Assembly: GCA_963706325.1 (NCBI GenBank)
Contig: CAVPLT010000005.1
Coordinates: 1 to 64,000, forward strand
Length of the DNA stretch: 64,000 nt
Reading direction: 5' to 3'
DNA from: an uncultured Nitrospiraceae bacterium
Lineage (GTDB): Bacteria; Nitrospirota; Nitrospiria; Nitrospirales; Nitrospiraceae
Positions 1-64,000 of the stretch are shown here, in pieces. The notes under the pieces are model-generated. The model was not told the origin of the DNA. It did not search any database and saw only the letters and a program-made list of their open reading frames with translations. The translations under genes were made by a program, and so were the position numbers. The first letter of the stretch is position 1; the number at the start of each line of letters is the position of its first letter.

Positions 1-157
1 TTACCGAAAGGAGTTGACCGAATCCGGTGAAATCGACGCGCTGAAGCAATTGGCGCAACGCTCTCGAGGGAAAACGGTCACGTTGGTGTATGCATCGGCC
101 GATGAGCAACACAATCAGGCGGTGGCGCTCAAGGAGTTCACGGGGCAATTGGGATAG
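1..157 (+). CDS. DUF488/YeaO-family protein, 3' end only
   Basis: Frame 2 reads YRKELTE...KTVTLVYASADEQHNQAVALKEF...G*, with TAG at 155-157. VTLxY...DEEHNQA is typical of DUF488 C-termini. Confidence 0.7.
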   Translation, partial: YRKELTESGEIDALKQLAQRSRGKTVTLVYASADEQHNQAVALKEFTGQLG

Positions 158-756
158 GCGCCTCCTGAATGAGGGGCGGGACGTGCCCTGACGAACGAAG
201 ACGGGCTGAAAAACAGTCTGCTCCAAGGCTGACGTCCATTGCTGACCCGGCCGTCGAACGCCTCCATGGCTCCCGGGTGCAATTGATTGGCTCGTCCGCA
301 ACAGGAGCCTCCGGGTCGGCGGATTTGCCCTTCAACATCTCCCATGCCGTCGATCCTCAACACCTGATCAGAAGTACCTGCCTCGCTGAAAATCGCGAAA
401 CCACCTCATAAACCGCGAGCCCTCACGATTTCGCAGCGTTGAGTCGAGCGTGCTTACCACGTACGCCATCGGCCTTCGTTCCCAAGCCGCTGGAATAGTG
501 GCCATTTCGTTCAATGCGGCTTTGATATCTTCTCGGCATTCGAGTTGCAATCCTTGAAGGCGCAAATACGTAGTCACTCTGGATGGGTGAAGGATGAGGG
601 TAGCAGGAACATGAGACGATTACGGTGAACCTCACGTGGATACCGCCCGCTGCTCCGTGCTCCAGCGTAATCCTGGGGGATCGTTGTTGGGCTGAGGATG
701 GGGAGGGGCACGATCGTCAGAGACTCAGTCTTGGGAGGCGATCCTATTCAACACGA

Positions 757-1206
757 ATGAGAATGCTGGGTCTCGTGCTTCTGAGCGTCGCCGGACTGGG
801 TGGCTGTCACACCTCCACGTCGTTTCTCGACAACAATCAGTTCATGGAGGCATGGAAGACGTATCTGCATTGCCGGGCAAGTGCGGAGCCCGATGAGATC
901 GGCGCTGATCTGCGACGACTCAGAACCGTGAGCAGCCGGCATGCCCAATCGTTGCACAATCACTCCTCCCTCCTGTTATTGCCTGTGGCCATGCGATCAC
1001 TGGTTGCCACGCTTCCTTCCAGGGTCGCGGTTGACCCTCATGCCATGACGGTGGCCTGTGCATTGCACGGTGGTCATGTCGCGCAATCTGCCGGACGACC
1101 CGAGTTGACCGTGGAATTGTTCAGTACGGTTTTGGAGGCACAGCGTGGAGCGTCCTACACCTACTACGCGGCTGAAGTCCGCCGTAAGTTTCACCGTATG
1201 GAATAA
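757..1206 (+). CDS. hypothetical lipoprotein
   Basis: Within ORF 625..1206. MRMLGLVLLSVAGLGGC is a signal peptide II with lipobox. Start inferred. Confidence 0.6.
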   Translation: MRMLGLVLLSVAGLGGCHTSTSFLDNNQFMEAWKTYLHCRASAEPDEIGADLRRLRTVSSRHAQSLHNHSSLLLLPVAMRSLVATLPSRVAVDPHAMTVACALHGGHVAQSAGRPELTVELFSTVLEAQRGASYTYYAAEVRRKFHRME

Positions 1207-1332
1207 AGAACGCATGTCAGCATTGAGGGGATGGAAGAGGCTGCAGCAGCATGACTGATCGTTCGATGGATGGCAGGTTGTACAGGCGAGGCGCCGGACC
1301 AGTGTAGGGCAGTTGGAAAGGAGATGATGTCT

Positions 1333-2745
1333 ATGAGTGAGGGGTATGACTTCGATCTGGTATGTATCGGCAGTGGTCCCGCCGGTCAGCGTGCCGCGGT
1401 TCAAGCCGCCAAGCTCGGAAAGCGAGTAGCGGTCGTGGAGAAGCGTCCCTGCGTGGGGGGTACCTGTCTGGATCTGGGGACCATTCCGAGCAAGACGTTT
1501 CGCGAAGCCGTCTGCTCGCTCGCGCAAGGCAACAGCCTGTTCAGTCGCAGCCAGGCATTTCGACCGGAATCAGATCGTACGCATCGTCCTTCCGTGGAAG
1601 AGCTCCTTCATCGTGTGGCCCTCGTCGCTCAAAGAGAATCGCAGGTCGTGGAAGGGCAATTGTGCCGGAATGACATTCAACTGATCCGAGGCGAAGCGTC
1701 CTTTATCGATCTCCATTCCTTGGTCGTGGTTTCTGCAGAAGGCCGGCATACCGTGACGGCGGCGAATATTCTGATCGCCGTGGGCACGTATCCCGCTTCA
1801 CCTCCCGGCGTACCGGCGGACGGAGAAGTCATCCTCACGAGCGACGATCTGGTGCGGCTGCGACGGCTGCCGAAGAAGCTGATCGTCGTCGGCGGAGGCA
1901 TTATCGGGATTGAATATGCCTCTATGTTCGCCGCCCTCCAGATCGAGGTCATCGTGGTGGACAAACGAGAACGACTTCTGGAGTTCCTCGATCGGGAGAG
2001 CGTGGAAGAACTCATGCATCAGATGAGAAGGCAACGGGTCACGTTCCGCTTGGGGGAAGCCGTGGAGAGACTGGAGCTCACACCGGGAACCTCGCCGCGG
2101 GCCATTGTGTACCTGGAGTCGGGCAAATCGATTGTCGGCGATCAAATCCTTTTCTCGGTGGGACGGATCGGCGCCGCTGGCCGGCTGAACCTCGAGGCCG
2201 TAGGGCTCACACCCGACGCACGTGGGCGGTTGACGGTCGACCAGCAGTTTCGAACGGCGGTTCCGCATATTTTCGCCGTCGGTGACGTCATCGGCTATCC
2301 GAGTTTGGCCTCGACCTCTTTCTTACAGGGCCGACTTGCAGCCTGTTACGCCTTTGATGTGGAGGTCGGACCGATGAGTGAACATCTTCCCATCGGCATC
2401 TATGCCATGCCGGAAGTCTCGGCCATCGGCCCCCCGGAACATGAGTTGACCCAAAAGAAGATCCCGTATGAAACCGGCATTGCCCGATACCGAGAGATTG
2501 CGCGAGGACAGATTCTTGGTGATGACAGCGGCTTTCTCAAGCTGCTCGTCCATCGGGAGGACCAGCGTCTGCTGGCGGTCCATGCCGTGGGAACCGGAGC
2601 CACGGAATTGATCCATATCGGCCAGGCTGTGATGGAGTTGGGAGGCGGTCTCCAATATTTTCTGCAGACGGTCTTCAACTATCCCACATTGGCGGAGTGT
2701 TACAAGGTCGCGGCCCTCGATGCCTTCAATAAGTTGTCTAAGTAA
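1333..2745 (+). CDS. sthA: soluble (Si-specific) pyridine nucleotide transhydrogenase
   Basis: GSGPAG FAD motif, GGTCLDLGTIPSK with a single Cys, GGGIIG NAD motif, C-terminal FNYPTLAECYKVAALD. AAGGAG RBS upstream. Confidence 0.9.
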   Translation: MSEGYDFDLVCIGSGPAGQRAAVQAAKLGKRVAVVEKRPCVGGTCLDLGTIPSKTFREAVCSLAQGNSLFSRSQAFRPESDRTHRPSVEELLHRVALVAQRESQVVEGQLCRNDIQLIRGEASFIDLHSLVVVSAEGRHTVTAANILIAVGTYPASPPGVPADGEVILTSDDLVRLRRLPKKLIVVGGGIIGIEYASMFAALQIEVIVVDKRERLLEFLDRESVEELMHQMRRQRVTFRLGEAVERLELTPGTSPRAIVYLESGKSIVGDQILFSVGRIGAAGRLNLEAVGLTPDARGRLTVDQQFRTAVPHIFAVGDVIGYPSLASTSFLQGRLAACYAFDVEVGPMSEHLPIGIYAMPEVSAIGPPEHELTQKKIPYETGIARYREIARGQILGDDSGFLKLLVHREDQRLLAVHAVGTGATELIHIGQAVMELGGGLQYFLQTVFNYPTLAECYKVAALDAFNKLSK

Positions 2746-2981
2746 ACAGGCCCGGAGGAGAAGGAACAGTCTTGTGCCCGACATGCTGTAAGCAGTGAAG
2801 GAATCCGCTGGCAATGCAATAGGCGCGCATTGAGCCAGTTATCTCTTGAGTCTGAAGGGATCGGCCGTTCCGATTGAAGACGCACTCGAACCAGATGAAG
2901 CAGAGTACGCGCGTTTGCCGTATGCCGGCGTCTGCGTTATGCCTGCACTAGGCAGAGGCCTGAAGAAAGGAATAAATAGAT

Positions 2982-3203
2982 ATGAAGCAAGGTATGTTGA
3001 ATACGTTCTTGTTGATCTCACTGGTTTCCTTGTCTGCCCTGGCGCACGCGCAGTCTCTTGGGTCAACCAGTACTCCTCAGCCGGTGTCCTCAGGCGCATC
3101 CGGCATAACTTCTGCGGCGCGCAGTTCCTGGGAGGGATGGCTCACCATCGCCGATCCCCGCCGCAGCGGGATTGGCACACCAACGATCGCTTCAAGGAGA
3201 TGA
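2982..3203 (+). CDS. small hypothetical secreted protein
   Basis: AAGGA RBS and signal peptide ending AHA. Its stop abuts the next gene start. Confidence 0.4.
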   Translation: MKQGMLNTFLLISLVSLSALAHAQSLGSTSTPQPVSSGASGITSAARSSWEGWLTIADPRRSGIGTPTIASRR

Positions 3204-3204
3204 C

Positions 3205-6087
3205 ATGATGAAAGTCTCACATGCTGCCACGATGAACCCGGTTCGCATCCTCCATACTCTCGGGCAATCCGTCTGGTTGGACTTTATCCATAGGAGCCTC
3301 ATGACCAGTGGGGAACTACAGCGCCTCATCACCGAAGATGGACTGTGCGGAATGACGTCCAATCCCACCATTTTCGAGAAAGCGATCAACGGCAGTACTG
3401 ACTATGCCGACGCGCTGACTGCCCTCGGACGAGAGCCCAGTTTGGACGCGAAGGGCTGCTACGAACGGTTGGCCATTCAGGACATCCAAGCTGCGGCGGA
3501 CCTTCTCCAGCCCATCTACGAACACACGAATCGACGCGATGGCTATGTGAGCTTGGAGGTGTCGCCCCATCTGGCCCGGGATACACGCGGCACCCTCGAT
3601 GAAGCGCGACGGCTATGGGATGCCGTCGGCCGCGAAAATCTTATGATTAAAGTGCCGGCCACTCCAGAGGGCATTCCGGCGATCGTGCAATTGATCACCA
3701 ATGGGATCAACGTCAACGTGACCCTGATTTTCTCGCAAGAGACTTATCAGCAAGTCGCCGAGGCCTATCTGATGGGACTGGAGCAGTTCGCGGCACGAGG
3801 CGGCGAAGTGAACAGCGTGGCGAGTGTGGCCAGTTTCTTCGTAAGCCGCATCGACACGGCGGCCGACAGGGCGATTGCCGCACGCCTCAAGGTTTCCACG
3901 GACAAGTGGGAACAGGCGGGGCTCGAGGAGCTTCAAGGAAAGATTGCCATTGCGAATGCAAAGTTGGCGTATCAACGATATCAAGCCCTGTTTTCCGGTG
4001 CACGCTGGGAGGCGCTAGCCAGGCGGGGGGCAATGGCCCAACGCCTGCTCTGGGCGAGCACGGGAACAAAAAATCCTCAGTATCGCGATGTGCGATATGT
4101 GGAAGAGCTGATCGGTCCAGACACCGTCAATACAATCCCTCCGGCGACGCTTGAGGCGTTTCAAGATCATGGACGTCCCGAAACCCGGCTGACCGAAGGG
4201 GTCGATGACGCGAAGGCCATTCTGCTGGAGTGGCAGCGGACGGGGTTTTCAATCACGGAGATCACCGACCGTCTGTTGGAGGAAGGGTTGCAGTTGTTCA
4301 GGGACGACTTCGACAGGCTACTTGCCGCTGTTAAGCGGCACACTGAGGAGGGCGCATCGAGCCAACTGAACGGGTATTCCTATTCGTTGCCGGTCCCCCT
4401 CGCGGCCGAGGTGAAAGCCTCACTTCATGAATGGGGTGATGGCAACAAGGTGTGGCGACTCTGGGATCACGACTCATCTCTCTGGACCGATCGGGGCGAG
4501 TCTCGGTGGCTCGGCTGGCTGGACATCATTGACGAGCAATTGGCCCATATCCAACTGCTCACCAGCCTGGCTGAAGAAACCAAGCGGAGAGGTTTTACGC
4601 ATGCCGTGATACTGGGAATGGGTGGTTCGAGTCTCTGTCCGGAAGTCCTGCAGCGAACGTTTGGAAAACAAGCCGGCTTTCCAAAGCTGCATGTACTTGA
4701 TTCAACCGATCCGGCGCAGATCCACGCTGTCGAGAGCGCGATACATCTTTCCAGCACCCTCTTCATCGTCTCCAGTAAGTCCGGGACCACCCTCGAACCC
4801 AACATCTTCAAGCAGTACTTCTTCGCGCGGGTTCAAGCCCTGGTTGGAGCAAAAGAGGCCGGGCAACGGTTCATTGCGATTACCGATCCGGGATCGGCAT
4901 TGCAGCAAACGGCCGAGGCGGATGGGTTTCGACATCTCTACTTTGGCCTGCCCAGTATCGGAGGCCGCTATTCAGCGCTCTCAAATTTCGGCATGGTGCC
5001 TGCCGCGATCATGGGCATCGACGTGGCTCAGTTCCTCGAACGCGCAGAAGAGATGGCAGATGCCTGTTCTCCCCATAGAGCCGTTGAGGAGAATCCAGGC
5101 CTGGTGCTGGGCACGATCCTCGCGGTCCTCGCCAGGGGCGGCCGTGATAAGGTGACGATCATTGCCTCGCCGGCCTTGGCGCAGTTAGGCGCGTGGCTTG
5201 AGCAGCTCTTAGCCGAGTCGACCGGGAAAGACGGCAAGGGCCTCATTCCGGTGGATCGTGAAGCGGTCGGGATTCCGCAGGTCTATGGACAAGACCGTCT
5301 GTTTGTCTACCTCCGGTTGCAGGCTGAGCCAGCGCCGAATCTGGACGAGGCCATCTTCAAACTGGAGCGGGCCGGCCAGCCGGTTGTCCGCATTTCGGTG
5401 GCCGAATGTTATGACCTGGCACAGGAATTTTTTCGTTGGGAATTTGCGACGGCGGTGGCGGGAGCCATCATGGCGCTCGCCCCGTTTAACCAACCGGATG
5501 TGGAGGTCAGCAAACTGGCGACCACGCAGTTGATGGCAGAGTATGAGCGGACCGGCTCGCTTCCACTGGAATCGCCGATGCTGGAAGAACAGGGCATCAG
5601 GGTGTTTGCTGATCCGCGATATGCGGTAAGGCTTCGTTCGGGAGAAGTACCGTCGCTTTCCTTAATGGAGTCGCTCAAACGGCATATGAATCAACTAGCC
5701 GCGGGTGATTACTTTGCGCTCTTGGCCTATATCGACATGAATCCCCTTCACGATGCGCGACTCCAAGCCATGCGTCTGCGAGTGCGAGACGCAAGGCGGG
5801 TGGCCACGTGTGTGGGTTTCGGTCCTCGGTTTCTTCATTCCACGGGCCAAGCCTATAAAGGCGGGCCGAACTGCGGGGTTTTTCTTCAGATCACCTGTGA
5901 GGATGCGGCAGACTTGTCAGTGCCGAACCGGCGATATTCCTTCGGTGCGGTCAAAGCTGCGCAAGCCCGTGGAGACTTTCAGGTCTTGGCGGATCGAGGC
6001 CGGCGGTTGTTACGGGTGCATCTGGGCGCCGATGTCGACGCGGGATTGGCGAGGCTGAATGCGGCCATCGAGCAGGCATTGGTCTAA
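3205..6087 (+). CDS. bifunctional transaldolase / glucose-6-phosphate isomerase
   Basis: N-half: GQSVWLD, TSNPTIF, NLMIKVPAT, NVTLIFS. C-half: GMGGSSL, SSKSGTT, GGRYS, PFNQPDVE. AAGGAG RBS before ATG 3205. Confidence 0.92.
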   Translation: MMKVSHAATMNPVRILHTLGQSVWLDFIHRSLMTSGELQRLITEDGLCGMTSNPTIFEKAINGSTDYADALTALGREPSLDAKGCYERLAIQDIQAAADLLQPIYEHTNRRDGYVSLEVSPHLARDTRGTLDEARRLWDAVGRENLMIKVPATPEGIPAIVQLITNGINVNVTLIFSQETYQQVAEAYLMGLEQFAARGGEVNSVASVASFFVSRIDTAADRAIAARLKVSTDKWEQAGLEELQGKIAIANAKLAYQRYQALFSGARWEALARRGAMAQRLLWASTGTKNPQYRDVRYVEELIGPDTVNTIPPATLEAFQDHGRPETRLTEGVDDAKAILLEWQRTGFSITEITDRLLEEGLQLFRDDFDRLLAAVKRHTEEGASSQLNGYSYSLPVPLAAEVKASLHEWGDGNKVWRLWDHDSSLWTDRGESRWLGWLDIIDEQLAHIQLLTSLAEETKRRGFTHAVILGMGGSSLCPEVLQRTFGKQAGFPKLHVLDSTDPAQIHAVESAIHLSSTLFIVSSKSGTTLEPNIFKQYFFARVQALVGAKEAGQRFIAITDPGSALQQTAEADGFRHLYFGLPSIGGRYSALSNFGMVPAAIMGIDVAQFLERAEEMADACSPHRAVEENPGLVLGTILAVLARGGRDKVTIIASPALAQLGAWLEQLLAESTGKDGKGLIPVDREAVGIPQVYGQDRLFVYLRLQAEPAPNLDEAIFKLERAGQPVVRISVAECYDLAQEFFRWEFATAVAGAIMALAPFNQPDVEVSKLATTQLMAEYERTGSLPLESPMLEEQGIRVFADPRYAVRLRSGEVPSLSLMESLKRHMNQLAAGDYFALLAYIDMNPLHDARLQAMRLRVRDARRVATCVGFGPRFLHSTGQAYKGGPNCGVFLQITCEDAADLSVPNRRYSFGAVKAAQARGDFQVLADRGRRLLRVHLGADVDAGLARLNAAIEQALV

Positions 6088-6294
6088 CGCGGATGTCGTC
6101 GATGGATCAACCCCATCCAACCCTGAAGGCGGTGACGACCGACTCCCGTATAATGCATTTGTGCTACCTATCGTCGGCGGTTCCATTGTGATCTGTCCCA
6201 AATACGCAGGTCGCAGGGCGACAGGTGACCGTTCGCGCGGTGTTCCTCTGACCCTCATCATTCATGCAATTCATTCGGTCGGTGCACGATCAGC

Positions 6295-6347
6295 TGCGAA
6301 CCTTCACGGTTTAGCGTGAACCTTCACGCTATCCGTTGCCTTTCACG
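6295..6347. promoter_or_regulatory. three tandem imperfect palindromes (consensus CGTGAA-NN-TTCACG), putative activator or operator sites
   Basis: tgcgaaccttcacg 6295-6308, perfect cgtgaaccttcacg 6315-6328, cgttgcctttcacg 6334-6347, spaced 19-20 bp. Confidence 0.55.
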
Positions 6348-6453
6348 ATATAGAATTTGTAAAGGCAGACTTGTAGCGGACCATTCGATCTATTCAAAAA
6401 TAGGAACCGTTATGATCTCACCGGTTCTATTCACAAGCCATTATGTCTCCGGA

Positions 6454-6468
6454 TGGCATCGGTCTTGC
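6454..6468 (+). promoter_or_regulatory. sigma54 (-24/-12) promoter
   Basis: TGGCAT-CGGTC-TTGC matches TGGCAC-N5-TTGC with correct GG-N10-GC spacing. Confidence 0.7.
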
Positions 6469-6582
6469 GATAGCAGAACATGACATACATTATGTGGATT
6501 GAGAACCATCACCGAGAGGATAATGAAGGCGTCGAAGATCGTCGGGATGCATTCCATATCAGAATCTTGTGGAGGCACAGCT

Positions 6583-7230
6583 ATGAACCTGAAAGGCCTT
6601 GCTCATAGAGAATTGGGTGAAGGGTTGACGGAAAAAGAATTGGCCTCGCTGATTCAAGTTCCTCTGCGAACGCTGTCTAAAATTCTGGCCGACAAAGATC
6701 CTGAAGACCCTGCCATCTGGGAAAAGTTTGCGCGGTATTTTCGAATGGACGTGGATGTCCTGCGGACCGGGGAACCAGTGCGCCGCGGAACGGCTCACAG
6801 CGTACCAGGGAGCATTCATCATTCCGCCGCGGGAGAGATTCGGAAGATTCCACTGCTGAACTGGCATCAGCTGGGTCAGCTGGTCGCAAGCACGGTGAGC
6901 CCTGATGTCATAGGTACAGAAGCGATGATCGAGGCGACGGACGTGCCGGGTGAACGCACGGTCGCCTTAAAAGTACGGGACGACTCGATGGAGCCGTTAT
7001 TCAGCAAAGGGGAGATTATTTTTGTGAATCCCGAGAGCGAGTGGGTGCCTGGCGACTATGTCATTGCTCGTAGCCAGGATGGACTCTCGGGCGGCACGAC
7101 GTTCCGACAAGTTAAATCAATGGGAGCGCAATGCATGCTTCATCCGCTGAACCGTAAATATGAAGACCTTCCGTTATCGAAACAGGAGGAGGTGTGGGGA
7201 AAAGTCGTCAGGCTGAGGAAGAACCTTTGA
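6583..7230 (+). CDS. XRE-family HTH + S24 peptidase (CI/LexA-like) regulator
   Basis: N-terminal HTH (LTEKELASLIQVPLRTLSKIL) and S24 motif VRDDSMEP. TTFRQV has Arg where Lys is usual. GGAGG RBS. Confidence 0.8.
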   Translation: MNLKGLAHRELGEGLTEKELASLIQVPLRTLSKILADKDPEDPAIWEKFARYFRMDVDVLRTGEPVRRGTAHSVPGSIHHSAAGEIRKIPLLNWHQLGQLVASTVSPDVIGTEAMIEATDVPGERTVALKVRDDSMEPLFSKGEIIFVNPESEWVPGDYVIARSQDGLSGGTTFRQVKSMGAQCMLHPLNRKYEDLPLSKQEEVWGKVVRLRKNL

Positions 7231-7276
7231 TGACGTTCGCCTCGAATGCCTGGATGAGCCACATCAGAAGGAGAAT

Positions 7277-8107
7277 GTGACCATGGAAAGAACAGCGCAG
7301 GAAGAGAAAGAAAACAGATTGGCAGGTGGCGGCCTGAAGGGGCTCCTTGTCCTCGTATTGTGTGGGTTCTCGTGGGCCTCTATTTCGGGTGCAGCAGCCG
7401 AGCTCGAACCATCCCATGGGCAGTTGCTTCCAGGTGACCGAGTGCTTTTAGGCACGGTCGAAGAAGTCAGAAGTGATCAAGCGCGCGTTGACACGGGAGA
7501 ATTGCAGCCACGTTTTATTCCTATGGGCGTGCGAAAGGACAAAGGGCTACCGACGCTGAAACAAGGTGACCGGATTGAGATCACCGTCAATGAACAGAAT
7601 CTACTGGTCGATGTGCATCTGCCCGGCGAGTCGAGCCATCACCAGATAGTGCAAGGCCAACTGGCAGGAAATCTGGAGACCGGACATGACAAAGCAGTGA
7701 TTCGAACCTTGGATGGCGCAGAGCAATCTCACTTCATACGGCCGGTAGCTAGAAGCAAGGTGGCCTCCGTTCCCGTGGGCGTCGATGCCGTGTTCCTCAT
7801 TGATGAGCTGGACAAGATCGTGGATGTGACTTACGGCAGCCTAGAAGCCGTTCATCGCGCGGCCGAGCTATGGCAAAAGAAAACTCCTCTCAAGGGCAAC
7901 CTGAGACGAGTCGCTGGTATCATCCAGAAACCCATTGATGCCAATACGGTGGTCATCCGAACCGAAGACGGCAATGACCAGCAATATGAGCTCCGCCCAC
8001 TCATTCTTCCGAGGTTGAAGACGCTTTCACCCGGCGATGCCGCAGTACTCATGCTGGATGCAGAAAACCAAGTGGCGGACATCGCGTTCCTGCCAAGCAA
8101 AAAGTAG
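7277..8107 (+). CDS. hypothetical exported protein with repeated small beta (OB-like) domains
   Basis: Hydrophobic N-terminal segment and three similar GD/V..hhh...hVDh segments. Confidence 0.65.
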   Translation: MTMERTAQEEKENRLAGGGLKGLLVLVLCGFSWASISGAAAELEPSHGQLLPGDRVLLGTVEEVRSDQARVDTGELQPRFIPMGVRKDKGLPTLKQGDRIEITVNEQNLLVDVHLPGESSHHQIVQGQLAGNLETGHDKAVIRTLDGAEQSHFIRPVARSKVASVPVGVDAVFLIDELDKIVDVTYGSLEAVHRAAELWQKKTPLKGNLRRVAGIIQKPIDANTVVIRTEDGNDQQYELRPLILPRLKTLSPGDAAVLMLDAENQVADIAFLPSKK

Positions 8108-8359
8108 ATGTCTACATCGGCGTCGGGATCGGCAGCCGGATCGTGACGAAAATCTGGCTGCCACTTCCGGAGGCCGTATGAGCTACAGTGAACAATTGCC
8201 ATCCCTTTCGCAGCCCCCGAGAGTCGACCGCTGGGTAGCGCTTCTCTGACGTGAAGTCTCTCGGATGGGCATCCCCTGGTGCTTACGGGCCAGCCTCCGG
8301 CTCGTGATGCCAGTCGGGCGCCAGGGGAAGCATGAGAGGGGAAGTTCACTCTGGGGGTC

Positions 8360-9748
8360 ATGATGACTGATTCACGCTCAGATGCGCTCGTCCTGTTCGG
8401 GGCTACCGGCGATTTGGCGTTCAAGAAAATTTTTCCCGCCTTGCAGGCCATGGTCAAGAAAGGCCGGCTAACGGCGCCGGTGATCGGGGTGACCCGAGGG
8501 AATCGATCCATCGAGGAGCTCCGAGATCGTATCCGTTACAGTCTCACTCAAAGTAGCGGCGGACTCGACGAGGTGGCTTTTGGCAAACTCGTGCAGGCCT
8601 TGCAGTATGTCCATGGTGACTATCACGACCCGGACACCTTCACGCGCCTTCGCCACACACTCGGCGGGGCGAAGCGCCCACTCTATTATCTGGCCATTCC
8701 CCCAAGTGCGTTCTCCACGGCGGTCGAAGGCTTGGGGGCATCGGGCTGTGCCCAAGGCGCGCGGGTGGTCGTCGAAAAACCATTCGGGAGAGATCTGGCT
8801 TCCGCGCAAGCGTTGAACCGCATGCTGCACCGGGTCTTCGACGAGTCGTCGATTTTTCGTATCGACCATTACTTGGGCAAGGAATCGATCCAGAACCTCT
8901 TGTACTTCCGCTTCGCTAACTCCTTCCTCGAGCCGATTTGGAATCGCGGGTACGTGGAAAGCGTGCAGATTACAATGGCGGAACAGTTTGGCGTCGCCGG
9001 TCGGGGAAGTTTCTACGAAGAGACCGGCGCGTTGCGTGATGTGGTTCAGAACCATCTCTTGCAAGTGGTGGCGAATCTCGCAATGGAACCACCCATCAGC
9101 GGAGCTGGCGAGGCCTTGCGTGACGAGCGCATTAAGATCTTCAAGCGCATGAAGCCGCTCACTGAACACACCTTGGTACGGGGACAGTTTCGCGGTTACC
9201 GAAGGGAGGCCGGGGTGGCCCCCGATTCTCAAGTGGAAACGTTCGCTTCTCTCCGGATCGAACTGGATTCCTGGCGTTGGGCGGGCGTGCCGTTTTTTAT
9301 CCGGGCCGGGAAATTATTGCCGGTCACGGCCACGGAAGTCTTCGTGACTTTGAAGCGACCTCCCCAGAACGTATTTGCTGAGGCGCTGGGCAAGCAACGC
9401 AATTATGTGCGCTTCCGGCTTGGTCCCGACCGAATCGCGGTGGCGATCGGAGCTCGTGCCAAGGTGCCGGGAGAAGAAATGGTGGGATACGAGACCGAGC
9501 TTTTCGTTTGTCACCAACGCGGCGACGAGATGGAAGCGTACGAACGATTGATCGGCGACGCCATGAACGGCGACGCCTCGCTTTTTGCTCGCCAGGATGG
9601 TGTAGAGGCGAGCTGGCATGTGGTGGACCCGATCCTGAAGATGCCGACGACGGTTCATGAGTATGAACCTGGGACGTGGGGACCTAGCGAATCCCACACA
9701 TTGATCGCTCCATATGGCGGATGGCAGAATCCAACAGAGCAAGTCTGA
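8360..9748 (+). CDS. zwf: glucose-6-phosphate 1-dehydrogenase
   Basis: [28 protein letters not shown] motifs. Confidence 0.95.
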
Positions 9749-10176
9749 CGGCCGAAGTGATCCGCGGAATTGCCATTGGGATCTGATCAGGCGGTGATTG
9801 GACCTATTCTGCCTTCGGTGGTTCCGGATAATGAAATGGCATGTCGCGAGATGGACGGATCCGGTGGCCATCTCTCCTTGCCGATGGCAGGGATGAACAG
9901 ACAATGGCGCTCGATGCCAGGGTTACGGCTGGTCGGATAGTGCAGGACATTCGGTTGATATCGGGGCCACCGGGGCCATGGGGACGACTAACCGAGTTAT
10001 TAGCCACGTGTATGGACGGTACAATTCCTTTTGATGACCGTTAGAGTGGTCTTGCCTCGCGGCACGTAGCTGTCATGAGCACTTCTAGAGAGTTTCTTGT
10101 TGCCCGCATCTCGCTGTGATACTCTGCCGAGTAATTGTCCAAATTACGGGTAGAGACTCGTTCTGCAACGTGCAAT

Positions 10177-10512
10177 ATGAACATCCCCCGTACCTCGCTC
10201 TCTCCTGCTCGCATCGGGCTGAAGGTCTGCATGCTCCTCTTGGCGTGGGTTGTCCTAGCTGGCCTCTCGTGGGCGGATCTCCTCGATTTGCATGACATGA
10301 CGGTGGGGCCGTCGGCCGACTTGCAGCAGGCCACCGAGCCGGATCTGAACGAACTCCGCGAAGATGTGACACCCCTTCGGGTCATAGGGGACTATTTCGG
10401 TGAAATTCTCACGGCACATCCGGCTTTCCTGTTCCTGCCTGCTTTTGCCTCCCAGGCTGTAGATTCGCCGCCGCAAGGTCTCCGTTCCAAACTCTCCGTG
10501 TACCGACTCTAA
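10177..10512 (+). CDS. small hypothetical membrane/exported protein upstream of the RND pump
   Basis: Hydrophobic N-terminus. Ends ...LSVYRL ahead of the CusA-like gene. Confidence 0.45.
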   Translation: MNIPRTSLSPARIGLKVCMLLLAWVVLAGLSWADLLDLHDMTVGPSADLQQATEPDLNELREDVTPLRVIGDYFGEILTAHPAFLFLPAFASQAVDSPPQGLRSKLSVYRL

Positions 10513-10637
10513 ACCTCCTATGATCGTGATGACTGTGCCAAGGGGCTCAGATGCGATCAGGCATCGGATGGCGCGTGATGTGTTTTCGCGTGTACGGAAC
10601 GCGCGAGGTTGAGACTCACTGCGGAGGGAAGGTTTCT

Positions 10638-13600
10638 ATGATTGAACGGCTGGTGGGATTTGCGTTGGCGCAACGGCTGATGGTGTGCGTCGCAGGGATG
10701 GCGCTCTTGTTCGGCGGATTGTACGCGTTTCACATTCTCGATGTGGTGGCCTATCCCGATCCTTCGCCTCCGATGATCGAGGTCATCACCCAGTATCCCG
10801 GCTGGTCGGGCGAGCAGATGGAGCGGGCCATTACCTTGCCTATCGAAATCGCTCTCCAGGGTATGCCTGGGCTGACGGAGATTCGCTCGCTTTCGATCTT
10901 CGGGCTCAGCGATGTGAAAGTCTATTTCGATTTCGGCACTGACTATTTTCGAGATCGGCAGGAGATTCTCAATCGTCTCCAACTCACCACATTACCCCAA
11001 AACGTGCAACCGGCTATTTCTCCCTGGTCGGCTATCGCGGAAATCTTTCGGTACGAACTGACCGGCGAGCACGTCTCCCTCACCGACCTGAAGACTATCC
11101 AGGACTGGCAGATTCGGCGTGAGTTCAAACGCGTGCCGGGCGTGATCGATGTGAGCACCTACGGCGGGACGACCAAGGAGTATCACGTCGAGTTAGATCC
11201 AGGGCAACTCATGAGCTACAACGTGACGCTTGATCAGGTGATGGACGGCCTCGCCAAGAGTAATACCGATGTGGGCGGAAACTATCTCACCATGGGGGCG
11301 CAGAGTTTCAACATTCGCGGAATGGGACTGATCAAGAAGCTCAATGACATCGCCAATACCGTCGTTACGCAGAAGGAAGGAACGCCGGTATTCGTCAGAA
11401 ATTTGGGCAAGACAAGCATCGGGTCCCGGGTGCGGTTGGGTAAAGTCGGCATCGACGACCGGGATGACGTCGTGGAAGGCGTCGTGCTGCTTCAGCGAGG
11501 CGCCAAGGCGCTGCCGGTGTTGGAGAAGGTCCATGAAAAGATCCAGGACCTCAACGCGCATAAACTTCCCACGCGCGTGGGGATCAAAACCTTCTATGAC
11601 CGGACGGTTCTCATCCATACGACCATTGAAACCGTCATTGATATTTTGATTGCCGGTATCATCCTCGTCTCCATCATTTTGTATGTGTTTCTCGGTCACT
11701 TCAGGACGGCGATGATTGTCGCGTTGACGGTTCCCGTGGCGCTCTTGTTCACCTTCGGCATGATGGTGCTCAGCGGGCAGTCGGCGAATCTGATTTCGTT
11801 GGGCGCTGTCGATTTCGGGATCATCGTCGATTCCACGCTGATTATGGTCGAAAGCATTTTTTATCACCTCGCGCACAGGGCTTCGTCCGGGAGCACGGTG
11901 CCGATACATGTCATGCGCGCCGCGCGTGAAGTGGGGCGGCCCATTTTCTTCGCGACCACGATTATCGTCGTGGCGTTCCTGCCGCTGTTCACCATGACGG
12001 GTGTTCCGGGCAAGGTGTTTGCGCCCATGTCCTTGACCTATGGATTTGCCTTGAGCGGTGCGCTGTTGATGGCCTTTACGCTTGCGCCCGCGCTCTGTTC
12101 GCTGTTGCTGACCGGCCCGATCCGAGAGCGCGACACCGCGGTGGTGGAGTTCTTGAAGACCCGCTATCTGGCGCTGCTGAATTGGGGACTCAGGCGAGAA
12201 TGGCTCGTGATCGGCATTGCGATCCTGTCGCTGGTCATGGCCCTCGCAGCGGTGCCGTTCATTGGGGGCGAGTTCATGCCGGCGTTGGAAGAGGGCAATA
12301 TTTGGATGCGCACCACATTTCCGGTGGATATTTCTTTCGAGGAGGCCGCCCATCTTGTCACCGATATCCGGGGGATTTTTCGGCAGTTCCCTGAGGTCAT
12401 CAGCGCGGCGTCGCAACTGGGCCGCCCGGATGACGGCACCGACCCGACGAGTTTCTTCAATGCGGAGTTCCTGGTGACCTTGAAACCGCTCAAACACTGG
12501 CGCGCCGAGGTGCCCACGAAAAAGGAGCTGATCGATCAGATTGAGCACCGTCTGGCCGCGATTCCCGGCGTCACCTTCAATTTTTCTCAGGCGATTCAGG
12601 ATAATGTGCAGGAGGCCATGTCGGGGGTCAAAGGAGAAAATGCGATCAAGCTCTTTGGGAGCGATCTTCAGACCCTGGAGCAGTTGGCGAAACAGATTGA
12701 GTCGCTGATGAAAGACGTGCAGGGCGTCAAGGACTTGGGTGTACTCCATCTGTTGGGGCAACCGAACCTTGTCATCGAAGTGAACCGCGAGGAGTGCGCC
12801 AGGTATGGCCTCAAGGTGGGCGATGTCAACGATGTGGTGCAGGCCGCGATCGGTGGTCAGGCCGTGACTCAAATTTACGAGGGCGAACGGTGGTTTGATC
12901 TTGTTGTGCGGTTCCTCCCGGAGTTCAGGCGCGATATCGAGTCGATCGGCAACATCGTGGTGAGTACCCCCGAAGGCGCTCGCATTCCGCTCAAGCAGTT
13001 GGCGTCGATTACCGAGCAGACCGGCGCGTTCATCGTCTATCGGGAAAACAATGAACGGTATATTCCTCTCAAGTTCAGCGTTCGCGGACGGGACTTGGAA
13101 GGCACGGTGCGGGAGGCGCAGGAACGGATTGAGAAGCAGGTGCAGATTCCTTCAGGCTACCGGATCGAATGGCATGGGGAGTTCGATCAGTTGCAAGAAG
13201 AGAAGGCGCGGTTAGCCAAGATTGTTCCCATCACGTTGCTCATCATTCTCTTTTTGGTGTACCTGGTGCTCCATAACCTGCGAGATGCCTTGCTGGTGCT
13301 GGCGGCTGTGCCGTTCTCCTTGGTCGGCGGCGTGCTGGCGCTATTGGTGACGGGAACGCATTTCAGTATTTCGGCGGCAGTGGGTTTCATTTCGTTGTTC
13401 GGCGTAGCGGTGCAGGGCGCGTTGATCCTCATCAGTCGAATGCGAGAGATGCTGCGTGAAGGGTATGAGATCAAAGAGGCGATCTTGAAAAGCGCCGAGG
13501 TCCGGATGCGTCCGGTACTGATGACTTCGCTTGCGGCGGCCATCGGGCTCTTGCCTGCGGCCATCGCGAGCGGCATCGGCGCACAATCACAACAGCCGTT

Positions 13601-13730
13601 GGCCCGGGTCGTAGTGGGGGGCATGTTGACCTCCGCTGCCCTCATTTTGTTTGTGTTGCCTGTGTTGTACCAGCTCCTGCATCGATTCGGCAGGCCGGAC
13701 ACTCCGCCGAACCGACCGGCGTCGCCGTAG
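10638..13730 (+). CDS. CusA/CzcA-family heavy-metal efflux RND transporter
   Basis: ~1030 aa with AVDFGIIVDS, GGEFMPALEEG and RMRPVLMT motifs. GGAGG RBS. Confidence 0.9.
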   Translation: MIERLVGFALAQRLMVCVAGMALLFGGLYAFHILDVVAYPDPSPPMIEVITQYPGWSGEQMERAITLPIEIALQGMPGLTEIRSLSIFGLSDVKVYFDFGTDYFRDRQEILNRLQLTTLPQNVQPAISPWSAIAEIFRYELTGEHVSLTDLKTIQDWQIRREFKRVPGVIDVSTYGGTTKEYHVELDPGQLMSYNVTLDQVMDGLAKSNTDVGGNYLTMGAQSFNIRGMGLIKKLNDIANTVVTQKEGTPVFVRNLGKTSIGSRVRLGKVGIDDRDDVVEGVVLLQRGAKALPVLEKVHEKIQDLNAHKLPTRVGIKTFYDRTVLIHTTIETVIDILIAGIILVSIILYVFLGHFRTAMIVALTVPVALLFTFGMMVLSGQSANLISLGAVDFGIIVDSTLIMVESIFYHLAHRASSGSTVPIHVMRAAREVGRPIFFATTIIVVAFLPLFTMTGVPGKVFAPMSLTYGFALSGALLMAFTLAPALCSLLLTGPIRERDTAVVEFLKTRYLALLNWGLRREWLVIGIAILSLVMALAAVPFIGGEFMPALEEGNIWMRTTFPVDISFEEAAHLVTDIRGIFRQFPEVISAASQLGRPDDGTDPTSFFNAEFLVTLKPLKHWRAEVPTKKELIDQIEHRLAAIPGVTFNFSQAIQDNVQEAMSGVKGENAIKLFGSDLQTLEQLAKQIESLMKDVQGVKDLGVLHLLGQPNLVIEVNREECARYGLKVGDVNDVVQAAIGGQAVTQIYEGERWFDLVVRFLPEFRRDIESIGNIVVSTPEGARIPLKQLASITEQTGAFIVYRENNERYIPLKFSVRGRDLEGTVREAQERIEKQVQIPSGYRIEWHGEFDQLQEEKARLAKIVPITLLIILFLVYLVLHNLRDALLVLAAVPFSLVGGVLALLVTGTHFSISAAVGFISLFGVAVQGALILISRMREMLREGYEIKEAILKSAEVRMRPVLMTSLAAAIGLLPAAIASGIGAQSQQPLARVVVGGMLTSAALILFVLPVLYQLLHRFGRPDTPPNRPASP

Positions 13731-13841
13731 AGATCATTGGTGAAATGGCGCAGGCATTGTCATTTCTGATGGCTCCAGCCTGAGCCGCCGCTGAATGGGT
13801 GCAGGTGGGGACGGAAATTGGGAGGGGAGGGTCGAGCTGAG

Positions 13842-16800
13842 TCAGCTCGCTACTGGCTGGGGAGTGAGAGAGATCTCAGTATTGTCAGGAAACGCAGTAC
13901 CCAGCCGAATTGTCCGTAAGGGCCCGCGTGCGGTCACGCGCATCTTGTACCCGTCCCATTGCCAATCGATCGAACCGCCTGGAAGCGCCAATCCGAACAC
14001 CGCCATCGGTTGCGCGAGCCACGCCTTTGGAATCCCGGCGCCGATAACCACGGCAGGGCCATCCTTCATGTCATCGACATAGGCCAGCATGTCTTGCTGT
14101 AACATCAACAACAACGCCGCCGTTTCATAATCTGGGGAGACAGCTGCCCGATTGTGCCATCCCCGGATATACTGCCAGCCGTCCGCCACATCCGTCGTCC
14201 ACGGACGCGGCGAATCCCACGTATACAGCCCGGGTGACGCCTGGTGATTCCAAATCTCATGCAGCACGGCCCAGACGGCATCCGGACGCCTCGACCGTAA
14301 CGCCAAGTGTGCGCGGGCCAATTGCGCCTCGACCGTATGGTCGTCGGACGTGGGTCTAAAGCCGGGCAGAGGTTGTGCAAACGAAATCGGAAAGGATGTG
14401 GTCCCAATCCCCGCCTGCAGACTTATTGGCGGGATGACGGCGTCGGAGTGATCGCGGAGAACCTTGTGCTGCCAGCTTGTTTGTAGCGCACGTGCTTGAT
14501 CTCGCCAGCGCGCGGCGTCACGACGTTTGCCGAGTTGCGCGGCAAATTCGGCGGCCGCGACCAACCCTCGATAACTCACGGCATTCACATAGAACGACGG
14601 CCATTCGTTGCCGACCCTGCCCACGATCAGTCCGTCACGAGCCGGTTGCGCCAGTACGCTGATTCTTGTCGATTGTCCGTGTTGGATGTCATAGGGAGAA
14701 GGCACGACAAAGGACTCCTCGATCAGGGTGCGGGTCGTCAACATGTCCTCGATGCGCTGCCCCTTGCGAAGGATATGGGGCCACAACCACTGATCATGGT
14801 CATGGTCGGCGATATAGGCGGCAGATGCTGTGAGCGCCCAGATGGCCAGGCCCGGCGCATCGGCTTCCGGCCCCGCCCCCCCACCGAAGTCATGGGTTGC
14901 GAGATACTGAGAGAGGACGCGGCTGACGTGCGGATCGCCGGCGCGAGCGAGAGCCGCCGTGATGTAACTCCCCTGGCGTTGCCACGCGCGATAAAAAAGG
15001 ATGGGGTCGCCGGGTCTGGTTTCACGGCCGATCAGACTCATCATGAGATGATCGATTTGCGCATTCATGGAAGCCTGAAAGCGTTGATCGGGAAGGTCAA
15101 GACGGACTTTCTCAGGCGAATTTCTGTACCACCGCTGCATTTGAATGGGAATCCGCAAATCAGATAGTACGAGTCGATATTCATCGCTCGCCTTCACAGC
15201 ATCCGCTCGCAGGACCAGGCGCGCATACCCCCAACCGGACTTGCCCATCCATGACGTCTCTGCCGTGTGAGCCGTCATCCATCCCGTCGTATTCTCATCA
15301 CCCAAGCTGACGGTGGCGGGAGAAGGCGTGATACTCACTGCCCATCGATCGTTCACGACGACCCGATCCCCGTCCCAATTCAGATTGGTGATCGGTCCCC
15401 CGGCTGGTCCCACGCTACGAATGAGGATCGCGGGAATGTGCGATGTGCGGTTCTTGAACCGGAGTTCCCAATGCGTCGCGTCCAGCCGCGTCCATGTGGC
15501 GTCATAGTGCGGCGTCTGAGTCACGATGGCCGGGACATGAGGATGGGTAGAGGGTTGAAATGTCTGCCGAATGTCGCTGAGCGGCAGCGTTTGGCTGGTC
15601 ATGACCGGGTGTCCGTCGGTATCGCAGAGCCAGAGTGAGATGCCGAAGCTCGGGGCTTGCGGGCTGAAGTCCCCACCGGGCTCGTGATAGGCATGGTCGG
15701 CCTCCGAAGCACCCGGAACGGCCAAGGGGATATGTCCGACCGACCTCGGCCAAGGACGATCCGGATCTTTCAACATCATGCTGGTCATCTCGTCGCGTTG
15801 GGGCGTGAAGTGCGTAGCAGCCTCGGCCGCCTGCCGGAACTGCTGCCAGTTGTTGATGCCGGCGCACAGGGCAAGGAGGCCCGCTAGGACAAGCACCACC
15901 GATCGTCCTGGGCTGAGCGCCCCCAACGCCGCCACGGCGATGAGAAGGGGGATGAAATTCAGCGCGTAGGTGAAGGTTTCTTCCCCGTAGACCATGTGCA
16001 ACGAAAGCTCAAACACCAATAAGGCTGCCAGCACGAGCCGGAAGCGCAGCTGACGATCCAGTGTCACCAGTCGCCATAGTCCGTTCATGAGCAAGGCCGA
16101 CCAGAGGCAGACGGCGACGAGCCCCAGGGGACCCGCCGATCCCGGAGAGGAGAATTGAAAGGCTAGGCGCTGCGACAAGCGAAAGGAATCGTCGCCAAAC
16201 TGAATGTACCCGTCATCATCGATGAAACGTATGGCCGGCGCGATGAGGCTGTGGAACACAAAGGATGAGGCAATGTTCTGCATGTCTCCCGACTGGGGAT
16301 GATGGATCCAGTTAGCCTCCTTGCGGCTGCCGATGAAAAACTCCGCCGAGGGGAAAATGAACTTTTGCGCCCCCCACAGGAGCACCACCAGGCACAACGC
16401 GTTGATGGAGAGTTGTACAGCTTGCCTGAACGGCCAACGCGCCAACATGGTCAAGAGGCCGGCCATCCAGTTGGTGACGGTGATGCTGAGCGTGAACGCG
16501 CTGGCGACCACATAGAGGGAGGCGCCGACCTTGTGCTGTTCGGCGAGTAGGAGCAGCGCGAGGGCCATCATGATCGAGAGCGAGCCCCACGTATAGGAGT
16601 TGGGCACAGGGAGCCAAAATATCGCCGATGCGCTGGACAGGGCGAGTATCGTGAAGAGGGACGCGTCGAACATTCGGCAGCCCAGAAGCCGCAGCAGGAG
16701 ATACAGCGTCCCGATCCACAAGCCACCGACGATGCTGGTCACGTACAATACGGCGCGTAGCGGAGGGATCGCCAGCGCGTGCTTCACCAGGTAGACGGGG

Positions 16801-17132
16801 ATGAAGGTGAGAATCGAGAACAAGGGATGGACGGAGGTTCGCGAGTGGTCGTCGGTGGTGGAAATCATGTTGGAGACTTCACGGATCGTATCGGCTTCGA
16901 ACCAGAAATCCATCGAATGCAACAGAAAGGAGGGGAGGGTATCGGCGATCAGGAGACCCGCTATGCCGGCCGCTAGGACGAACAAGCACGCCAGGATCCA
17001 GTCCTGCGGCGCCAAGGGCGACGTCCGGGGTGAGTGGTCCTGGGAAGGAGATTTCCCTAGGTCCACAGCATCATCAGGATGCATCGGATCAGGGTAGTGA
17101 AGTGGTGTCGCTGTATTGCCGTGTATGGCCAT
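13842..17132 (-). CDS. multi-pass membrane protein fused to a putative six-hairpin glycosidase-like domain
   Basis: ~10 TM segments in the first ~430 aa. C-terminal region has RPGDP...YRAWQRQGSY and EADAPG, resembling (alpha/alpha)6 glycoside hydrolases. Confidence 0.6.
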   Translation of the reverse strand: MAIHGNTATPLHYPDPMHPDDAVDLGKSPSQDHSPRTSPLAPQDWILACLFVLAAGIAGLLIADTLPSFLLHSMDFWFEADTIREVSNMISTTDDHSRTSVHPLFSILTFIPVYLVKHALAIPPLRAVLYVTSIVGGLWIGTLYLLLRLLGCRMFDASLFTILALSSASAIFWLPVPNSYTWGSLSIMMALALLLLAEQHKVGASLYVVASAFTLSITVTNWMAGLLTMLARWPFRQAVQLSINALCLVVLLWGAQKFIFPSAEFFIGSRKEANWIHHPQSGDMQNIASSFVFHSLIAPAIRFIDDDGYIQFGDDSFRLSQRLAFQFSSPGSAGPLGLVAVCLWSALLMNGLWRLVTLDRQLRFRLVLAALLVFELSLHMVYGEETFTYALNFIPLLIAVAALGALSPGRSVVLVLAGLLALCAGINNWQQFRQAAEAATHFTPQRDEMTSMMLKDPDRPWPRSVGHIPLAVPGASEADHAYHEPGGDFSPQAPSFGISLWLCDTDGHPVMTSQTLPLSDIRQTFQPSTHPHVPAIVTQTPHYDATWTRLDATHWELRFKNRTSHIPAILIRSVGPAGGPITNLNWDGDRVVVNDRWAVSITPSPATVSLGDENTTGWMTAHTAETSWMGKSGWGYARLVLRADAVKASDEYRLVLSDLRIPIQMQRWYRNSPEKVRLDLPDQRFQASMNAQIDHLMMSLIGRETRPGDPILFYRAWQRQGSYITAALARAGDPHVSRVLSQYLATHDFGGGAGPEADAPGLAIWALTASAAYIADHDHDQWLWPHILRKGQRIEDMLTTRTLIEESFVVPSPYDIQHGQSTRISVLAQPARDGLIVGRVGNEWPSFYVNAVSYRGLVAAAEFAAQLGKRRDAARWRDQARALQTSWQHKVLRDHSDAVIPPISLQAGIGTTSFPISFAQPLPGFRPTSDDHTVEAQLARAHLALRSRRPDAVWAVLHEIWNHQASPGLYTWDSPRPWTTDVADGWQYIRGWHNRAAVSPDYETAALLLMLQQDMLAYVDDMKDGPAVVIGAGIPKAWLAQPMAVFGLALPGGSIDWQWDGYKMRVTARGPLRTIRLGTAFPDNTEISLTPQPVAS

Positions 17133-17309
17133 GGCGAAATTGCTCAGGTGACGACGAGGCGAATGAAGTCCGCCGAGTGAGACTGTTCAGTGAGAAGTCG
17201 GAGGATTTTAGTGGGAACTGAAGTAGGCTTGTGGAGCCCGCGATTTGCTGCAATTCGGCGGCACCCCTCTCAGGTTTTCGCGGCGGCCGGCCGATACCGC
17301 TACACACTC

Positions 17310-18668
17310 ATGCGAAGCTATGTCATTTTCACTGCCTCTGCCGTGTTCCTGAGTCTGTTTTGGTGGCTCGCCTTCCGACGGGAATCGAGTGGACGATCAT
17401 TCCAGCCAGGGTTAACTGCCGCGTTGGTCGGTTTCGGGATCTGGATGTGGAGCGTCTCCGAGCCGGCGGTCTTGTTCTCTGACTTCAATGTCGCCTATTA
17501 CCCGGCCGGCCGGGCCGTGGTAGAGGACCTCCCGCACCTCTTTCGGCGCTGCTGGGATACTCCCGTCTGTGGCTTCGTCAACATTCCGATCGTTGCATTG
17601 CTGTTTACTCCGTTTTCGTTTCTTACCCTGCGACATGCGCAATGGCTCTTTATCGGCCTGTCGCTGATCAGCGTTGTGATGAGTCTGTTTCTGTTCTGGT
17701 CCGTCACGGATCGAGCGTGGTCACGGAGATGGGCGATGCTGTTGCTGTTCGCGATCAATGGGCCATTGTTCTACAGTCTCAAAGAGGGGAACCTGACTCA
17801 CTTCGCGCTTCTGTTGCTGATCGCCGGCGTGGTCTGTCTTGAAAAAACGTGGGCCCGCAGCGCCGGGGCCTGCTTTGCGCTGGCGGCGATCATCAAGCTG
17901 CCGCTGATGTTGTTTGCTCTCTATTTCATTGGTAGGCGGCAGTGGGAGGCGGTACTCGGGTATGCGGGAACGATTATCGCCGTATCGCTCTCGTCCTTAT
18001 GGTATGCGGGCTGGACCAGCCACTTGGATTGGTATCGGGAAGTGATCCAGCCGTTCTCAAACCAGGGTCTCACCGCCTTCAACGTGCAATCCATTGAAGG
18101 CGTGCTGTTGCGCCTTCAGGATGGAAGCGGGCTCTATGATTGGAAGCCGGTGCCGGTCGCCCCGGAAGTCCGGATGATCGGACAAGGCCTTGCGGCGTTG
18201 CTGGCGGGGAGTTCGGCGCTCATTTTTCTCCGTGAGCGAGGCCGTGAGGCTCGGGAGACGACTTATCTGGAGTTGTCGATGGTGCTTTGCCTGGCGCTGA
18301 TCATCAGCCCGATTTCCTGGACGCATTACTATCTGCTGTTGCTGCTACCCTTGGGGCTGTATGCCGGAAATCGATTGCCGATCGCTGCCCACGGCGGATG
18401 GATCGCGGTGATGATGCTCTGCGCATTGCTGATCTCGCCGCCGGCGACATTTACAGAGCAGGACACGCCCCGCGGCATGCTTGGCACATTATTTCTCTCG
18501 CACTATGTCATGGGTGCCGCGTTGTTATGGGGTTTTTTGGCATATGCTCGCTGGCGGGTTGGGGATGTGAAGTCCCTTCGGTTGGTGGCCGCAGAGCCGA
18601 AGCGGCCTGTTCCCGTGAGTGCGGAGCTTCCGCAGGATCCTGATGAGGCCGCGAGACGATCGGCCTAA
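17310..18668 (+). CDS. GT87/DUF2029-family membrane glycosyltransferase (GT-C)
   Basis: SDFNVAYY, EGNLT, AAIIKLPL and SPISWTHY motifs, multi-TM. Confidence 0.8.
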   Translation: MRSYVIFTASAVFLSLFWWLAFRRESSGRSFQPGLTAALVGFGIWMWSVSEPAVLFSDFNVAYYPAGRAVVEDLPHLFRRCWDTPVCGFVNIPIVALLFTPFSFLTLRHAQWLFIGLSLISVVMSLFLFWSVTDRAWSRRWAMLLLFAINGPLFYSLKEGNLTHFALLLLIAGVVCLEKTWARSAGACFALAAIIKLPLMLFALYFIGRRQWEAVLGYAGTIIAVSLSSLWYAGWTSHLDWYREVIQPFSNQGLTAFNVQSIEGVLLRLQDGSGLYDWKPVPVAPEVRMIGQGLAALLAGSSALIFLRERGREARETTYLELSMVLCLALIISPISWTHYYLLLLLPLGLYAGNRLPIAAHGGWIAVMMLCALLISPPATFTEQDTPRGMLGTLFLSHYVMGAALLWGFLAYARWRVGDVKSLRLVAAEPKRPVPVSAELPQDPDEAARRSA

Positions 18669-19252
18669 TTCCCCCGTTCGGCCCATACCACATAGCGCAA
18701 AGGCCCGCCGGCTTTGATCGCGTCGAACGGGAAGCAGGTGACGAGGATCAATTCCTCCCTGTCACCCTCGATAGGAATGACATCGCGCCTTGAATCCATC
18801 ACCCCTTGCTTTGTGACTCTGTAGCGCAGGGTGATGCCGTCCGTTCCCGTCACATCATACTGATCGTTCAGTCGGACATCCTTCAAAAAGCGGAAGTGGG
18901 TATCTCGATGGCCGGTCACGACCATCGCGCCCTGTTGCCCCGGCAATGCACTTGAGGTGAGATGCCCAGGACCGAATGCGAGAGTGCGGCCGTAGGCGCC
19001 TGCGAGGACGATCAGATCCACAGCCGGACGCTGCATGTGGAGATGCGCGACCGGCCACGTATCGGACCAGGGCCAGGGTTTCGGCCTCGATTCCCCCGCC
19101 AGGGCACGGGCCCAGGCTCGCTGCAGCAAGAACTGCGCGAGCCCGGCCTTCGCATAGATCCACGCCCCTTCCCCAACCTGCCAGCAGCCGATGGCGAGAA
19201 GGCCCACCATCAGCATTGCCAGCGAGCGGGAGGCCGTTCGGCACTGACTCAT
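18665..19252 (-). CDS. class GN sortase
   Basis: AKAGLAQFLL..AW, PWPWSDTWP, LAFGPGH, GHRDTHF, LVTCFPF and catalytic Arg. ATGA-coupled to the upstream target gene. Confidence 0.9.
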   Translation of the reverse strand: MSQCRTASRSLAMLMVGLLAIGCWQVGEGAWIYAKAGLAQFLLQRAWARALAGESRPKPWPWSDTWPVAHLHMQRPAVDLIVLAGAYGRTLAFGPGHLTSSALPGQQGAMVVTGHRDTHFRFLKDVRLNDQYDVTGTDGITLRYRVTKQGVMDSRRDVIPIEGDREELILVTCFPFDAIKAGGPLRYVVWAERGN

Positions 19253-21390
19253 GCACCCTTTCTCTGAAATCTCCAAAGCAGTCCCGCGAGCATCAGTGCC
19301 GCAAGCCCTGCGAGGAGTTGCAAGTGACCGCTTGTCGCAGTTTTTGGCAGGCCCGCGAGGGACACCTGGTTTTGCGCGCGTGCCAGGTTCATCGCCTGAT
19401 CGCGTTCAGCCGCGAGTGTGTCCGTGGATCGGGCCGGGGTGATATCGACGGCAAGGAGACTTGTGAATTGGCTGACCACGTGATGGGCCAGCGCCACATC
19501 GATCACGGCCTTTCGAACCCCTCCTTCAGCGCCTCCTCTGTAGGTCTCGTCCATGAGCGCCGAAATCTTTTGCCTGGCCCAGTAGCCGGACAGGCCGACG
19601 CGCGATTTTGAGCTCATCAGCGAGACAGGAAGCGACCAGGGTTGCGCGCCATTGTGTCCGCGGAGGGTCGCCTGCGTTGGGAGCGCCTCGGCTTTGATCG
19701 CCAGAACAACCGGTTCGCCTACGTAGAGGTCGGCGATCTGCGAGGGATAGTGTTCCAGTCCTGACCATCCGGTTTGATCGAGCGTGATGGCATGAAGCAC
19801 CGAACGTTCCAGTTTCTCGAACAGGCCATCCAGTTTCCCCTTCACTTCATTCACATTGCCGATATAGGTGAATGTGCCGCTGCCGATCTCAGCCATTTTC
19901 CGCATGAGATGGCTGTTGGGTGTCGAACCGATTCCAATGGTGAACAGGCGTCGGTTCGCCACATGGTGGTGCAGCAGATCAAATAGCTCCTCTTCGTTGC
20001 CTACCTGGCCGTCGGTCAGGAGAATCATTTGCTGGAGCCTGGAGCCGTCTTGCGGACTCTTGAGCGCTTCTCTCAAGGCGGGAAGCACTTCGGTTCCGCC
20101 ATCGGCTGAGAGATGTTCGGTGTACCGGATCGCCCGTTTGATCGTCGTGGTCGTCACGGGTTGAGGCGTAGAGTAGAGCGATCGGACGGCATTGTTGAAT
20201 TGAATGATGTTGAACCGGTCCTGCGTGGTCAGCCGCATAAGGGCGGCTGCCACGGATGCTTTTGCCTGCTCGATCGACGGCCCGGCCATGGAGCCCGATG
20301 TATCGATGATGAAGGTCAGGTCTCGAGGCAGGCGTGGAGCCTTATCGTTCTGCTCTGTCGGAGGAACGAGCATCAGCATGGCATAGGTTTCTCCGTGGTG
20401 CCGTTCGGTGAAGACGGTCGCCATCGGCTCGGCGCGAGGCGTCGGGTGCCACACGAGTTGAAAATCTCGATCCGCCGGAACGGCGTCAGCCCGCAGACTG
20501 ATCTGATACCCGCCGTTCGAGTCCGGGATCGCAATGATGGGATGAAATGTCGACTCGACCTTAGCTACGGGGAAGCCCGGGTTGAGCGTCAGTGATAGGC
20601 TGACGGGGTTGATGGATCTCTGGCTGGGTGTTCGCACCGGAGGTGTGATGCGCGAGGCGTCCGGGACACGATCGGTATCCAGGCTCATACCCAATCCTTT
20701 AGGAGCTTGGTCTTCAATAATCACCGGCGCGCCGGGAATGTAGCGCGGTCCGACGGCCATAGGAAAACGGAGGTGAAATTCTTCGTTTTCGTATCGGACC
20801 GTTTCCTGGTACTCAATTTCGATGGTGACCTGTTCGCCCGGACCGATATTGGCTACCGAGGTCGTAAAGATGTTCGGTCGCTCCTGCTCGATGAGGCCGG
20901 TCCGCTTCCCTTCCTGTTTGGCCTGTTCGTAGCCCCTCTTGGCCTCGCCTCGCTCCTTGATCTGTCCTTCGATGATGCGGTTGCCCACTTTCATGCGGAG
21001 ATGGTCCACAGCCGCGGTCTCCGGTAACGGAAACACGTACACGCCTTCCAGCCAGTCGCCTTTTTCCTTGCCGGGGTTCGTAAACTCCTGCCGGACCGTC
21101 GCGCGCGCGATGAGGCCGGTCACGGTAATCTGCACGTCGCTCTTTAAGAGAGGCGCCGGCGTATATCGACCTGCTTGGTTGGTTTGAAACAGTAGCGCGC
21201 CTTCCGTCACCGAGTTGAGGCTCATAGTGGGAACCATGCCGGTAGTGAGCGTTGCTGGCAGTTCGGCAGATGAAGCCGGTGGAGGCAAAGTGAGCATGCC
21301 GAGTGTTGTGAGAAACGTACAGAGTATCAGGCGCGCCGCGTTTGGCAGGGCGCGGCGGCGTTGGGCCCAGCGATTGTCATACAGCATCAT
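19249..21390 (-). CDS. VIT-vWA sortase target protein (marine proteobacterial type)
   Basis: VIT domain (EGVYVFPLP), MIDAS DTSGSM, LTDG. C-terminal LPKTA (19336-19350) followed by a TM helix and RKG basic tail. Confidence 0.9.
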   Translation of the reverse strand: MMLYDNRWAQRRRALPNAARLILCTFLTTLGMLTLPPPASSAELPATLTTGMVPTMSLNSVTEGALLFQTNQAGRYTPAPLLKSDVQITVTGLIARATVRQEFTNPGKEKGDWLEGVYVFPLPETAAVDHLRMKVGNRIIEGQIKERGEAKRGYEQAKQEGKRTGLIEQERPNIFTTSVANIGPGEQVTIEIEYQETVRYENEEFHLRFPMAVGPRYIPGAPVIIEDQAPKGLGMSLDTDRVPDASRITPPVRTPSQRSINPVSLSLTLNPGFPVAKVESTFHPIIAIPDSNGGYQISLRADAVPADRDFQLVWHPTPRAEPMATVFTERHHGETYAMLMLVPPTEQNDKAPRLPRDLTFIIDTSGSMAGPSIEQAKASVAAALMRLTTQDRFNIIQFNNAVRSLYSTPQPVTTTTIKRAIRYTEHLSADGGTEVLPALREALKSPQDGSRLQQMILLTDGQVGNEEELFDLLHHHVANRRLFTIGIGSTPNSHLMRKMAEIGSGTFTYIGNVNEVKGKLDGLFEKLERSVLHAITLDQTGWSGLEHYPSQIADLYVGEPVVLAIKAEALPTQATLRGHNGAQPWSLPVSLMSSKSRVGLSGYWARQKISALMDETYRGGAEGGVRKAVIDVALAHHVVSQFTSLLAVDITPARSTDTLAAERDQAMNLARAQNQVSLAGLPKTATSGHLQLLAGLAALMLAGLLWRFQRKGA

Positions 21391-21479
21391 GTCCTCGTTT
21401 CATCGGGTTGGGTGATGGATCGTCTGCGGGGGCCTGGGAAAGACGGAGGGTCTTTCCCAGGTTGAGCCTCGGCATCGAA

Positions 21480-22289
21480 TTAGTTGGCCGTCGGTTCGAG
21501 GATGGGCTCTGCCGACTCGGCATCAGAAGGAGAGAGATGCTCACTGTTCGAACCGTTTTCTTCAGCTTCGGTCGCCAGATCGATTCCGGCCTCGAGAGGA
21601 TCAGTCGTTGTTTCGACTGCCAAGCTGGGAATAACGAGGTGTGCTTGCCCGACCTTCCGCATCTCCAAGTGCACACGACGGTTCATCCGTCGGCAGACGT
21701 CGCTGGTATCGATGCAGAGGGCTCCTTCCTCACCCAGGCTGACGGTGCGGATTGACGTCTCAGGCACACCTAGCGCCATGAGCGCTTGTTTGACGGTTTC
21801 GGCGCGCTTCATCCCGAGGACCTTGTTGAAGCTCATGGATCCCTGTTGATCGGTATAACCTTGGAGCAGGATGCCCCAGTCCGGCTGGTTCTTGAGAAAC
21901 TCCGCATGGCGCTGTAAGGCGGCTCTCCCATCGTCGCTCAAGCCCTTCCGCCCAATTTCAAACTGAATGTCATCGTGCAGAATGTCCGTACTCCTGGTCG
22001 CCAGCGGGGCTGCCTCGACATGCGTGGCTGGGACTGGTTCGGAGAGTGGGATCCTGTCGGCTGAGGTCTTCAGGACTTGCGACAGGTCTGCGCTGTTAAG
22101 TTCCTCTGAAGAACGGTTGCTATGGGCCGCCTCGTCTACATGGGAGTAGTACCAGAAGGCGGCCACGACGATGGCCAGGAAGCACACCAACCCGCTGAGG
22201 ATGTAGATGTCCTTCATGTCCTTGTCCGGGCCGACGATCGTGGGGGTGACTGGTCCTGCGCTGACGGTGGCTGAGGGTGTCTTGTGCAT
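21480..22289 (-). CDS. OmpA-family peptidoglycan-binding protein (PdsO-like by context)
   Basis: N-terminal TM, GYTDQQG..FNKVLGMKRA, NRRV. AAGGAG RBS before 22289. Confidence 0.8.
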   Translation of the reverse strand: MHKTPSATVSAGPVTPTIVGPDKDMKDIYILSGLVCFLAIVVAAFWYYSHVDEAAHSNRSSEELNSADLSQVLKTSADRIPLSEPVPATHVEAAPLATRSTDILHDDIQFEIGRKGLSDDGRAALQRHAEFLKNQPDWGILLQGYTDQQGSMSFNKVLGMKRAETVKQALMALGVPETSIRTVSLGEEGALCIDTSDVCRRMNRRVHLEMRKVGQAHLVIPSLAVETTTDPLEAGIDLATEAEENGSNSEHLSPSDAESAEPILEPTAN

Positions 22290-22860
22290 GGTCGTCTGCT
22301 CCTTGTGTTGAAGGGCCGGGTTGTACGGCCCATTCGTGTAATTGATGGATCGCGTGCTGCTCCGGTGCGGCGGAATCGGCCTATCGATGCTCACCTCCTT
22401 TCTGCCGGCTGCCCGCCGTTGGGTGGGGTGTAGAGCAAGGCAGAGACCAGGCGAACGAAGGCGGTTGAAGAAGGCAAAGCGAAAGAAGAACAAGGGATTA
22501 GGAGAATGGACGGGATGTGAGGGAAAGGCTCACTCATGCGCGGATCTGCGGGGATGCGGGGATAGACCGGCAGGGACCGGATGGCGTGATAAAGGATTTC
22601 TGAAAAAAATGAAGCAGTCAGACCCTTCGAAGACAGGGCCGGTTGACCGTCTCGCTGATTTGCACAATCGTCGCGCTCATGACTGCCCCGTCGCGTGCCG
22701 CGCCCACGCGGGATCCGAGAGGGTTTCGCCTTACAGATCAATCAGGGCTGTGATTGAAGTTTTGCTCGGACTTGTCCATTCGGCACAGATACGCAAAACG
22801 ATTTGACGGTTTCCGCTGCTGCGGTACCATTGGCTAGCCGGCAGCACGCAACACACAGGT

Positions 22861-23745
22861 GTGAACGAACCTAGGGGGTCGATGTGCATGACAGCGGCTC
22901 ACAATTGGGCAGCAACTTTGAGGGGCCTCGGAATGATAAAGGTATGCGGGTGGGCATTGGTCATGTGGATGGTAATGGTCCCTTTGGTGAGCGCGGGTGA
23001 GTATCAATTGGTTATCGGTGAGGGAGTGGAGGTGTGCGAGGCGTGCAAGCGCAATCTGGAGCGCATGACCGTGCATCCGGCATGTGAGCGGGATTATAGC
23101 CGCCAGTTGGGGTTAGGAACTCCTGAATGGAAGCCGTTCGATGTCGCGGGCCATATCGGCGCGATGGAACAAGTTCTGACGTACCTGGCGACGGGGCATG
23201 AGTTTCCCGAGGATCGATACAGCATGGATGAGGAGCAATTTGTCGATACCATTCGGAGGATCGGCACAAAGGAGGAGCCCTGGGCCTATTGGGCTCAAGT
23301 CGACATCAACAATGAGGGCAGGTTGAGGCCGGTCCTCAAACTCCATTCCGCGTTCTGCAAGTTGAGGGCTGATGGAGCTTTCGGCCAAGCCTACTCTGCC
23401 CCCATTGTCGTGTTGAATGAAACCCTCAGTGGAATTGATCGCGTCATGACGGATCTGGTGATGCAAAATCCGCATAGAAACGGAGCATCGCTCGGTGAAA
23501 CGAATTACCAGCTGTATGGAGTATTCAGCTATAAGGGAGAAACCTATTTTGACCGCTGGAATGACACGGGGAATGAGGATGAGACTGAGCGCTCGACGTT
23601 GAGTATCTATGAATCAACTGGTGACAAGACCAGAAAGCTCTGCCAGTTGAAAGAATTACAGGTCAAACGATGGTTTCCCAATAAGCCGTGCGCATTTCGT
23701 CACTGTTCGCCGGCGAGGTTAGTTCCTATTAGCTTCACGCCCTGA
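22861..23745 (+). CDS. hypothetical exported Cys-containing protein
   Basis: 294-aa ORF with a signal-like segment. Start uncertain. Confidence 0.6.
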   Translation: MNEPRGSMCMTAAHNWAATLRGLGMIKVCGWALVMWMVMVPLVSAGEYQLVIGEGVEVCEACKRNLERMTVHPACERDYSRQLGLGTPEWKPFDVAGHIGAMEQVLTYLATGHEFPEDRYSMDEEQFVDTIRRIGTKEEPWAYWAQVDINNEGRLRPVLKLHSAFCKLRADGAFGQAYSAPIVVLNETLSGIDRVMTDLVMQNPHRNGASLGETNYQLYGVFSYKGETYFDRWNDTGNEDETERSTLSIYESTGDKTRKLCQLKELQVKRWFPNKPCAFRHCSPARLVPISFTP

Positions 23746-24193
23746 GTGTGAGAGCCTGGGCTCCTGCCGGTTTCGTTGACACCATCCTACGCTACTCCGC
23801 CTGCTGCTCGAACCCCATTGGACTGCGATAACCAACCTCGAATGCGTCACGGGTGGTTGTAGAAGCGTTAGATCTAATGGAAGACATCGGCTTGGGCCTG
23901 GTCTCGCATGAGGTATGGCTCGCTCGCCGTCCGTTTTGCGCAAAGAGAAGAAGCCTTCCATCGCGGTATTGCCGCAGACATGACCCGCCCGGCCCCTGCC
24001 AGCGTCACGCCATGGTCGGCCAGGAGCCGCCGGAAGGGCTCATCACAGCTTATAGTAGGGAATACCTGGCATTTACTAACGCATTTTATTCTCACCAAGG
24101 TATAGGGGCATTCCTAGTTGGATGAGATTGGGGAGTCGCGCACAATGGGGCATATTGTATTGCTATCACCGTACTTAGAAAGGAGGCAGTATC

Positions 24194-24685
24194 ATGCGGG
24201 CCGCGATGATAATAGCGCTTACCCTGATGCTGTCGGGCTGCAGCACGTGGTCGAATAAACCGACGGTTCCAGAAATGAGTCGAACGGCCGTGGTGCATGA
24301 CGTCCGTGTCTCATTGACCAGCATCGAGCCAGTGGAGCTACGGGCTAATGTTGGCGACGAGGTCCGGTTTATCAACGACAAAACCCAGCCCATCCGAGTC
24401 GTGTTAATCGAGGCGGGTAAAAGAATCGCCTGTAATAAAGGGTTCAATGGAACCATTGATCAAGAGGCGGATATTAAGCCCGGCCAATATGCAAGTTTTT
24501 GCTTCAGCCAGCCGGGTACTGTCAAGTATATGGCCCGTGACCTTACGGCTGTGACTGGGGGAGAAGTGGTCCTTCCCGCCCAGATATTCGTGGGAGCAGG
24601 AACAAGCACCTCGCGTCCCATTCGGGGCGAGAACTATCCGTCAGTGGGCCTGTCTGAGGAACCAAAAGTATCTCCTCCGCGATAG
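24194..24685 (+). CDS. lipoprotein, cupredoxin-like
   Basis: AGGAGG RBS, lipobox LSGC, GDEVRFIN...IKPGQ...F..PGTVKY pattern. No clear type-1 Cu ligand set. Confidence 0.65.
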   Translation: MRAAMIIALTLMLSGCSTWSNKPTVPEMSRTAVVHDVRVSLTSIEPVELRANVGDEVRFINDKTQPIRVVLIEAGKRIACNKGFNGTIDQEADIKPGQYASFCFSQPGTVKYMARDLTAVTGGEVVLPAQIFVGAGTSTSRPIRGENYPSVGLSEEPKVSPPR

Positions 24686-25060
24686 TTCGTCTTGTGACCA
24701 CCCCTGTGCCGAGACCTTGAAGGTGAAGCAGCAGCCCGGGGCCGTCTCACCTGCTTTCCTCGGTTCGGCCTGCTCTGCTGCGAACACGAAAGGATGCTGG
24801 CGCACTGCCGTGCAATTTCCCGCCGCCTTCCGGGCCTTTGCTAAGGTCTGACAGCATTCAATCGTCCTATACGCCGCCTCCCGTTGACTTCTAATGAGGC
24901 GGAATTATTTCTAGTCCATGCCTGCTCTCAAAAATATTCCACCGCCCTTTCCGTTCAGTTGGAGGTTCTCGTGTTCACTGGCAGTGTCATTGGCTTGCTA
25001 TACTGAGAGCCGGTTCGCGGAGCGGTCGCCTAGACCTAGAGCCAGGAGGGAAGGCGCGGC

Positions 25061-25201
25061 ATGACGACTCGCTTCTGGTGGATTTTCATGGGGGTCGTAA
25101 TAGGGGCGCTTGTCGCGGCAGGTTTCCTCTCACGCCTGTATGTGGGACAACAGTTCCCAGCACAGTTGGAGGTTAACAGGCTCGTGCCACAGGAAAGGTG
25201 A
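25061..25201 (+). CDS. 46-aa single-TM small protein (not in ORF track)
   Basis: AGGAGG upstream. MTTRFWWIFMGVVIGALVAAGFLSRLY...ER*. Confidence 0.45.
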   Translation: MTTRFWWIFMGVVIGALVAAGFLSRLYVGQQFPAQLEVNRLVPQER

Positions 25202-25336
25202 AATGACAGCGGCGATGCGCCTGGGGGGGAATCCATTATCATCACGAGTGAGGCTGACGTAGCTACCCAAGGGGCTACTCGCGCTCCACATTCAGACTCG
25301 TGAGTTGAGCCGACAACGCTTTAAAGGAGGTAACTA

Positions 25337-25654
25337 ATGGGCCTAAAGATTGACGTGACGACCGTCTCGCGCGTTCTTCTGAAGGATGGCGCGTGGTACG
25401 AGGTCCTCCCTGGCTCTCTCACTATGGACGCTATGGAATGGACAGATACTGAAGGCTTGTCGATTCCAACCGAAGTTCTTGCGGCTGACCCGGCAATGGG
25501 CGTTCGGTTCAAAACAAGGGGCATGAACGGATGGATCGCTTGTCCCCTTACCTCCGTCAAGGCGGTGCATTATGAACCCATTGAACTTGAAGACCCCCTC
25601 GCGGTAAGCATCCCTGCTGTACTAGCCGACGAGCTTGATCAGCCCCCCAGATAG
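25337..25654 (+). CDS. hypothetical protein
   Basis: Strong AAGGAGG RBS, 105 aa. Confidence 0.7.
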   Translation: MGLKIDVTTVSRVLLKDGAWYEVLPGSLTMDAMEWTDTEGLSIPTEVLAADPAMGVRFKTRGMNGWIACPLTSVKAVHYEPIELEDPLAVSIPAVLADELDQPPR

Positions 25655-25939
25655 TCGGACGACCGAATGATTACTCATGGAAGCTTGATACCCGACAGGA
25701 TCCGTAACAATTCGTTCTGCCGGACAGACGCCTTGATCGGCACTTTCCTAGGTGAGGCGAGGGACGTACCAACGGCTGTAATCCAACCCAGATTGCACGC
25801 ACATGGATGTCTGGCGATGATCGGGTCACCCAGAGGAGTTTGGTTCGTGGATACTTGTTCCACGGCCCGACTCTCACATTCCACTGAATCTCGACGACAC
25901 CTGGACAAGACCTATAACCTGGACGGTCGCCACTCTACT

Positions 25940-27061
25940 CTATAGCACTCCTAGCCTCCACAAGGACGTGATCTCAGCAGCCCGGGCGGCGCGGAGCGGG
26001 TCGGCTTGGTCGGAGGCGCGGGGATGAGTCGGCCGGACATCGGTCTTGCCGAGGACGACGAGCCCCGCTTCCTCAAAGGCGGCAAGCAGTTCTGAACGCG
26101 TGCGTAGTTCCAGATGTTCAGCGAGATCAGAGAGCAACAACCAGCCTTCGCCTCCCGGCTCCAGATGTGCAGCCAGGCCTTTAAGAAATCCATACAGCAT
26201 GCGACTGTCAGGATCGTAGATCGACTGCTCGATGGGAGAGGTAGGCCGGGCCGGGACCCAGGGTGGGTTGCAGACGACGAGTTGCGCCTTGCCATCAGGA
26301 AAGAGATCAGCCTGCACCACTTCCACTCGGTCAGTAAATCCTAACCGTGTGAGATTTTCACGGGCACAGGCCAAGGCGCGAGGATCTTGGTCGGTCGCGA
26401 CGATATGCGGGATGCCGCGGCGGGCTAGTACTGCCGCGAGCACGCCGGTTCCTGTTCCGATATCGAACGCGAGAACGCAGGCAGGCAATGGCTCCTTGGC
26501 TACTAGATCTACATACTCGCTACGAATCGGGGCAAACACGCCATAGTGCGGGTGGATACGGTCATCGAGCGCGGGAATCAGGATGCCATTCTTTCGCCAC
26601 TCATGCGCGCCGACTAATCCCAGTAGCTCACGCAGCGACACCAGAGCGAGTTCTTCGCAAGGGCCATAGGCCTCCGTGCAGGCTTGACGCACATCAGGCG
26701 CACGGCGCAGCCGAACCGCATAGTCGTCCTCCAAGGCCACCAGCAGCATGCCCAATATGCGGGCACGACGCGATTGCGTCTGTCGGTGAAAATGGAAACT
26801 TTCAGCCGGCGAGGAGCCTGCTTTAGGTGGGTGGCGGTCGGCTCGCCGCGCCATCGCATTCAACAACTGTCGGGCATTCTGAAAGTCGCCTCGCCACAGC
26901 AATGCGGTGCCTTCGCAGGCGAGGCGGAAGGCTGCATCGGCGGTCATGTCGTCCGCTGCAATGGCCATACGGACCGGTGGCGGCGATCCCCACTCCGAAC
27001 GCCAACGCGCCGAGCAGGCTTGGCTTGATTCGGCCCAGGTAACCATTAATGGCTTGGTCAC
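25940..27061 (-). CDS. class I SAM-dependent methyltransferase (MTS/PrmC-like)
   Basis: DIGTGTG motif I and CNPPW motif IV. Confidence 0.85.
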   Translation of the reverse strand: MTKPLMVTWAESSQACSARWRSEWGSPPPVRMAIAADDMTADAAFRLACEGTALLWRGDFQNARQLLNAMARRADRHPPKAGSSPAESFHFHRQTQSRRARILGMLLVALEDDYAVRLRRAPDVRQACTEAYGPCEELALVSLRELLGLVGAHEWRKNGILIPALDDRIHPHYGVFAPIRSEYVDLVAKEPLPACVLAFDIGTGTGVLAAVLARRGIPHIVATDQDPRALACARENLTRLGFTDRVEVVQADLFPDGKAQLVVCNPPWVPARPTSPIEQSIYDPDSRMLYGFLKGLAAHLEPGGEGWLLLSDLAEHLELRTRSELLAAFEEAGLVVLGKTDVRPTHPRASDQADPLRAARAAEITSLWRLGVL

Positions 27062-27098
27062 AATCGCGCCTCGAGCTCACTCAAACGTCTTCCTGCAG

Positions 27099-29822
27099 TC
27101 ATGATCCAACGGTCTTGCGGTCTTGAAAATGTTGCCGTACCAAGGCTTCGACGGACTTGAAATGCCGCTCCGGCAGGTTTTTGAACCGCCGTTTGCAATC
27201 GAACAGCGCCTCGTCGACCGTAGAAAATGGCTGGATCGTGTCGATCAAGTGGCCGTAGTAGTCCATCAGTTTCAGCTCGGCGGTACGCAGCAGTGCGGGG
27301 TCTCCCGCCAGGGCTGAGGCGGCCCTCATCCGATCCCCTCCCGATTCCACGAGCGCTTGAAAGCAGAGTCCCTTGAGCCGTTGTGTGACCGTGCTACGAT
27401 CCCACCCGAGCATTTTAGCGGTCGCTTGCATGTCGAACCGGTGCTGCCGCAGATGGTTCAACACGGCGGCATCGCCTGCAGGCTCTGGAAGAATTGCTTC
27501 CGCGCCGATCAGGCTAGGTGAGGGTGACGGCTGACTCTGAAGTCGAAGGTCGGCAGGAGTGATAATCGGCCCCTCGCTAAGCGCCACCGCCTGTTGGAGA
27601 CAGTGGCGGAGCTCTCGCACGTTGCCTTTCCATGGCTCTTGCTGAAGTGTCGTCAGGGCTGCTTCAGCCAAGAACATGCGTGCTTGATGCGCCTCCGTTG
27701 CGGCTTCTTGCAAGCAGGCATCTGCCAGGGGAGAAATATCGTCGGGGCGATCTCTCAATGGCGGCAGGTGCAGGACAAGACCCTTCAGTCGAAAATACAA
27801 ATCTTCACGAAACCAGCCTTCCGACACGCCGCGCTGAAGGTCCTTATTCGTTGCGGCCACGATCCGGACATCGACGGTGGTGGGAGTCGTCGCCCCCACG
27901 CGATAGAAGGTTCTATCCTGCAACACCCGCAGCAGCTTGCTTTGATGGTCTATGCGCAAGTCGCCGATCTCGTCCAAAAAGATGGTGCCCTGATGCGCGA
28001 GCTCGAAATAGCCTTTCCGATCCGTGAGCGCGCCGGTGAAGCTGCCGCGAACGTGGCCGAAAAGTTCGCTCTCGAAGAGTTCCGGTGAGATGGCCGCCAT
28101 GTTGACCGCGATGAAGGGCTTGGGCGCTCGCGGGCTGAGTCGATGCACGGCGCGAGCAAAGAGTTCTTTGCCCGTTCCGGGTTCGCCGGTGATCAGCACC
28201 GTGACGCTGGAACGCGCGCCTTTCTTCACGTCACGAAACATCGCCAACATGGCGGGATCTCTGGTGATGATGCCTAGTTGCTCGCAGTCCCGCCGAAGCA
28301 TCTCCTGTTCCACATTGCCAAGCGGAGCGGATGTGAGAGTCGCGGCCTGCAGACCCTGGAGCTGACGTTCGAGTTCTTCCATTCGTCGGCGCGTGGCTGT
28401 TTCTTGCGCCTGGGCGTCGCCGATTTTCTGTTGCAGATCCACGGCCCGCTCGGTTGTGGCGGCTTCCCTGGAGGCCGAGTCGGAAATGCTGGCGCGGGCT
28501 GACTCCAAGTCCTCCTCCAGCGTTTCCACGGCAGTTTCTCGATAGATGAGCGCCTCGCGCACCGCCACAAGGTCTTGCTGAATCTGCAGCATGTCCCGTT
28601 CCAGCAACGTCACACGGCGGGTAGCCATGATCTGACCGAGCAACCCGGTGGTGCCCAGCACAACGACGGTTGCGGTCACGGGGATAACGAACGGCAGCAC
28701 CCAATGCGTGCCCGAGAGCAAGACCCAGGCTGAGGCCAGATAGAGGAAGATGCCGGTCATGCCCAGGAACAGTCCCTTCCAATCCGCCAGACGGAGTACC
28801 ATCCAGGCCAAGCCGAGAGAGAGGGCGAAGGTCACCACTACACGCTGCAGCGGAGAGAGTTCTCGAATCCAGTCCTGCGCGAGGAGCATATGGAGCAGTT
28901 GTGCCTGTATGAGAAAGTCCGACCTGTCCTCGCCGGAGGGAATGGTCCGTTCGAGCTGTGTGCGGAGTTGAGTCAGCAAGATCACCGCTTTGCCGCTGAC
29001 CAGGGCTGCCAGCGCCTCGTTGTCTTTTTGATCAATCAGGCGTGAAAGTTCCAAGAAGGACAGGGTGGAAAAACTGTTATTCGCATACGGTCCGGTGTAG
29101 TTGATGAGGAGCTGTCCATTCCGATCGATCGGGATGGATACCATCGCGGCGGTCCCGTCGAATCCGCGGGCGTTTCGGAGCAGCACCTGTCCGGCGCCCC
29201 GTTCCGTTTGGTCGGACGCAACATTCCAGAAGGTCGTCGCCAGTGTGAAGGCGAAGGCCGGGAGTTCGCCCGAGCCGCTGTCGTGATACAACGCCGCTCG
29301 GCGTACGATGCGGTCGCGATCCAGTGTCGCCTGGATCGCGCTTCTGCCCGGTACGACGCTGCTCAATGGAACGAGAGGTAGGCCTGCGTCTTCGAAGGCA
29401 GAGGCTGGAAACGCGGGATAGGCCACGATGCCGGTTGATTTCACCGCTTCGATCAACAAGGTATCGCTCACCGCGCCGCCCAAATTCGGTGGACTGGGAA
29501 GGTTGATCGGGGTATCGATTCCTATGGCCCTGGCCCCTGCATCATGGAGTGCGGTTACCAGTCGAGCCGAAAGACTGCGATCCCAGTGGCCGAGGCCAAA
29601 CTGTTGTTCGCTGGCATGGTCTCGGACGACGAGGAGCAGGCGTGAGGGATGAGTTGCATGAGATCGAAGGCGCATCCAAGTGTCATAGGGAGCCCATTCC
29701 AGCGCCGTGTATGTCGTGGGAAGCGCCGACCACAGCAACTCTGCGCAGAGCGTGGCGGCGAACGCCATCAAGGCGGCTTGCAGCCAGACGTTCCTGACGA
29801 ACAAGCGAGTGGCGATACGCAT
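27099..29822 (-). CDS. CHASE2-domain membrane-anchored sigma54-dependent activator
   Basis: CHASE2-like N-terminus (WDRS..ARLV..L..AGA.AIGID, DRIVRR), 3 TMs, coiled coil, GEPGTGKE, ESELFGH..GSFTGA, FLDEIG, FREDLYFRL, WKGNVREL, HTH. Confidence 0.88.
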   Translation of the reverse strand: MRIATRLFVRNVWLQAALMAFAATLCAELLWSALPTTYTALEWAPYDTWMRLRSHATHPSRLLLVVRDHASEQQFGLGHWDRSLSARLVTALHDAGARAIGIDTPINLPSPPNLGGAVSDTLLIEAVKSTGIVAYPAFPASAFEDAGLPLVPLSSVVPGRSAIQATLDRDRIVRRAALYHDSGSGELPAFAFTLATTFWNVASDQTERGAGQVLLRNARGFDGTAAMVSIPIDRNGQLLINYTGPYANNSFSTLSFLELSRLIDQKDNEALAALVSGKAVILLTQLRTQLERTIPSGEDRSDFLIQAQLLHMLLAQDWIRELSPLQRVVVTFALSLGLAWMVLRLADWKGLFLGMTGIFLYLASAWVLLSGTHWVLPFVIPVTATVVVLGTTGLLGQIMATRRVTLLERDMLQIQQDLVAVREALIYRETAVETLEEDLESARASISDSASREAATTERAVDLQQKIGDAQAQETATRRRMEELERQLQGLQAATLTSAPLGNVEQEMLRRDCEQLGIITRDPAMLAMFRDVKKGARSSVTVLITGEPGTGKELFARAVHRLSPRAPKPFIAVNMAAISPELFESELFGHVRGSFTGALTDRKGYFELAHQGTIFLDEIGDLRIDHQSKLLRVLQDRTFYRVGATTPTTVDVRIVAATNKDLQRGVSEGWFREDLYFRLKGLVLHLPPLRDRPDDISPLADACLQEAATEAHQARMFLAEAALTTLQQEPWKGNVRELRHCLQQAVALSEGPIITPADLRLQSQPSPSPSLIGAEAILPEPAGDAAVLNHLRQHRFDMQATAKMLGWDRSTVTQRLKGLCFQALVESGGDRMRAASALAGDPALLRTAELKLMDYYGHLIDTIQPFSTVDEALFDCKRRFKNLPERHFKSVEALVRQHFQDRKTVGS

Positions 29823-29834
29823 AGGCTGTGCTGA

Positions 29835-31178
29835 TTACGGTTTGGAAGGCACGGACGCGACTTCGTCGAGAATGCGCTTCACATCTTCCCGTGGCAAGCC
29901 CTTCAGGTAACTCTTTGCCTTGGCGAGGTCCGGCGTCAGTCCGAGCCCCTTGGCATAAATGCGCGCTAGGGCTGTGCGAGAGGGAATCGATCCATCAGCG
30001 GCCGTAGACTCGAGGTAACTCATGACCCACTGCCCATGGGGCGGAAGCTGGCCCTCGAGTCCCTGTTCGTAGAGTTGGACGAGTGCCGCATGGGAGATGT
30101 CGTTCAAGGCGTACGCTTCGCGCAAAAGAACCGGGAGTGCCTCAGCGGTGCGGCCCTGCTTCAGCAAGGTGGTGCCGACGGTTTCCGTCGCCTGGTTGTG
30201 GTCCAGATCGGGAAAGTCCAGCCAAAGCTGGTCGCAGTAATTTCTAAAGGCCTCTGCCGCGGCCTTCGATTGTTTCGTCTGCAGATTGCCCTTGGCCATC
30301 GCTAACCGTCTCAGTTGCGTCAACGCTTGCGCCGCCTCCGGCAGCCCCTGCTCGAAGGCCCGTGCCCACCAGGTGATGGCCATGACCTGGCTTTTTTCTA
30401 AACCTTGTCCGGACCTGTAGGCGTTGCCGAGAAAGTATTGAGCTTTGGCGAGGCCTGCAAGTGCGGCAGACTCCAGTTCTTGCGCCGCCTCTTTTTCACG
30501 GCCCGCGACCTTGAGTACCAATCCCAACCGGTAATGGGCTTCGGCAAAATCAGGCTTGAGGCGCAAGGCTTCCTGATAGGCTTTGATGGCCGATTGTACA
30601 TTCCCGCGGGTGTAGTGGATCGTGCCCATGCTGTAATGAGCCTGGACCAAGTCTGGATCCAATCGGACAGCCTCCTGGAGTTCCGTCATGGCGGAGCGCC
30701 AGTCCTGTTTGGCCATGAGCGCGGTTCCGAGATCCAGGTGAGCTTGCGCGACGACGGGATGAAACCGCAGGGCCGTTCGGTATTCGTCGATCGCTCCGTC
30801 GGTGTCCCCCAGTTGAAACAATGTTCTGCCCAGGGTCAGGCGCGGCTCCTGGGCGTCGGGTTCCAGATGCAATGCTTGTCGGGCCTGGGTGAGGGTCTCC
30901 AGAAGGCTGAGCGACGCAGGGGGTGGTGGCGGCAGGGGCAGTGGATCAAGCGTATCAATGGGGAGCGGTTCCTCTCGAACGGTTTCCGGGGTGGTATGTG
31001 GGGCCGAAAGTTCACTCGGAGGCGGTTCGACTAGAACGGTGTCAGGTGTAGCACTCGGAAGCGGGTCTTCCTGCGCGCGTGCCGGTGGCGCGGAGACGAA
31101 CAGGGCTGCAGCCAAGATCAGGGGCCACCTTCCTATGGTGACGCATTGCAGGAACATAGCGCTGTCACACCTCCACAT
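29835..31178 (-). CDS. exported TPR + Sel1-repeat protein
   Basis: Signal peptide, Pro-rich linker, tandem TPRs, Sel1 motifs (AQYFLGNAYRSGQG). Confidence 0.85.
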   Translation of the reverse strand: MWRCDSAMFLQCVTIGRWPLILAAALFVSAPPARAQEDPLPSATPDTVLVEPPPSELSAPHTTPETVREEPLPIDTLDPLPLPPPPPASLSLLETLTQARQALHLEPDAQEPRLTLGRTLFQLGDTDGAIDEYRTALRFHPVVAQAHLDLGTALMAKQDWRSAMTELQEAVRLDPDLVQAHYSMGTIHYTRGNVQSAIKAYQEALRLKPDFAEAHYRLGLVLKVAGREKEAAQELESAALAGLAKAQYFLGNAYRSGQGLEKSQVMAITWWARAFEQGLPEAAQALTQLRRLAMAKGNLQTKQSKAAAEAFRNYCDQLWLDFPDLDHNQATETVGTTLLKQGRTAEALPVLLREAYALNDISHAALVQLYEQGLEGQLPPHGQWVMSYLESTAADGSIPSRTALARIYAKGLGLTPDLAKAKSYLKGLPREDVKRILDEVASVPSKP

Positions 31179-31315
31179 AAAAGAGATCTTCCTATATACA
31201 CACAGACAGAGCAGAAATTCTATGGGATCTCACACCGCGGCAGCAGTCGCCACGTAGAGGGAAAGAATCGGGTGAGGCGAAGCCGGACTTGTCTACGGGC
31301 GGAGACTCTTCACGG

Positions 31316-32032
31316 TCAGGTCGTCAGGAGTGCCAGGGTGAGAGCGAGAACGACGAGCAGTCCCAACAGGCCGAGTATGAGGTATCGCCACCATGACAGT
31401 TGGTCTTGGACCAGCATGAACCCGAGAGTCACGCCTTCGGCGAGAAGCCAATTACGAAACTCCTGGGGAGGGACAACGCTGAGGCCCCGCTCTGTACAGG
31501 AGGCGATGAAGCGATCCACGACGAGGCCCCGCAGTGCGGCGCGGATCACCTGTGCTATCCAGCGGGGGAGTCGAAGGCGGCTGCTGGTTTGACTGACACT
31601 GTGATCCACAACACGCTCATACTCCTGTCGGATCATCAAAAGCGTGCGTTCTGCCGGGACGGCCGCAGTTGCCAGGTCGGGCAAAGTATGGATGAAGTCG
31701 CGCAGCGAATGTTCAACTTGAGCCATCACCTGTTCAGCCGCCTTCAGAAGGGCTGTTGCGGTTCCGCCGATCAGCGCAGCGACCAAATAGAGTGCGGTTA
31801 GGGACCAGCCGCTGAGCATGGCCCAGGTCCCATGTCCGGAAACGGAGATGCCGTAATAGACCGCGGCGCCTCCGAAGAGCATGATGGCCACGAACAAATG
31901 GAGAGGTAGATACCAGATTAGCGAGCGGATGAAGGCGCGAGTGGGCTGAGTGCCGTGAGGCAGCGGCGGGGGCGAGGAACTCACAGAGTATGGACCTACG
32001 TCTTGGGCGGAAAATGAATATGGCCAGGCCAA
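31316..32032 (-). CDS. hypothetical membrane protein
   Basis: Three hydrophobic segments, in operon with the HIT gene. Start uncertain. Confidence 0.6.
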   Translation of the reverse strand: MAWPYSFSAQDVGPYSVSSSPPPLPHGTQPTRAFIRSLIWYLPLHLFVAIMLFGGAAVYYGISVSGHGTWAMLSGWSLTALYLVAALIGGTATALLKAAEQVMAQVEHSLRDFIHTLPDLATAAVPAERTLLMIRQEYERVVDHSVSQTSSRLRLPRWIAQVIRAALRGLVVDRFIASCTERGLSVVPPQEFRNWLLAEGVTLGFMLVQDQLSWWRYLILGLLGLLVVLALTLALLTT

Positions 32033-32442
32033 ACCTGTCGGAGTCGTTCAATCACGGAAGCAAGCGACTCCGGTGGGAGCCTCACAGGCTCGTGCGTGAT
32101 CCGCCACACCGGCTCGAGGGGCGCGGGGTCTTGTGGCAGGCGTGGAATGACGTGCCAATGGATATGGGGGAGTTGATTGCCGAGCAATTCGTAATTGATT
32201 TTGACCGCCTGCCATTCTCGAGCGAGGAGGCCGGCCACAGCGGAGACTTCTTCGATCAAGCTGGTGCGGTCGGCCCGCGAGAGGTGGAAGAGTTCAGTCG
32301 CGTGGCGTTTCAGCACCAATACCGTCCAGCCGGGGAAGAATTGATCATCGTGAAGATAGGCTTGCGTGAGACCACAATCAGCGATGAAATGATCCGGATC
32401 GGGCCAGGCGCCCAGACAGGCCTTGCAGTCAGGGCCGGTCAC
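31996..32442 (-). CDS. HIT-family hydrolase
   Basis: HIHWH histidine triad and INYELLGNQLPH. Confidence 0.9.
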   Translation of the reverse strand: MTGPDCKACLGAWPDPDHFIADCGLTQAYLHDDQFFPGWTVLVLKRHATELFHLSRADRTSLIEEVSAVAGLLAREWQAVKINYELLGNQLPHIHWHVIPRLPQDPAPLEPVWRITHEPVRLPPESLASVIERLRQVWPGHIHFPPKT

Positions 32443-33065
32443 GGTTGGCTCAGGGTCCGTCCCTCTTCAGGGGTAATCAGGCCCTTCTTGATCAACAGCT
32501 GAATGAGCTTATCCGTGGTCGCTCTATTCGGCGCGGCGGCGGCGGTAGCGGCCGCTGTTGGGGACTTCTGCTTGGGTGGCTCACGTTTCACACCCATTAC
32601 GCGAAAGGCCGGCGTGAAGACGGCGACATAGTCTCGATTCCTGATGCGAACGGTCACAGGGAGGCTCTCGCTGTTTGGGATCAGGTCGGTACTAGATCCT
32701 TGAGGGACGCGGAAAAATGGTTTCCCGTCATCCGTTGTGCCGTCCTGGCCGATGATTTCCATCCGGGTCAAGAGGGACTCGCCCGTCAAGTTTTCGTGAT
32801 CCTGTCCGGCGGTATTGGTGATGTGATCCAGGACGAGGATCAAGGAATCGGCCACAAAGAGATCTGCGGAATGGTTGCGGACCGTCACATCGTACCGGTA
32901 TTCGCTCGAAAAATTATCCCGGCTCCGCAGGGTGACGAATGCGGCCGCCTTGCCGCTCAAATCAGCCAGTTGATCCGCGGCGAGCGCGTGAATGGGCGCG
33001 TAGATTTCTGCCAGCAGCATGCAGGCGCTTGCCACCAGCATCTGCACGGATCTCGTCATGCCCAT
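32439..33065 (-). CDS. hypothetical exported protein
   Basis: Signal peptide, C-terminal LIQLLIKKGLIT. Confidence 0.7.
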   Translation of the reverse strand: MGMTRSVQMLVASACMLLAEIYAPIHALAADQLADLSGKAAAFVTLRSRDNFSSEYRYDVTVRNHSADLFVADSLILVLDHITNTAGQDHENLTGESLLTRMEIIGQDGTTDDGKPFFRVPQGSSTDLIPNSESLPVTVRIRNRDYVAVFTPAFRVMGVKREPPKQKSPTAAATAAAAPNRATTDKLIQLLIKKGLITPEEGRTLSQP

Positions 33066-33158
33066 GGTTCCCTCCTTCTTAATCGGCCCTGCTCCGCCTC
33101 AGGATAACAAAGCCCCACGGTCAGTGCGAGGAAATCTCTCCCCATCCACGCACATTGC

Positions 33159-34097
33159 TTGACACATTCTTTTCACGGACGATATTCTGCGCCCCAAATC
33201 ATCGGAGCCGGCTCATCACACCGCATGTCTCACACACGCATGACGTCTGCTCAGCTTCTTGTACCTCGCGCATTGGTCACCAAGCTGTTGCAGCTCTACG
33301 ACTATCCGGACCCGCGTCGTCCAGGGCGACGTATCAAGGGATATGACTGCCCCCATGCCTTGCGGACCGCCCGGATGTGCGCCGCGGTGGCGCAACGGCT
33401 GGGGCACGAGCCGACGAGGGTGAAGCAGTATCAAATTGCCTGTATCCTGCACGATCTGGGCCGTGCCGGGCTCGATCGGAAACTCTTCGGCCGCATTTGG
33501 TCCTGGGCCCGCGCACAGGGCATTCCGACCAGGCCACGTGAATGGCGAGCCATTCACCCGCAGACTAAGTATGGACGGGAGACCGAGGCCTTTGTGGCAC
33601 TTCACAAGTCCTCGCTGGAGGCCTCAGGAATCGTCCTGGACCGCTGGGCGTGTGAGCAGGTAGAAATGCGTCTGGGCTATGCCCGTCGCCTGGCCAGGCG
33701 TCTTCGTCTTGCGCAACCGATGTTGCGCGATCTGGCCGTCACGTGGTCGCCTTGGATGGGTCGGATCATGCTGTATTACTATTATCCTGAAAAGCTGAAG
33801 GACGCGCAGCCCTGGGTGCGGCAACTGGCCGAGATCCTGGTGGCCTGTGAACAATTTGAGGCCTATAGCAATCAGCGGCGCGGGCGTGATTATTATGCGC
33901 GGCCACGAGAAGACCTGTCGGAAGCCTTTGCCTATCTCGATACATTGCAGAAGGAAGGAATCCTCAGTCGCTTGGTCGTCAGGAGCCTGCGGATGCTGGC
34001 GGCCGAGGGTGCCTTCGATACCGTATTGGAACAGGCGAAGGGACGGGCGTTGTCCAGACGGGAACGCACGCTGTTGCGTCAGGCCGTTCAGGAGTAA
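33159..34097 (+). CDS. HD-domain protein
   Basis: H...ILHDLGR motif. The true start is probably downstream (~33225-33240). Confidence 0.7.
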   Translation: MTHSFHGRYSAPQIIGAGSSHRMSHTRMTSAQLLVPRALVTKLLQLYDYPDPRRPGRRIKGYDCPHALRTARMCAAVAQRLGHEPTRVKQYQIACILHDLGRAGLDRKLFGRIWSWARAQGIPTRPREWRAIHPQTKYGRETEAFVALHKSSLEASGIVLDRWACEQVEMRLGYARRLARRLRLAQPMLRDLAVTWSPWMGRIMLYYYYPEKLKDAQPWVRQLAEILVACEQFEAYSNQRRGRDYYARPREDLSEAFAYLDTLQKEGILSRLVVRSLRMLAAEGAFDTVLEQAKGRALSRRERTLLRQAVQE

Positions 34098-34100
34098 TGC

Positions 34101-34523
34101 ATGGCTGTCAAAAGTATTTCGATGCGGGTGCACATGCAGGGCGATTGCCAGGTGGAGAATATTACTCCGCAGGTGCAGGAGGCGGTCAGGCAGACGCAGC
34201 TGCGGGCCGGCATTCTCACCCTGTTCATCAAACACACGACGGCATCCGTGCTGATCATCGAGGATGAGCCCGGTATCCGCGCCGATACCAAAGCCCTGTG
34301 GGGGCGAATGGTCCCCGCCGATCCCGCTTGGCGGCACAATACCCTTAACCAGGGTGAAGACAACGGCCATAGCCACTTGCGTGGCCAGCTTCAGGGGCAG
34401 TCTCTCACGATTCCGTTCAACGATGGTGTGATGACGCTGGGAACCTGGCAGCAGATCGTCGTGCTGGATTTCGACACTCGCGCGCGCACCCGGGAATTGG
34501 TCATTCAGGTGATGGGTGAATAG
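34101..34523 (+). CDS. yjbQ: YjbQ/UPF0047-family protein
   Basis: HTTAS, DNGHSHL, LGTWQQI...FD motifs. Confidence 0.85.
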   Translation: MAVKSISMRVHMQGDCQVENITPQVQEAVRQTQLRAGILTLFIKHTTASVLIIEDEPGIRADTKALWGRMVPADPAWRHNTLNQGEDNGHSHLRGQLQGQSLTIPFNDGVMTLGTWQQIVVLDFDTRARTRELVIQVMGE

Positions 34524-35651
34524 GTGTGGTTGAACAGTGCAATGATCTGCAGGGGCAGTGGACGATGCGTCCGCATCGGCTTGATCACGGCGTGGTTTTT
34601 GAGTGGGCCCTATTCGGCGTTGCTTCCTGCTTTAGCCGAGACGAAGGACATTCTCGCTGCGCAATCGCCCGGGCCCACTGAACTCAGCTCAGATGAACAA
34701 TCCACCATTGCAGTTTTCGAGCGGGCGACGAGATCCGTGGTGTTTATCGCAAACACAGCGATGCAACGAGACCCCTGGTCATTCAATCTATTCGAGGTGC
34801 CGCAGGGATCGGGGACCGGATTTGTGTGGAGTCGGCAGGGCCATATCGTCACCAACTTCCATGTTATCTATGGCGCCGATGCCATCACCGTGACCTTGGC
34901 CGATCAAGTCGAATACAAGGCGAAAGTGGTGGGGGTCGACCCGGACCACGATATCGCGGTGCTCCAGATTCAAGCCCCGGAATCGGCCCTTCAACCGGTT
35001 ACGATCGGGAATTCTCAATCGCTACGCGTCGGACAGAAGGTGTTGGCTATCGGTAACCCATTCGGCCTTGACCATACGCTCACCACCGGTGTCGTGAGTG
35101 CGCTCGGTCGGACCATTAAATCAATGAGCAATCGGACCATCGAAGGTGTCATCCAGACTGATGCCGCCATCAACCCCGGCAACTCAGGCGGTCCGCTTTT
35201 GGACAGTGCGGGTCGCTTGATCGGGATGAACACGCAAATCGTGAGCCCAAGCGGCGCGTTTGCCGGAATCGGTTTTGCCGTACCCGCCGATACGGTTAGC
35301 CGGACGGTGCCGGAGTTGATCAAGCATGGCAAGCTGATCAGGCCGGGCTTGGGCATCTCGCTGGTGCCGGATGCCATGGCGCGGCGCTGGGGCGTGCATG
35401 GAGTCATCATCGGGAAGGTCGGACGAGGGAGTTCAGCTGAAAGGGCCGGTCTGCGCGGATCACGAGAAACCTCCGGAGGACGTGTTGAGCTCGGTGACAT
35501 TCTCGTTGCCGTGGACGGAAAGCCAGTGGAAACTATCGACGACCTCATGGCTCTGATGGAGCAGCATAAAGTCGGGGATCAAGTCATCATGGAGTATATG
35601 CGTGGAAATCGGAAGCTGCAGGTGACGGTCGCGTTGCAGGCGGTCAACTGA
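34524..35651 (+). CDS. HtrA/DegP-like trypsin serine protease with PDZ domain
   Basis: TNFHV, DIAVL, IQTDAAINPGNSGGPL and a C-terminal PDZ. Confidence 0.92.
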   Translation: MWLNSAMICRGSGRCVRIGLITAWFLSGPYSALLPALAETKDILAAQSPGPTELSSDEQSTIAVFERATRSVVFIANTAMQRDPWSFNLFEVPQGSGTGFVWSRQGHIVTNFHVIYGADAITVTLADQVEYKAKVVGVDPDHDIAVLQIQAPESALQPVTIGNSQSLRVGQKVLAIGNPFGLDHTLTTGVVSALGRTIKSMSNRTIEGVIQTDAAINPGNSGGPLLDSAGRLIGMNTQIVSPSGAFAGIGFAVPADTVSRTVPELIKHGKLIRPGLGISLVPDAMARRWGVHGVIIGKVGRGSSAERAGLRGSRETSGGRVELGDILVAVDGKPVETIDDLMALMEQHKVGDQVIMEYMRGNRKLQVTVALQAVN

Positions 35652-35744
35652 TTTGGACGATGGAGTCAGGCGATCTCCGGTAGCGACAGCGGAGTTGTCC
35701 TCTGTGTTAGGATGACCAGAGTTAGACCAGCCGGAGGACTACAC

Positions 35745-37493
35745 ATGAGCGACCATAGAAAATCCGATCAGGCCGAGCCGGGTGCGTCGCAGCCGAGGCG
35801 CGATGTCTCGGCGTCCGCGGATCCGTTGGAGCTGATCGACGAATGTCTGGCAGCGTTCCCAGACAGCGATCCTCGCCAAAAGCTCCTGTACAAGTTACGA
35901 CATGTGATGACGGCTCAGTCGGTCGTACAGGATCGTCGCGAAACCGAATTTAAGAAACTCAACGAAGTGGTGACGAAGTTGACTGCGCCCGCCAATCGGG
36001 TGGGTCTGCTCGTAGAGGTTCCGGGGGAGGGGCTGGCGCGCATCGTGGTGGGAGGGGCGGAGTATTACGCCAATATCGATCCACGTCTCCCAGCGGAGGA
36101 CCTCAAAATCGGCACGCAGATCCTGGTCAACGAGGCCTATACGGTGATCAAGACCCTCGGCTACGACCGCAACGGACCGGTATTGAAAGTGGCTGAAGTG
36201 TTGCCGGACGGGCGCATCCGTTTCGAGCAGGATATGGGGCGGCAGGCCTTGATTCTGCAGCGATCCAGTGATTTGGTCGGGGCAGATCTGAAGGCCGGCG
36301 ACGAAGTGCGCATTGAGCCGACCCACCGAATCGCCATCGAAAAATTCGAAAACCGTCAGGCGAGGACGCATCTCCTGGATGAAGTGCCGAGCGTAACCTG
36401 GGATCAGATCGGTGGCCAGCAGCAAGCGATTGAGGCGATTCGCAAAGCGATCGAATATCCCCTGCTCCATGCTGAGACCTTTACGAAATATCAGTTTACG
36501 CAGCCGAAGGGATTCTTGCTCTATGGCCCGCCTGGCTGTGGCAAAACCTTGATCGGACAGGCCGCCGCCGCGAGCTTGGCTCAGTTGGTGCGTGAGTCAC
36601 AGGGACAGGATGCTTCAGAAGGCAAAACAAAGAATCCCCCGGTGACGAGCGGAGCCTTCCTCCACATTAAGGGGCCGGAGATTCTCAACATGTGGCTTGG
36701 CGAATCCGAGCGGATCGTCCGGGACCTGTTCGCGAAGGCGCGCGCCAGACGGAAGGAAGGGGCTCTGCCGTTTATTTTCATCGATGAAGCCGAGTCCGTG
36801 TTGGGCACCAGGCGGTCGATGCGTTCGTTCAACATCAATAACACACTGGTGCCGATGTTCTGCGCCGAAATGGACGGCATTGAATCGCTGCAGGACGTGG
36901 TGATTATTCTGGCTTCCAACCGGCCTGACCTGATTGATCCGGCGGTGCTGAGGCCAGGTCGTATCGATCGGAAGATCAAAGTCGCGCGTCCGAATCGGGA
37001 GGCGGCGCTCGAGATTCTCGGCGTCTATCTGACGGCCGCTCTGCCGCTTGATCCTGAGCTGTTGGGCCAAAACGGCCAGGACCACGAAGCGGCCCGACGC
37101 GCGGTGATCGAGCAGGTGGTGGACAGTCTGTTCTCACGGACGGATCAGAACCGGGTCTTGTCGATCCGCCTGCGGAATGGACACAACAAGGTGCTGTATC
37201 GCGGGGACTTGGTCAGCGGGGCCATCCTTTCTTCGATCGTGCAGCGGGCGAAGGAGAAGGCGATTGAACGGGTCGTCGCAAAGACCGGGGCATCTGCTGG
37301 TGACGGGCTTCGTGCGCAGGACCTGCTCGATGCGGTGCATGAAGAGTACCGGGAAGGCGAGATGTTGCCGCCTGATGATGCGGCAGAAGAATGGCTCAAG
37401 CTCCTGGATCATCATCCTGAACAGGTCGTCGGCGTGTCGTCGTTCCGTCGTGGACGGCAAACCGAAGAGCGACTGGTGAATCAGATCATTTAA
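35745..37493 (+). CDS. arc: proteasome-associated AAA ATPase (ARC/Mpa)
   Basis: Coiled coil, OB domains, GPPGCGKT, FIDEAE, NRPDLIDPAVLRPGRIDRKI. GGAGG RBS. Confidence 0.9.
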   Translation: MSDHRKSDQAEPGASQPRRDVSASADPLELIDECLAAFPDSDPRQKLLYKLRHVMTAQSVVQDRRETEFKKLNEVVTKLTAPANRVGLLVEVPGEGLARIVVGGAEYYANIDPRLPAEDLKIGTQILVNEAYTVIKTLGYDRNGPVLKVAEVLPDGRIRFEQDMGRQALILQRSSDLVGADLKAGDEVRIEPTHRIAIEKFENRQARTHLLDEVPSVTWDQIGGQQQAIEAIRKAIEYPLLHAETFTKYQFTQPKGFLLYGPPGCGKTLIGQAAAASLAQLVRESQGQDASEGKTKNPPVTSGAFLHIKGPEILNMWLGESERIVRDLFAKARARRKEGALPFIFIDEAESVLGTRRSMRSFNINNTLVPMFCAEMDGIESLQDVVIILASNRPDLIDPAVLRPGRIDRKIKVARPNREAALEILGVYLTAALPLDPELLGQNGQDHEAARRAVIEQVVDSLFSRTDQNRVLSIRLRNGHNKVLYRGDLVSGAILSSIVQRAKEKAIERVVAKTGASAGDGLRAQDLLDAVHEEYREGEMLPPDDAAEEWLKLLDHHPEQVVGVSSFRRGRQTEERLVNQII

Positions 37494-37494
37494 A

Positions 37495-37540
37495 CACGAG
37501 GGCGAGTGAGTCAGGCGCTTGATTGATTCACTCGCCCGTG
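37495..37540 (+). other. intergenic stem-loop between arc and dop
   Basis: gggcgagtgagtca (37500-13) pairs with tgattcactcgccc (37524-37). No U-tract follows. Confidence 0.6.
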
Positions 37541-37552
37541 GATGAAGTAGGC

Positions 37553-39073
37553 ATGCATCTCTTCGGCATAGAAACGGAATACGGGATCACCAGAGAGGAT
37601 CTCGATGCGGTCGATCCCGTCGAGGAGTCGATGGAGCTGGTGCGCGCCCATCTGACCGGCGATTTCGAACCTCGGTGGGACTATAGGGGTGAAGATCCGC
37701 ATGAGGATGCGCGCGGATTCCGCGTGTCCGGCCTGCAGCAAGACAAAGAAGAGGACGATTTCGCCAAGATCGATGCGCATCGACCGTTTTCGTTTCACGA
37801 GATGAAGAGCGATCTGGTCCTGCCGAACGGCGCGCGATTCTACAACGACCATACCCATCCCGAATATTCCACTCCCGAATGTCGCACGCTCAAAGACCTG
37901 TTGGCGCATGACCGGGCCGGGGAGCGCATCGTCCAGCGCGCAGCCGATCGCCGAAACCAGCGTCTCGGCGGGGCTCATGTGCAACTCTACAAGAACAATA
38001 CCGACTTTCACGGCCACAGTTATGGCTGTCATGACAATTACCTCGTGTCACGCTCATTGCCATTTCCGCAGCTGGTCAGCGGCCTCTTGCCGTTTTTGGT
38101 CAGCCGCCAGTTGCTGGCAGGAACCGGGAAGGTCGGAATGGAAGCGCAGGAGTCCGGTTTTGTGCCCGGGGCCTATCAACTCTCGCAACGTGCGGACTTC
38201 ATGGAAGCGGAATTGGGCGTCGATACGATGCACAATCGCCCGATCCTGAACACGCGCGATGAACCACATGCCGATCGGACCAAGTACCGGCGTCTGCATC
38301 TGATCCTGGGCGATGCCAACATGTGCGAGTATGCGACCGCCCTCAAGGTGGGAACGACCAGGCTCGTGTTGGACCTTCTCCAGCGCGAGGTCATGCCGAA
38401 TCTGGAGTTGGATCAACCGGTGGCCGCGATCAAACAACTCTCGCGGGATCCTGATCTCAAGACGACCGTGCGGTTGAAGGATGGCCGAACCATCTCCGGG
38501 CTGGGCATTCAAGAGGCGTACTGGAATGCTGCGAGCCGCTCTTGTAGCGGTGCCGATCCGGACGCTGATTGGGTCTTGCGAGAATGGGAGGAGACCCTTC
38601 GCCTGCTGAGCCAGGACCGTGCTCAGTTGGTCGGGAAGCTCGATTGGGTAACGAAACAGTGGTTGCTCGAAACCTTTGTGCGCGAAGAACGCCTTGCGTG
38701 GGATGATCCGTGGCTCACCAGCCTTGATTTGGAATATCATAATATGAGCCCCGACCGCGGATTGTTTCTTGGGCTGGAAGCCGAAGGGAAAACCTGGCGC
38801 ATGACAACCGAGAGTGATATCACCCAGGCCCTCTCTGCCGGTCCCTCGGATACCCGCGGGGGGCTGCGAGGATTATGCGTCAGACGATTCCCGGAGCAGA
38901 TCACCACTATGCAGTGGGAACGTATTCAATTCTCCGGAGGGCTGCGCGCGCGAACGCTGGAGATGGGGGATCTTTTCGATCCCGATGACGTGCAGGCCTG
39001 TGCCGCCTTGTTCGAAACAGCCGCCGCTCCTGCCGATGCCCTGGCCGCGTGGTCGAGACGAAAGGAAATCTAA
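37553..39073 (+). CDS. dop: Dop-like deamidase/deconjugase (PafA2 family)
   Basis: FGIETEYG, NGARFYNDHTHPEYSTPEC, SYGCHDNY, NTRDEPHAD...RRLH. Confidence 0.85.
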   Translation: MHLFGIETEYGITREDLDAVDPVEESMELVRAHLTGDFEPRWDYRGEDPHEDARGFRVSGLQQDKEEDDFAKIDAHRPFSFHEMKSDLVLPNGARFYNDHTHPEYSTPECRTLKDLLAHDRAGERIVQRAADRRNQRLGGAHVQLYKNNTDFHGHSYGCHDNYLVSRSLPFPQLVSGLLPFLVSRQLLAGTGKVGMEAQESGFVPGAYQLSQRADFMEAELGVDTMHNRPILNTRDEPHADRTKYRRLHLILGDANMCEYATALKVGTTRLVLDLLQREVMPNLELDQPVAAIKQLSRDPDLKTTVRLKDGRTISGLGIQEAYWNAASRSCSGADPDADWVLREWEETLRLLSQDRAQLVGKLDWVTKQWLLETFVREERLAWDDPWLTSLDLEYHNMSPDRGLFLGLEAEGKTWRMTTESDITQALSAGPSDTRGGLRGLCVRRFPEQITTMQWERIQFSGGLRARTLEMGDLFDPDDVQACAALFETAAAPADALAAWSRRKEI

Positions 39074-39075
39074 GG

Positions 39076-39267
39076 ATGCGATATATGATGATGCCGGAAC
39101 GTCGTGAAGCCCCGGGCGATCCCATGCCGAAACCGAGCCCATCTGAGGAAGGCGGCGGACCACGTCGGCCCGAAACGGGTTCGCCGGATAAGGATAATCT
39201 TCTGAAGCGAATGCGGAAGGTCGATCCCAAGCAGGCGGAGCGTTACCGGCAGCGAACGGGTGAGTGA
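39076..39267 (+). CDS. ubact: ubiquitin-like protein UBact
   Basis: 63-aa disordered protein ending LLKRMRKVDPKQAERYRQRTGE, between dop and prcB. Confidence 0.9.
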   Translation: MRYMMMPERREAPGDPMPKPSPSEEGGGPRRPETGSPDKDNLLKRMRKVDPKQAERYRQRTGE

Positions 39268-39325
39268 GACTGGCCAGCGGGACGACGTCCGTGTGTGCGC
39301 GGGCTGCGGCCTCAGAGGAAGGGAT

Positions 39326-39421
39326 AGGGAGCAGACGGACTGCCCTTCTTGCTCGCAGAACGCGCACAATAACACCGTGCTCATCCGATGCGCGCAGTGA
39401 AGGACAGTCCGCCTGCTCCCT
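39326..39421. repeat. 96-bp palindromic (REP/MITE-like) element
   Basis: agggagcagacggactgcccttc (39326-48) and gaaggacagtccgcctgctccct (39399-421) are inverted repeats matching 21/23. Confidence 0.65.
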
Positions 39422-39483
39422 GGGGAAGAGTGTGCCTTGGAAATGAACAATGGCCAAGCGAATCGGAAAGGTGGAGTATAGCA

Positions 39484-40257
39484 ATGGGGATGCAAGGGGA
39501 CTTTTTCCAGCTTTTGAAAGAGCAAGGTTATCAGTTCGGCAATGCTGTCGCTGGCGCGGTTGGGATGGACATCCCCAATGCCACGACGATCCTGGCGCTC
39601 AAATATCGGGATGGCGTCCTTGTTGCCGGTGATCGTCGCGCTACGGCAGGTAATATGGTTATGTACGATCGGACCGATAAGGTTCTAGAGATCGATCGGC
39701 ACAGTGTCATGGCGATTGCGGGCGTGCCGGCCACCGCCTATGAAATGGTGCGTGTGCTCGAGCATTCGTTCAAATACTATCGACGCACGCAATTGCAGGA
39801 ATTGAGTTTTGAAGGAAAGCTTCGTGCCGTGTCCAAGCTGCTGAAGGAAAATGTGCCGGCGGCGCTGGCCGGGACTGGTGCAGTGGTGCCCGTGTTTGCA
39901 GGGTACGACCATGAGCAGGATGCGGCAAAGATTTACTTCTACGATATTTTGGGGGCTGAATTCGAAGCGGTGGAATATGCCGTATCCGGCTCCGGTTCCC
40001 CGACGATTCGAGGCATTCTCCACTATGTGAATACCTGGGGGCCGCAACCCTTGGCGATGCTTCCGGAGGAGGAGGCCACCATCCAAGCGCTTCGGCTGCT
40101 CACGAGTGCGGCGGAATTCGATTCGGCTACCGGCGGCGTGAATCGCGAACTGAATCTGTATCCGGTCGTCAAGCTCATCACGGCGGCGGGTGTTCAGACT
40201 ATTGCAGGTGAAAATTTGAAACGAATGTATGAGGCGGAAGTGCTTCGGGGCGCGTAG
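39484..40257 (+). CDS. prcB: 20S proteasome beta subunit
   Basis: Propeptide then A-TTILAL (Thr1), AGDRRATAG, GSGS, DSATGG. Confidence 0.9.
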   Translation: MGMQGDFFQLLKEQGYQFGNAVAGAVGMDIPNATTILALKYRDGVLVAGDRRATAGNMVMYDRTDKVLEIDRHSVMAIAGVPATAYEMVRVLEHSFKYYRRTQLQELSFEGKLRAVSKLLKENVPAALAGTGAVVPVFAGYDHEQDAAKIYFYDILGAEFEAVEYAVSGSGSPTIRGILHYVNTWGPQPLAMLPEEEATIQALRLLTSAAEFDSATGGVNRELNLYPVVKLITAAGVQTIAGENLKRMYEAEVLRGA

Positions 40258-40319
40258 CCAACCGTCTCCAAGGGATTTCAAGGCAGGATTACCTAGTCAT
40301 ATGCAGAGGGTGACACGTT

Positions 40320-41156
40320 ATGTATGAGGAACCATATCGGTGGGTCGAAGCGGTCGGCAATCGACGGCAATACCTGGACGAGCAATTTACGAAGGGTGCG
40401 CCGGTCGTCGCGTTGGCCTATGCCGATGGCATTGTGATGCTCACCGTCAGTCGCGGCACGCCAAAGCTCTACGAGATCTACGACCGCATCGCTCTCGGCG
40501 GTATGGGGCATCCGGCCGATCTGGAAAAGTTGCGGTTCTCCCTGCTCGAAATGGCGCATGTGGAGGGATTTAATCGTTCGCCATCCGATGTCACTGGTGC
40601 GCGATTGATGAAGTACGGATTGGCTCCCACCATCAAGCAGGCCTTCGAAGAGATTTATAAAGCGCCCTTTATTGCCAAGATCCTGCTGGCCGAATTGGGT
40701 GCCAAGGCCGAGCGCGATCTGTTTTTGACCATCAACTATGATGGAAACTTTGAGGAAACCCGGCGCTGGGCCGCGCTGGGAGCGACACCTGCCGTTCAAT
40801 CAAGGATGGGTCGCTACCTGGAATCTCAACCGGGACTTGCGCAGGCTACGTTATCACAGGCTGTCGATGCTGCTCTTTCTGCTTGGGCGGTGGGCTCGTT
40901 AGCCCAAATTTCAGGGGAGGCCACCGACGGGGAGTCAACCGCTGTGCCTGCTTCGGCGGAACAGTCCGACGAGGTGGCTGTGATACCGGATAGAGCCGTG
41001 CTGTTGGGACATGTGCGACAGACCGTCGGAGAGAAGTCTTTGGAATGTATTCTGTTGGAGCGCAATGGGCCAGGGTCATCGAAATATCGCGCCCTCCGTT
41101 CCGACGAACTCGGCGCTCTCCTTCCTTCGGCGATGAAGACTTCCAGCGCGACCTAA
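40320..41156 (+). CDS. prcA: 20S proteasome alpha subunit
   Basis: G.PVVAL...KLYEIYDRIA, typical of bacterial PrcA. Operon position fits. Confidence 0.85.
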   Translation: MYEEPYRWVEAVGNRRQYLDEQFTKGAPVVALAYADGIVMLTVSRGTPKLYEIYDRIALGGMGHPADLEKLRFSLLEMAHVEGFNRSPSDVTGARLMKYGLAPTIKQAFEEIYKAPFIAKILLAELGAKAERDLFLTINYDGNFEETRRWAALGATPAVQSRMGRYLESQPGLAQATLSQAVDAALSAWAVGSLAQISGEATDGESTAVPASAEQSDEVAVIPDRAVLLGHVRQTVGEKSLECILLERNGPGSSKYRALRSDELGALLPSAMKTSSAT

Positions 41157-41157
41157 T

Positions 41158-42648
41158 ATGCTCAATCGTATTTTTGGGCTTGAAACAGAATATGGCCTGT
41201 TGGTGAATCAGGATCGTCCTGAGTATTCACCCTCGCGGGTGGCCCAACGCATACGCGACCACATCTTTCATGTCGATCGGCGCGGAGTGATGGATCTTCA
41301 TCATCGAGGGCACGATGAGCCGCCTGGTAACGGCGGATTCTTGACAAACGCCGGTCGCATCTATATCGACATGGGGCACTTGGAGTACGCGTCGCCGGAA
41401 TGTACGACGCTGGCAGACCTGGTCGCTTCGGACCGTGCGGGAGATCAAATTATCCAGAATACGGTGACCGCATTGGGCCTGGAAGCCTCCGTCTCGATCA
41501 TCAAAAACAATATCGATCACGAAACTGATGCGACGTTCGGCTCGCACGAAAATTACCTGGTCACTCGACAATTTCCGTTTTCCCGGCGAGGGCTCGGCCC
41601 GCTGGTCACGTTCTTGGTCACGCGGCAAGTATTTACGGGATCCGGGCGGATCGGCTGCGCGAGTGATCCCAACGAATGGGTGCAGGTCGGAGGGCTTATC
41701 TTGCATCGGCCGGGGCTGCGGGATGCCCAGGATCGATCCATCGTGCCGTTCCAAATCTCCCAACGGGCTGACTATATCGTCAACGACTTTTTCGAATGGG
41801 TGCAGCATAACCGGGCGATCGTCAATACGCGAGACGAACCGTTGGCTGATCCCAATCAGTACCGCCGAATCCACCTCCTGTGCGGGGATTCCAATATGGC
41901 TGAATACGCCACGGCCCTCAAAATGGGAACCACCGGGCTCGTGTTGCAATTGATTGAGGCCGGGCAGGCGCCGCGAGGTTTGGGGATCGACGAACCGGTG
42001 GAGGCTCTCCAGGATATTTCACGGGATCCGGATCGTCAGTGGATCGTGCGATTGGAGTCGGGGCAATCGATCTCCGCGATTGATGTTCAAGAACAATTTC
42101 TCGCCGCGGCGCAGCGCTATTGCAAGGGGCAGGACGAAGAGACCGATTGGGTACTGGAGCAATGGGAAGCCGTGCTGGTGGATCTGCGGGGCGACTATGC
42201 GAAGCTGGTGGGCCGAATCGATTGGGCCTCGAAATTATGGCTTTTGGAGACCTATCGTGAGGCGGAGCAGGTTGGGTGGGATGATCCCATGCTGAAGAGC
42301 CTTGATTTGGAATATCACAATCTTCATCCCGCGCGAGGACTGTGTTATGGCTTGGAAGATGAGGGACGCGGTCCTCGATTGACCACCGACAAGGGCGTCC
42401 GTTTGGCGCAAGACAATCCGCCTCGTAACACGCGAGCCTTCGGTCGAGGTGAGCTGGTCCGGCATTTGTTGGGCCATGGCACCTCGGAAACTCCAGGCGA
42501 TGAAGTCGTGGAGGCCGACGATCAGTTGGCCTGCCACTATATTATCAACTGGTCGAATTTCAAAGTGCGGGGCACGTCGCCATTCTTTATGGCGGACCCG
42601 TTCAAAACGTACGTGACGGAAGTTCGCGACCATCTTGCCGGTCGCTAG
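41158..42648 (+). CDS. pafA: PafA-like Pup/UBact-protein ligase
   Basis: RIFGLETEYG, FLTNAGRIYIDMGHLEYASPEC, GSHENY, NTRDEP, TRAFGRG, C-terminal DPF. Confidence 0.85.
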   Translation: MLNRIFGLETEYGLLVNQDRPEYSPSRVAQRIRDHIFHVDRRGVMDLHHRGHDEPPGNGGFLTNAGRIYIDMGHLEYASPECTTLADLVASDRAGDQIIQNTVTALGLEASVSIIKNNIDHETDATFGSHENYLVTRQFPFSRRGLGPLVTFLVTRQVFTGSGRIGCASDPNEWVQVGGLILHRPGLRDAQDRSIVPFQISQRADYIVNDFFEWVQHNRAIVNTRDEPLADPNQYRRIHLLCGDSNMAEYATALKMGTTGLVLQLIEAGQAPRGLGIDEPVEALQDISRDPDRQWIVRLESGQSISAIDVQEQFLAAAQRYCKGQDEETDWVLEQWEAVLVDLRGDYAKLVGRIDWASKLWLLETYREAEQVGWDDPMLKSLDLEYHNLHPARGLCYGLEDEGRGPRLTTDKGVRLAQDNPPRNTRAFGRGELVRHLLGHGTSETPGDEVVEADDQLACHYIINWSNFKVRGTSPFFMADPFKTYVTEVRDHLAGR

Positions 42649-42656
42649 GTGCTTAC

Positions 42657-43577
42657 CTATCGTCTCATTCCGATCCGCTCGATAGCCCCCTTCGAGACGT
42701 CAAACGCAAACCGCAGTTGCACCGCGAAGTACTTCTGGACCAATCCGGAGCTGTCCAACGGGCGGTCTTCCTCCCGATAAAACGCGACTTCCATGTCCTT
42801 CCAACGAAGGGCAATGCCGATAATCCAGTCAAGTTCCGAGGGATTGAGGGTGTTGCTAGCATCGCGATCGGTAAAGAAATTCATGTCTCCATACAGCACC
42901 ACCTTGTTCTTATACAGATCCAGGTCGGCATGGGCCACGTAGCGGAAGAGCGCCCGTCCCGTATTGTTCGGGCGCGCGAAGTATTGGCTGTTGTAGAAGA
43001 GCCATCCTGCGCCGGCATAGGCCGTGAGATTTTGGTTGGGAAACGTCCGTCGCCACCATGTGGATTCTTGAACGGCTTGGAAGCGGGCCGTCACCAGCGC
43101 ATCGGCATAGGCCTGTTTGAGCCCGCTACGGTCGAGCGGAGCATCGCGTTCATATTGCAGGCGCCAATTGAACCGGTCGAGCACGCCGGTGAACGCAAAG
43201 GTGCCGTCCCATTCAGACAGTTCGATCCATCCGTTAGTGCGGTCCGAGAAAAAGTTCTGATCGGTGTAAAACGTGAGGTACTGCTTGTAAAGGTCCGTTT
43301 CCAAGTGCAGCATGTGCCGCATGCCGACAAGCCCTGAATTGTCCGGCCTGGCGGCGAACGACGGATTCTTTACAAAGGCGCCGGTAAGCAGGTACCCGCC
43401 GAATAGGGTTTCTTCTTCTTCACGACCCTCGCGGCCCGGTTCCTCCATGGAGGGGAGTGGACGTCCATATTTTTCCAGCCCAAATACCTGTCCAACCCCG
43501 AAAGTCGCAAAGAGAAGGCAGCCAGTCAACAGCGCGTGGATGAGTGGTTTTCGATTGCAGCGAGGGCCGGCCATCAT
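42657..43577 (-). CDS. hypothetical exported, possibly outer-membrane beta-barrel protein
   Basis: Signal peptide and aromatic-rich beta strands. The ERDAPLDRSGLKQ / EEDRPLDSSGLVQ pair suggests an internal repeat. ATGA-coupled to the upstream gene. Confidence 0.65.
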   Translation of the reverse strand: MMAGPRCNRKPLIHALLTGCLLFATFGVGQVFGLEKYGRPLPSMEEPGREGREEEETLFGGYLLTGAFVKNPSFAARPDNSGLVGMRHMLHLETDLYKQYLTFYTDQNFFSDRTNGWIELSEWDGTFAFTGVLDRFNWRLQYERDAPLDRSGLKQAYADALVTARFQAVQESTWWRRTFPNQNLTAYAGAGWLFYNSQYFARPNNTGRALFRYVAHADLDLYKNKVVLYGDMNFFTDRDASNTLNPSELDWIIGIALRWKDMEVAFYREEDRPLDSSGLVQKYFAVQLRFAFDVSKGAIERIGMRR

Positions 43578-43972
43578 TCTTGGCAGCGGGCGAAAATCTC
43601 TTCGCAGTCGTTCGAGGCATCTACCGAACTGGGTGCGAAACGGTACTGAACCAACTCGACTCGATTTTGTTGAAGCATCACCGTCGCCCAACAGCCATGA
43701 TGCGCTGTCGGACGGCTGCTCTTTGACGACACCATGGACTCTTCGAGCAGCGGCGCTTCACGGTAATAACGAAGCAGAGTGAACGTTTCATCGTGCCACT
43801 CGCGCAACGGCATGCCGGCGCAGGACAGAACCTCTTCTCTGCTTTGGCCCCGCAACGATTGCTGGTGGGGATATCCTTCCGTGCTAGGTTGGGCCTGGTG
43901 GCAGGCCAGCAGCCACAGCACCGCGATGACGATTAGCAGGCCCTGAACTACCCGAGAGGGAATAGCGTGCAT
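43574..43972 (-). CDS. hypothetical lipoprotein (SmpA/OmlA-like)
   Basis: Lipobox LLAC, GQSREEVLSCAGMP. Confidence 0.6.
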   Translation of the reverse strand: MHAIPSRVVQGLLIVIAVLWLLACHQAQPSTEGYPHQQSLRGQSREEVLSCAGMPLREWHDETFTLLRYYREAPLLEESMVSSKSSRPTAHHGCWATVMLQQNRVELVQYRFAPSSVDASNDCEEIFARCQE

Positions 43973-44302
43973 AGAGGTAACTTCCGGCAAAGAACGTACG
44001 GCACACTGGGTAGCATAGCCGTGATGTCAAAGCAACCCAGACGGTTGGACTCGGCCTGGGTGATTCTACGGGGCAGCTCGTATTTCTGGAGATCTGCATG
44101 CGTGAGCGTTGAGGCTCTCCTGCACCCAGGATGTGGACGTGGTTAGGCTGACCGTGTCGTCAGAATTGTGACAATCGTCATTGTTCTGACTAAGGGCCGC
44201 ATCATCGGCAACTATATCATTTGGTAGCGCAATCTTTGACCTGGTAGCAATCAACTAGGGTATTTCTTATAGGTGCCGATATATGTTTTTCTCGGTGAGG
44301 TG

Positions 44303-44330
44303 TTGACAAATGCGTTCATTTCCCTAGAAT
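44303..44330 (+). promoter_or_regulatory. sigma70-type promoter
   Basis: TTGACA-N16-TAGAAT. Confidence 0.65.
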
Positions 44331-44569
44331 AAGCTGCGAATACGATCAAGGTAACAGTCAGCTTTTGGCCATATCTGAGGCCGTGCGTGCCGCTTAGTCC
44401 CTCCCTGTCCTATCATCGACATCAGCCTATATCATCTGGAACTGTTCATGCGCTTGCAAGAGCGCAGCCTCGTTTTGGACTCGAAGCCTGGGTAGGCCTT
44501 TGTGATGCCAAGACTGCGCGTTACCACCACGTTGTAAGACCACGGCGAGCAATTTTACAGGAGGAATGC

Positions 44570-47302
44570 ATGTCTAATGATATGGCGATCAGTTGCGAGA
44601 GTGGGTTTGCCGTCGATGCGCTTGAGGAAGTCCGCCCTGCCGCTCTCATACCTGAGCGGAGAAAAACCTCCGAGGTTTGGTCGTTGACCATTGAGGAACG
44701 ACGAGCCTCGCGTCGCTGCCAGGTCCACCTCCCGGCAATATTGCACAACGCAGATGGTCGTCGGAGCGGAGTCGCCAAGAGTATCAGTTTCGGAGGCGTG
44801 TCCTTACATTTCTCCGGGGACGTTCTGGCCCTGCTCAACCAACATATCAGACTGGGGTTTAGTTCCAACGCCGATGAGCTCGACAGTCTTGGAGTGGTGT
44901 GCGGCCTCCGGACATTCGGGAATGGATTTCCGTTCGGCGGGACCGATGCCGAGATCAGTTTGGCCGTTCAATTTGTGCGTCTCAGCCCCGGTGATGAGCA
45001 GGTGATAGCGTCGTTGTTAGCTGAAAAGCACATTGCATCAGGCGGTCTGTGTATCAATGCTGCGCTGGTCTCACAAGAGCATGAAGAAATACTCCTCGAT
45101 GCCGGGACTCGTTCGCCGGTCGTTACTCGCAACTCTCAAGCGTGGTTGGGCGGGGGAGGCGGGGGACCTCGTCAAGAACGACGGCGGCATCGGCGGATTG
45201 CGGTGGGAGTGACGACCCAGGTGCGTCTTCGAAATAGAACCGGTGATCAATGCCTGCCTGGTGCGTTGATGAGAGATTTATCCTCGAACGGGGCCTGCGT
45301 CTATCTGCCGGCTGGAGAAGTCCTGATTGGATCGGAATTGTTTCTGCAATGGACAAGTCTGGCCGGCGGGCCTCAGAATTCGACGGTCGTATCGATATCT
45401 GCTGCGGCCTGTTCTGTGGTGGGTACAGTCGTATGGACGCAGGTGGACCGGCCAGACACGATGCCTGGTGTGCCAGGAGTCGGCCTCCGTGGGATGCTGG
45501 CCGGCCTGCGTTTTCATTCGCTTGAGAAGGGGGCGATGGAGGTCATCGAGCAGTTTCTCATACAGGTACGAGAGGGGACTACGGAGAGCGGGCTGGAGCA
45601 GCCATCGGTGATCAGTGAATTTTCGGAATGCTTTCGGTCGTCCGGATTCCGTATCGTGCTCTGTCACGATCGCCCGCTATCCGAAGTGTCGGATGATGCG
45701 CCGATCGTGGTGTTAGCTCCAGGGTATGGGGAGAGCAAGCGAGATTATGTGCCGCTGGCCTACTATCTCGCGGACAACGGTTTTCATGTCGTACGCTATG
45801 ACAATGTGAACCATGTCGGAGAAAGCGACGGAACCGTGACGCAGTTTCGGTTGCAGGATATGGAACTGGACCTAGCGGCCGTGCTGCAACACGTCGGCGA
45901 CCGATGGCCCGGTCGTTCTCTCGGTCTGGTGGCCACCAGTTTGGCCGGTCGCGTTGCTCTCAAAGTCACCGCGGGGACATCTCATGTGAAGTTGCTGGTG
46001 TTGATCAATGGGATTATGGATGTCCGGCACACCCTTCAGGCCGTGCATCAAGAAGATCTCATTGGCGAGCACCTGGCGGGCATGCGCAAGGGCGTGGTCA
46101 ACATTCTCGGTCTGACTATCGATGCGGATCGTTGGTTGGCACATGCTGTTCAGGGGAATTATGCGGATCTGGCCACGACACAGCGCGATGCCGAACGCCT
46201 GCGGACTCCTATCGTGCTGTTTCACGCCGAGCATGACGCGTGGGTGGACCCTGCGTCTATTGCAACGGTGGAGGCGGCGGTTGGGCCGAATCTGCGCCAT
46301 TCATACGTCGTGTCGGGCGCGTTGCATCGCCTTCAAGAGAGTCCCCGAAAGGCCCGGACGGTCTATCGTCAGATTGCCGAGAGTTGCCAGGAAGAATTAT
46401 GGCCGGATCGTTCTTTCGTGAAGCTGGTTGAACCGTCGCATCGGCAGATAAGTATGCAAAACCGGGTGGAGCGCGAGCGAGGCAAGGCCAGGCGCCCGAT
46501 CGGGAAGTCGGATCACGTGGCCTTTTGGAAAGACTATCTGCAGAATTTTCAGACGATTCCGAATGTCGCCGACTTCTGGCGTCTTATGGATCATGTCTAT
46601 CGCTTGATGGGTGATTGTCACCAGGGTGAACGGATATTAGATGCGGGGTGTGGCAACGGAAACCTTGGCGTATTTCTTCAGCTCAACCAAGCGTTTCGCC
46701 AGCGCTTTGCCAGACGAGGCGACTTTCGCTCTCCTAAGTATGTCGGGCTCGATTTCGTGCCTGCTGCGTTGGCACAAGCGGCGGCGAACTTCCGGCAGGT
46801 GGGAGAGACATTGCAGGGGCAGTTTTATGAGGGGCTGCGAGCGTATGTACCGATGTCGATGAAGCTATGTCGGGCCGACTTGGAGTCGCCCTTGCCGTTT
46901 CCCGATAATAGTTTTGATCGGGTCGTGTGTAATTTGGTGATAGGATATGTGCGAGACCCGCTGTTTACTCTGCGGGAGTACCTCCGTGTGTTGGCCCCGC
47001 ATGGAAGACTCGTGCTCTCAAACTTGAAGCCCTATGCGGATCTTTCTGCCATTTATCGCAGCTTTGTGGATACGGCAAAGACGCCGGATCAGGTGGAGGA
47101 AGGACGTCGACTTCTCGACAACTCCGGGCGAATCAAAGAGCGCGAGGGTGAAGGCATTTTCAACTTTCTTCACCAATCTGAGTTGGAACAGCTGTTGCGG
47201 GCCGCAGGCGCCTCTCATCCGCGGGTCTACCCCACATTCGGAAACCAGGCGCTCATTGCCGTGGCGGAGAAGGGCCTTTCCAGCATGATGGTCGCCGCAT
47301 GA
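44570..47302 (+). CDS. PilZ-PilZ / LuxD-like acyl-thioesterase / class I SAM methyltransferase fusion
   Basis: RRASRR..SISFGG and RRRHRR..DLSSNG (PilZ). LAYYLADNGFHVVRYDNVNHVGESDG, ATSLAG, HDAW, GALH (LuxD-like). ILDAGCGNG, LPFPDNSFDRVV (methyltransferase). AGGAGG RBS before ATG 44570. Confidence 0.85.
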   Translation: MSNDMAISCESGFAVDALEEVRPAALIPERRKTSEVWSLTIEERRASRRCQVHLPAILHNADGRRSGVAKSISFGGVSLHFSGDVLALLNQHIRLGFSSNADELDSLGVVCGLRTFGNGFPFGGTDAEISLAVQFVRLSPGDEQVIASLLAEKHIASGGLCINAALVSQEHEEILLDAGTRSPVVTRNSQAWLGGGGGGPRQERRRHRRIAVGVTTQVRLRNRTGDQCLPGALMRDLSSNGACVYLPAGEVLIGSELFLQWTSLAGGPQNSTVVSISAAACSVVGTVVWTQVDRPDTMPGVPGVGLRGMLAGLRFHSLEKGAMEVIEQFLIQVREGTTESGLEQPSVISEFSECFRSSGFRIVLCHDRPLSEVSDDAPIVVLAPGYGESKRDYVPLAYYLADNGFHVVRYDNVNHVGESDGTVTQFRLQDMELDLAAVLQHVGDRWPGRSLGLVATSLAGRVALKVTAGTSHVKLLVLINGIMDVRHTLQAVHQEDLIGEHLAGMRKGVVNILGLTIDADRWLAHAVQGNYADLATTQRDAERLRTPIVLFHAEHDAWVDPASIATVEAAVGPNLRHSYVVSGALHRLQESPRKARTVYRQIAESCQEELWPDRSFVKLVEPSHRQISMQNRVERERGKARRPIGKSDHVAFWKDYLQNFQTIPNVADFWRLMDHVYRLMGDCHQGERILDAGCGNGNLGVFLQLNQAFRQRFARRGDFRSPKYVGLDFVPAALAQAAANFRQVGETLQGQFYEGLRAYVPMSMKLCRADLESPLPFPDNSFDRVVCNLVIGYVRDPLFTLREYLRVLAPHGRLVLSNLKPYADLSAIYRSFVDTAKTPDQVEEGRRLLDNSGRIKEREGEGIFNFLHQSELEQLLRAAGASHPRVYPTFGNQALIAVAEKGLSSMMVAA

Positions 47303-47335
47303 TCACATGAAACAGCGTATGCTAGAGTGCCTTAA

Positions 47336-50300
47336 ATGAAAGTTCTCGCCTTCAGCGCGCTGATCAATGCCTTGGCTGCGACAGGCCTCGGCGTGTTCGT
47401 CTATCTCCGCGATCCAACCGCCGCGCGCAATCGGATTTACGGGCTGTACTGTTTGAGCATTGCCATGTGGAGCGTGTTTTACTGCGGATGGCAGCTCACC
47501 GAATCAAAGGATCTCGCGCTCATTCTGCTGCGCCTGGTGATGGCCGGGGCCACGCTCATTCCTATTCTTTACTTTCATCACACCGTGACCTTTCTCGATA
47601 TCGCGACACGTCACACCAAGACGCTGAAAGTCGGCTATATCCTCGCCGCGGTTTTCTTGCTCCTCGATACCACGCCATGGTTTGTGGCAGGGGTCCATCC
47701 CGCGATGTCGTTCCCCTTCTGGCCGGTGCCAGGCCCCTTCTTTCACCCGTTCCTCCTCTATTTTATCTGGTACGTCGTCTATGCCACCTGTCTTGTCGGC
47801 GTGGCGCTTCGAGATGCCAACGGAATTCGGCGACATCAATACGCCTATATGTTGGCCGCCAGCATTATTGGCTATGCAGGTGGGGCGACAAATTTCCCGC
47901 TCTGGTATGGAGTGCCGCTACTGCCCTACGGGACGGTTCTCATTACGATGTATACGGCGCTGATGGCGTATACGATCGTTCGTTATCGGCTGATGAATAT
48001 CAGTGTGGTGCTGAACAAGGGCCTCGGCTATGCCATTGTGTTGGCCATTATTGTGGTGGCGACTTCAATCGGGGCGGTTCTCAGTCATCGTGCCACCGGA
48101 CACTCGACGCCCCCTTTACTTGCCGGCACACTTTTCCTGATTTGCGCCTTATGGGTACTCAGCAACAATCCCCGGTCGACGGCGAATATCCTGTTCAGCG
48201 GCGTCTGCGGCGCAGCCTGTTTTTGGTTGTTCGGTTGCTTCATGTTGTTCTCGGCGTCTCACGAAGATGAGGCGCACTTTTGGATGCAGGTCATCTATAT
48301 CGGCATTGCACTCTTGCCCGCGTTGACCTATCACTTTGCGCAGAGCCTTACCGGATGGGCCTCCCACGACCGCCTGATCACCTGGAACTATGCCCTTGGC
48401 GGTGTATTTGCAGGACTAGTGTCCACTTCCTACTTATTCGACGGCCACTACATATATTACTGGGGGCGATACCCCAAGGCTGGAGTCCTCCATCCCGCGT
48501 TAGTTTTGTATGTGGTGGCAGGCGGGTGCCTGACTCTTTACCGTCTCTATCAGGGGTACCGTCTGCACGTCCGCTCGTCTCCGCTGTTGGGGGCACAATT
48601 GAAATATACCCTGGCAGCTCTCGCGCTTGGGTTCATGTCCTCTTTCGACTTTCTGCAAAATTACGGCATGGGTTTCTATCCCGTAGGTTACCTGCTCGCG
48701 GGTTTATCGGTCACCGTCGTCGCCTATGCCATTGCTCGCTACGAATTGATGGATGTGTCATTTGTTCCGACCCGCCCCAAAGTGATGCTGTCCATCAAGC
48801 TCATGGGGCTGATTCCGGCCTACATGATGATCCTGCTGGTCATTCGTATTTTTACCGGCACGTTTCACTACTTTTTGGCCGGGGTGCTGTTTGGGTTGTT
48901 CGTCATTGTATCAAGCGGGTTGGCCAACCTTCAGAAAGGCGTGGAGCGGGCCATTGGACAAACGCTGTTTCGGGAGCGCTATGACGCCTACGATACCCTA
49001 GTGCAGTTTTCCAAGTCGCTTGTGGCGATTCTTGAATTGAAGTCTCTCACGAAAGAGATCGTTCAAACGCTGGCGCGAGTGATGAACATCAAGACGGCCT
49101 CGGTGTACGTGCTGGACAAGGAGCAGGGGATCTATAGCTTGACGGCGTCGTATGGGTTTGGATCCCGTGATTCTCAGGTGCCCCCGATCAAGATGGAGAG
49201 CGAATTCCCCAAGGCATTGTTGCGAACGGAAACGGCCCTTGTTCGAGAGGAGATCGAATACGATAAGGCGGATGCTGACCACGTAAGGCTGCTCAATACG
49301 TTGCAAGGGTTGGAGTCAGAAGTCTGCATTCCGTTGATCAGCAAGGAGCGTCTCGTCGGGTTTTGCAACCTGGGGCGTCGGTCCAATCAGGGCATGTACT
49401 CGACTGAGGAACTGGGACTTCTCAAAACCCTGGCGCAACATGCGGCTATCGCGATCGACAATGCCTTGCTCTACGAAGACTTGCGTCGATCGCAACTGCT
49501 GATGCGACGAACCGATCGGCTGCGGTCGCTCGAAACCATGGCCGGTGGGTTTGCGCATGAGATTCGCAATCCCTTGACCTCGATCAAGACATTTGTCCAG
49601 TTGGCGCCTGAGCGACGGGACGATGTGGAATTCATGGAGCAATTTAGCCAGGTGGTGTGTGAAGACGTTGAGCGAATCGAACGGCTCGTTCATGAAATTT
49701 TGGACTATGCGCGGTACATGACTCCAAAGCTTACACAGGAAAGTCTCAACGACGTGGTGTCCTCATGCCTATATTTTATTGAGGTCAAGGCGAGCAGCAA
49801 AGCCATCACGATTCAGAAAGATCTGGCTGCCGATCTCCCTTATGTGAAGTTGGATCGACAACAAATTAAACAGGTCCTGCTGAATCTCTTCATCAATGCC
49901 ATGGAAGCAATCGGCGGTGAGCAAGCAGGCCGGCTGGTTGTCCGAACGCGAAATTTGGTCAGGCCGGCCGATGATCCTTGGGTTCAGATTGAAGTGGAAG
50001 ATAGTGGGCCGGGAATCGAGCCAGGCGATCTCGACCATATCTTCGATCCGTTTTATACGACGAAGCACGAGAGCGGGGAGCGCGAAGGAACGGGGCTTGG
50101 TCTGACCATTGCGCATCAGATTGTTCAAGAGCACGGAGGCTATCTCGAAGTCACCAGTGAAGTCGGCCACGGCACAAAATTCATGGTCAATCTTCCGGTC
50201 AATCCACCAGTTGCGGAATGGCATGCCGCACAGCCAGCCTACGAAGAGGGGCGTAAACTGGTAGGAGCGTTTCTCGCAAGACCCCACCAGGGGTTGGAAG

Positions 50301-50341
50301 AGCAATTCAACAAGCCATCCCCCGTAATCAAGGCCAGCTAG
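47336..50341 (+). CDS. sensor histidine kinase with duplicated 7TM-type membrane domain, GAF, HisKA and HATPase
   Basis: Two similar membrane modules, GAF (CIPL..KERLVG..NLG), AHEIRNPL, QVLLNLFINA, DSGPGI, IFDPFYTTK, GTGLGL. Confidence 0.9.
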   Translation: MKVLAFSALINALAATGLGVFVYLRDPTAARNRIYGLYCLSIAMWSVFYCGWQLTESKDLALILLRLVMAGATLIPILYFHHTVTFLDIATRHTKTLKVGYILAAVFLLLDTTPWFVAGVHPAMSFPFWPVPGPFFHPFLLYFIWYVVYATCLVGVALRDANGIRRHQYAYMLAASIIGYAGGATNFPLWYGVPLLPYGTVLITMYTALMAYTIVRYRLMNISVVLNKGLGYAIVLAIIVVATSIGAVLSHRATGHSTPPLLAGTLFLICALWVLSNNPRSTANILFSGVCGAACFWLFGCFMLFSASHEDEAHFWMQVIYIGIALLPALTYHFAQSLTGWASHDRLITWNYALGGVFAGLVSTSYLFDGHYIYYWGRYPKAGVLHPALVLYVVAGGCLTLYRLYQGYRLHVRSSPLLGAQLKYTLAALALGFMSSFDFLQNYGMGFYPVGYLLAGLSVTVVAYAIARYELMDVSFVPTRPKVMLSIKLMGLIPAYMMILLVIRIFTGTFHYFLAGVLFGLFVIVSSGLANLQKGVERAIGQTLFRERYDAYDTLVQFSKSLVAILELKSLTKEIVQTLARVMNIKTASVYVLDKEQGIYSLTASYGFGSRDSQVPPIKMESEFPKALLRTETALVREEIEYDKADADHVRLLNTLQGLESEVCIPLISKERLVGFCNLGRRSNQGMYSTEELGLLKTLAQHAAIAIDNALLYEDLRRSQLLMRRTDRLRSLETMAGGFAHEIRNPLTSIKTFVQLAPERRDDVEFMEQFSQVVCEDVERIERLVHEILDYARYMTPKLTQESLNDVVSSCLYFIEVKASSKAITIQKDLAADLPYVKLDRQQIKQVLLNLFINAMEAIGGEQAGRLVVRTRNLVRPADDPWVQIEVEDSGPGIEPGDLDHIFDPFYTTKHESGEREGTGLGLTIAHQIVQEHGGYLEVTSEVGHGTKFMVNLPVNPPVAEWHAAQPAYEEGRKLVGAFLARPHQGLEEQFNKPSPVIKAS

Positions 50342-50428
50342 ACGACGCGCATAACCGCCATCTCGACCCCTTTGTCCTGGGGAAAACGCTGGGTGTGGTG
50401 TGTCATATTCCGCAGCAGTTGCGCAATC

Positions 50429-51460
50429 TTATCTCCCCGACGGAGACAATCCGAGAGCTCGTGTTCGACTTTCTATTGCGCTGGAAAGCAGAGACACAAT
50501 TCTATTTTCGGCCCAAAACCGATCCTCTCCTGGGCGACCTTTTTGAAGAAATCCACAATGCCCGCCGTACCGCGATAGTATCGTCGTGATGTTCGGATTG
50601 CACCTGACCGCCGGTATGTCGAATATGGAGACGGGAATGAAGGGATCATCCTGCGCGGTCATCACCACTGTGGGAACAGCAATGTTGTGCAGTACGTGAC
50701 GGGCTCCAGCACGATCATAGTAATCGGCCACATTGGCATACCCTCCGTTCCGGGCAGTGTAACAGGCATCGAACTGAGTGATGGTCTTGATCGCCCTCAG
50801 TGGGGTCAGGTCCCATTCGTTCGGAAAGAGTTTTGCCTTTCGTCTCATTCGAGCCTTGAGGGCGGAGAGGAAGTGATAATGATAAAGCCAATTTTCGGGC
50901 TGTTCCAAGGCAGCGACGCAGCGTGTCAGATCAATGTTCGGACTGACTGCCACCACGCCCGCCAATGCCGGCTCAGACCCGCCCATTTCACCCGCGGCCT
51001 TTAGAACAAGATTCCCGCCCATCGAATAGCCCACGAGCCAGATGTTAACCAGCCCTTCCCTTGCGGCGAGTTCACGGACAATCGTTCGATAGTCGCTGCT
51101 GAGACCGCTGTTATAGAGCGTGGGTGTAAGGTGGTCGGTGCCTCCGCAAGTACGCTGATTCATCCGTATGACGTTGAAGCCTGCTCTGTAGGCTTTAGAC
51201 GTAATTCCGCGCATGTAGTGAGAGTCTGCGCATCCTTCTAATCCGTGGACTAGCAGGATGGTCGGCGAGGCCCTGGGGTTGTCTTGCCAATGGCAGAATC
51301 CCAAGAGCTGGGTGTCTTCTTCTACGGTGAAGAGGCGCACGCTTGATGGGATACGCCGCCTAGAATGGTTGCGGGGCCAATACCGAGGCACCAGCGTCAT
51401 GAGATGTGGGTTGCGAAGCAGGAGAGGGGGAACGAAGTCATTCATCAGGTTCATTCCCAT
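50429..51460 (-). CDS. YheT-family alpha/beta hydrolase (esterase)
   Basis: NPHLMT, HGLEG, GYSMGG, AQDDPF, GGHCGF. Confidence 0.88.
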   Translation of the reverse strand: MGMNLMNDFVPPLLLRNPHLMTLVPRYWPRNHSRRRIPSSVRLFTVEEDTQLLGFCHWQDNPRASPTILLVHGLEGCADSHYMRGITSKAYRAGFNVIRMNQRTCGGTDHLTPTLYNSGLSSDYRTIVRELAAREGLVNIWLVGYSMGGNLVLKAAGEMGGSEPALAGVVAVSPNIDLTRCVAALEQPENWLYHYHFLSALKARMRRKAKLFPNEWDLTPLRAIKTITQFDACYTARNGGYANVADYYDRAGARHVLHNIAVPTVVMTAQDDPFIPVSIFDIPAVRCNPNITTILSRYGGHCGFLQKGRPGEDRFWAENRIVSLLSSAIESRTRALGLSPSGR

Positions 51461-51992
51461 CCATCTTAAAGGAAAGTCACCGTCTAGTGGAATTGTTTCG
51501 CCTAATGATTGGGGCTATGATCAGGAGTCATGAGGTGGCTGTCGATGAATTGGCCATGTCCGGTATGGCCGGTTCCAACCGAGAAGGTGGGGAGGGTCGT
51601 ATAGTGGAGACGTCCGGGATCTGTGGCCAGGCTATCCGAGTATGGACCGCGGAAGAATATTTTTAATTATTGGTCGAAGGGGCTTTTTATGCAACGACAC
51701 AACCACAGCAAAGAACGTACCCCTCCAGCTGTCGCTATGGCCCCCAGTCTGGCATGCCGACTGATTCAGCCACCCTTGGATCGGCTCGCACTGAGTGGCG
51801 CCTCTTAGGTCGGAACAAGGTTTTTCTCACTCAACATCCCTCCACGTAGCTGGCGATTGGATCTTCTATGACTTGACGAAGATCACCACAAGCCTTTGGC
51901 AGCTTTTTATGATGAGCGAATGAACCTTGCCCGAGGCCGATGCATGCCGGCTTGGCAGCAACTTTTCAATGATGCCGAGGACATTGATGGGT

Positions 51993-53777
51993 TCACATAC
52001 TTCGACCAGCCTTAACCTTCTCGGATTCCAAATTCTGTGAGTCAGTTCCCATGCCAGACGATCGGAACGCTTGGCAAGACTTAAGATACTCGAGGATGGT
52101 CGGCTTCGAGACCTTCAAGGCCTGGAAGGCGTGTCGGATTAAGGTATGAGCCCCCTCGACCTCAGGCAGGATGACTTCCGTTGCTCCCACGTCTTTCAGG
52201 TCTTCAGCCTCGCGAAAGCCATGCGCTCGGGCAAGAAGAGGGGTGCTCTCGTTGAGCTCGCGGAGTCGTCGAAGGGTAAGGGCGGCCTCGTGGATCAATG
52301 GAAGCGCCACAATCACCAGCGCCGCGTGTTGGGCGCCGGCCGCTTTCAGTAATTCCATTTGGGATGCGTCCCCGTAGACGCAGGAAATTCCGCGTCGACG
52401 TAACTGACGAACGTTCTCTGGGTCGCGCTCAATCACGGTGTACGGAAGCTCAAAATGATCGAGGGCGAGCCCCACCGTGCTGCCCATGCGACCAAAACCA
52501 CAGAGCACTACATGTCCGGCTTGGTCGTCAGGAACCCCCCCTTGAATCGGTAAGAAGGCTCGTCCCATTTTGAAGTGCAATGTAGCGATCCACCCCGGCG
52601 CATACCGAACGAGAGGCGCGTTGAGGAGAATACTCAGCAGCGAAGCGGCCAGGGTGGCATTGTAAACATCCTCGCTCACCTGGCCTGCCGTTTTGGCGAC
52701 CTGCACCAACACGAAGGAAAACTCTCCGATCTGCGTGAGACCGACACCCACAAGTAGGGCCGTGCCCCAAGTATAACGAAACAGTCTCACCACCAGCGTC
52801 CAAATGATGAATTTTCCCCCGATAATCAGTCCTAGCATGAGGCCTAGCAGTGGTAGGTTGGCCCATACCACGCGCGGATCGATCAGGATACCGATTGTCA
52901 CAAAGAAAAGCGCCACGAACGCGTCGCGTAGTGAAAGAAGACGGGCTAGCGTTTCATGACCATATTCCGACCCGCTAATGATCAATCCTGCCAGAAACGC
53001 GCCGAGTGCCAGGGATAAACCCGCCAACTGAGTCACGGCTGCCGTCCCGATACCAATAGACAGAGCTACCAATAGAAAGAGTTCCGCATTTTGCGTCCTC
53101 GCGATGCGAGTCAGCAACGGCGGAATAGCTTTGGCCGCGAGATACCCGAAAGGAACCAAAATCAGGACCGCTAGCCATAAGGCCTTCCCAATGGTTGCAA
53201 AGCGGCCCGGTTCCAGAGCGCCGAGCGCCGGGATCAGCACGGTGAGCGCGACCACCGCCAGGTCTTCCACAAGGGTGATCCCGATCATTACCCTGCCATG
53301 CTTGGCACGCAAGTCTCCGCTGTCCAGAAGCAAGCGCGCCAGAACCATCGTGCTGGCCACGGATACCACCGACCCGATTACGACGCTTTGAATCCAACTC
53401 CAACCCACCACATGGCCAAGACCGACGGAGAGGAGAATGGAAAGAAAGATGCCGAGTGGCCCTCCCAGTAGGGCGACCCAGCGAACCCGCAACAAATCGT
53501 TCAGGGAAAATTCAATGCCGATGCAGAACATCAGCAGGATCACGCCAATCTCGGCAAACAATTCGAAACTATGAACATCCGAAATGGAGGGACCGGGAGT
53601 CAGGGGGCTGATCAAAATCCCGCCGAAGACATATCCAAGAATCAGCGGTTGACGAAGGAGATAAGCGGAGGAGCCACCTAGGACGGCGGCAGTAAAGACG
53701 TAAGCGAGATCTCGGAAGAAAATGGGATCAGGGGCCATGGGTCTTCTCACATAGAAGGCCGTACTTTGGTGCAGCAT
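51993..53777 (-). CDS. CPA2 cation:proton antiporter with TrkA-N/RCK domain (YbaL/Kef-like)
   Basis: AEIGVILLMF.IG.EFS, ASTMV, QIGEFSF, CGFGRMG, YGDAS. Confidence 0.9.
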   Translation of the reverse strand: MLHQSTAFYVRRPMAPDPIFFRDLAYVFTAAVLGGSSAYLLRQPLILGYVFGGILISPLTPGPSISDVHSFELFAEIGVILLMFCIGIEFSLNDLLRVRWVALLGGPLGIFLSILLSVGLGHVVGWSWIQSVVIGSVVSVASTMVLARLLLDSGDLRAKHGRVMIGITLVEDLAVVALTVLIPALGALEPGRFATIGKALWLAVLILVPFGYLAAKAIPPLLTRIARTQNAELFLLVALSIGIGTAAVTQLAGLSLALGAFLAGLIISGSEYGHETLARLLSLRDAFVALFFVTIGILIDPRVVWANLPLLGLMLGLIIGGKFIIWTLVVRLFRYTWGTALLVGVGLTQIGEFSFVLVQVAKTAGQVSEDVYNATLAASLLSILLNAPLVRYAPGWIATLHFKMGRAFLPIQGGVPDDQAGHVVLCGFGRMGSTVGLALDHFELPYTVIERDPENVRQLRRRGISCVYGDASQMELLKAAGAQHAALVIVALPLIHEAALTLRRLRELNESTPLLARAHGFREAEDLKDVGATEVILPEVEGAHTLIRHAFQALKVSKPTILEYLKSCQAFRSSGMGTDSQNLESEKVKAGRSM

Positions 53778-54001
53778 AGCATGAACGAGCGCTGACTGAT
53801 GCGATAAGTGAAATGATAAAGGATTGTTTGATGGGGCGATCGCGCTGAATATTTAGCCATTATCAGTCATGGCGGTTTGCATCGCGCAGTTCCTCCGTTG
53901 TTTGATCAGTAGTGCTGTTTTAGCAGCTTATGTAATGACTCTATATGAGCTGATGAATAGCCGCGATAGATAGGAGGCATAAGTTGAATGAAAATGTCTG
54001 A

Positions 54002-54064
54002 CGAAAGGAACGGCGTAATGGCGATTGCACCTGCCGGAGCAATTTGCGAACTTTGCACGCGTGT
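54002..54064 (+). pseudogene. 5' relic (RBS + first codons) of a large serine recombinase related to the one at 62362
   Basis: 49/63 nt identical to 62346-62408. MAIAPAGAICELCTRV vs MPVTPAPTICGLYTRV. Confidence 0.75.
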
Positions 54065-54118
54065 CCCTATGTAAGCTCCCGTAGATCGAGACAGTCATTA
54101 GTAGAACTTTCTGGCACA

Positions 54119-55350
54119 TGACGGTGGCCCCATACTGAGACGGTTCTTAACCAGAGTAGACGGCCTCTTCGACGATCGGTTGTCGCTGACGTTGTGCGAC
54201 ACACTCACGTGGGGTCAGGTGCCCAAGCGAGCTGTGAGGCCGACGCTGATTGTAGTCCACGCGCCAGGCTTCGATAATGGCCTGGGCCTCGGCCAGCGAA
54301 GCGAACTGGTGCACGTTCAAACACTCGTCTCGTAGGCGCCCGTTACACGATTCAATAAAGGCGTTTTTCACGGGTTTGCCCGGTCGAATGAAGTCCAACT
54401 GCACACCGCGCCGATAGGCCCAATCCTCCCAGGCTCGCGATTGAAATTCCGTCCCATGATCGACCGTGATCGAGCGAGGCACCGCTGGTATGTCCAGCAC
54501 ACGATCCAGCACCTGACCGACCGTCTGTCCCGTCATCCGAAACCCTGCCTCTAGTAGGGGACTGTGCCGACTCCAATTATCCACGACCGTCAAGATCCGA
54601 AACGGCCGCCCATCGGCCAGCGTATCATGGACAAAATCCATGCTCCAGCGCTCGGTCGGGCCCACCGGGACTGGAGCCGGGCCTCGGTGCAATGCGATAT
54701 GTTTTCGTCTCCGCACCCGCATCCGTAGCTGTAATCCATCGAGGCGGTAGAGCCGCCGGACGCGTGTGCGATTCACCGGCCAGCCCTCGCGACGCCGTAA
54801 CACCCCGATGCGCATGGAGCCAAATCGAGGTCGGGCATGGGCCAGATCGCGAATGCGCAACCGTCATGCGGACTGAGCCTTAGCCCGACGCCGGCGATAC
54901 CAAGAGGCTCGGCCGAATTGCGCCAACCGACAGGCCCGCAGGCAACTGACGCGGAAGGTATCTTGAAACCAGCCAGCCAGTTCTCGACGGCGTGCGGGCC
55001 TTAGACTTTTTTTCGCAGGGCCTCCGACAGCATATGTTTATCGAGCGAGAGGTCTGCCACTAGCCGTTTGAGTCGGGCGTTTTCCTCTTCCACCTGGCGC
55101 AACCGACGGAGCTCGCTCACGCCCAGATGCGCATACTTCTTTTTCCAGGTGTAGCAGGTGGCCTCGCTGACGCCGAGCTGCCGACAGAGGTCGCCAGTCG
55201 GGGTCCCACTCTCGGCTTGCCGCATGGCATAAACGATCTGCTCTTCAGAGCATCGTGACCGCTTCATCGATCCACTCCTTTCGTCGAGGACCGCCGCAGC
55301 CGCCATGTTACTCTCGTTTTGATCTGCCGTCGCTTTCCGGGGAGACGTCA
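54119..55350 (-). mobile_element. IS3-family (IS407-like) insertion sequence, 1232 bp, degenerate
   Basis: Imperfect terminal IRs TGACGGTGGCCCCATACTGAGACGG / TGACGTCTCCCCGGAAAGCGACGG. Contains orfA and orfB. No target duplication seen. Confidence 0.85.
54147..55267 (-). pseudogene. IS3 transposase orfA/orfB with internal stop
   Basis: orfA (55001-55267, MKRSRCSEEQI) ends at an A7G -1 frameshift motif. orfB has WSMDF, DHGTEF and IESCNGRLRDE but an in-frame TGA at 54864-54866. Confidence 0.85.
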
Positions 55351-55351
55351 C

Positions 55352-55399
55352 AGGCTAGTACAGCACGGTCAGGAGGGTGCCTGCGTGCAGTTTATGTCT
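55352..55399 (+). pseudogene. internal relic of the same recombinase as 54002-54064
   Basis: RLVQHGQEGACVQFMS vs RLVKQPQESACVQFMF at ~62885-62933. Confidence 0.7.
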
Positions 55400-56480
55400 G
55401 TTCCTTCGATCAATATGCAAGCAGAGTAAACGGAAAACATACGTTGCCGCCGTGCGGGAGACCGCCAGACAAGGGTTAATGGCCCACGGCCACCTGTCGG
55501 CTATCGAGCGGTGGAAGTGCCGCCCCCTCAGCAATAAGGCATGAAAAAACAGTTGGAAGTGGAGGAAAGTGAAGTGGTCGTGGTCAATCGGATCCTTCGA
55601 TGGTACCTGCATGTAGATCGGGGCAAGAGCTTGACTTATATGGGGTAGCTGCCTGCTTGAATGAGCAGGGAATCCTTGTTCTGGGCCGTCGATGAAGCAA
55701 GGGCGCATCTGTGAGGTCCTTAACCAACCGCGCCTATATCAGGGAGCACTATTTCAATAAATACGAAAAGCGAGGCGGGGATGTTCGGAGAATGACGCCG
55801 CGTGCGGAATCGGTGTCGGTCAAAGTCTTGTCAATCGTAGCCGGCGATCTTCTTGGCCTTGAAAGAGAAGTTGCAGTCACGATCCCTTCAGCGTGTTGCG
55901 CCACGGGATGTCAATTGTCCTACGTTGCTCAGGAGGCTTCTCAAGTGTGGGGTTTGTGTGGCGGGGATGATGCTGGCAACGGGCAAAGGCGGAGAATATC
56001 GCTATGACGAATGTTCGAGCAGGATTCACAAGAGGAAGGACATCTGCACCAGCAAAAGACTTGCCGAGAGAGCTGGTTGACCGGCTGATCCTTTCATCCT
56101 TGGCTGATCGAGTCTTGACGCTCACACGAGTCCGCACCAGGTTGGAAGGGTTGAGGAAGGGTCTGAAGCGGTCGCAATCCGACCAGGAGGGCAACTTCAA
56201 ACAACTGACCATGGAAGTGGAACGTCTGCAGCCGAGCAGCAAACAGCTCTAGGAGCAGGGAAGAGAAGAGGTACAGCTCTTTACCAGGATTCCACGGGGG
56301 CGTTTGCCTGAAAAGGGTCGGATTTCAGCAAGAAGTATCTCAAGCCTCTCGTCGAGAAGACTCGGTACCTCGGCAAACAGCTGGTGCTGAAGGGCAGCTA
56401 TGCAGCGCTTGCCAGAATAGTAGGTGAGAAAAAGGACGCCCCACAGAGTGAAGTGCCCAGTTTCGGTCTAGGTTGGCTCC
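55400..56480 (+). pseudogene. fragmented large serine recombinase (second, distinct lineage)
   Basis: Across frames: FDQYASRVNGKHTL, KQLEVEESEVVVVNRI, LTNRAYI, LLKCGVC...YRYDECS, LPRELVDRLIL, GSYAALA...VPSFGLGWL. Confidence 0.75.
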
Positions 56481-56484
56481 ACGG
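56470..56484 (+). repeat. putative att site, direct repeat of the tRNA-Asn 3' end region
   Basis: aggttggctcc(a)cgg vs aggttggctcc(c)cgg at 63864-63878. Confidence 0.65.
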
Positions 56485-56657
56485 ATTGTATCCCAGTCGG
56501 ACCCTTCAATTTGAGTTATTGCGCGGCGCAAACGCAACCTAGAATCATAAGGTTTCTGTCCGGAAACAAATAGAAAACGGAACCACGGATAACTCAGCAG
56601 GTCGCAACTCTGAACCATGGTCCGACAGTAGAGGCTACCAAGGGCAATCCCATCATC

Positions 56658-58046
56658 TCATGCCCTTCCCCTCACACTACCTGTGGCGGCCTGTTCTTCA
56701 ATCCCTGGTCGATGAGGATCAAGCGCTTTCAGATCGATCTGATCGGCTAGATGTGCTGCAAGAAACCGGTGGAATGCTGGGCTGTAGTGCAGCTCATCCA
56801 CGACGGCCTTTCGGTGGTGGCCCCAGGTTTCGAAGAGCTCGCCTAAGTAGAGGATGTCTGGATCATGACGCATTCGGGTATAGGTTCCTTCTGCAATGGA
56901 GCGCCATTCAAAGAAATCCTCGGGCAAGGACCGCCGGTAGAGCGCCGGCGGGTAATTAAAGACCGCATGGGGCTGCAGCGCGAAGAGCGGCGTCACGGAA
57001 TACAGCTCAGCGATGGCCTTCGCCAAAGCGCGATTCTGACGAAACATATTGACTTGATAATTCACCACCTGCGCATCCGCCAGGCTTTCTCGCTCTGCCA
57101 CGGTCAGGGAGTGATGCTCTTGCAGGTGAGAGCTCAAGGATCTAGCCAGCCGTACAAAGGGGATCCATCGTAACGTGTCTAAGACGGGGCGGTGAGCCTC
57201 CTCGACCTCCCCAGCGAACTGCAAATTGTGAAACTGGGCTTTGATTCGGTCGTAAAACTCGGGTAGGTCCTGCGTTTCGCCGGTATTGACCCCGTCTAAG
57301 AAGATCGCCACCTGAGGGCGTTGACCACTTTTCAGGAGGTCCATGAGCAGAACCGTCTCTTGGCTTGGATAATAGTAGCCTCGCCCATAGTTGACGACTT
57401 CGATATGGAATCCTAACGACTGAGCACGAGCTCGCTCATTCAGGATTTGGGAAAGATAGGTGGGCCACGTCTGTTCATCGGAGACGTTATAACCGAATGT
57501 CGTACTCCCCCCCAGTGCGAAGACTTTTACGACAGGTAATTTTAGTGCGTTGACGGGGTTGATGGTACGCCGCGTCAAGAATCCTCTAGGGTCCGGTTCA
57601 ACAGTGACTCGCTTGCCCTGGAACGCCGGTTCAGCAAACTCCACCCAGGGTTGATAGGTCATGCCTGCCTTCCCGAGGTCATAAAAATCGTCCAACACAT
57701 CGGCCACATACGCAGGATCACTTTCACCGTAGGCCTGGAAATCAATCCACGCCATCTGATACTCATTTCTTTTCGCTGTGGAAACAGGGGATCCATCGGG
57801 GTTGAAACGGGGAGCCGCTGCGACATTCAGTGCGGCCGTGGCCTCATTGCGGGAGGACCGGGCATCCCGTATCGCATAGACTATGCCCAGCGCTAAGTTG
57901 GCGGCGATTAGTAGAACGATGATGTCGAGGAGGACCACCGCCGTCGTCACATACCGCTGAAACAATGTGCGCCCGGTCAGTCGGCGCACACCACTGAGCA
58001 GAGCAGTCACCCGCGATTCAACAGACCGAGGAAAATGTATATCCAT
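56658..58046 (-). CDS. membrane-anchored SGNH/GDSL hydrolase-like protein (cargo)
   Basis: GGSTTFG, NYGRGYY, DGVN, DELH blocks and an N-terminal TM. Confidence 0.8.
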   Translation of the reverse strand: MDIHFPRSVESRVTALLSGVRRLTGRTLFQRYVTTAVVLLDIIVLLIAANLALGIVYAIRDARSSRNEATAALNVAAAPRFNPDGSPVSTAKRNEYQMAWIDFQAYGESDPAYVADVLDDFYDLGKAGMTYQPWVEFAEPAFQGKRVTVEPDPRGFLTRRTINPVNALKLPVVKVFALGGSTTFGYNVSDEQTWPTYLSQILNERARAQSLGFHIEVVNYGRGYYYPSQETVLLMDLLKSGQRPQVAIFLDGVNTGETQDLPEFYDRIKAQFHNLQFAGEVEEAHRPVLDTLRWIPFVRLARSLSSHLQEHHSLTVAERESLADAQVVNYQVNMFRQNRALAKAIAELYSVTPLFALQPHAVFNYPPALYRRSLPEDFFEWRSIAEGTYTRMRHDPDILYLGELFETWGHHRKAVVDELHYSPAFHRFLAAHLADQIDLKALDPHRPGIEEQAATGSVRGRA

Positions 58047-58494
58047 AGTCCGCTCCTTCGTGCCTGTCCCAGCATAATTACCGTCTCACGATAAGGTGCT
58101 GAAGACTAGTCCCAAAAAGAGTTATGCTCTTCGGGGTTACACCCGGGTACTTCAAAAGGGGGAATCTGCTATAAGGGCTAGGCCTGGCTCACGAAGCTAT
58201 CAGTTCTTCATACATCCACGTCTCACGTCCATCTGAGGCATTTTCCCTCTTTAGAGGCGTGCCGTACCGTTTGCCCACCACCTCCACAACCTCGCCTTGT
58301 AAAACGCTAGGTATGTATGTTGTCCAAATAGCCCCCCAAACTATATCCGTTACGAACCCTGAGGTTTGAGCTCTCTACGGGCCGCCGCCATACCCAGACA
58401 ATAAAATAATGACTTACTGAATTTAAGTATGACCTCCTTGCGATTGCCCGAACTGTTACGCGGTCCCGTACTCCACTGAGTTGGCCGCAGCGAC

Positions 58495-59200
58495 TCAGGC
58501 TTGAAGAATCGGCTCCCAAGGGCTGCCAAGATGATCGGCGTGAAACCGATCACGGCGGCATAGACCAGCAGGCCCGCATTGCCGATCACCCCGTTTTTGT
58601 AGAAGACCGTAGCCCACGAAAAGCAGGACATGCGTGACGGCTCCGGCGCCGAACGCCACGCCAACGACCTTGCCGCTGTACGGTCCGCGAATTGCGCAGG
58701 CGTAAATGACCCAGACGGACAACGGAATAAACAAGCATGACGCTACTCCATAGGCCGGTGTTGTAGCCGCCCTGCAAGATGCCCCCCGCGGTGTGCAGCA
58801 AGTCCGTTGGCAAAGATCAATCCCCAAAAGCTAAGGCCGATGAGAACGTTGCGCCTGCCGAGGTATGCCGCTAGCGGTGCCCCGAACCACATGAGGGCGA
58901 TGTTCACCACCGGGTAGAAGGCCAGCGGAATCGGGCAGTCCGGGTACGGCGGAAAGCCCAGATTCTTGCAGATCATCCCCTGGATTGAGTAGTCGAACCC
59001 AGCACCGGCAGGCTGTATTCCTCGAACTGATGAACCAGGTAGAGCGGCGTGGCGAGCCACCCCAGCCACACTGCATCACGCCATCGCGATACCTTGGTGT
59101 TGCCCCGGAATGTGTCGGTCGTCAGCAGGATGGCGACCATCGGGATTATTCCACCCAACCCTATGAACGGCCAAAAGGTGTAGAACCAGTGTGGTTGCAT
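58495..59200 (-). pseudogene. HXXEE-domain membrane protein, frameshifted
   Basis: LYLVHQFEEY, then YPVVNI, GYNTGLWSS and FIPLSVW in successive frames (about 3 shifts). Confidence 0.7.
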
Positions 59201-59523
59201 GGTGGCTCCCTATTGTTGCAGTGCGTTCCGTTAGGCCGATGACTCGTTAAAATAGCGTTTAGCCCTTAGTTTACAACTGTCAGAAGTGACAGGTGGTATT
59301 GCCGATTGTCTTTTTGTTGATCGGATGCTCTTCGGAATCTCATCACTCGACAATGAGTTAGATTTCCTTGCTACCCTTCTTTTACTAATCCTAGGTTTAG
59401 AAGAGAAGCTCACGGAGGGGGAAGGAAAATGTATATAGAGCTTGTCGAAGACGAAAAAGTAGGAAGCTTAATATCACTTTGAAAGGTGCTGACTCCCTGG
59501 ACTGGACAAAGACCCGAATTACC

Positions 59524-59798
59524 CTTGATCCTACTTTGACCATATAGATCAAGTGAAGCGGGGGCTGCGCCCCCGAGCCCCCCGGCCGTCCGGCCCCGGC
59601 AGTCCGGAGCGGCCGGCGGGCCTTCGTGGTCCGCATAATCTGCGTCTGTGTGATAACCCTGGTCATGGATGTCTCTATTCTTCAAACCTACTAGTGCGGT
59701 GACTCGCCATGGGGACGGCCAAGCTACGCATCGCCGTCATCATTTGATATTACCGTTCATTAGCCTCCCTCACACCCCCTGAAAGCCATCAGGGGGTG
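59524..59798. other. cluster of hairpins, candidate rolling-circle origin (dso/sso)
   Basis: cttgatc/gatcaag (59524-53), cgggggc-tgc-gcccccg (59559-75), ccggccg..cggccgg (~59582-59615), caccccctga/tcagggggtg (59773-98). An AT-rich tract lies just left. Confidence 0.45.
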
Positions 59799-59823
59799 AG
59801 CGGGTGCGCTGTAAGAGAGGAGC

Positions 59824-60091
59824 TCACGGTGAAGCGGTTAGAGACGGAATTTGCGTGCTCGTGAGTCCCGCGCAGGAGCAACAGAGCCAATATCTCTGTG
59901 CGACGCCGTCGCTCTGGTAGCAGATGCGACCCCACACCCGATCAGCCTGACAGAACTCACAGAGCCGTTCTTTGCTGTGTCTCAGAGCAGAGCCAGCCCT
60001 TCCGAGCCCGATCATAAACCGCACCAGTTCGTCCGCAACAGGTGGGACCGAACAGGGAATTGATTGTTCTGACGCACGTATTGCAGCTCAT
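59824..60091 (-). CDS. small Cys-rich (Zn-finger-like) protein, one frameshift
   Basis: ATGA overlap with the Rep stop. MSCNTC...TCCG...WLC then CEFC...WLCCSC. Confidence 0.45.
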
Positions 60092-60838
60092 GGCTGACTC
60101 GAAGTCAGGCCTTTGCCGAGGATGAGTTGCAAAATAAACCCGTTATAGAGAATCGCATGACCTGCCAGCAGGTCTTCCCAGGTTTTGACCAGCACGACGC
60201 GAGGGATTTCTAATTCCCCTCGAATCCGACGGAAGACATTACGGCTGGACCATTGGTTTCTCATCTCTTCCCACAGAGTGCTCATCGGGAAGCCCAGCGA
60301 GCGCTTCCAGGACCAACACATGTTGACGTACCCGGATTGATCCTGGACATACTGGCTGATGACATATCGGCTCAAGCGATTGCGAGACCGTTGACCCGCC
60401 TCATAGGCCTTAATCCAGACCACTGGGGCGCCATGCAGGGCTTCCCACTGGGCGGAAAGCCAGGCTGGGCAATCCAGAAGCGCCGATGACGTTCGCCATC
60501 TGGGACCCGCCAAGCCCAAAAGATATGCAGCACTCCATGGCCCTCTTCTGTGCGCACTTGGTAATATTCCAAACCTCGATACCCGAGCTGGCGCTCGATT
60601 CGTTGGCGAAGTTGCTTGTGATGATAGGTCAGTTTGTCGGCCTGTCCGCCGTCCGCCGTAGAGAGCGTGACCCAGAGCACCTGGAACTGATGGGCTTCCC
60701 AAAACCACAAGAGCGAGCGAATCCGCTGATAGCCTCGCTTCTGCTTACGGGACCATTCCGGTCTCGACAGGACGACGACCGGATGGCTAAGGCATCTGAG
60801 GATTTGACTCGAACCGAGAGGAGTATCGGCTCAGACAT
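60088..60838 (-). pseudogene. rolling-circle replication initiator-like (HUH) protein, frameshifted
   Basis: Motif I WVTLST, degenerate motif II EEGHGVLHIFW, W...HG, motif III LSRYVISQY. Split over ORFs 60372..60710 and 60088..60708. Confidence 0.55.
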
Positions 60839-61089
60839 GAAAAGTCTCCAGCGGTGAGGGTTGGGACGAGAGAGCCGGTAGAAGCGGCTCTCTGGGGTAA
60901 GTGAAAGGACCGCAGGCTCTGACGCGAGCCGTCGCGCCCCTGGAGAAGCAGCAGACCGCAACAAGTAGGTGCGAGGCTTCTTCACGCGCCTGCGGATCGA
61001 TTGGAACGAAATGAATTTCAATGTTCATTGTGATGCCCATTGGGCAACATATCGGTACAGCAAGGACTCTAGGGTCCAATGTGAATTCG

Positions 61090-61302
61090 GTCTGTAACTG
61101 AAACAGTTCATCGACGGTGCAGCCGAAAATACTGCGCCAGTTGCAAGGCCACGAGGAGGCTGGGAACTGCCTTTCCCTGCTCAAGCTCTGGTGACATAGG
61201 AACGGTTCACCCGTATTCTTCGCGCAAGGGCAGCCTTTGATAGGCCGCGTTGAGCTTGCCGGGCTCGCCATTCTTTAAGGTGGTTCTTAACATCATCATC
61301 AT
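61090..61302 (-). pseudogene. small XRE/Cro-like HTH protein, frameshifted
   Basis: KNHLKEWR..LSKAALARRIRVNRSYVTR / LEQGKAVPSLLVALQLAQYF / GCTVDELFQL. GGAGG RBS. Confidence 0.7.
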
Positions 61303-61318
61303 CCTCCTCCGTGCGGGC

Positions 61319-61347
61319 ACTATAGAGAGCCGTTGCCCAACGGTCAA
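61319..61347 (-). promoter_or_regulatory. leftward sigma70 promoter overlapped by palindromic operator
   Basis: TTGACC-N17-TATAGT on the minus strand. Perfect CCGTTG-CC-CAACGG at 61330-61343. Confidence 0.65.
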
Positions 61348-61476
61348 TAATGGGCTCATTTTTGTTGACTGCAGGACAACATTTCAGGTATATAAGGGCC
61401 CTATGAACAGTCCAGAGCTGAACCGAGACACCCCGCAGGCGCCCGCACGGGTTTCGCGCCTTGGTCAAAGAGGCAA

Positions 61477-61786
61477 ATGGAAACGGTCAACCTCAGTCTC
61501 AGGACTGTGGCCAGTGAAGCCGGCATTTCGCCGGCCTATCTTTCTCGGCTGTTATCGGGCGAACGGGGACTCCCGCCAGACGATACCCTTATTCTGAAGT
61601 TGGCAGAGGTACTTCACGTCGATCCGCCTGAACGGCTTCTTGTCGAAGCGAAGCGCGTTCCCAGATTTGCTGCTCCCGGCACTGTTGAGTGCGCACGAAG
61701 CGGTCTCGAAGGCAGATCTTAAGGAGGCGATGAAGCAGTTACAGGCGGTGATCCTGAACCAGAGGAAAAAGAGAGGGCGTCGATGA
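61477..61786 (+). pseudogene. XRE-family repressor (ImmR-like), frameshifted
   Basis: LSLRTVASEAGISPAYLSRLLSGERG. Correcting two extra bases extends it to an ATGA overlap with the next gene. Confidence 0.7.
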
Positions 61787-62330
61787 AGACGGTATCTGGA
61801 CTAATCGCCTCGTTGATTCATTGGCTGCGACGACCGGAACGCTTTATTCAGAAACTGCAGAGCCGTGTATCCTCTATGTCAGGACATTCCCTTTTCACCA
61901 TCAGGAAGAAGCCGCCGCGAATCAGGGGGTGGAAGTCCTGGAGACTACGTTCGGACCTAGGATCGAGGGCATCACCACACGTGACGAAGCCCAGGTCATG
62001 ATTGTGCTTCGTCGTGGACTCAATCCCTTAAATCGGCAGTTTGTCGTAGCGCACGAACTAGGGCATGTCCAGTTGCACCTTCCATGAAATGAGACAACAC
62101 CGATGCTCAGCCTATCACTTGGTCAGCAGTGATCATCGAGACATCGAGGCAGACGCGTTATGCCCTGGCTATGCCTGGTGGGATCATTGCCGACGGAACG
62201 GCTTAGCACACGAGGTGCTTACTCTACGTCCTTAACAACCGAGGAATGGCATGGCGGGCATTCCGCGTCGTCTGTTATCTATCCGGGTATCACCAGAGAA
62301 TTCGCCTGGCGAATAGGCTGGAGCGAGCCC
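61783..62330 (+). pseudogene. ImmA/IrrE-family metallopeptidase, frameshifted
   Basis: RQFVVAHELGHV and downstream IEADA. 3' end uncertain. Confidence 0.7.
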
Positions 62331-62361
62331 TGTCAGGCCTCCAGGCGAAAGGAACAGCATA

Positions 62362-63909
62362 ATGCCGGTTACACCTGCTCCTACAATTTGCGGCCTCTAC
62401 ACGCGTGTATCCACTCGCAATCAAGCCGACACGGAGTACAGTTCCCTCGAAACCCAACGTGAAAAGCTGGAGGCGTACTGTAAGAGCCAGGAACAGTACG
62501 TCGTCTATCGAGTCTATGAGGATGCTGGCTTTTCGGCGGACACGATGAATCGACCCGCCTTGAAAGAGTTGCTTCAAGATATTCGGGCTGGTCGGATTAC
62601 CTGCGTTCTGGCCTATAAAATTGATCGACTGACCCGATCAGTGAAGGATTTCCATGTCCTGATGGATTTATTTGACCGACATGGGGCCAAATTTGTGTCC
62701 ATCACGCAGAGCCTCGATACGCATCACCCGATGGGACGGTTGCTGCGGAATATTTTGTTGGATTTTGCCCAGTTTGAACGGGAAATGACGGCGGATCGTA
62801 CCCGAGACAAAATGCAGCAACGGGCGACCAAAGGACTGTGGAATGGCGGCAATGATTCCCTTTGGTTATCAGAATGACGAAAAACGTTTAGTGAAGCAGC
62901 CTCAGGAGTCGGCCTGCGTTGCAGTTTATGTTTCAATTCTTCGCTCAAGATCCCTCACTGACCCGCCTACGCGCAGAATTACATCGTCGTGGATGGTATT
63001 CACGCTCTGGCAAGCCCTGGGGCAAGATGACGATCGATTACATTCTGAGAAACCCCACCTATCAGGGCAAAGTCCATTTTAACGATCAGGTTTTCCAGGG
63101 CGAGCATGAGGCCATCGTGGAGGAGGGGCTCTTCCATAAAGTGCAATCGATGACCCGAGAACATAGCCGAGCTGAAACGAAGATCCAGAGGATCTTCCTT
63201 CTCAAGGGGCTACTGAAATGCAGTGTATGTGACTCAGTAATGACGCCCCACTACACGCAGAAGCGTCGAAAGGATCAGTCGATTCATCGCATCGCATACT
63301 ACCGCTGCACCAAGACCATGCATCAGAACAATGCAGTCTGCACGGTCAAGGCCCTCAATGCGGACACGGTAGAGCGTCAGGTTATTGAATACCTGTCCAC
63401 TCTGAGTCAGCAGGCGGATTGGGTAAAAGGGACCGTGGAGGAATTGAACCGCGACCAAAAGGAGCGAGTGCGACCACTGGAACAGGAAGCCATTCGCCTT
63501 AGGGCGAGCCTGGACAGGCTTGGAAAGAGAAATAGATAGACTGGTGCTAGGGGTGGGGCAGGGGACGGTGTCAGTCCAACGCCTTGAACAGGAGATGCAC
63601 CGTCAGCATAAAGAGCAGCAGGGCATAGAAGCCCAGTACCAAGCCGTGCAACGGCAGATCCAAGAGCATTCCGCGAGGGAGTACGATTCAGAGATCGTTC
63701 TACGAAACCTTAAGGATTTTCAAAGGGTTTTTGCAGCGTTGCTACCGAAAGAACAGATGGAGGTTCTTCGGTGTCTCGTGAGGGATATCATCGTATACCC
63801 CGACAAGCTCGTTTTCAATATCTTCGAGCTTGCCGAGGTAGGGACGAGTTCGCAGCAGCGTAAAGGTTGGCTCCCCGGGCAGGACTCGAACCTGCGACCA
63901 GCCGGTTAA
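62362..63909 (+). pseudogene. large serine recombinase (integrase), three apparent +1 frameshifts
   Basis: YTRVST catalytic Ser, DRLTRS, recombinase domain, LLKCSVC...YYRC Zn ribbon, coiled coil. The 3' end runs antisense into the tRNA. Confidence 0.85.
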
Positions 63910-63943
63910 CAGCCGGCTGCTCTACCAACTGAGCTACCGGGGA
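63868..63943 (-). tRNA. tRNA-Asn (GTT)
   Basis: TCCCCGG acceptor stem, AGCTCAGTTGGTAGAGC D-arm, GCCGG-CTGTTAA-CCGGC anticodon arm, GGTTCGAGTCC, encoded CCA. 76 nt. Confidence 0.97.
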
Positions 63944-64000
63944 ACTATAAGGTGCCAAATAAACTTCGGCATTCTAACAAAAAAGGGATGAGAAGGGGGA

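Follow-up and report, generated by a model that had tools for sequence, protein, structure and literature searches.

A LuxD-like hydrolase-methyltransferase fusion and an adjacent 7TM sensor kinase form a candidate signalling circuit in Nitrospiraceae

Gene organization of the locus

The window, a stretch of 64,000 nucleotides from an uncultured Nitrospiraceae bacterium (contig CAVPLT010000005.1), carries a 910-aa fusion ORF at 44570-47302 (+), in which Pfam matches fall in the order PilZ-PilZ, LuxD-like hydrolase, class I methyltransferase. A preliminary description of this DNA had proposed this architecture, a promoter ahead of it, a membrane histidine kinase 33 bp past its stop codon and a YheT-type hydrolase converging on the kinase. 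All four were confirmed, at the following positions.

44159..44190 (no strand): tandem palindrome GTCA-N6-TGAC-N4-GTCA-N6-TGAC, candidate transcription-factor site
44303..44330 (+): sigma-70-type promoter-like site TTGACA-16-TAGAAT, consensus match 11/12, kept in 9 of 11 aligned upstream regions
44337..44569 (+): conserved leader, 233 nt, with a 17-sequence consensus fold
44570..47302 (+): fusion gene, putative signal synthase, PilZ-PilZ-LuxD-like hydrolase-class I SAM methyltransferase
44690..45034 (+): PilZ domain 1, RxxxR kept, second motif S-I-S-F-G-G without D/N
45176..45562 (+): PilZ domain 2, RxxxR and D-L-S-S-N-G both kept in the window genome
45602..46459 (+): LuxD-family alpha/beta hydrolase, triad Ser457 (45938), Asp556 (46235), His586 (46325)
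46460..47284 (+): class I SAM-dependent methyltransferase, motif I at 46640-46660, below every NCBIfam family cut-off
47336..50341 (+): sensor histidine kinase, 1001 aa, starting after a 33-bp gap from the fusion
47363-48001 (+): HisKA_7TM unit a of the kinase (Pfam)
48116-48757 (+): HisKA_7TM unit b of the kinase (Pfam)
49034-49459 (+): GAF domain of the kinase (Pfam)
49556 (+): HisKA of the kinase, His741, H box intact
49853-50203 (+): HATPase of the kinase (Pfam)
50429..51460 (-): YheT-like serine hydrolase, Ser146 in GYSMGG, resident pafA neighbour outside the module

The start ATG of the fusion and its upstream GGAGG were aligned in all 11 upstream regions. The promoter scan gave 8 sites against 4.9 +/- 1.9 in shuffles, a modest excess over chance. 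Sigma-54 promoter matches numbered 14 in the window against 11.7 expected, with none upstream of the fusion. The palindrome lies about 110 bp upstream of the -35 box and is the only perfect copy in the genome. It was present in 15 of 80 loci, every one of the window's lineage, and could also serve the divergent gene. In most relatives, a CCTCCCG stretch of the leader is able to pair with the ribosome-binding site. The consensus fold had two-sided change in 6 of 37 pairs with a weak covariation term, and an Rfam search for a known riboswitch in the leader gave nothing near a gathering score.

The same cassette was found in the cultured species N. defluvii (record FP929003.1), with about 80% identity in the hydrolase domain. 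A search of a plasmid collection returned one match, a plasmid-borne acyl transferase of E. coli K-12. Our literature searches found no description of a circuit of this fusion and kinase, nothing joining Nitrospira with LuxD or LuxD with PilZ and a methyltransferase, and nothing on PilZ, HMG-CoA reductase and a histidine kinase in Nitrospira. The available text of the lipocone paper (PMC12419801) does not describe the system.

Enzyme domains of the fusion

Residues 371-606 of the fusion matched the Pfam family Acyl_transf_2/LuxD (PF02273) with an E value of 1e-25 and 90.6 bits, against a gathering cut-off of 20.3. The intact Ser457/Asp556/His586 triad aligned with that of LuxD (1THT), which was the best match of the hydrolase in both sequence (E 8e-19) and fold (Z 31.1, rmsd 2.7, 280 aligned). 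Several esterases and lipases came close behind in fold score (Z 27-29); the fold-match list of the whole protein was taken up by matches to the hydrolase domain. A luciferase-type LuxD (NF052253 equivalog) was rejected, with 87.4 bits against a cut-off of 420. According to the available text of PMC6279958, LuxD loads acyl groups from ACP onto Ser114 and acts both as hydrolase and as acyl-transferase. Because of the kinship with LuxD, we infer acyl-ACP as the substrate.

The Pfam match to a class I methyltransferase covers residues 684-828, and its SAM motif is intact. Its best PDB matches in the window protein were generic and no NCBIfam cut-off was reached. Most sequence matches were small-molecule methyltransferases, and the families listed did not include CheR; the domain matched only methyltransferase families, with no autoinducer-synthase family. 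A BioH/BioC-type biotin enzyme was rejected, as the BioC model (TIGR02072) gave 28.5 bits against a cut-off of 184.95 and ranked the fusion 18th of its 24 matches within this genome. Every full-length homologue examined, the bare forms of 550-590 aa among them, had hydrolase and methyltransferase in a single chain, an arrangement that suits channelling. Since the methyltransferase matches no characterised family, it is solely this fusion that suggests methylation of a carboxyl group.

Variable PilZ domains

A complete PilZ motif (RxxxR plus D/NxS/AxxG) was present in at least one domain in 33 of 76 fusions, and RxxxR was missing from both domains in 28 of 76. For the first 21 rows, the complete motif was found in PilZ1 in none and in PilZ2 in 8 (18 with Thr allowed). 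Within the lineage, the PilZ domains are 44-45% identical, compared with 81-85% for the enzyme domains. Some forms carry START-like lipid-binding domains in place of PilZ; in many, the enzyme is fused to PilZ, REC and PAS inputs. By these comparisons the case for c-di-GMP gating is weak, and it would be optional at best. In the earlier proposal of c-di-GMP control, the motifs of PilZ2 are complete in the window, but the losses of RxxxR, the lower identity of the PilZ domains and the bare forms speak against it. PilZ would be an optional input, closing a c-di-GMP feedback loop where lineages keep the motifs.

Conserved pairing with a 7TM sensor kinase

Both HisKA_7TM (PF16927) units of the kinase passed the cut-off of 28.6 bits, with 50.1 and 42.8 bits. 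The sensor is duplicated, with 28% identity between the units, and a sequence search for a solved relative of a 7TM unit found none. The available text of PMC5847659 names HisKA_7TM merely as a sensor domain, without a ligand.

For 65 loci with an intact hydrolase triad, 59 had a 7TM kinase within 3 kb downstream, 5 were cut off and one (L120) had none. In another exception, L103, a dead triad occurs with a sensor of the fusion type, and the sequence in view shows no added enzyme. Of the distant metagenome loci with enough sequence downstream, 4 of 4 had a 7TM kinase, and the pairing holds in distant contigs where identity is 31-44% and the neighbouring genes differ. The preliminary description had named synteny of the three genes as a check; the fusion and kinase are co-conserved far beyond background synteny. 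They likely form an undescribed chemical signalling circuit.

A catalytically dead paralogue of the fusion lies on another contig of the genome (C4), beside a sensor-less kinase and a likely response regulator. Across seven loci with the long dead paralogue, the neighbouring kinase had no 7TM part in six and there was no kinase in one. The sigma-54-type regulator on C4 (294280-295692) is 72-74% identical to the regulators of three unsplit operons (next best, 44-49%). In unsplit operons, this regulator directly follows the kinase and a REC-HD(-GYP) protein stands at the end. The GYP motif was found in 9 of the 12 REC-HD proteins listed from relatives; that of the window genome, on C4, reads GNP.

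Sensor types and enzyme content

Trp52 of the sensor was found in 67 of 67 cassettes with the fusion as sole enzyme, against 0 of 6 with another PilZ-fused enzyme added. These six cases are not independent, as four share one enzyme type. In the kinase-core tree, two loci (L111 and L125) group with L091/L097 (97-99); in the sensor tree, their sensors fall outside a 25-row fusion-only clade (99). Trees were built by a quick method or with FastTree, and carried no bootstrap. A synthase-receptor pair would be expected to show such co-variation of sensor and enzyme content. Where an enzyme is added, its gene abuts the 5' end of the kinase gene, so that one recombination could bring both.

Related sensors were found behind other acyl-handling enzymes. 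An enzyme gene lay directly upstream in 13 of 14 further loci picked by sensor score, a count without background control; two of the 13 enzymes are HAD hydrolases and may be ordinary neighbours. Methyltransferases of another type, both stand-alone and PilZ-fused, likewise lie ahead of such kinases, and FadL/TodX channels were found in four related loci. In some loci with a dead hydrolase, an HDO, ALDH or FabH-like gene was added. In the window's own genome, no HDO partner gene was found with the query used, and the ALDH and FabH matches were 21-32% identical and located elsewhere.

A broader reading, which we hold tentatively and with the balance somewhat against it, is that the HisKA_7TM family consists of receptors for acyl-derived signals that the cell makes itself, with plug-in enzyme heads swapped together with 7TM sensors to give lineage-specific dialects. 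The heads would be LuxD-methyltransferase, a heme-oxygenase-like diiron enzyme, aldehyde dehydrogenase, FabH-like and HMG-CoA-reductase-like enzymes, and acyl-AMP ligase plus reductase. The chassis of kinase, sigma-54 regulator and HD-GYP protein would be fixed, and the hosts would be Nitrospirota and probably PVC-group bacteria. The window would represent a methyl-ester dialect, its second sensor unit hearing another signal.

A candidate circuit and its alternatives

The reading in which we place about half of our confidence is that fusion and kinase are a conserved enzyme-plus-sensor pair, with an acyl methyl ester made by the fusion and read by the kinase. The LuxD-like domain would take a fatty acyl chain off acyl carrier protein, to be capped as a methyl ester by the methyltransferase, and the first 7TM unit of the kinase would bind the product. 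The ester may cross membranes and act between cells. The kinase may phosphorylate, in trans, the sigma-54-type regulator on C4 and the REC-HD(-GYP) protein.

The pair might instead be a synthase and receptor for the free acid or another acyl product, the methyltransferase inactivating the signal or methylating the kinase or another protein for adaptation. We consider this unlikely but a serious alternative. The SAM motif is kept in fusions with a dead hydrolase and an added HDO, ALDH or FabH-like gene, so the methyltransferase may not depend on the LuxD product. The methyltransferases of another type before such kinases, and the failure of the window's domain to match any substrate-defining family, point the same way. 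Against it stand the single chain in all full-length homologues examined and the prevalence of small-molecule methyltransferases, without CheR, among the families listed.

An internal gauge seems to us rather improbable; here the enzyme would sample the acyl-ACP or SAM pool, with its product read by the kinase in the membrane of the same cell. Such a gauge would fit the membrane-embedded sensor, the PilZ, REC and PAS inputs on many forms of the enzyme, and the window's cassette, which has no transporter (export or FadL) gene. The outer-membrane FadL/TodX channels of related loci speak against it, and the many swappable enzyme-sensor types fit signal dialects better than a gauge of one pool.

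Two further explanations are very doubtful. SAM could serve as an amine or aminocarboxypropyl donor, giving an acyl-amide or aminoketone by LuxI or CqsA chemistry. A chain combining an acyl-enzyme intermediate with a SAM-binding domain, and the acyl-transferase activity of LuxD, would allow this, but the domain's matches are to methyltransferases and include no autoinducer synthase. Alternatively, the genes could be neighbours with no ligand link, their co-variation reflecting hitchhiking. Adjacent genes do travel together and L103 and L120 break the pattern, but the pairing is kept among different neighbours in distant contigs, and kinases next to the dead paralogue lack the 7TM part.

The preliminary description had made the YheT-like hydrolase a possible quencher of the signal. 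It is a relative of PRK10985 but not an equivalog (175 bits over the full length, cut-off 267) and is near-universal in the family (34/35). It normally abuts pafA; of 9 loci from other genera, where the cassette is absent, 6 have it beside or close to pafA. It adjoins the cassette only in the 20 loci with the block of the window's lineage, where the cassette lies between the two. One cassette carrier (G164) has it 3.4 Mb away from the cassette, and no match was found in G218 or three genomes of family f12, all of which carry the cassette. Gene context largely refutes the quencher role, and in the proposed circuit YheT would have no dedicated part. A module of all three genes, in which YheT is the dedicated quencher and c-di-GMP gating is obligatory, is scarcely credible: YheT and the kinase are convergent in 15 of 16 same-genus loci (one cut) and PilZ2 has both motifs in the window genome, but those loci keep the synteny of the pafA block equally well, YheT lies apart from the cassette elsewhere, and 28 fusions have no RxxxR.

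Nitrospira are nitrite oxidizers of wastewater plants, soils and water. Coverage of their signalling in the available text of PMC8553950 is limited to AHLs. If the acyl methyl ester reading is true, Nitrospira would have a second circuit that is based on a lipid and linked to c-di-GMP and sigma-54, and the HisKA_7TM domain its first candidate ligand class. The circuit is directly testable: the bare forms are expressible, the product can be sought by GC-MS, natural dead and swapped variants can serve as controls, and N. defluvii is in culture.

Comparison with known systems

LuxD of Vibrio harveyi, a myristoyl-ACP thioesterase/acyltransferase, is the top match of the hydrolase by sequence and fold, with the triad aligned. 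In contrast to LuxD, the hydrolase here is fused to a methyltransferase and falls below the LuxD equivalog cut-off, and no luxCE or luxAB genes adjoin the fusion in the loci read.

Pseudomonadota have a bifunctional alpha/beta hydrolase-class I methyltransferase (PF12146 + PF12147), represented by E. coli YnbC, with the same domain order in about 580 aa; it was among the Atlas look-alikes, at 0.91. The fusion differs in that PF12147 (Methyltransf_20) was absent among its 12 families at E <= 0.1 and PF02273 matched instead.

RpfF of the Xanthomonas DSF system is a crotonase-fold enzyme, whereas the synthase domain here has the LuxD alpha/beta hydrolase fold, with methyltransferase and PilZ attached. 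Pfam placed this domain in alpha/beta hydrolase families, with no crotonase among the matches, and its fold matches were alpha/beta hydrolases. The proposed circuit would resemble the DSF system in its parts, and the unsplit operons here end in REC-HD proteins, many of them with HD-GYP motifs; the DSF system (RpfF, RpfC, RpfG) combines acyl-ACP thioesterase activity, a membrane kinase and an HD-GYP-type regulator lowering c-di-GMP, according to the available texts of PMC13220807 and PMC13660987.

The phc system of Ralstonia (PhcB methyltransferase, PhcS kinase; 3-OH PAME / 3-OH MAME) likewise has a methyltransferase gene followed by a sensor kinase gene. Neither PhcB nor PhcS was named among 52 shorter matches, and the available text of PMC9102662 held no PhcB domain data. 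Synthase and receptor of phc co-vary with signal type (PMC7694676, in its available text), as they do here, where hitchhiking is a further possible cause. The likeness is one of gene order and co-variation. In contrast to phc, the methyltransferase here is fused to a LuxD-type hydrolase and PilZ, the receptor is of the HisKA_7TM-GAF type, and the output would run through a sigma-54-type regulator and a REC-HD(-GYP) protein.

Fusion gene and kinase gene

All three open reading frames of the preliminary description were found in the window as it described them.

44570-47302: fusion gene, 910 aa; two PilZ domains, a LuxD-family hydrolase and a class I methyltransferase (Pfam)
47336-50341: kinase gene, 33 bp after the fusion gene; two HisKA_7TM units (a and b), GAF, HisKA and HATPase (Pfam)
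50429-51460 (-): convergent YheT-like hydrolase gene

The hydrolase part of the fusion scored 90.6 bits against PF02273 (cut-off 20.3). The AlphaFold model (mean pLDDT 77, pTM 0.67; 76 sequences) contains two beta-rich PilZ-like domains, a hydrolase and a Rossmann-type domain. LuxD of Vibrio harveyi (1THT) was both the best sequence match of the hydrolase and the best fold match of the fusion (Z 31.1, rmsd 2.7, 280 aligned); esterases and lipases followed at Z 27-29. The LuxD triad aligned to Ser457, Asp556 and His586. According to PMC6279958, Ser114 is the acylated residue of LuxD.

Judged by its named relatives, the window belongs to Nitrospira and lies near N. defluvii. A promoter-like site precedes the fusion and was kept in 9 of the 11 upstream regions aligned. 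The leader (44337-44569) was conserved and matched no Rfam family; anti-Shine-Dalgarno pairing is possible in relatives and weaker here. A tandem palindrome (44159-44190), the sole perfect copy in the genome, was kept in 15 loci of the lineage and is a candidate regulator site. Two fusions elsewhere (L043:9436-13029 and L044:9585-13133) extend further at the C-terminus by a domain of about 270 aa that Pfam does not recognize.

Fusion and kinase genuinely belong together, and the co-conservation expected of them was borne out. From 160 confirmed fusion loci the best 80 were taken; 65 of them had the full triad, and 59 of these had a 7TM kinase within 3 kb; five were cut by contig ends and one (L120) was without. 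The remaining 15 loci (14 with an altered triad, one truncated) had the kinase in 4, lacked it in 4 and were cut in 7. No PF16927 gene other than the window kinase was found in its genome. Across the phylum, 33 of 201 genomes, from 9 of 87 genera, had a match to the hydrolase part, as had 9 of 54 metagenome loci; of these nine, 4 were cut downstream and one, Nitrospira-like, had the kinase. In four metagenome loci that are distant by tree position (L155-L158), a 7TM gene followed immediately in every case. An enzyme-sensor link of some kind is, in our judgement, highly probable.

At E <= 1e-30, a profile search gave 671 cluster representatives. Most of the 547-590-aa forms in the top 150 retain the triad and are too short for PilZ. 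In the Atlas, clusters with lengths of 555 and 563 aa were commonest in Omnitrophota and Verrucomicrobiota, and an Omnitrophica record belongs to one cluster. At L058:994-6965, a divergent PilZ-hydrolase-methyltransferase lies beside an acyl-CoA dehydrogenase gene and a FadL/TodX gene; no kinase appeared within the 9 kb read.

Neighboring YheT gene

The YheT-like hydrolase had been proposed as a possible quencher. It borders the cassette (fusion plus kinase) in only 20 of 80 loci, all with this lineage's block type, and is a bystander. In 16 loci from 16 of the 24 genomes of the genus, fusion and kinase occurred together in all 16 and YheT in 15; because the Pup-proteasome block with pafA was equally frequent (15 of 16), co-occurrence in these loci is uninformative. 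Within the family, 34 of 35 genomes had a YheT match, as did 12 of 14 in one sister family; genome G218 and the three genomes of family f12 had none, although these carry the cassette. Of nine YheT loci in other genera, four adjoin pafA tail to tail, two are separated from it by 0.6 and 2.7 kb, one adjoins a different gene of the pafA cluster and two are without the window neighbors. Therefore, this lineage alone has the cassette and two small genes separating pafA from yheT, for which an insertion is the simplest explanation.

37523-42648: Pup-proteasome cluster; pafA identified by scan (Pup_ligase), with genes named dop-like and proteasome beta- and alpha-like from sequence likeness
42657-43990 (-): 344-aa and 138-aa genes between pafA and the cassette in the lineage; no Pfam or NCBIfam match, and not seen in pafA-yheT loci from other genera
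54147-56252: putative IS3-like transposase ORFs (54147-54860, 55001-55351), with a fragment resembling a recombinase; both identified by eye

Proposed gating by c-di-GMP

The proposed control by c-di-GMP would be optional at best. Both motifs are intact in PilZ2 of the window fusion, not in PilZ1, and 28 of 76 fusions lack any RxxxR. One complete motif pair was kept in 33 of the 76. Within the lineage, identity was 44-45% for PilZ domains and 81-85% for enzyme domains (18 rows). Some forms carry START-like domains where others have PilZ.

Sensor and enzyme content

The sensor varied with the enzyme content of the cassette. In some cassettes the gene of another PilZ-fused enzyme is inserted before the kinase: a heme-oxygenase-like diiron enzyme (HDO; L043, L117, L119, L121, L125), an aldehyde dehydrogenase (L106, L110) or a FabH-like enzyme (L111). 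With the cut loci L106 and L119 left out, all 67 cassettes without an added enzyme gene had Trp52 in unit a, and none of the 6 with an added gene did; a second unit-a motif, ending in LWY or IWY, was present in 65 of the former and in none of the latter. In FastTree trees of 31 hand-chosen loci, made with no bootstrap, fusion-only sensors, including those of distant contigs, formed one clade (99) and four HDO sensors another (100). For L111 and L125 the kinase cores, unlike the sensors, clustered with those of L091 and L097 (97-99). Because the extra gene borders the sensor end of the kinase, sensor and enzyme can arrive in one event. In a quick tree the triad Ser was apparently lost at several separate places, each with the 7TM kinase absent or an extra enzyme present, L103 excepted. 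Unit b (48116-48757) formed its own clade across two-unit kinases regardless of enzyme type, suggesting a second ligand that these kinases share.

A unit-a profile matched 51 of 201 genomes. A LuxD-methyltransferase fusion adjoins each of the 13 best places, a partly circular result since some were in the profile. Of the 21 first-unit places at ranks 14-36, we took 14, one of them cut upstream. The same-strand gene directly upstream encoded an enzyme in all 13 readable loci, a count with no background rate for comparison: HMG-CoA-reductase-like (4), methyltransferase (3, one close to a ketoacyl synthase), HAD hydrolase (2, one from likeness alone), HDO (1), aldehyde dehydrogenase (1), AMP-ligase with radical SAM and NAD_binding_4 reductase (1) and a weak NAD-binding dehydrogenase (1). 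Acyl thioesters, aldehydes or acids are the substrates of most of these enzymes. Pfam PilZ was found in three loci and a FadL/TodX neighbor in two; FadL/TodX genes additionally flank L058 and L157.

One of the four HMG-CoA-reductase-like genes (L212:5885-7714, L213:4878-6587, L218:4674-6044, L222:4311-6278) had both Pfam PilZ and a FadL neighbor. Family f2 genomes carry, far from the cassette and behind a HAD hydrolase gene, a further kinase whose sensor is of the fusion type (L209:6321-8534, L210:2915-5134), possibly an orphan receptor.

Split operon

In other Nitrospirales the gene order is fusion, kinase, REC-sigma-54 activator and REC-HD. In this genome the last two are on another contig, C4, with a paralogue.

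G000:C4:292928-301283 (L031:4929-13284) (-): 1399-aa paralogue, GAF kinase, sigma-54-type regulator, REC-HD

The paralogue (REC-PAS-...-PilZ-PilZ-LuxD-methyltransferase) has lost Ser, Asp and His of the triad, and the adjoining kinase (427 aa, GAF) is without 7TM. The C4 activator was 72-74% identical to the activators of three unsplit operons (next best 44-49%), and the phospho-His surroundings are nearly identical in the window and C4 kinases; the activator is thus the likely partner of the window kinase in trans. Because the activator has GSFTDA and the REC-HD has GNP in place of GYP, a change in both outputs is possible in this genome.

At 6 of 7 loci the long dead form had a 7TM-less kinase beside it, and at the seventh no kinase; these loci are a single clade and were counted as one event. 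Long forms are widespread in the family, including genomes where only the long copy was found, and the dead paralogue is possibly a pseudo-enzyme retained as a scaffold or c-di-GMP input.

Possible mechanism and known systems

In the mechanism that we propose, acyl-ACP would give an acyl-Ser457 intermediate on the LuxD-like domain, the released acid would then be methylated by the methyltransferase domain, and unit a would bind the methyl ester. His741 would hand phosphate to the C4 regulators, and HD-GYP and PilZ, where intact, would close a feedback. As a whole, we give this scheme an even chance. Its weakest step is the methyl acceptor: only generic families matched 26 methyltransferase domains, and the best PDB matches were mixed; LahSB, among these, is a carboxyl methyltransferase.

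Searches of mainly open-access literature found no description of the system; a mention in subscription journals or supplements is possible. The papers found on HisKA_7TM dealt with archaeal kinases. The fusion classifies neither as RpfF of the DSF system nor as a LuxD equivalog. The thioesterase-kinase-HD-GYP logic of DSF, as described in PMC13220807, may be common to the fusion-kinase system. The pair would work like Ralstonia PhcB/PhcS as presented in PMC7694676, a likeness of gene layout.

Follow-up and report, generated by a model that had tools for sequence, protein, structure and literature searches.

The integrase IntP of the Myxococcus phage Mx8 is a tyrosine recombinase. Its attP lies inside the integrase gene, as at the locus described here, and integration gives the gene a new 3' end while the enzyme is still active, according to the available excerpt of a review (PMC6070905). 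The archaeal SSV-type 'suicidal' integrases likewise have the recombination site inside the integrase frame (excerpt of PMC7253208). DsiB of the Dehalococcoides ssrA islands is a large serine recombinase whose 3' end always overlaps att at a stable-RNA gene, with the stop codon outside the island and with islands in tandem, all of which are shared with the present element (available portion of PMC3146451); its authors speculated that the fully functional form is encoded by the circle only (McMurdie et al. 2011, same portion). According to the part of the 2014 Islander paper available to us, no serine recombinase was known to have a tRNA gene as its target (PMC4383910), a term search of the main text of Durrant 2022 gave no match to 'tRNA' or 'C-termin' (PMC10083194), and the accessible text of a tycheposon preprint mentions that some of its elements have large serine recombinases and gives no match to 'attP'. 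Phage-type large serine integrases depend on a separate RDF protein for their direction.

We analysed a window of 64,000 nucleotides (the whole stretch of DNA, contig CAVPLT010000005.1 of an uncultured Nitrospiraceae bacterium), in which a mobile element of 7.4 kb (56474-63874), flanked by two core copies, lies at the end of tRNA-Asn(GTT) (63868..63943, minus strand), the target site and the only such gene in the assembly. The 11-mer AGGTTGGCTCC is present at 56470-56480 (left att core, unstranded) and at 63864-63874, and family-wide the core is the 7 bp TGGCTCC (56474-56480 on the left), antisense of the GGAGCCA end of the tRNA, with the Trp codon TGG at 63868-70 antisense of its CCA. TGGCTCC is the sole block common to both ends in all 22 listed element pairs, and the left core is bridged by a short-read contig covering 55769-57192. 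The 11-mer was rejected as stand-alone proof, as it has 6 exact copies across the 4.2-Mb genome and at least two matches at 1 mismatch occur in 34 of 100 window shuffles. Among 18 tRNA-Asn loci of the same genus, 8 are empty, 8 hold elements of the integrase clade studied here (SR-A; 2 decayed) and 2 those of a second clade (SR-B); all filled loci are joined at TGGCTCC, and flanks of empty sites reappear at the left junctions of filled ones (L010 vs G005, L018 vs L144). The relatives thus fix the boundary, by sequence, at TGGCTCC, the core named by an earlier sequence-only reading of this DNA, whose coordinates for core copies, reading-frame ends and tRNA-Asn all hold. Contigs of four soil runs, from which rare forms drop out, list no circle junction; as hints only, one unitig ends exactly at 56480, and a joint from 56409 to 63867 has a short side of just 23 letters. 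Among catalogued phages and plasmids there is no close relative (all <60%) and therefore no free circular form.

The large serine integrase SR-A (62362..63909, plus strand) has the Pfam domains Resolvase, Recombinase and Zn_ribbon_recom, all three above cut-off in the window pieces and in an intact relative. In relatives the gene is intact with 514 aa; in the window it is split over several frames by three +1 insertions near 62854, 62919 and 63520, which are probably assembly errors, and the gene as assembled here is broken. Single-base insertions, to be read as candidates, number 16 over 58000-63900 of this assembly. Its end, WLPGQDSNLRPAG and a stop, is the tRNA read antisense, and the open reading frame 63520-63909, which ends in KGWLPGQDSNLRPAG and a stop, confirms that the integrase frame runs over the core into an antisense tRNA-Asn tail. 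What the tRNA contributes as a tail differs between hosts and can be as short as WLRR and a stop. On the left, the open reading frame 56384-56542 ends in GWLHGLYPSRTLQFELLRGANAT with TAG at 56540-42, just as the open tail after the left core had been described; the P arm of attP together with the stored tail, WLHGLYPSRTLQFELLRGANAT and a stop, spans 56474..56542 (plus strand), and its peptide is kept in 15 distinct relatives. About 13-22 residues are swapped at the terminus. The sequence-only reading had also pointed to the same codon phase (GWL) at both cores; this is true of the letters, but the left GWL is the end of the decayed SR-B, and the shared phase was rejected as evidence. That reading had left unmentioned the split of the integrase over frames, the tandem arrangement and DsiB as a precedent in the serine family.

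An open tail of 20 codons alone is within chance, and support comes from relatives. The SR-A left junctions in the tail set were chosen by left context alone; of 21 junction rows leading to SR-A two were dropped (in G001 a decayed site that lies 310 bp away from the integrase, in L153 a second TGGCTCC) and one is a duplicate, and of five rows leading to SR-B one second site was dropped. All 18 SR-A left junctions (15 distinct) read WLxx[LPM]Y[PS]xRT[LIV]xF, and Y6, R9, T10 and F13 are invariant across synonymous codons in the 15 distinct relatives. The motif was matched in 0 of 1000 column shuffles, a count that is not a strict probability because the 15 tails are related. The pN/pS of the tail is 0.36 in the integrase frame vs 1.11 and 2.12 in the other frames; codons 11-15, which lie beyond +30 bp, give 0.40, and codons 16-25 give a neutral 0.94. 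Tree-based changes at codon positions 1/2/3 number 30/17/62 in the tail vs 60/47/67 downstream. The four distinct SR-B arms hold another motif, W-x-C-x-V. Sequence comparison thus places the stored tail under purifying selection in the integrase reading frame and makes it specific to each integrase clade, and on the strength of this selection the C-terminus encoded by the circle form is very likely a different one and under selection; that the circle encodes a different C-terminus is what the sequence-only reading had proposed. The selection means that the tail matters and says nothing on what it does.

The arms around the core are GTTCG at -20..-16 and CGNAC at +24..+28, with the tRNA CGAAC at +19..+23 and a 1-bp asymmetry. 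In the window, GTTCG lies inside the integrase gene at 63848-63852 (P' arm and right core, 63848..63874, unstranded) and is mirrored by CGGAC at 56498-56502 in the P arm, while the T-loop of tRNA-Asn gives CGAAC at 63887-63891, 5 bp closer to the core than the P-arm motif. By sequence, these sites have the short core, the pseudo-symmetric attP and the zinc-domain motif 4-5 bp closer to the centre in attB that are typical of large serine integrases. The fold matches TP901-1 (Z 21.0, rmsd 3.4, 135 aligned), Bxb1, SprA and LI; solved integrases align as far as about residue 488, and the canonical fold stops about 12 residues ahead of the core. For a natural relative of 520 aa that ends in a P-type tail, AlphaFold2 predicts a strand at 509-515, though the confidence is modest (pLDDT 58 and 62 by block, linker <50, pTM 0.42); the tail may add a beta-strand to the enzyme. 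In the SPbeta integrase the extreme C-terminus is said to belong to a directionality toggle whose residues favour excision (available text of 10.1101/2025.01.03.631226); the alignment puts these residues, F532/F534, mostly near model residue 488, away from the tail.

To the left of the element lies SR-B, a decayed large serine recombinase with a Zn_ribbon_recom domain (55345..56480, plus strand), the right end of an older element, which ends EVPSFGLG-WL at the left core. Its kin at tRNA-Asn (L017, L019), which end in VPSFGLDWLPGQDSNLRPAG and a stop, share 75-79% DNA identity with it, and its breaks are genuine, as near-identical short-read contigs (X4 record 26, X2 record 11) align gap-free. 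A 5' fragment of another SR-A-like integrase gene (54002..54064, plus strand; 78% identical to 62346-62408 and 85% to G018/G005) belongs to a third element, mostly deleted, and an insertion sequence with orfA/orfB (54119..55350, minus strand, ends approximate; Pfam HTH_Tnp_1 and rve), presumably of IS3 type, sits between this fragment and the SR-B relic. Since the left GWL ends a decayed older serine integrase, the locus is a tandem stack. A Na+/H+ exchanger-TrkA_N (Kef-type) antiporter (51993..53777, minus strand; Pfam) is likely cargo of the older insertion(s). The alpha/beta hydrolase (50429..51460, minus strand; Pfam) is chromosomal flank, matched by the empty loci L002, L009 and L018; in empty-site relatives the gap between it and tRNA-Asn measures from a few hundred to about 900 bp. 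Apart from the 63-65 bp integrase start, 51460-54146 has no match to the relatives' stretches, and 51400-54150 holds no core or tail remnant as a left end of the older element(s). In stacks the newcomer's tail is joined onto the neighbour's integrase, here the SR-B relic; stacks with intact grafted integrases are G004, G021, L143, L144 and L150, and most grafts join different clades.

The cargo of the element comprises a GDSL/SGNH-like membrane-anchored protein of 462 aa (56658..58046, minus strand; weak Pfam Lipase_GDSL, below cut-off) and an HXXEE-like membrane protein (58350..59200, minus strand; spread over several frames in this assembly, weak PF13787, E 0.043). The left edge of the conserved module is a GC-rich hairpin (59525..59640, unstranded; z -3.3, 0 of 200 shuffles), 89-91% identical in L036-L038 and a candidate replication or transfer origin. 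The module continues with a Rep-like protein (60088..60710, minus strand), frameshifted in this assembly and intact with 255 aa in L036; it had no match in Pfam, PHROG or NCBIfam, has an ESM Atlas feature match to PF23343 REP_ORF2-G2P (0.97) and is likely a rolling-circle initiator. A small divergent Cro-like HTH protein follows (61181..61468, minus strand; weak Pfam HTH_3, with PHROG repressor matches for its L036 homologue), and then an HTH repressor and an M78/IrrE-type metallopeptidase (61477..62361, plus strand; Pfam), which are frameshifted here, intact in L036 (136 aa and 189 aa), and which we take to be an ImmR/ImmA-like pair. Beside the integrase the element has the Rep-like reading frame and the conserved hairpin, and no virion or conjugation genes were found among the reading frames scanned; it may be an integrative mobilizable element, a type with an integrase, a relaxase or Rep and an origin but no conjugation or capsid genes.

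Among metagenome SR-A ends, 46 of 52 run into tRNA-type sequence, and of 120 homologous proteins at least 95 have a tRNA-derived tail. In nine junction sets (8 distinct) the element stands alone and its one integrase ends in the tRNA tail, which leaves this form to perform any excision at these sites. For G009 a search over 40 kb gave no left junction. Viral contigs scanned with one protein gave no match; an alignment query gave 80 distant relatives (31-43% identity), one of which ends near a tRNA and none of which has the T-loop overlap, which limits the design to the closer clade.

We give just short of an even chance to the reading that the swap is a direction switch, in which the conserved tail gained on excision favours integration and the tail-less integrated copy excises. 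The crossover site lies inside the integrase's own coding end, with the element inserted at the final seven bases of tRNA-Asn; on excision the enzyme would gain its conserved tail and a form that likely favours integration, and the integrated copy, in effect tail-less, would carry out excision. Circles would form, and each isoform would be made only in the state that needs its reaction. The repressor/peptidase pair would control expression and the Rep-like protein would copy the circle. In tandem stacks the integrase of the older element receives the newcomer's tail, of which the SR-B relic is the example here. Counting against a switch, two small reading frames without family in the L036 module could be an ordinary directionality factor. 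They serve equally a tentative alternative, possible though on the doubtful side, that the swap is real and the tail selected but raises only overall activity or folding, so that the integrated form would be a weaker enzyme that stabilises the element, and direction would be left to a small factor of its own. The same tail-selection data fit it, and in Mx8 integration alters the int 3' end and the efficiency on different sites without inactivation (excerpt of PMC6070905), but it is indistinguishable from the direction switch here, as clade-specific tails fit both. The wider claim that a large tRNA-targeting clade sets direction without a separate factor, through recombination that rewrites the enzyme's gene, with grafted tails locking or re-tuning neighbours, is possible, and we hold it tentatively.

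That only the tailed form works, excision then needing the circle or a grafted neighbour's enzyme, was raised for dsiB (McMurdie et al. 2011, available portion of PMC3146451) and has the stacks with intact grafted integrases in its favour; we consider it improbable, as the integrated form keeps all canonical domains, single elements with intact 514-aa genes and differing cargo sizes are common, which implies escape without a neighbour, and grafts are mostly between different clades. Some phage integrases are regulated by C-terminal tags. A protease tag, whether tail or tRNA scrap, that sets the half-life of the enzyme is nevertheless very improbable, since the last residues vary freely (AT, SC, NY, KT, SA, AR), tail lengths range from 15 to 36, residues after about 15 are unconstrained and the conserved portion is internal and strand-like; the stability role offered by the sequence-only reading is thus disfavoured. 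The tail could lastly be a mere DNA motif bound by the integrase in attP, with the peptide a by-product, as the invariant RT codons fall on CGNAC, mirroring GTTCG, and its 5-bp outward shift from the tRNA CGAAC matches the LI attP/attB shift (available part of PMC3783163). However, the variation falls mostly at third codon positions, where each of the four Arg CGN codons and each of the four Thr codons occurs, the hydrophobic residue 11 and F13 are encoded past +30 bp, where a 25-bp half-site no longer reaches, and 0 of 15 tails stop before codon 18 whereas the other frames do; by sequence this reading is largely refuted, and we give it hardly any weight.

Direction is central to large serine integrases and to genome-editing tools, and the known cases need a separate cofactor; if the direction switch is true, a 13-residue motif attached and removed by recombination would be a cofactor-free switch. 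Integrases mined from chromosomes would then have a C-terminus that comes from the tRNA and is the wrong one, and as insertion tools they may fall short. A concrete test of the 2011 DsiB speculation is now possible, and serine integrases commonly use tRNA CCA ends in the nitrifier genus Nitrospira. A promoter scan around the left junction found none.

SCCmec, like the present locus, forms tandem composite islands at one site. Its CcrB/CcrC are the best NCBIfam match of SR-A (212 bits), with a different target and module, and the scores of 212, 146 and 122 bits lie far below the cut-offs of 900, 900 and 700 (NCBIfam CcrA/B/C). LI/A118, Bxb1, phiC31 and SPbeta SprA share with SR-A the catalytic, recombinase and zinc-ribbon/coiled-coil domains, a short core, and a zinc-domain motif whose place in P-type arms differs by about 5 bp from that in B-type arms, but their folds end where SR-A still has a linker and a swappable tail. 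SR-A is of the serine family, unlike the tyrosine Mx8 and SSV types, and a change of its C-terminus on integration can be read from the sequence; Mx8 is a phage, whereas here the serine integrase of a small non-phage element swaps those 13-22 terminal residues. SSV-type genes are split in two on integration (excerpt of PMC7253208), whereas here all canonical domains stay intact. DsiB targets tmRNA (ssrA) with a second recombinase, DsiA, and a module of dsiA, recF, parB and mom, whereas here one recombinase uses the CCA end of tRNA-Asn with a module of Rep-like, HTH, HTH, M78 peptidase and integrase genes; the tmRNA of this genome is on another contig, and the genome has no second recombinase of this type. 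No paper listed by our literature searches tests a swapped serine-integrase tail; the supplements of McMurdie 2011 may bear on tail conservation. Precedents are already known in Mx8 IntP (tyrosine) and DsiB (serine; overlap noted, function only speculated). The available portion of the DsiB paper describes divergent C-termini and no conserved circle-form tail, whereas here codon-level selection on the tail, conserved as a peptide in the integrase frame, and a second clade with its own tail are the new sequence evidence for the swap (PMC3146451 for DsiB).

The assembly comprises 4.2 Mb in 8 contigs, and the window (C5:1-64000) carries its only copy of tRNA-Asn(GTT), at 63868-63943 on the minus strand. 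The large serine integrase of the studied element (SR-A, 62362-63909, plus strand), whose closest relatives by homology search lie in genomes titled Nitrospira, reads across the right core (63864-63874) into the antisense strand of this tRNA and stops at 63909, the antisense of the tRNA CCA end forming its Trp codon (63868-70). The cores, reading frames and tRNA overlap located by the sequence-only reading were all correct on re-checking. The GWL at the left core (56470-56480) does share the codon phase, but it is the end of another serine recombinase, now decayed (SR-B, 55345-56480), recognized by domain and by DNA matches to relatives. As the SR-B relatives at loci L017 and L019 terminate in VPSFGLDWLPGQDSNLRPAG and a stop immediately at tRNA-Asn, the 7,394 bp SR-A element inserted next to the tRNA, separating it from an older SR-B element. 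Leftward of SR-B lie an IS, the 63-bp start of a third integrase, an antiporter gene and then the hydrolase gene found beside the tRNA in empty-site genomes. The third integrase start is SR-A-like and adjoins the IS (54002-55350), which shows no clear target duplication, and the SR-B relic is without its N-terminus; this arrangement and the truncation are likely due to IS-mediated deletion.

The 11-mer core is weak evidence by itself because it has six exact copies genome-wide; the sequence that the two ends share across the 22 element pairs listed is TGGCTCC. Within the genus, 8 of 18 tRNA-Asn loci are empty, 8 adjoin an SR-A end (2 decayed) and 2 an SR-B end. Left junctions of filled sites reproduce the empty-site flanks, unaltered as far as TGGCTCC, which places the boundary at the core as had been proposed and not elsewhere. 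The window left junction is covered by a short-read contig with 2 differences in 1,424 bases, from a run possibly related to the source sample and thus not fully independent.

Genome G004 holds a stack of three elements, SR-B/SR-A/SR-B. The three-element stacks at L047 and L048 (G004) and at L144/L151 alternate as SR-B, SR-A, SR-B or SR-A, SR-B, SR-A, and their integrases are intact with the tail of the other clade. At L004 and L005 (genomes G007 and G001) the last 50-150 SR-A codons left between hydrolase gene and tRNA are scars of deleted elements. The SR-A clade changes targets, since close relatives at L172 and L195 terminate in tRNA-Gln instead of tRNA-Asn. At L034:11504 (genome G009) the core is TGTCTCC, so that the tRNA-Asn gene would end in ACA instead of CCA, and the integrase has CLPG; no left junction turned up there within 40 kb. 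The integrases at L163:4069 and L165:9061 terminate in a partial tRNA-Asn copy, ~310 bp ahead of the full tRNA-Asn call, and in several Acidobacteria-like loci (L040, L041) tRNA-Asn is present yet uncalled by ARAGORN, being possibly intron-split.

The frame running rightward from the left core (56474-56542), here called the stored tail, would become the integrase C-terminus on excision. Left junctions were picked by left context alone (hydrolase flank or integrase end) among 80 metagenome loci and the genome stretches fetched; dropping 2 of the 21 rows that led to SR-A, along with 1 duplicate, left 18 (15 distinct). All 18 encode WLxx[LPM]Y[PS]xRT[LIV]xF, with the invariant Y6, R9, T10 and F13 using 2, 4, 4 and 2 codons, respectively. 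For codons 4-14 the integrase frame gave a pN/pS of 0.36, compared with 1.11 and 2.12 for the remaining forward frames and a range of 0.60-1.60 for the reverse strand; within the integrase frame the ratio was 0.40 at codons 11-15 and 0.94 at codons 16-25. In 1000 column shuffles the observed pN/pS was never attained, and changes at codon positions 1/2/3 on the cognate-integrase tree were 30/17/62 in the tail versus 60/47/67 downstream, figures that are not strict probabilities as the sequences are related. Four distinct SR-B arms carry a different motif, W-x-C-x-V, and two natural distant SR-A-family proteins (L187, P0095) have similar tails. These comparisons are strong evidence for selection on the tail. 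Because the tail frame is without a gene of its own in the chromosome, selection must act once it is joined to an integrase; tail type follows the clade of the element it heads and not that of the left neighbour, which points to the circle as the place where selection acts. A swap of the C-terminus on excision, as first proposed, together with selection on the tail at the protein level, is very probable.

In an AlphaFold2 model of L187 (520 aa, ~60% identical to SR-A, P-type tail of unknown context; mean pLDDT 80, pTM 0.42), the linker 492-501 is disordered and a strand spans 509-515 in a block of pLDDT 58-62. Alignment with solved integrases stops at residues 485-492 (one row, rmsd 23, extends to 510), so the swap would leave every canonical domain in place, the tail being, as modelled, an add-on.

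The window SR-A gene carries three +1 insertions (near 62854, 62919 and 63520), and 61400-63909 differs from genome G018 by 16 insertions and 0 deletions. Across 63520, near-identical soil contigs from two runs lack one base, and across 62862-63624 those from one run lack two, which suggests long-read insertion errors; a strain difference is possible, as contigs over 59500-63140 diverge by several percent. Six intact 514-aa relatives have the same tRNA-derived end, one with CLPG instead of WLPG. Dense single-base insertions disrupt most element genes over 58000-63909 while the flanks look clean; this stretch is likely poorly polished, perhaps because the element is present in only part of the population. 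Besides the integrase, the module has a repressor/M78 peptidase pair (ImmR/ImmA-like), a conserved hairpin and a Rep-like ORF, features suggestive of a small mobilizable element that is induced by damage. The GC-rich hairpin (59525-59640; L036:6408-6491 in a relative) is ~90% conserved, borders the module on its left beside the Rep-like gene and is a candidate origin.

Eight distinct single elements have a tRNA-tailed enzyme as their only integrase, and the tRNA-derived end differs by host, the shortest being WLRR and a stop. As lone tRNA-tailed integrases are common and their ends host-variable, this form, lacking the stored tail, would carry out excision in the integrated element, and the tailed form, produced only from the circle, would carry out integration. 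We put such a true directionality switch at a little short of even. An attenuating role of the tail, as in Mx8, is a lesser but serious possibility; that the integrated form is dead is improbable, and use of the tail as a protease tag very unlikely. Tail conservation through DNA constraint alone was weighed from the arms: GTTCG at -20 to -16 in the gene is mirrored by CGNAC at +24 to +28 in the P arm, so the RT codons, coinciding with it, would serve both peptide and DNA site, but F13 falls outside the 25-bp half-site and this explanation has only a slight chance. The tRNA T-loop supplies CGAAC at +19 to +23, and this offset from the P arm equals the 5-bp shift between attP and attB that excerpts of PMC3783163 give for LI integrase.

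According to the available portion of 10.1101/2025.01.03.631226 (citing Abe 2021), the extreme C-terminus of SPbeta integrase can share in directionality, and the directionality residues given there mostly align ahead of the tail position here. Islander 2014 (PMC4383910), in its accessible part, held tRNA genes not to be serine-recombinase targets. No report of a conserved, swapped serine-integrase tail was found in the openly accessible literature searched. The tested case of a C-terminus swap is the tyrosine-family Mx8, as summarized in part of a review (PMC6070905). In the extracts of McMurdie 2011 (PMC3146451), attL was always overlapped by dsiB, and full function was speculated to be limited to the circle form of DsiB. 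The window feature is real, a variant of a known design, and its function is a predicted one.
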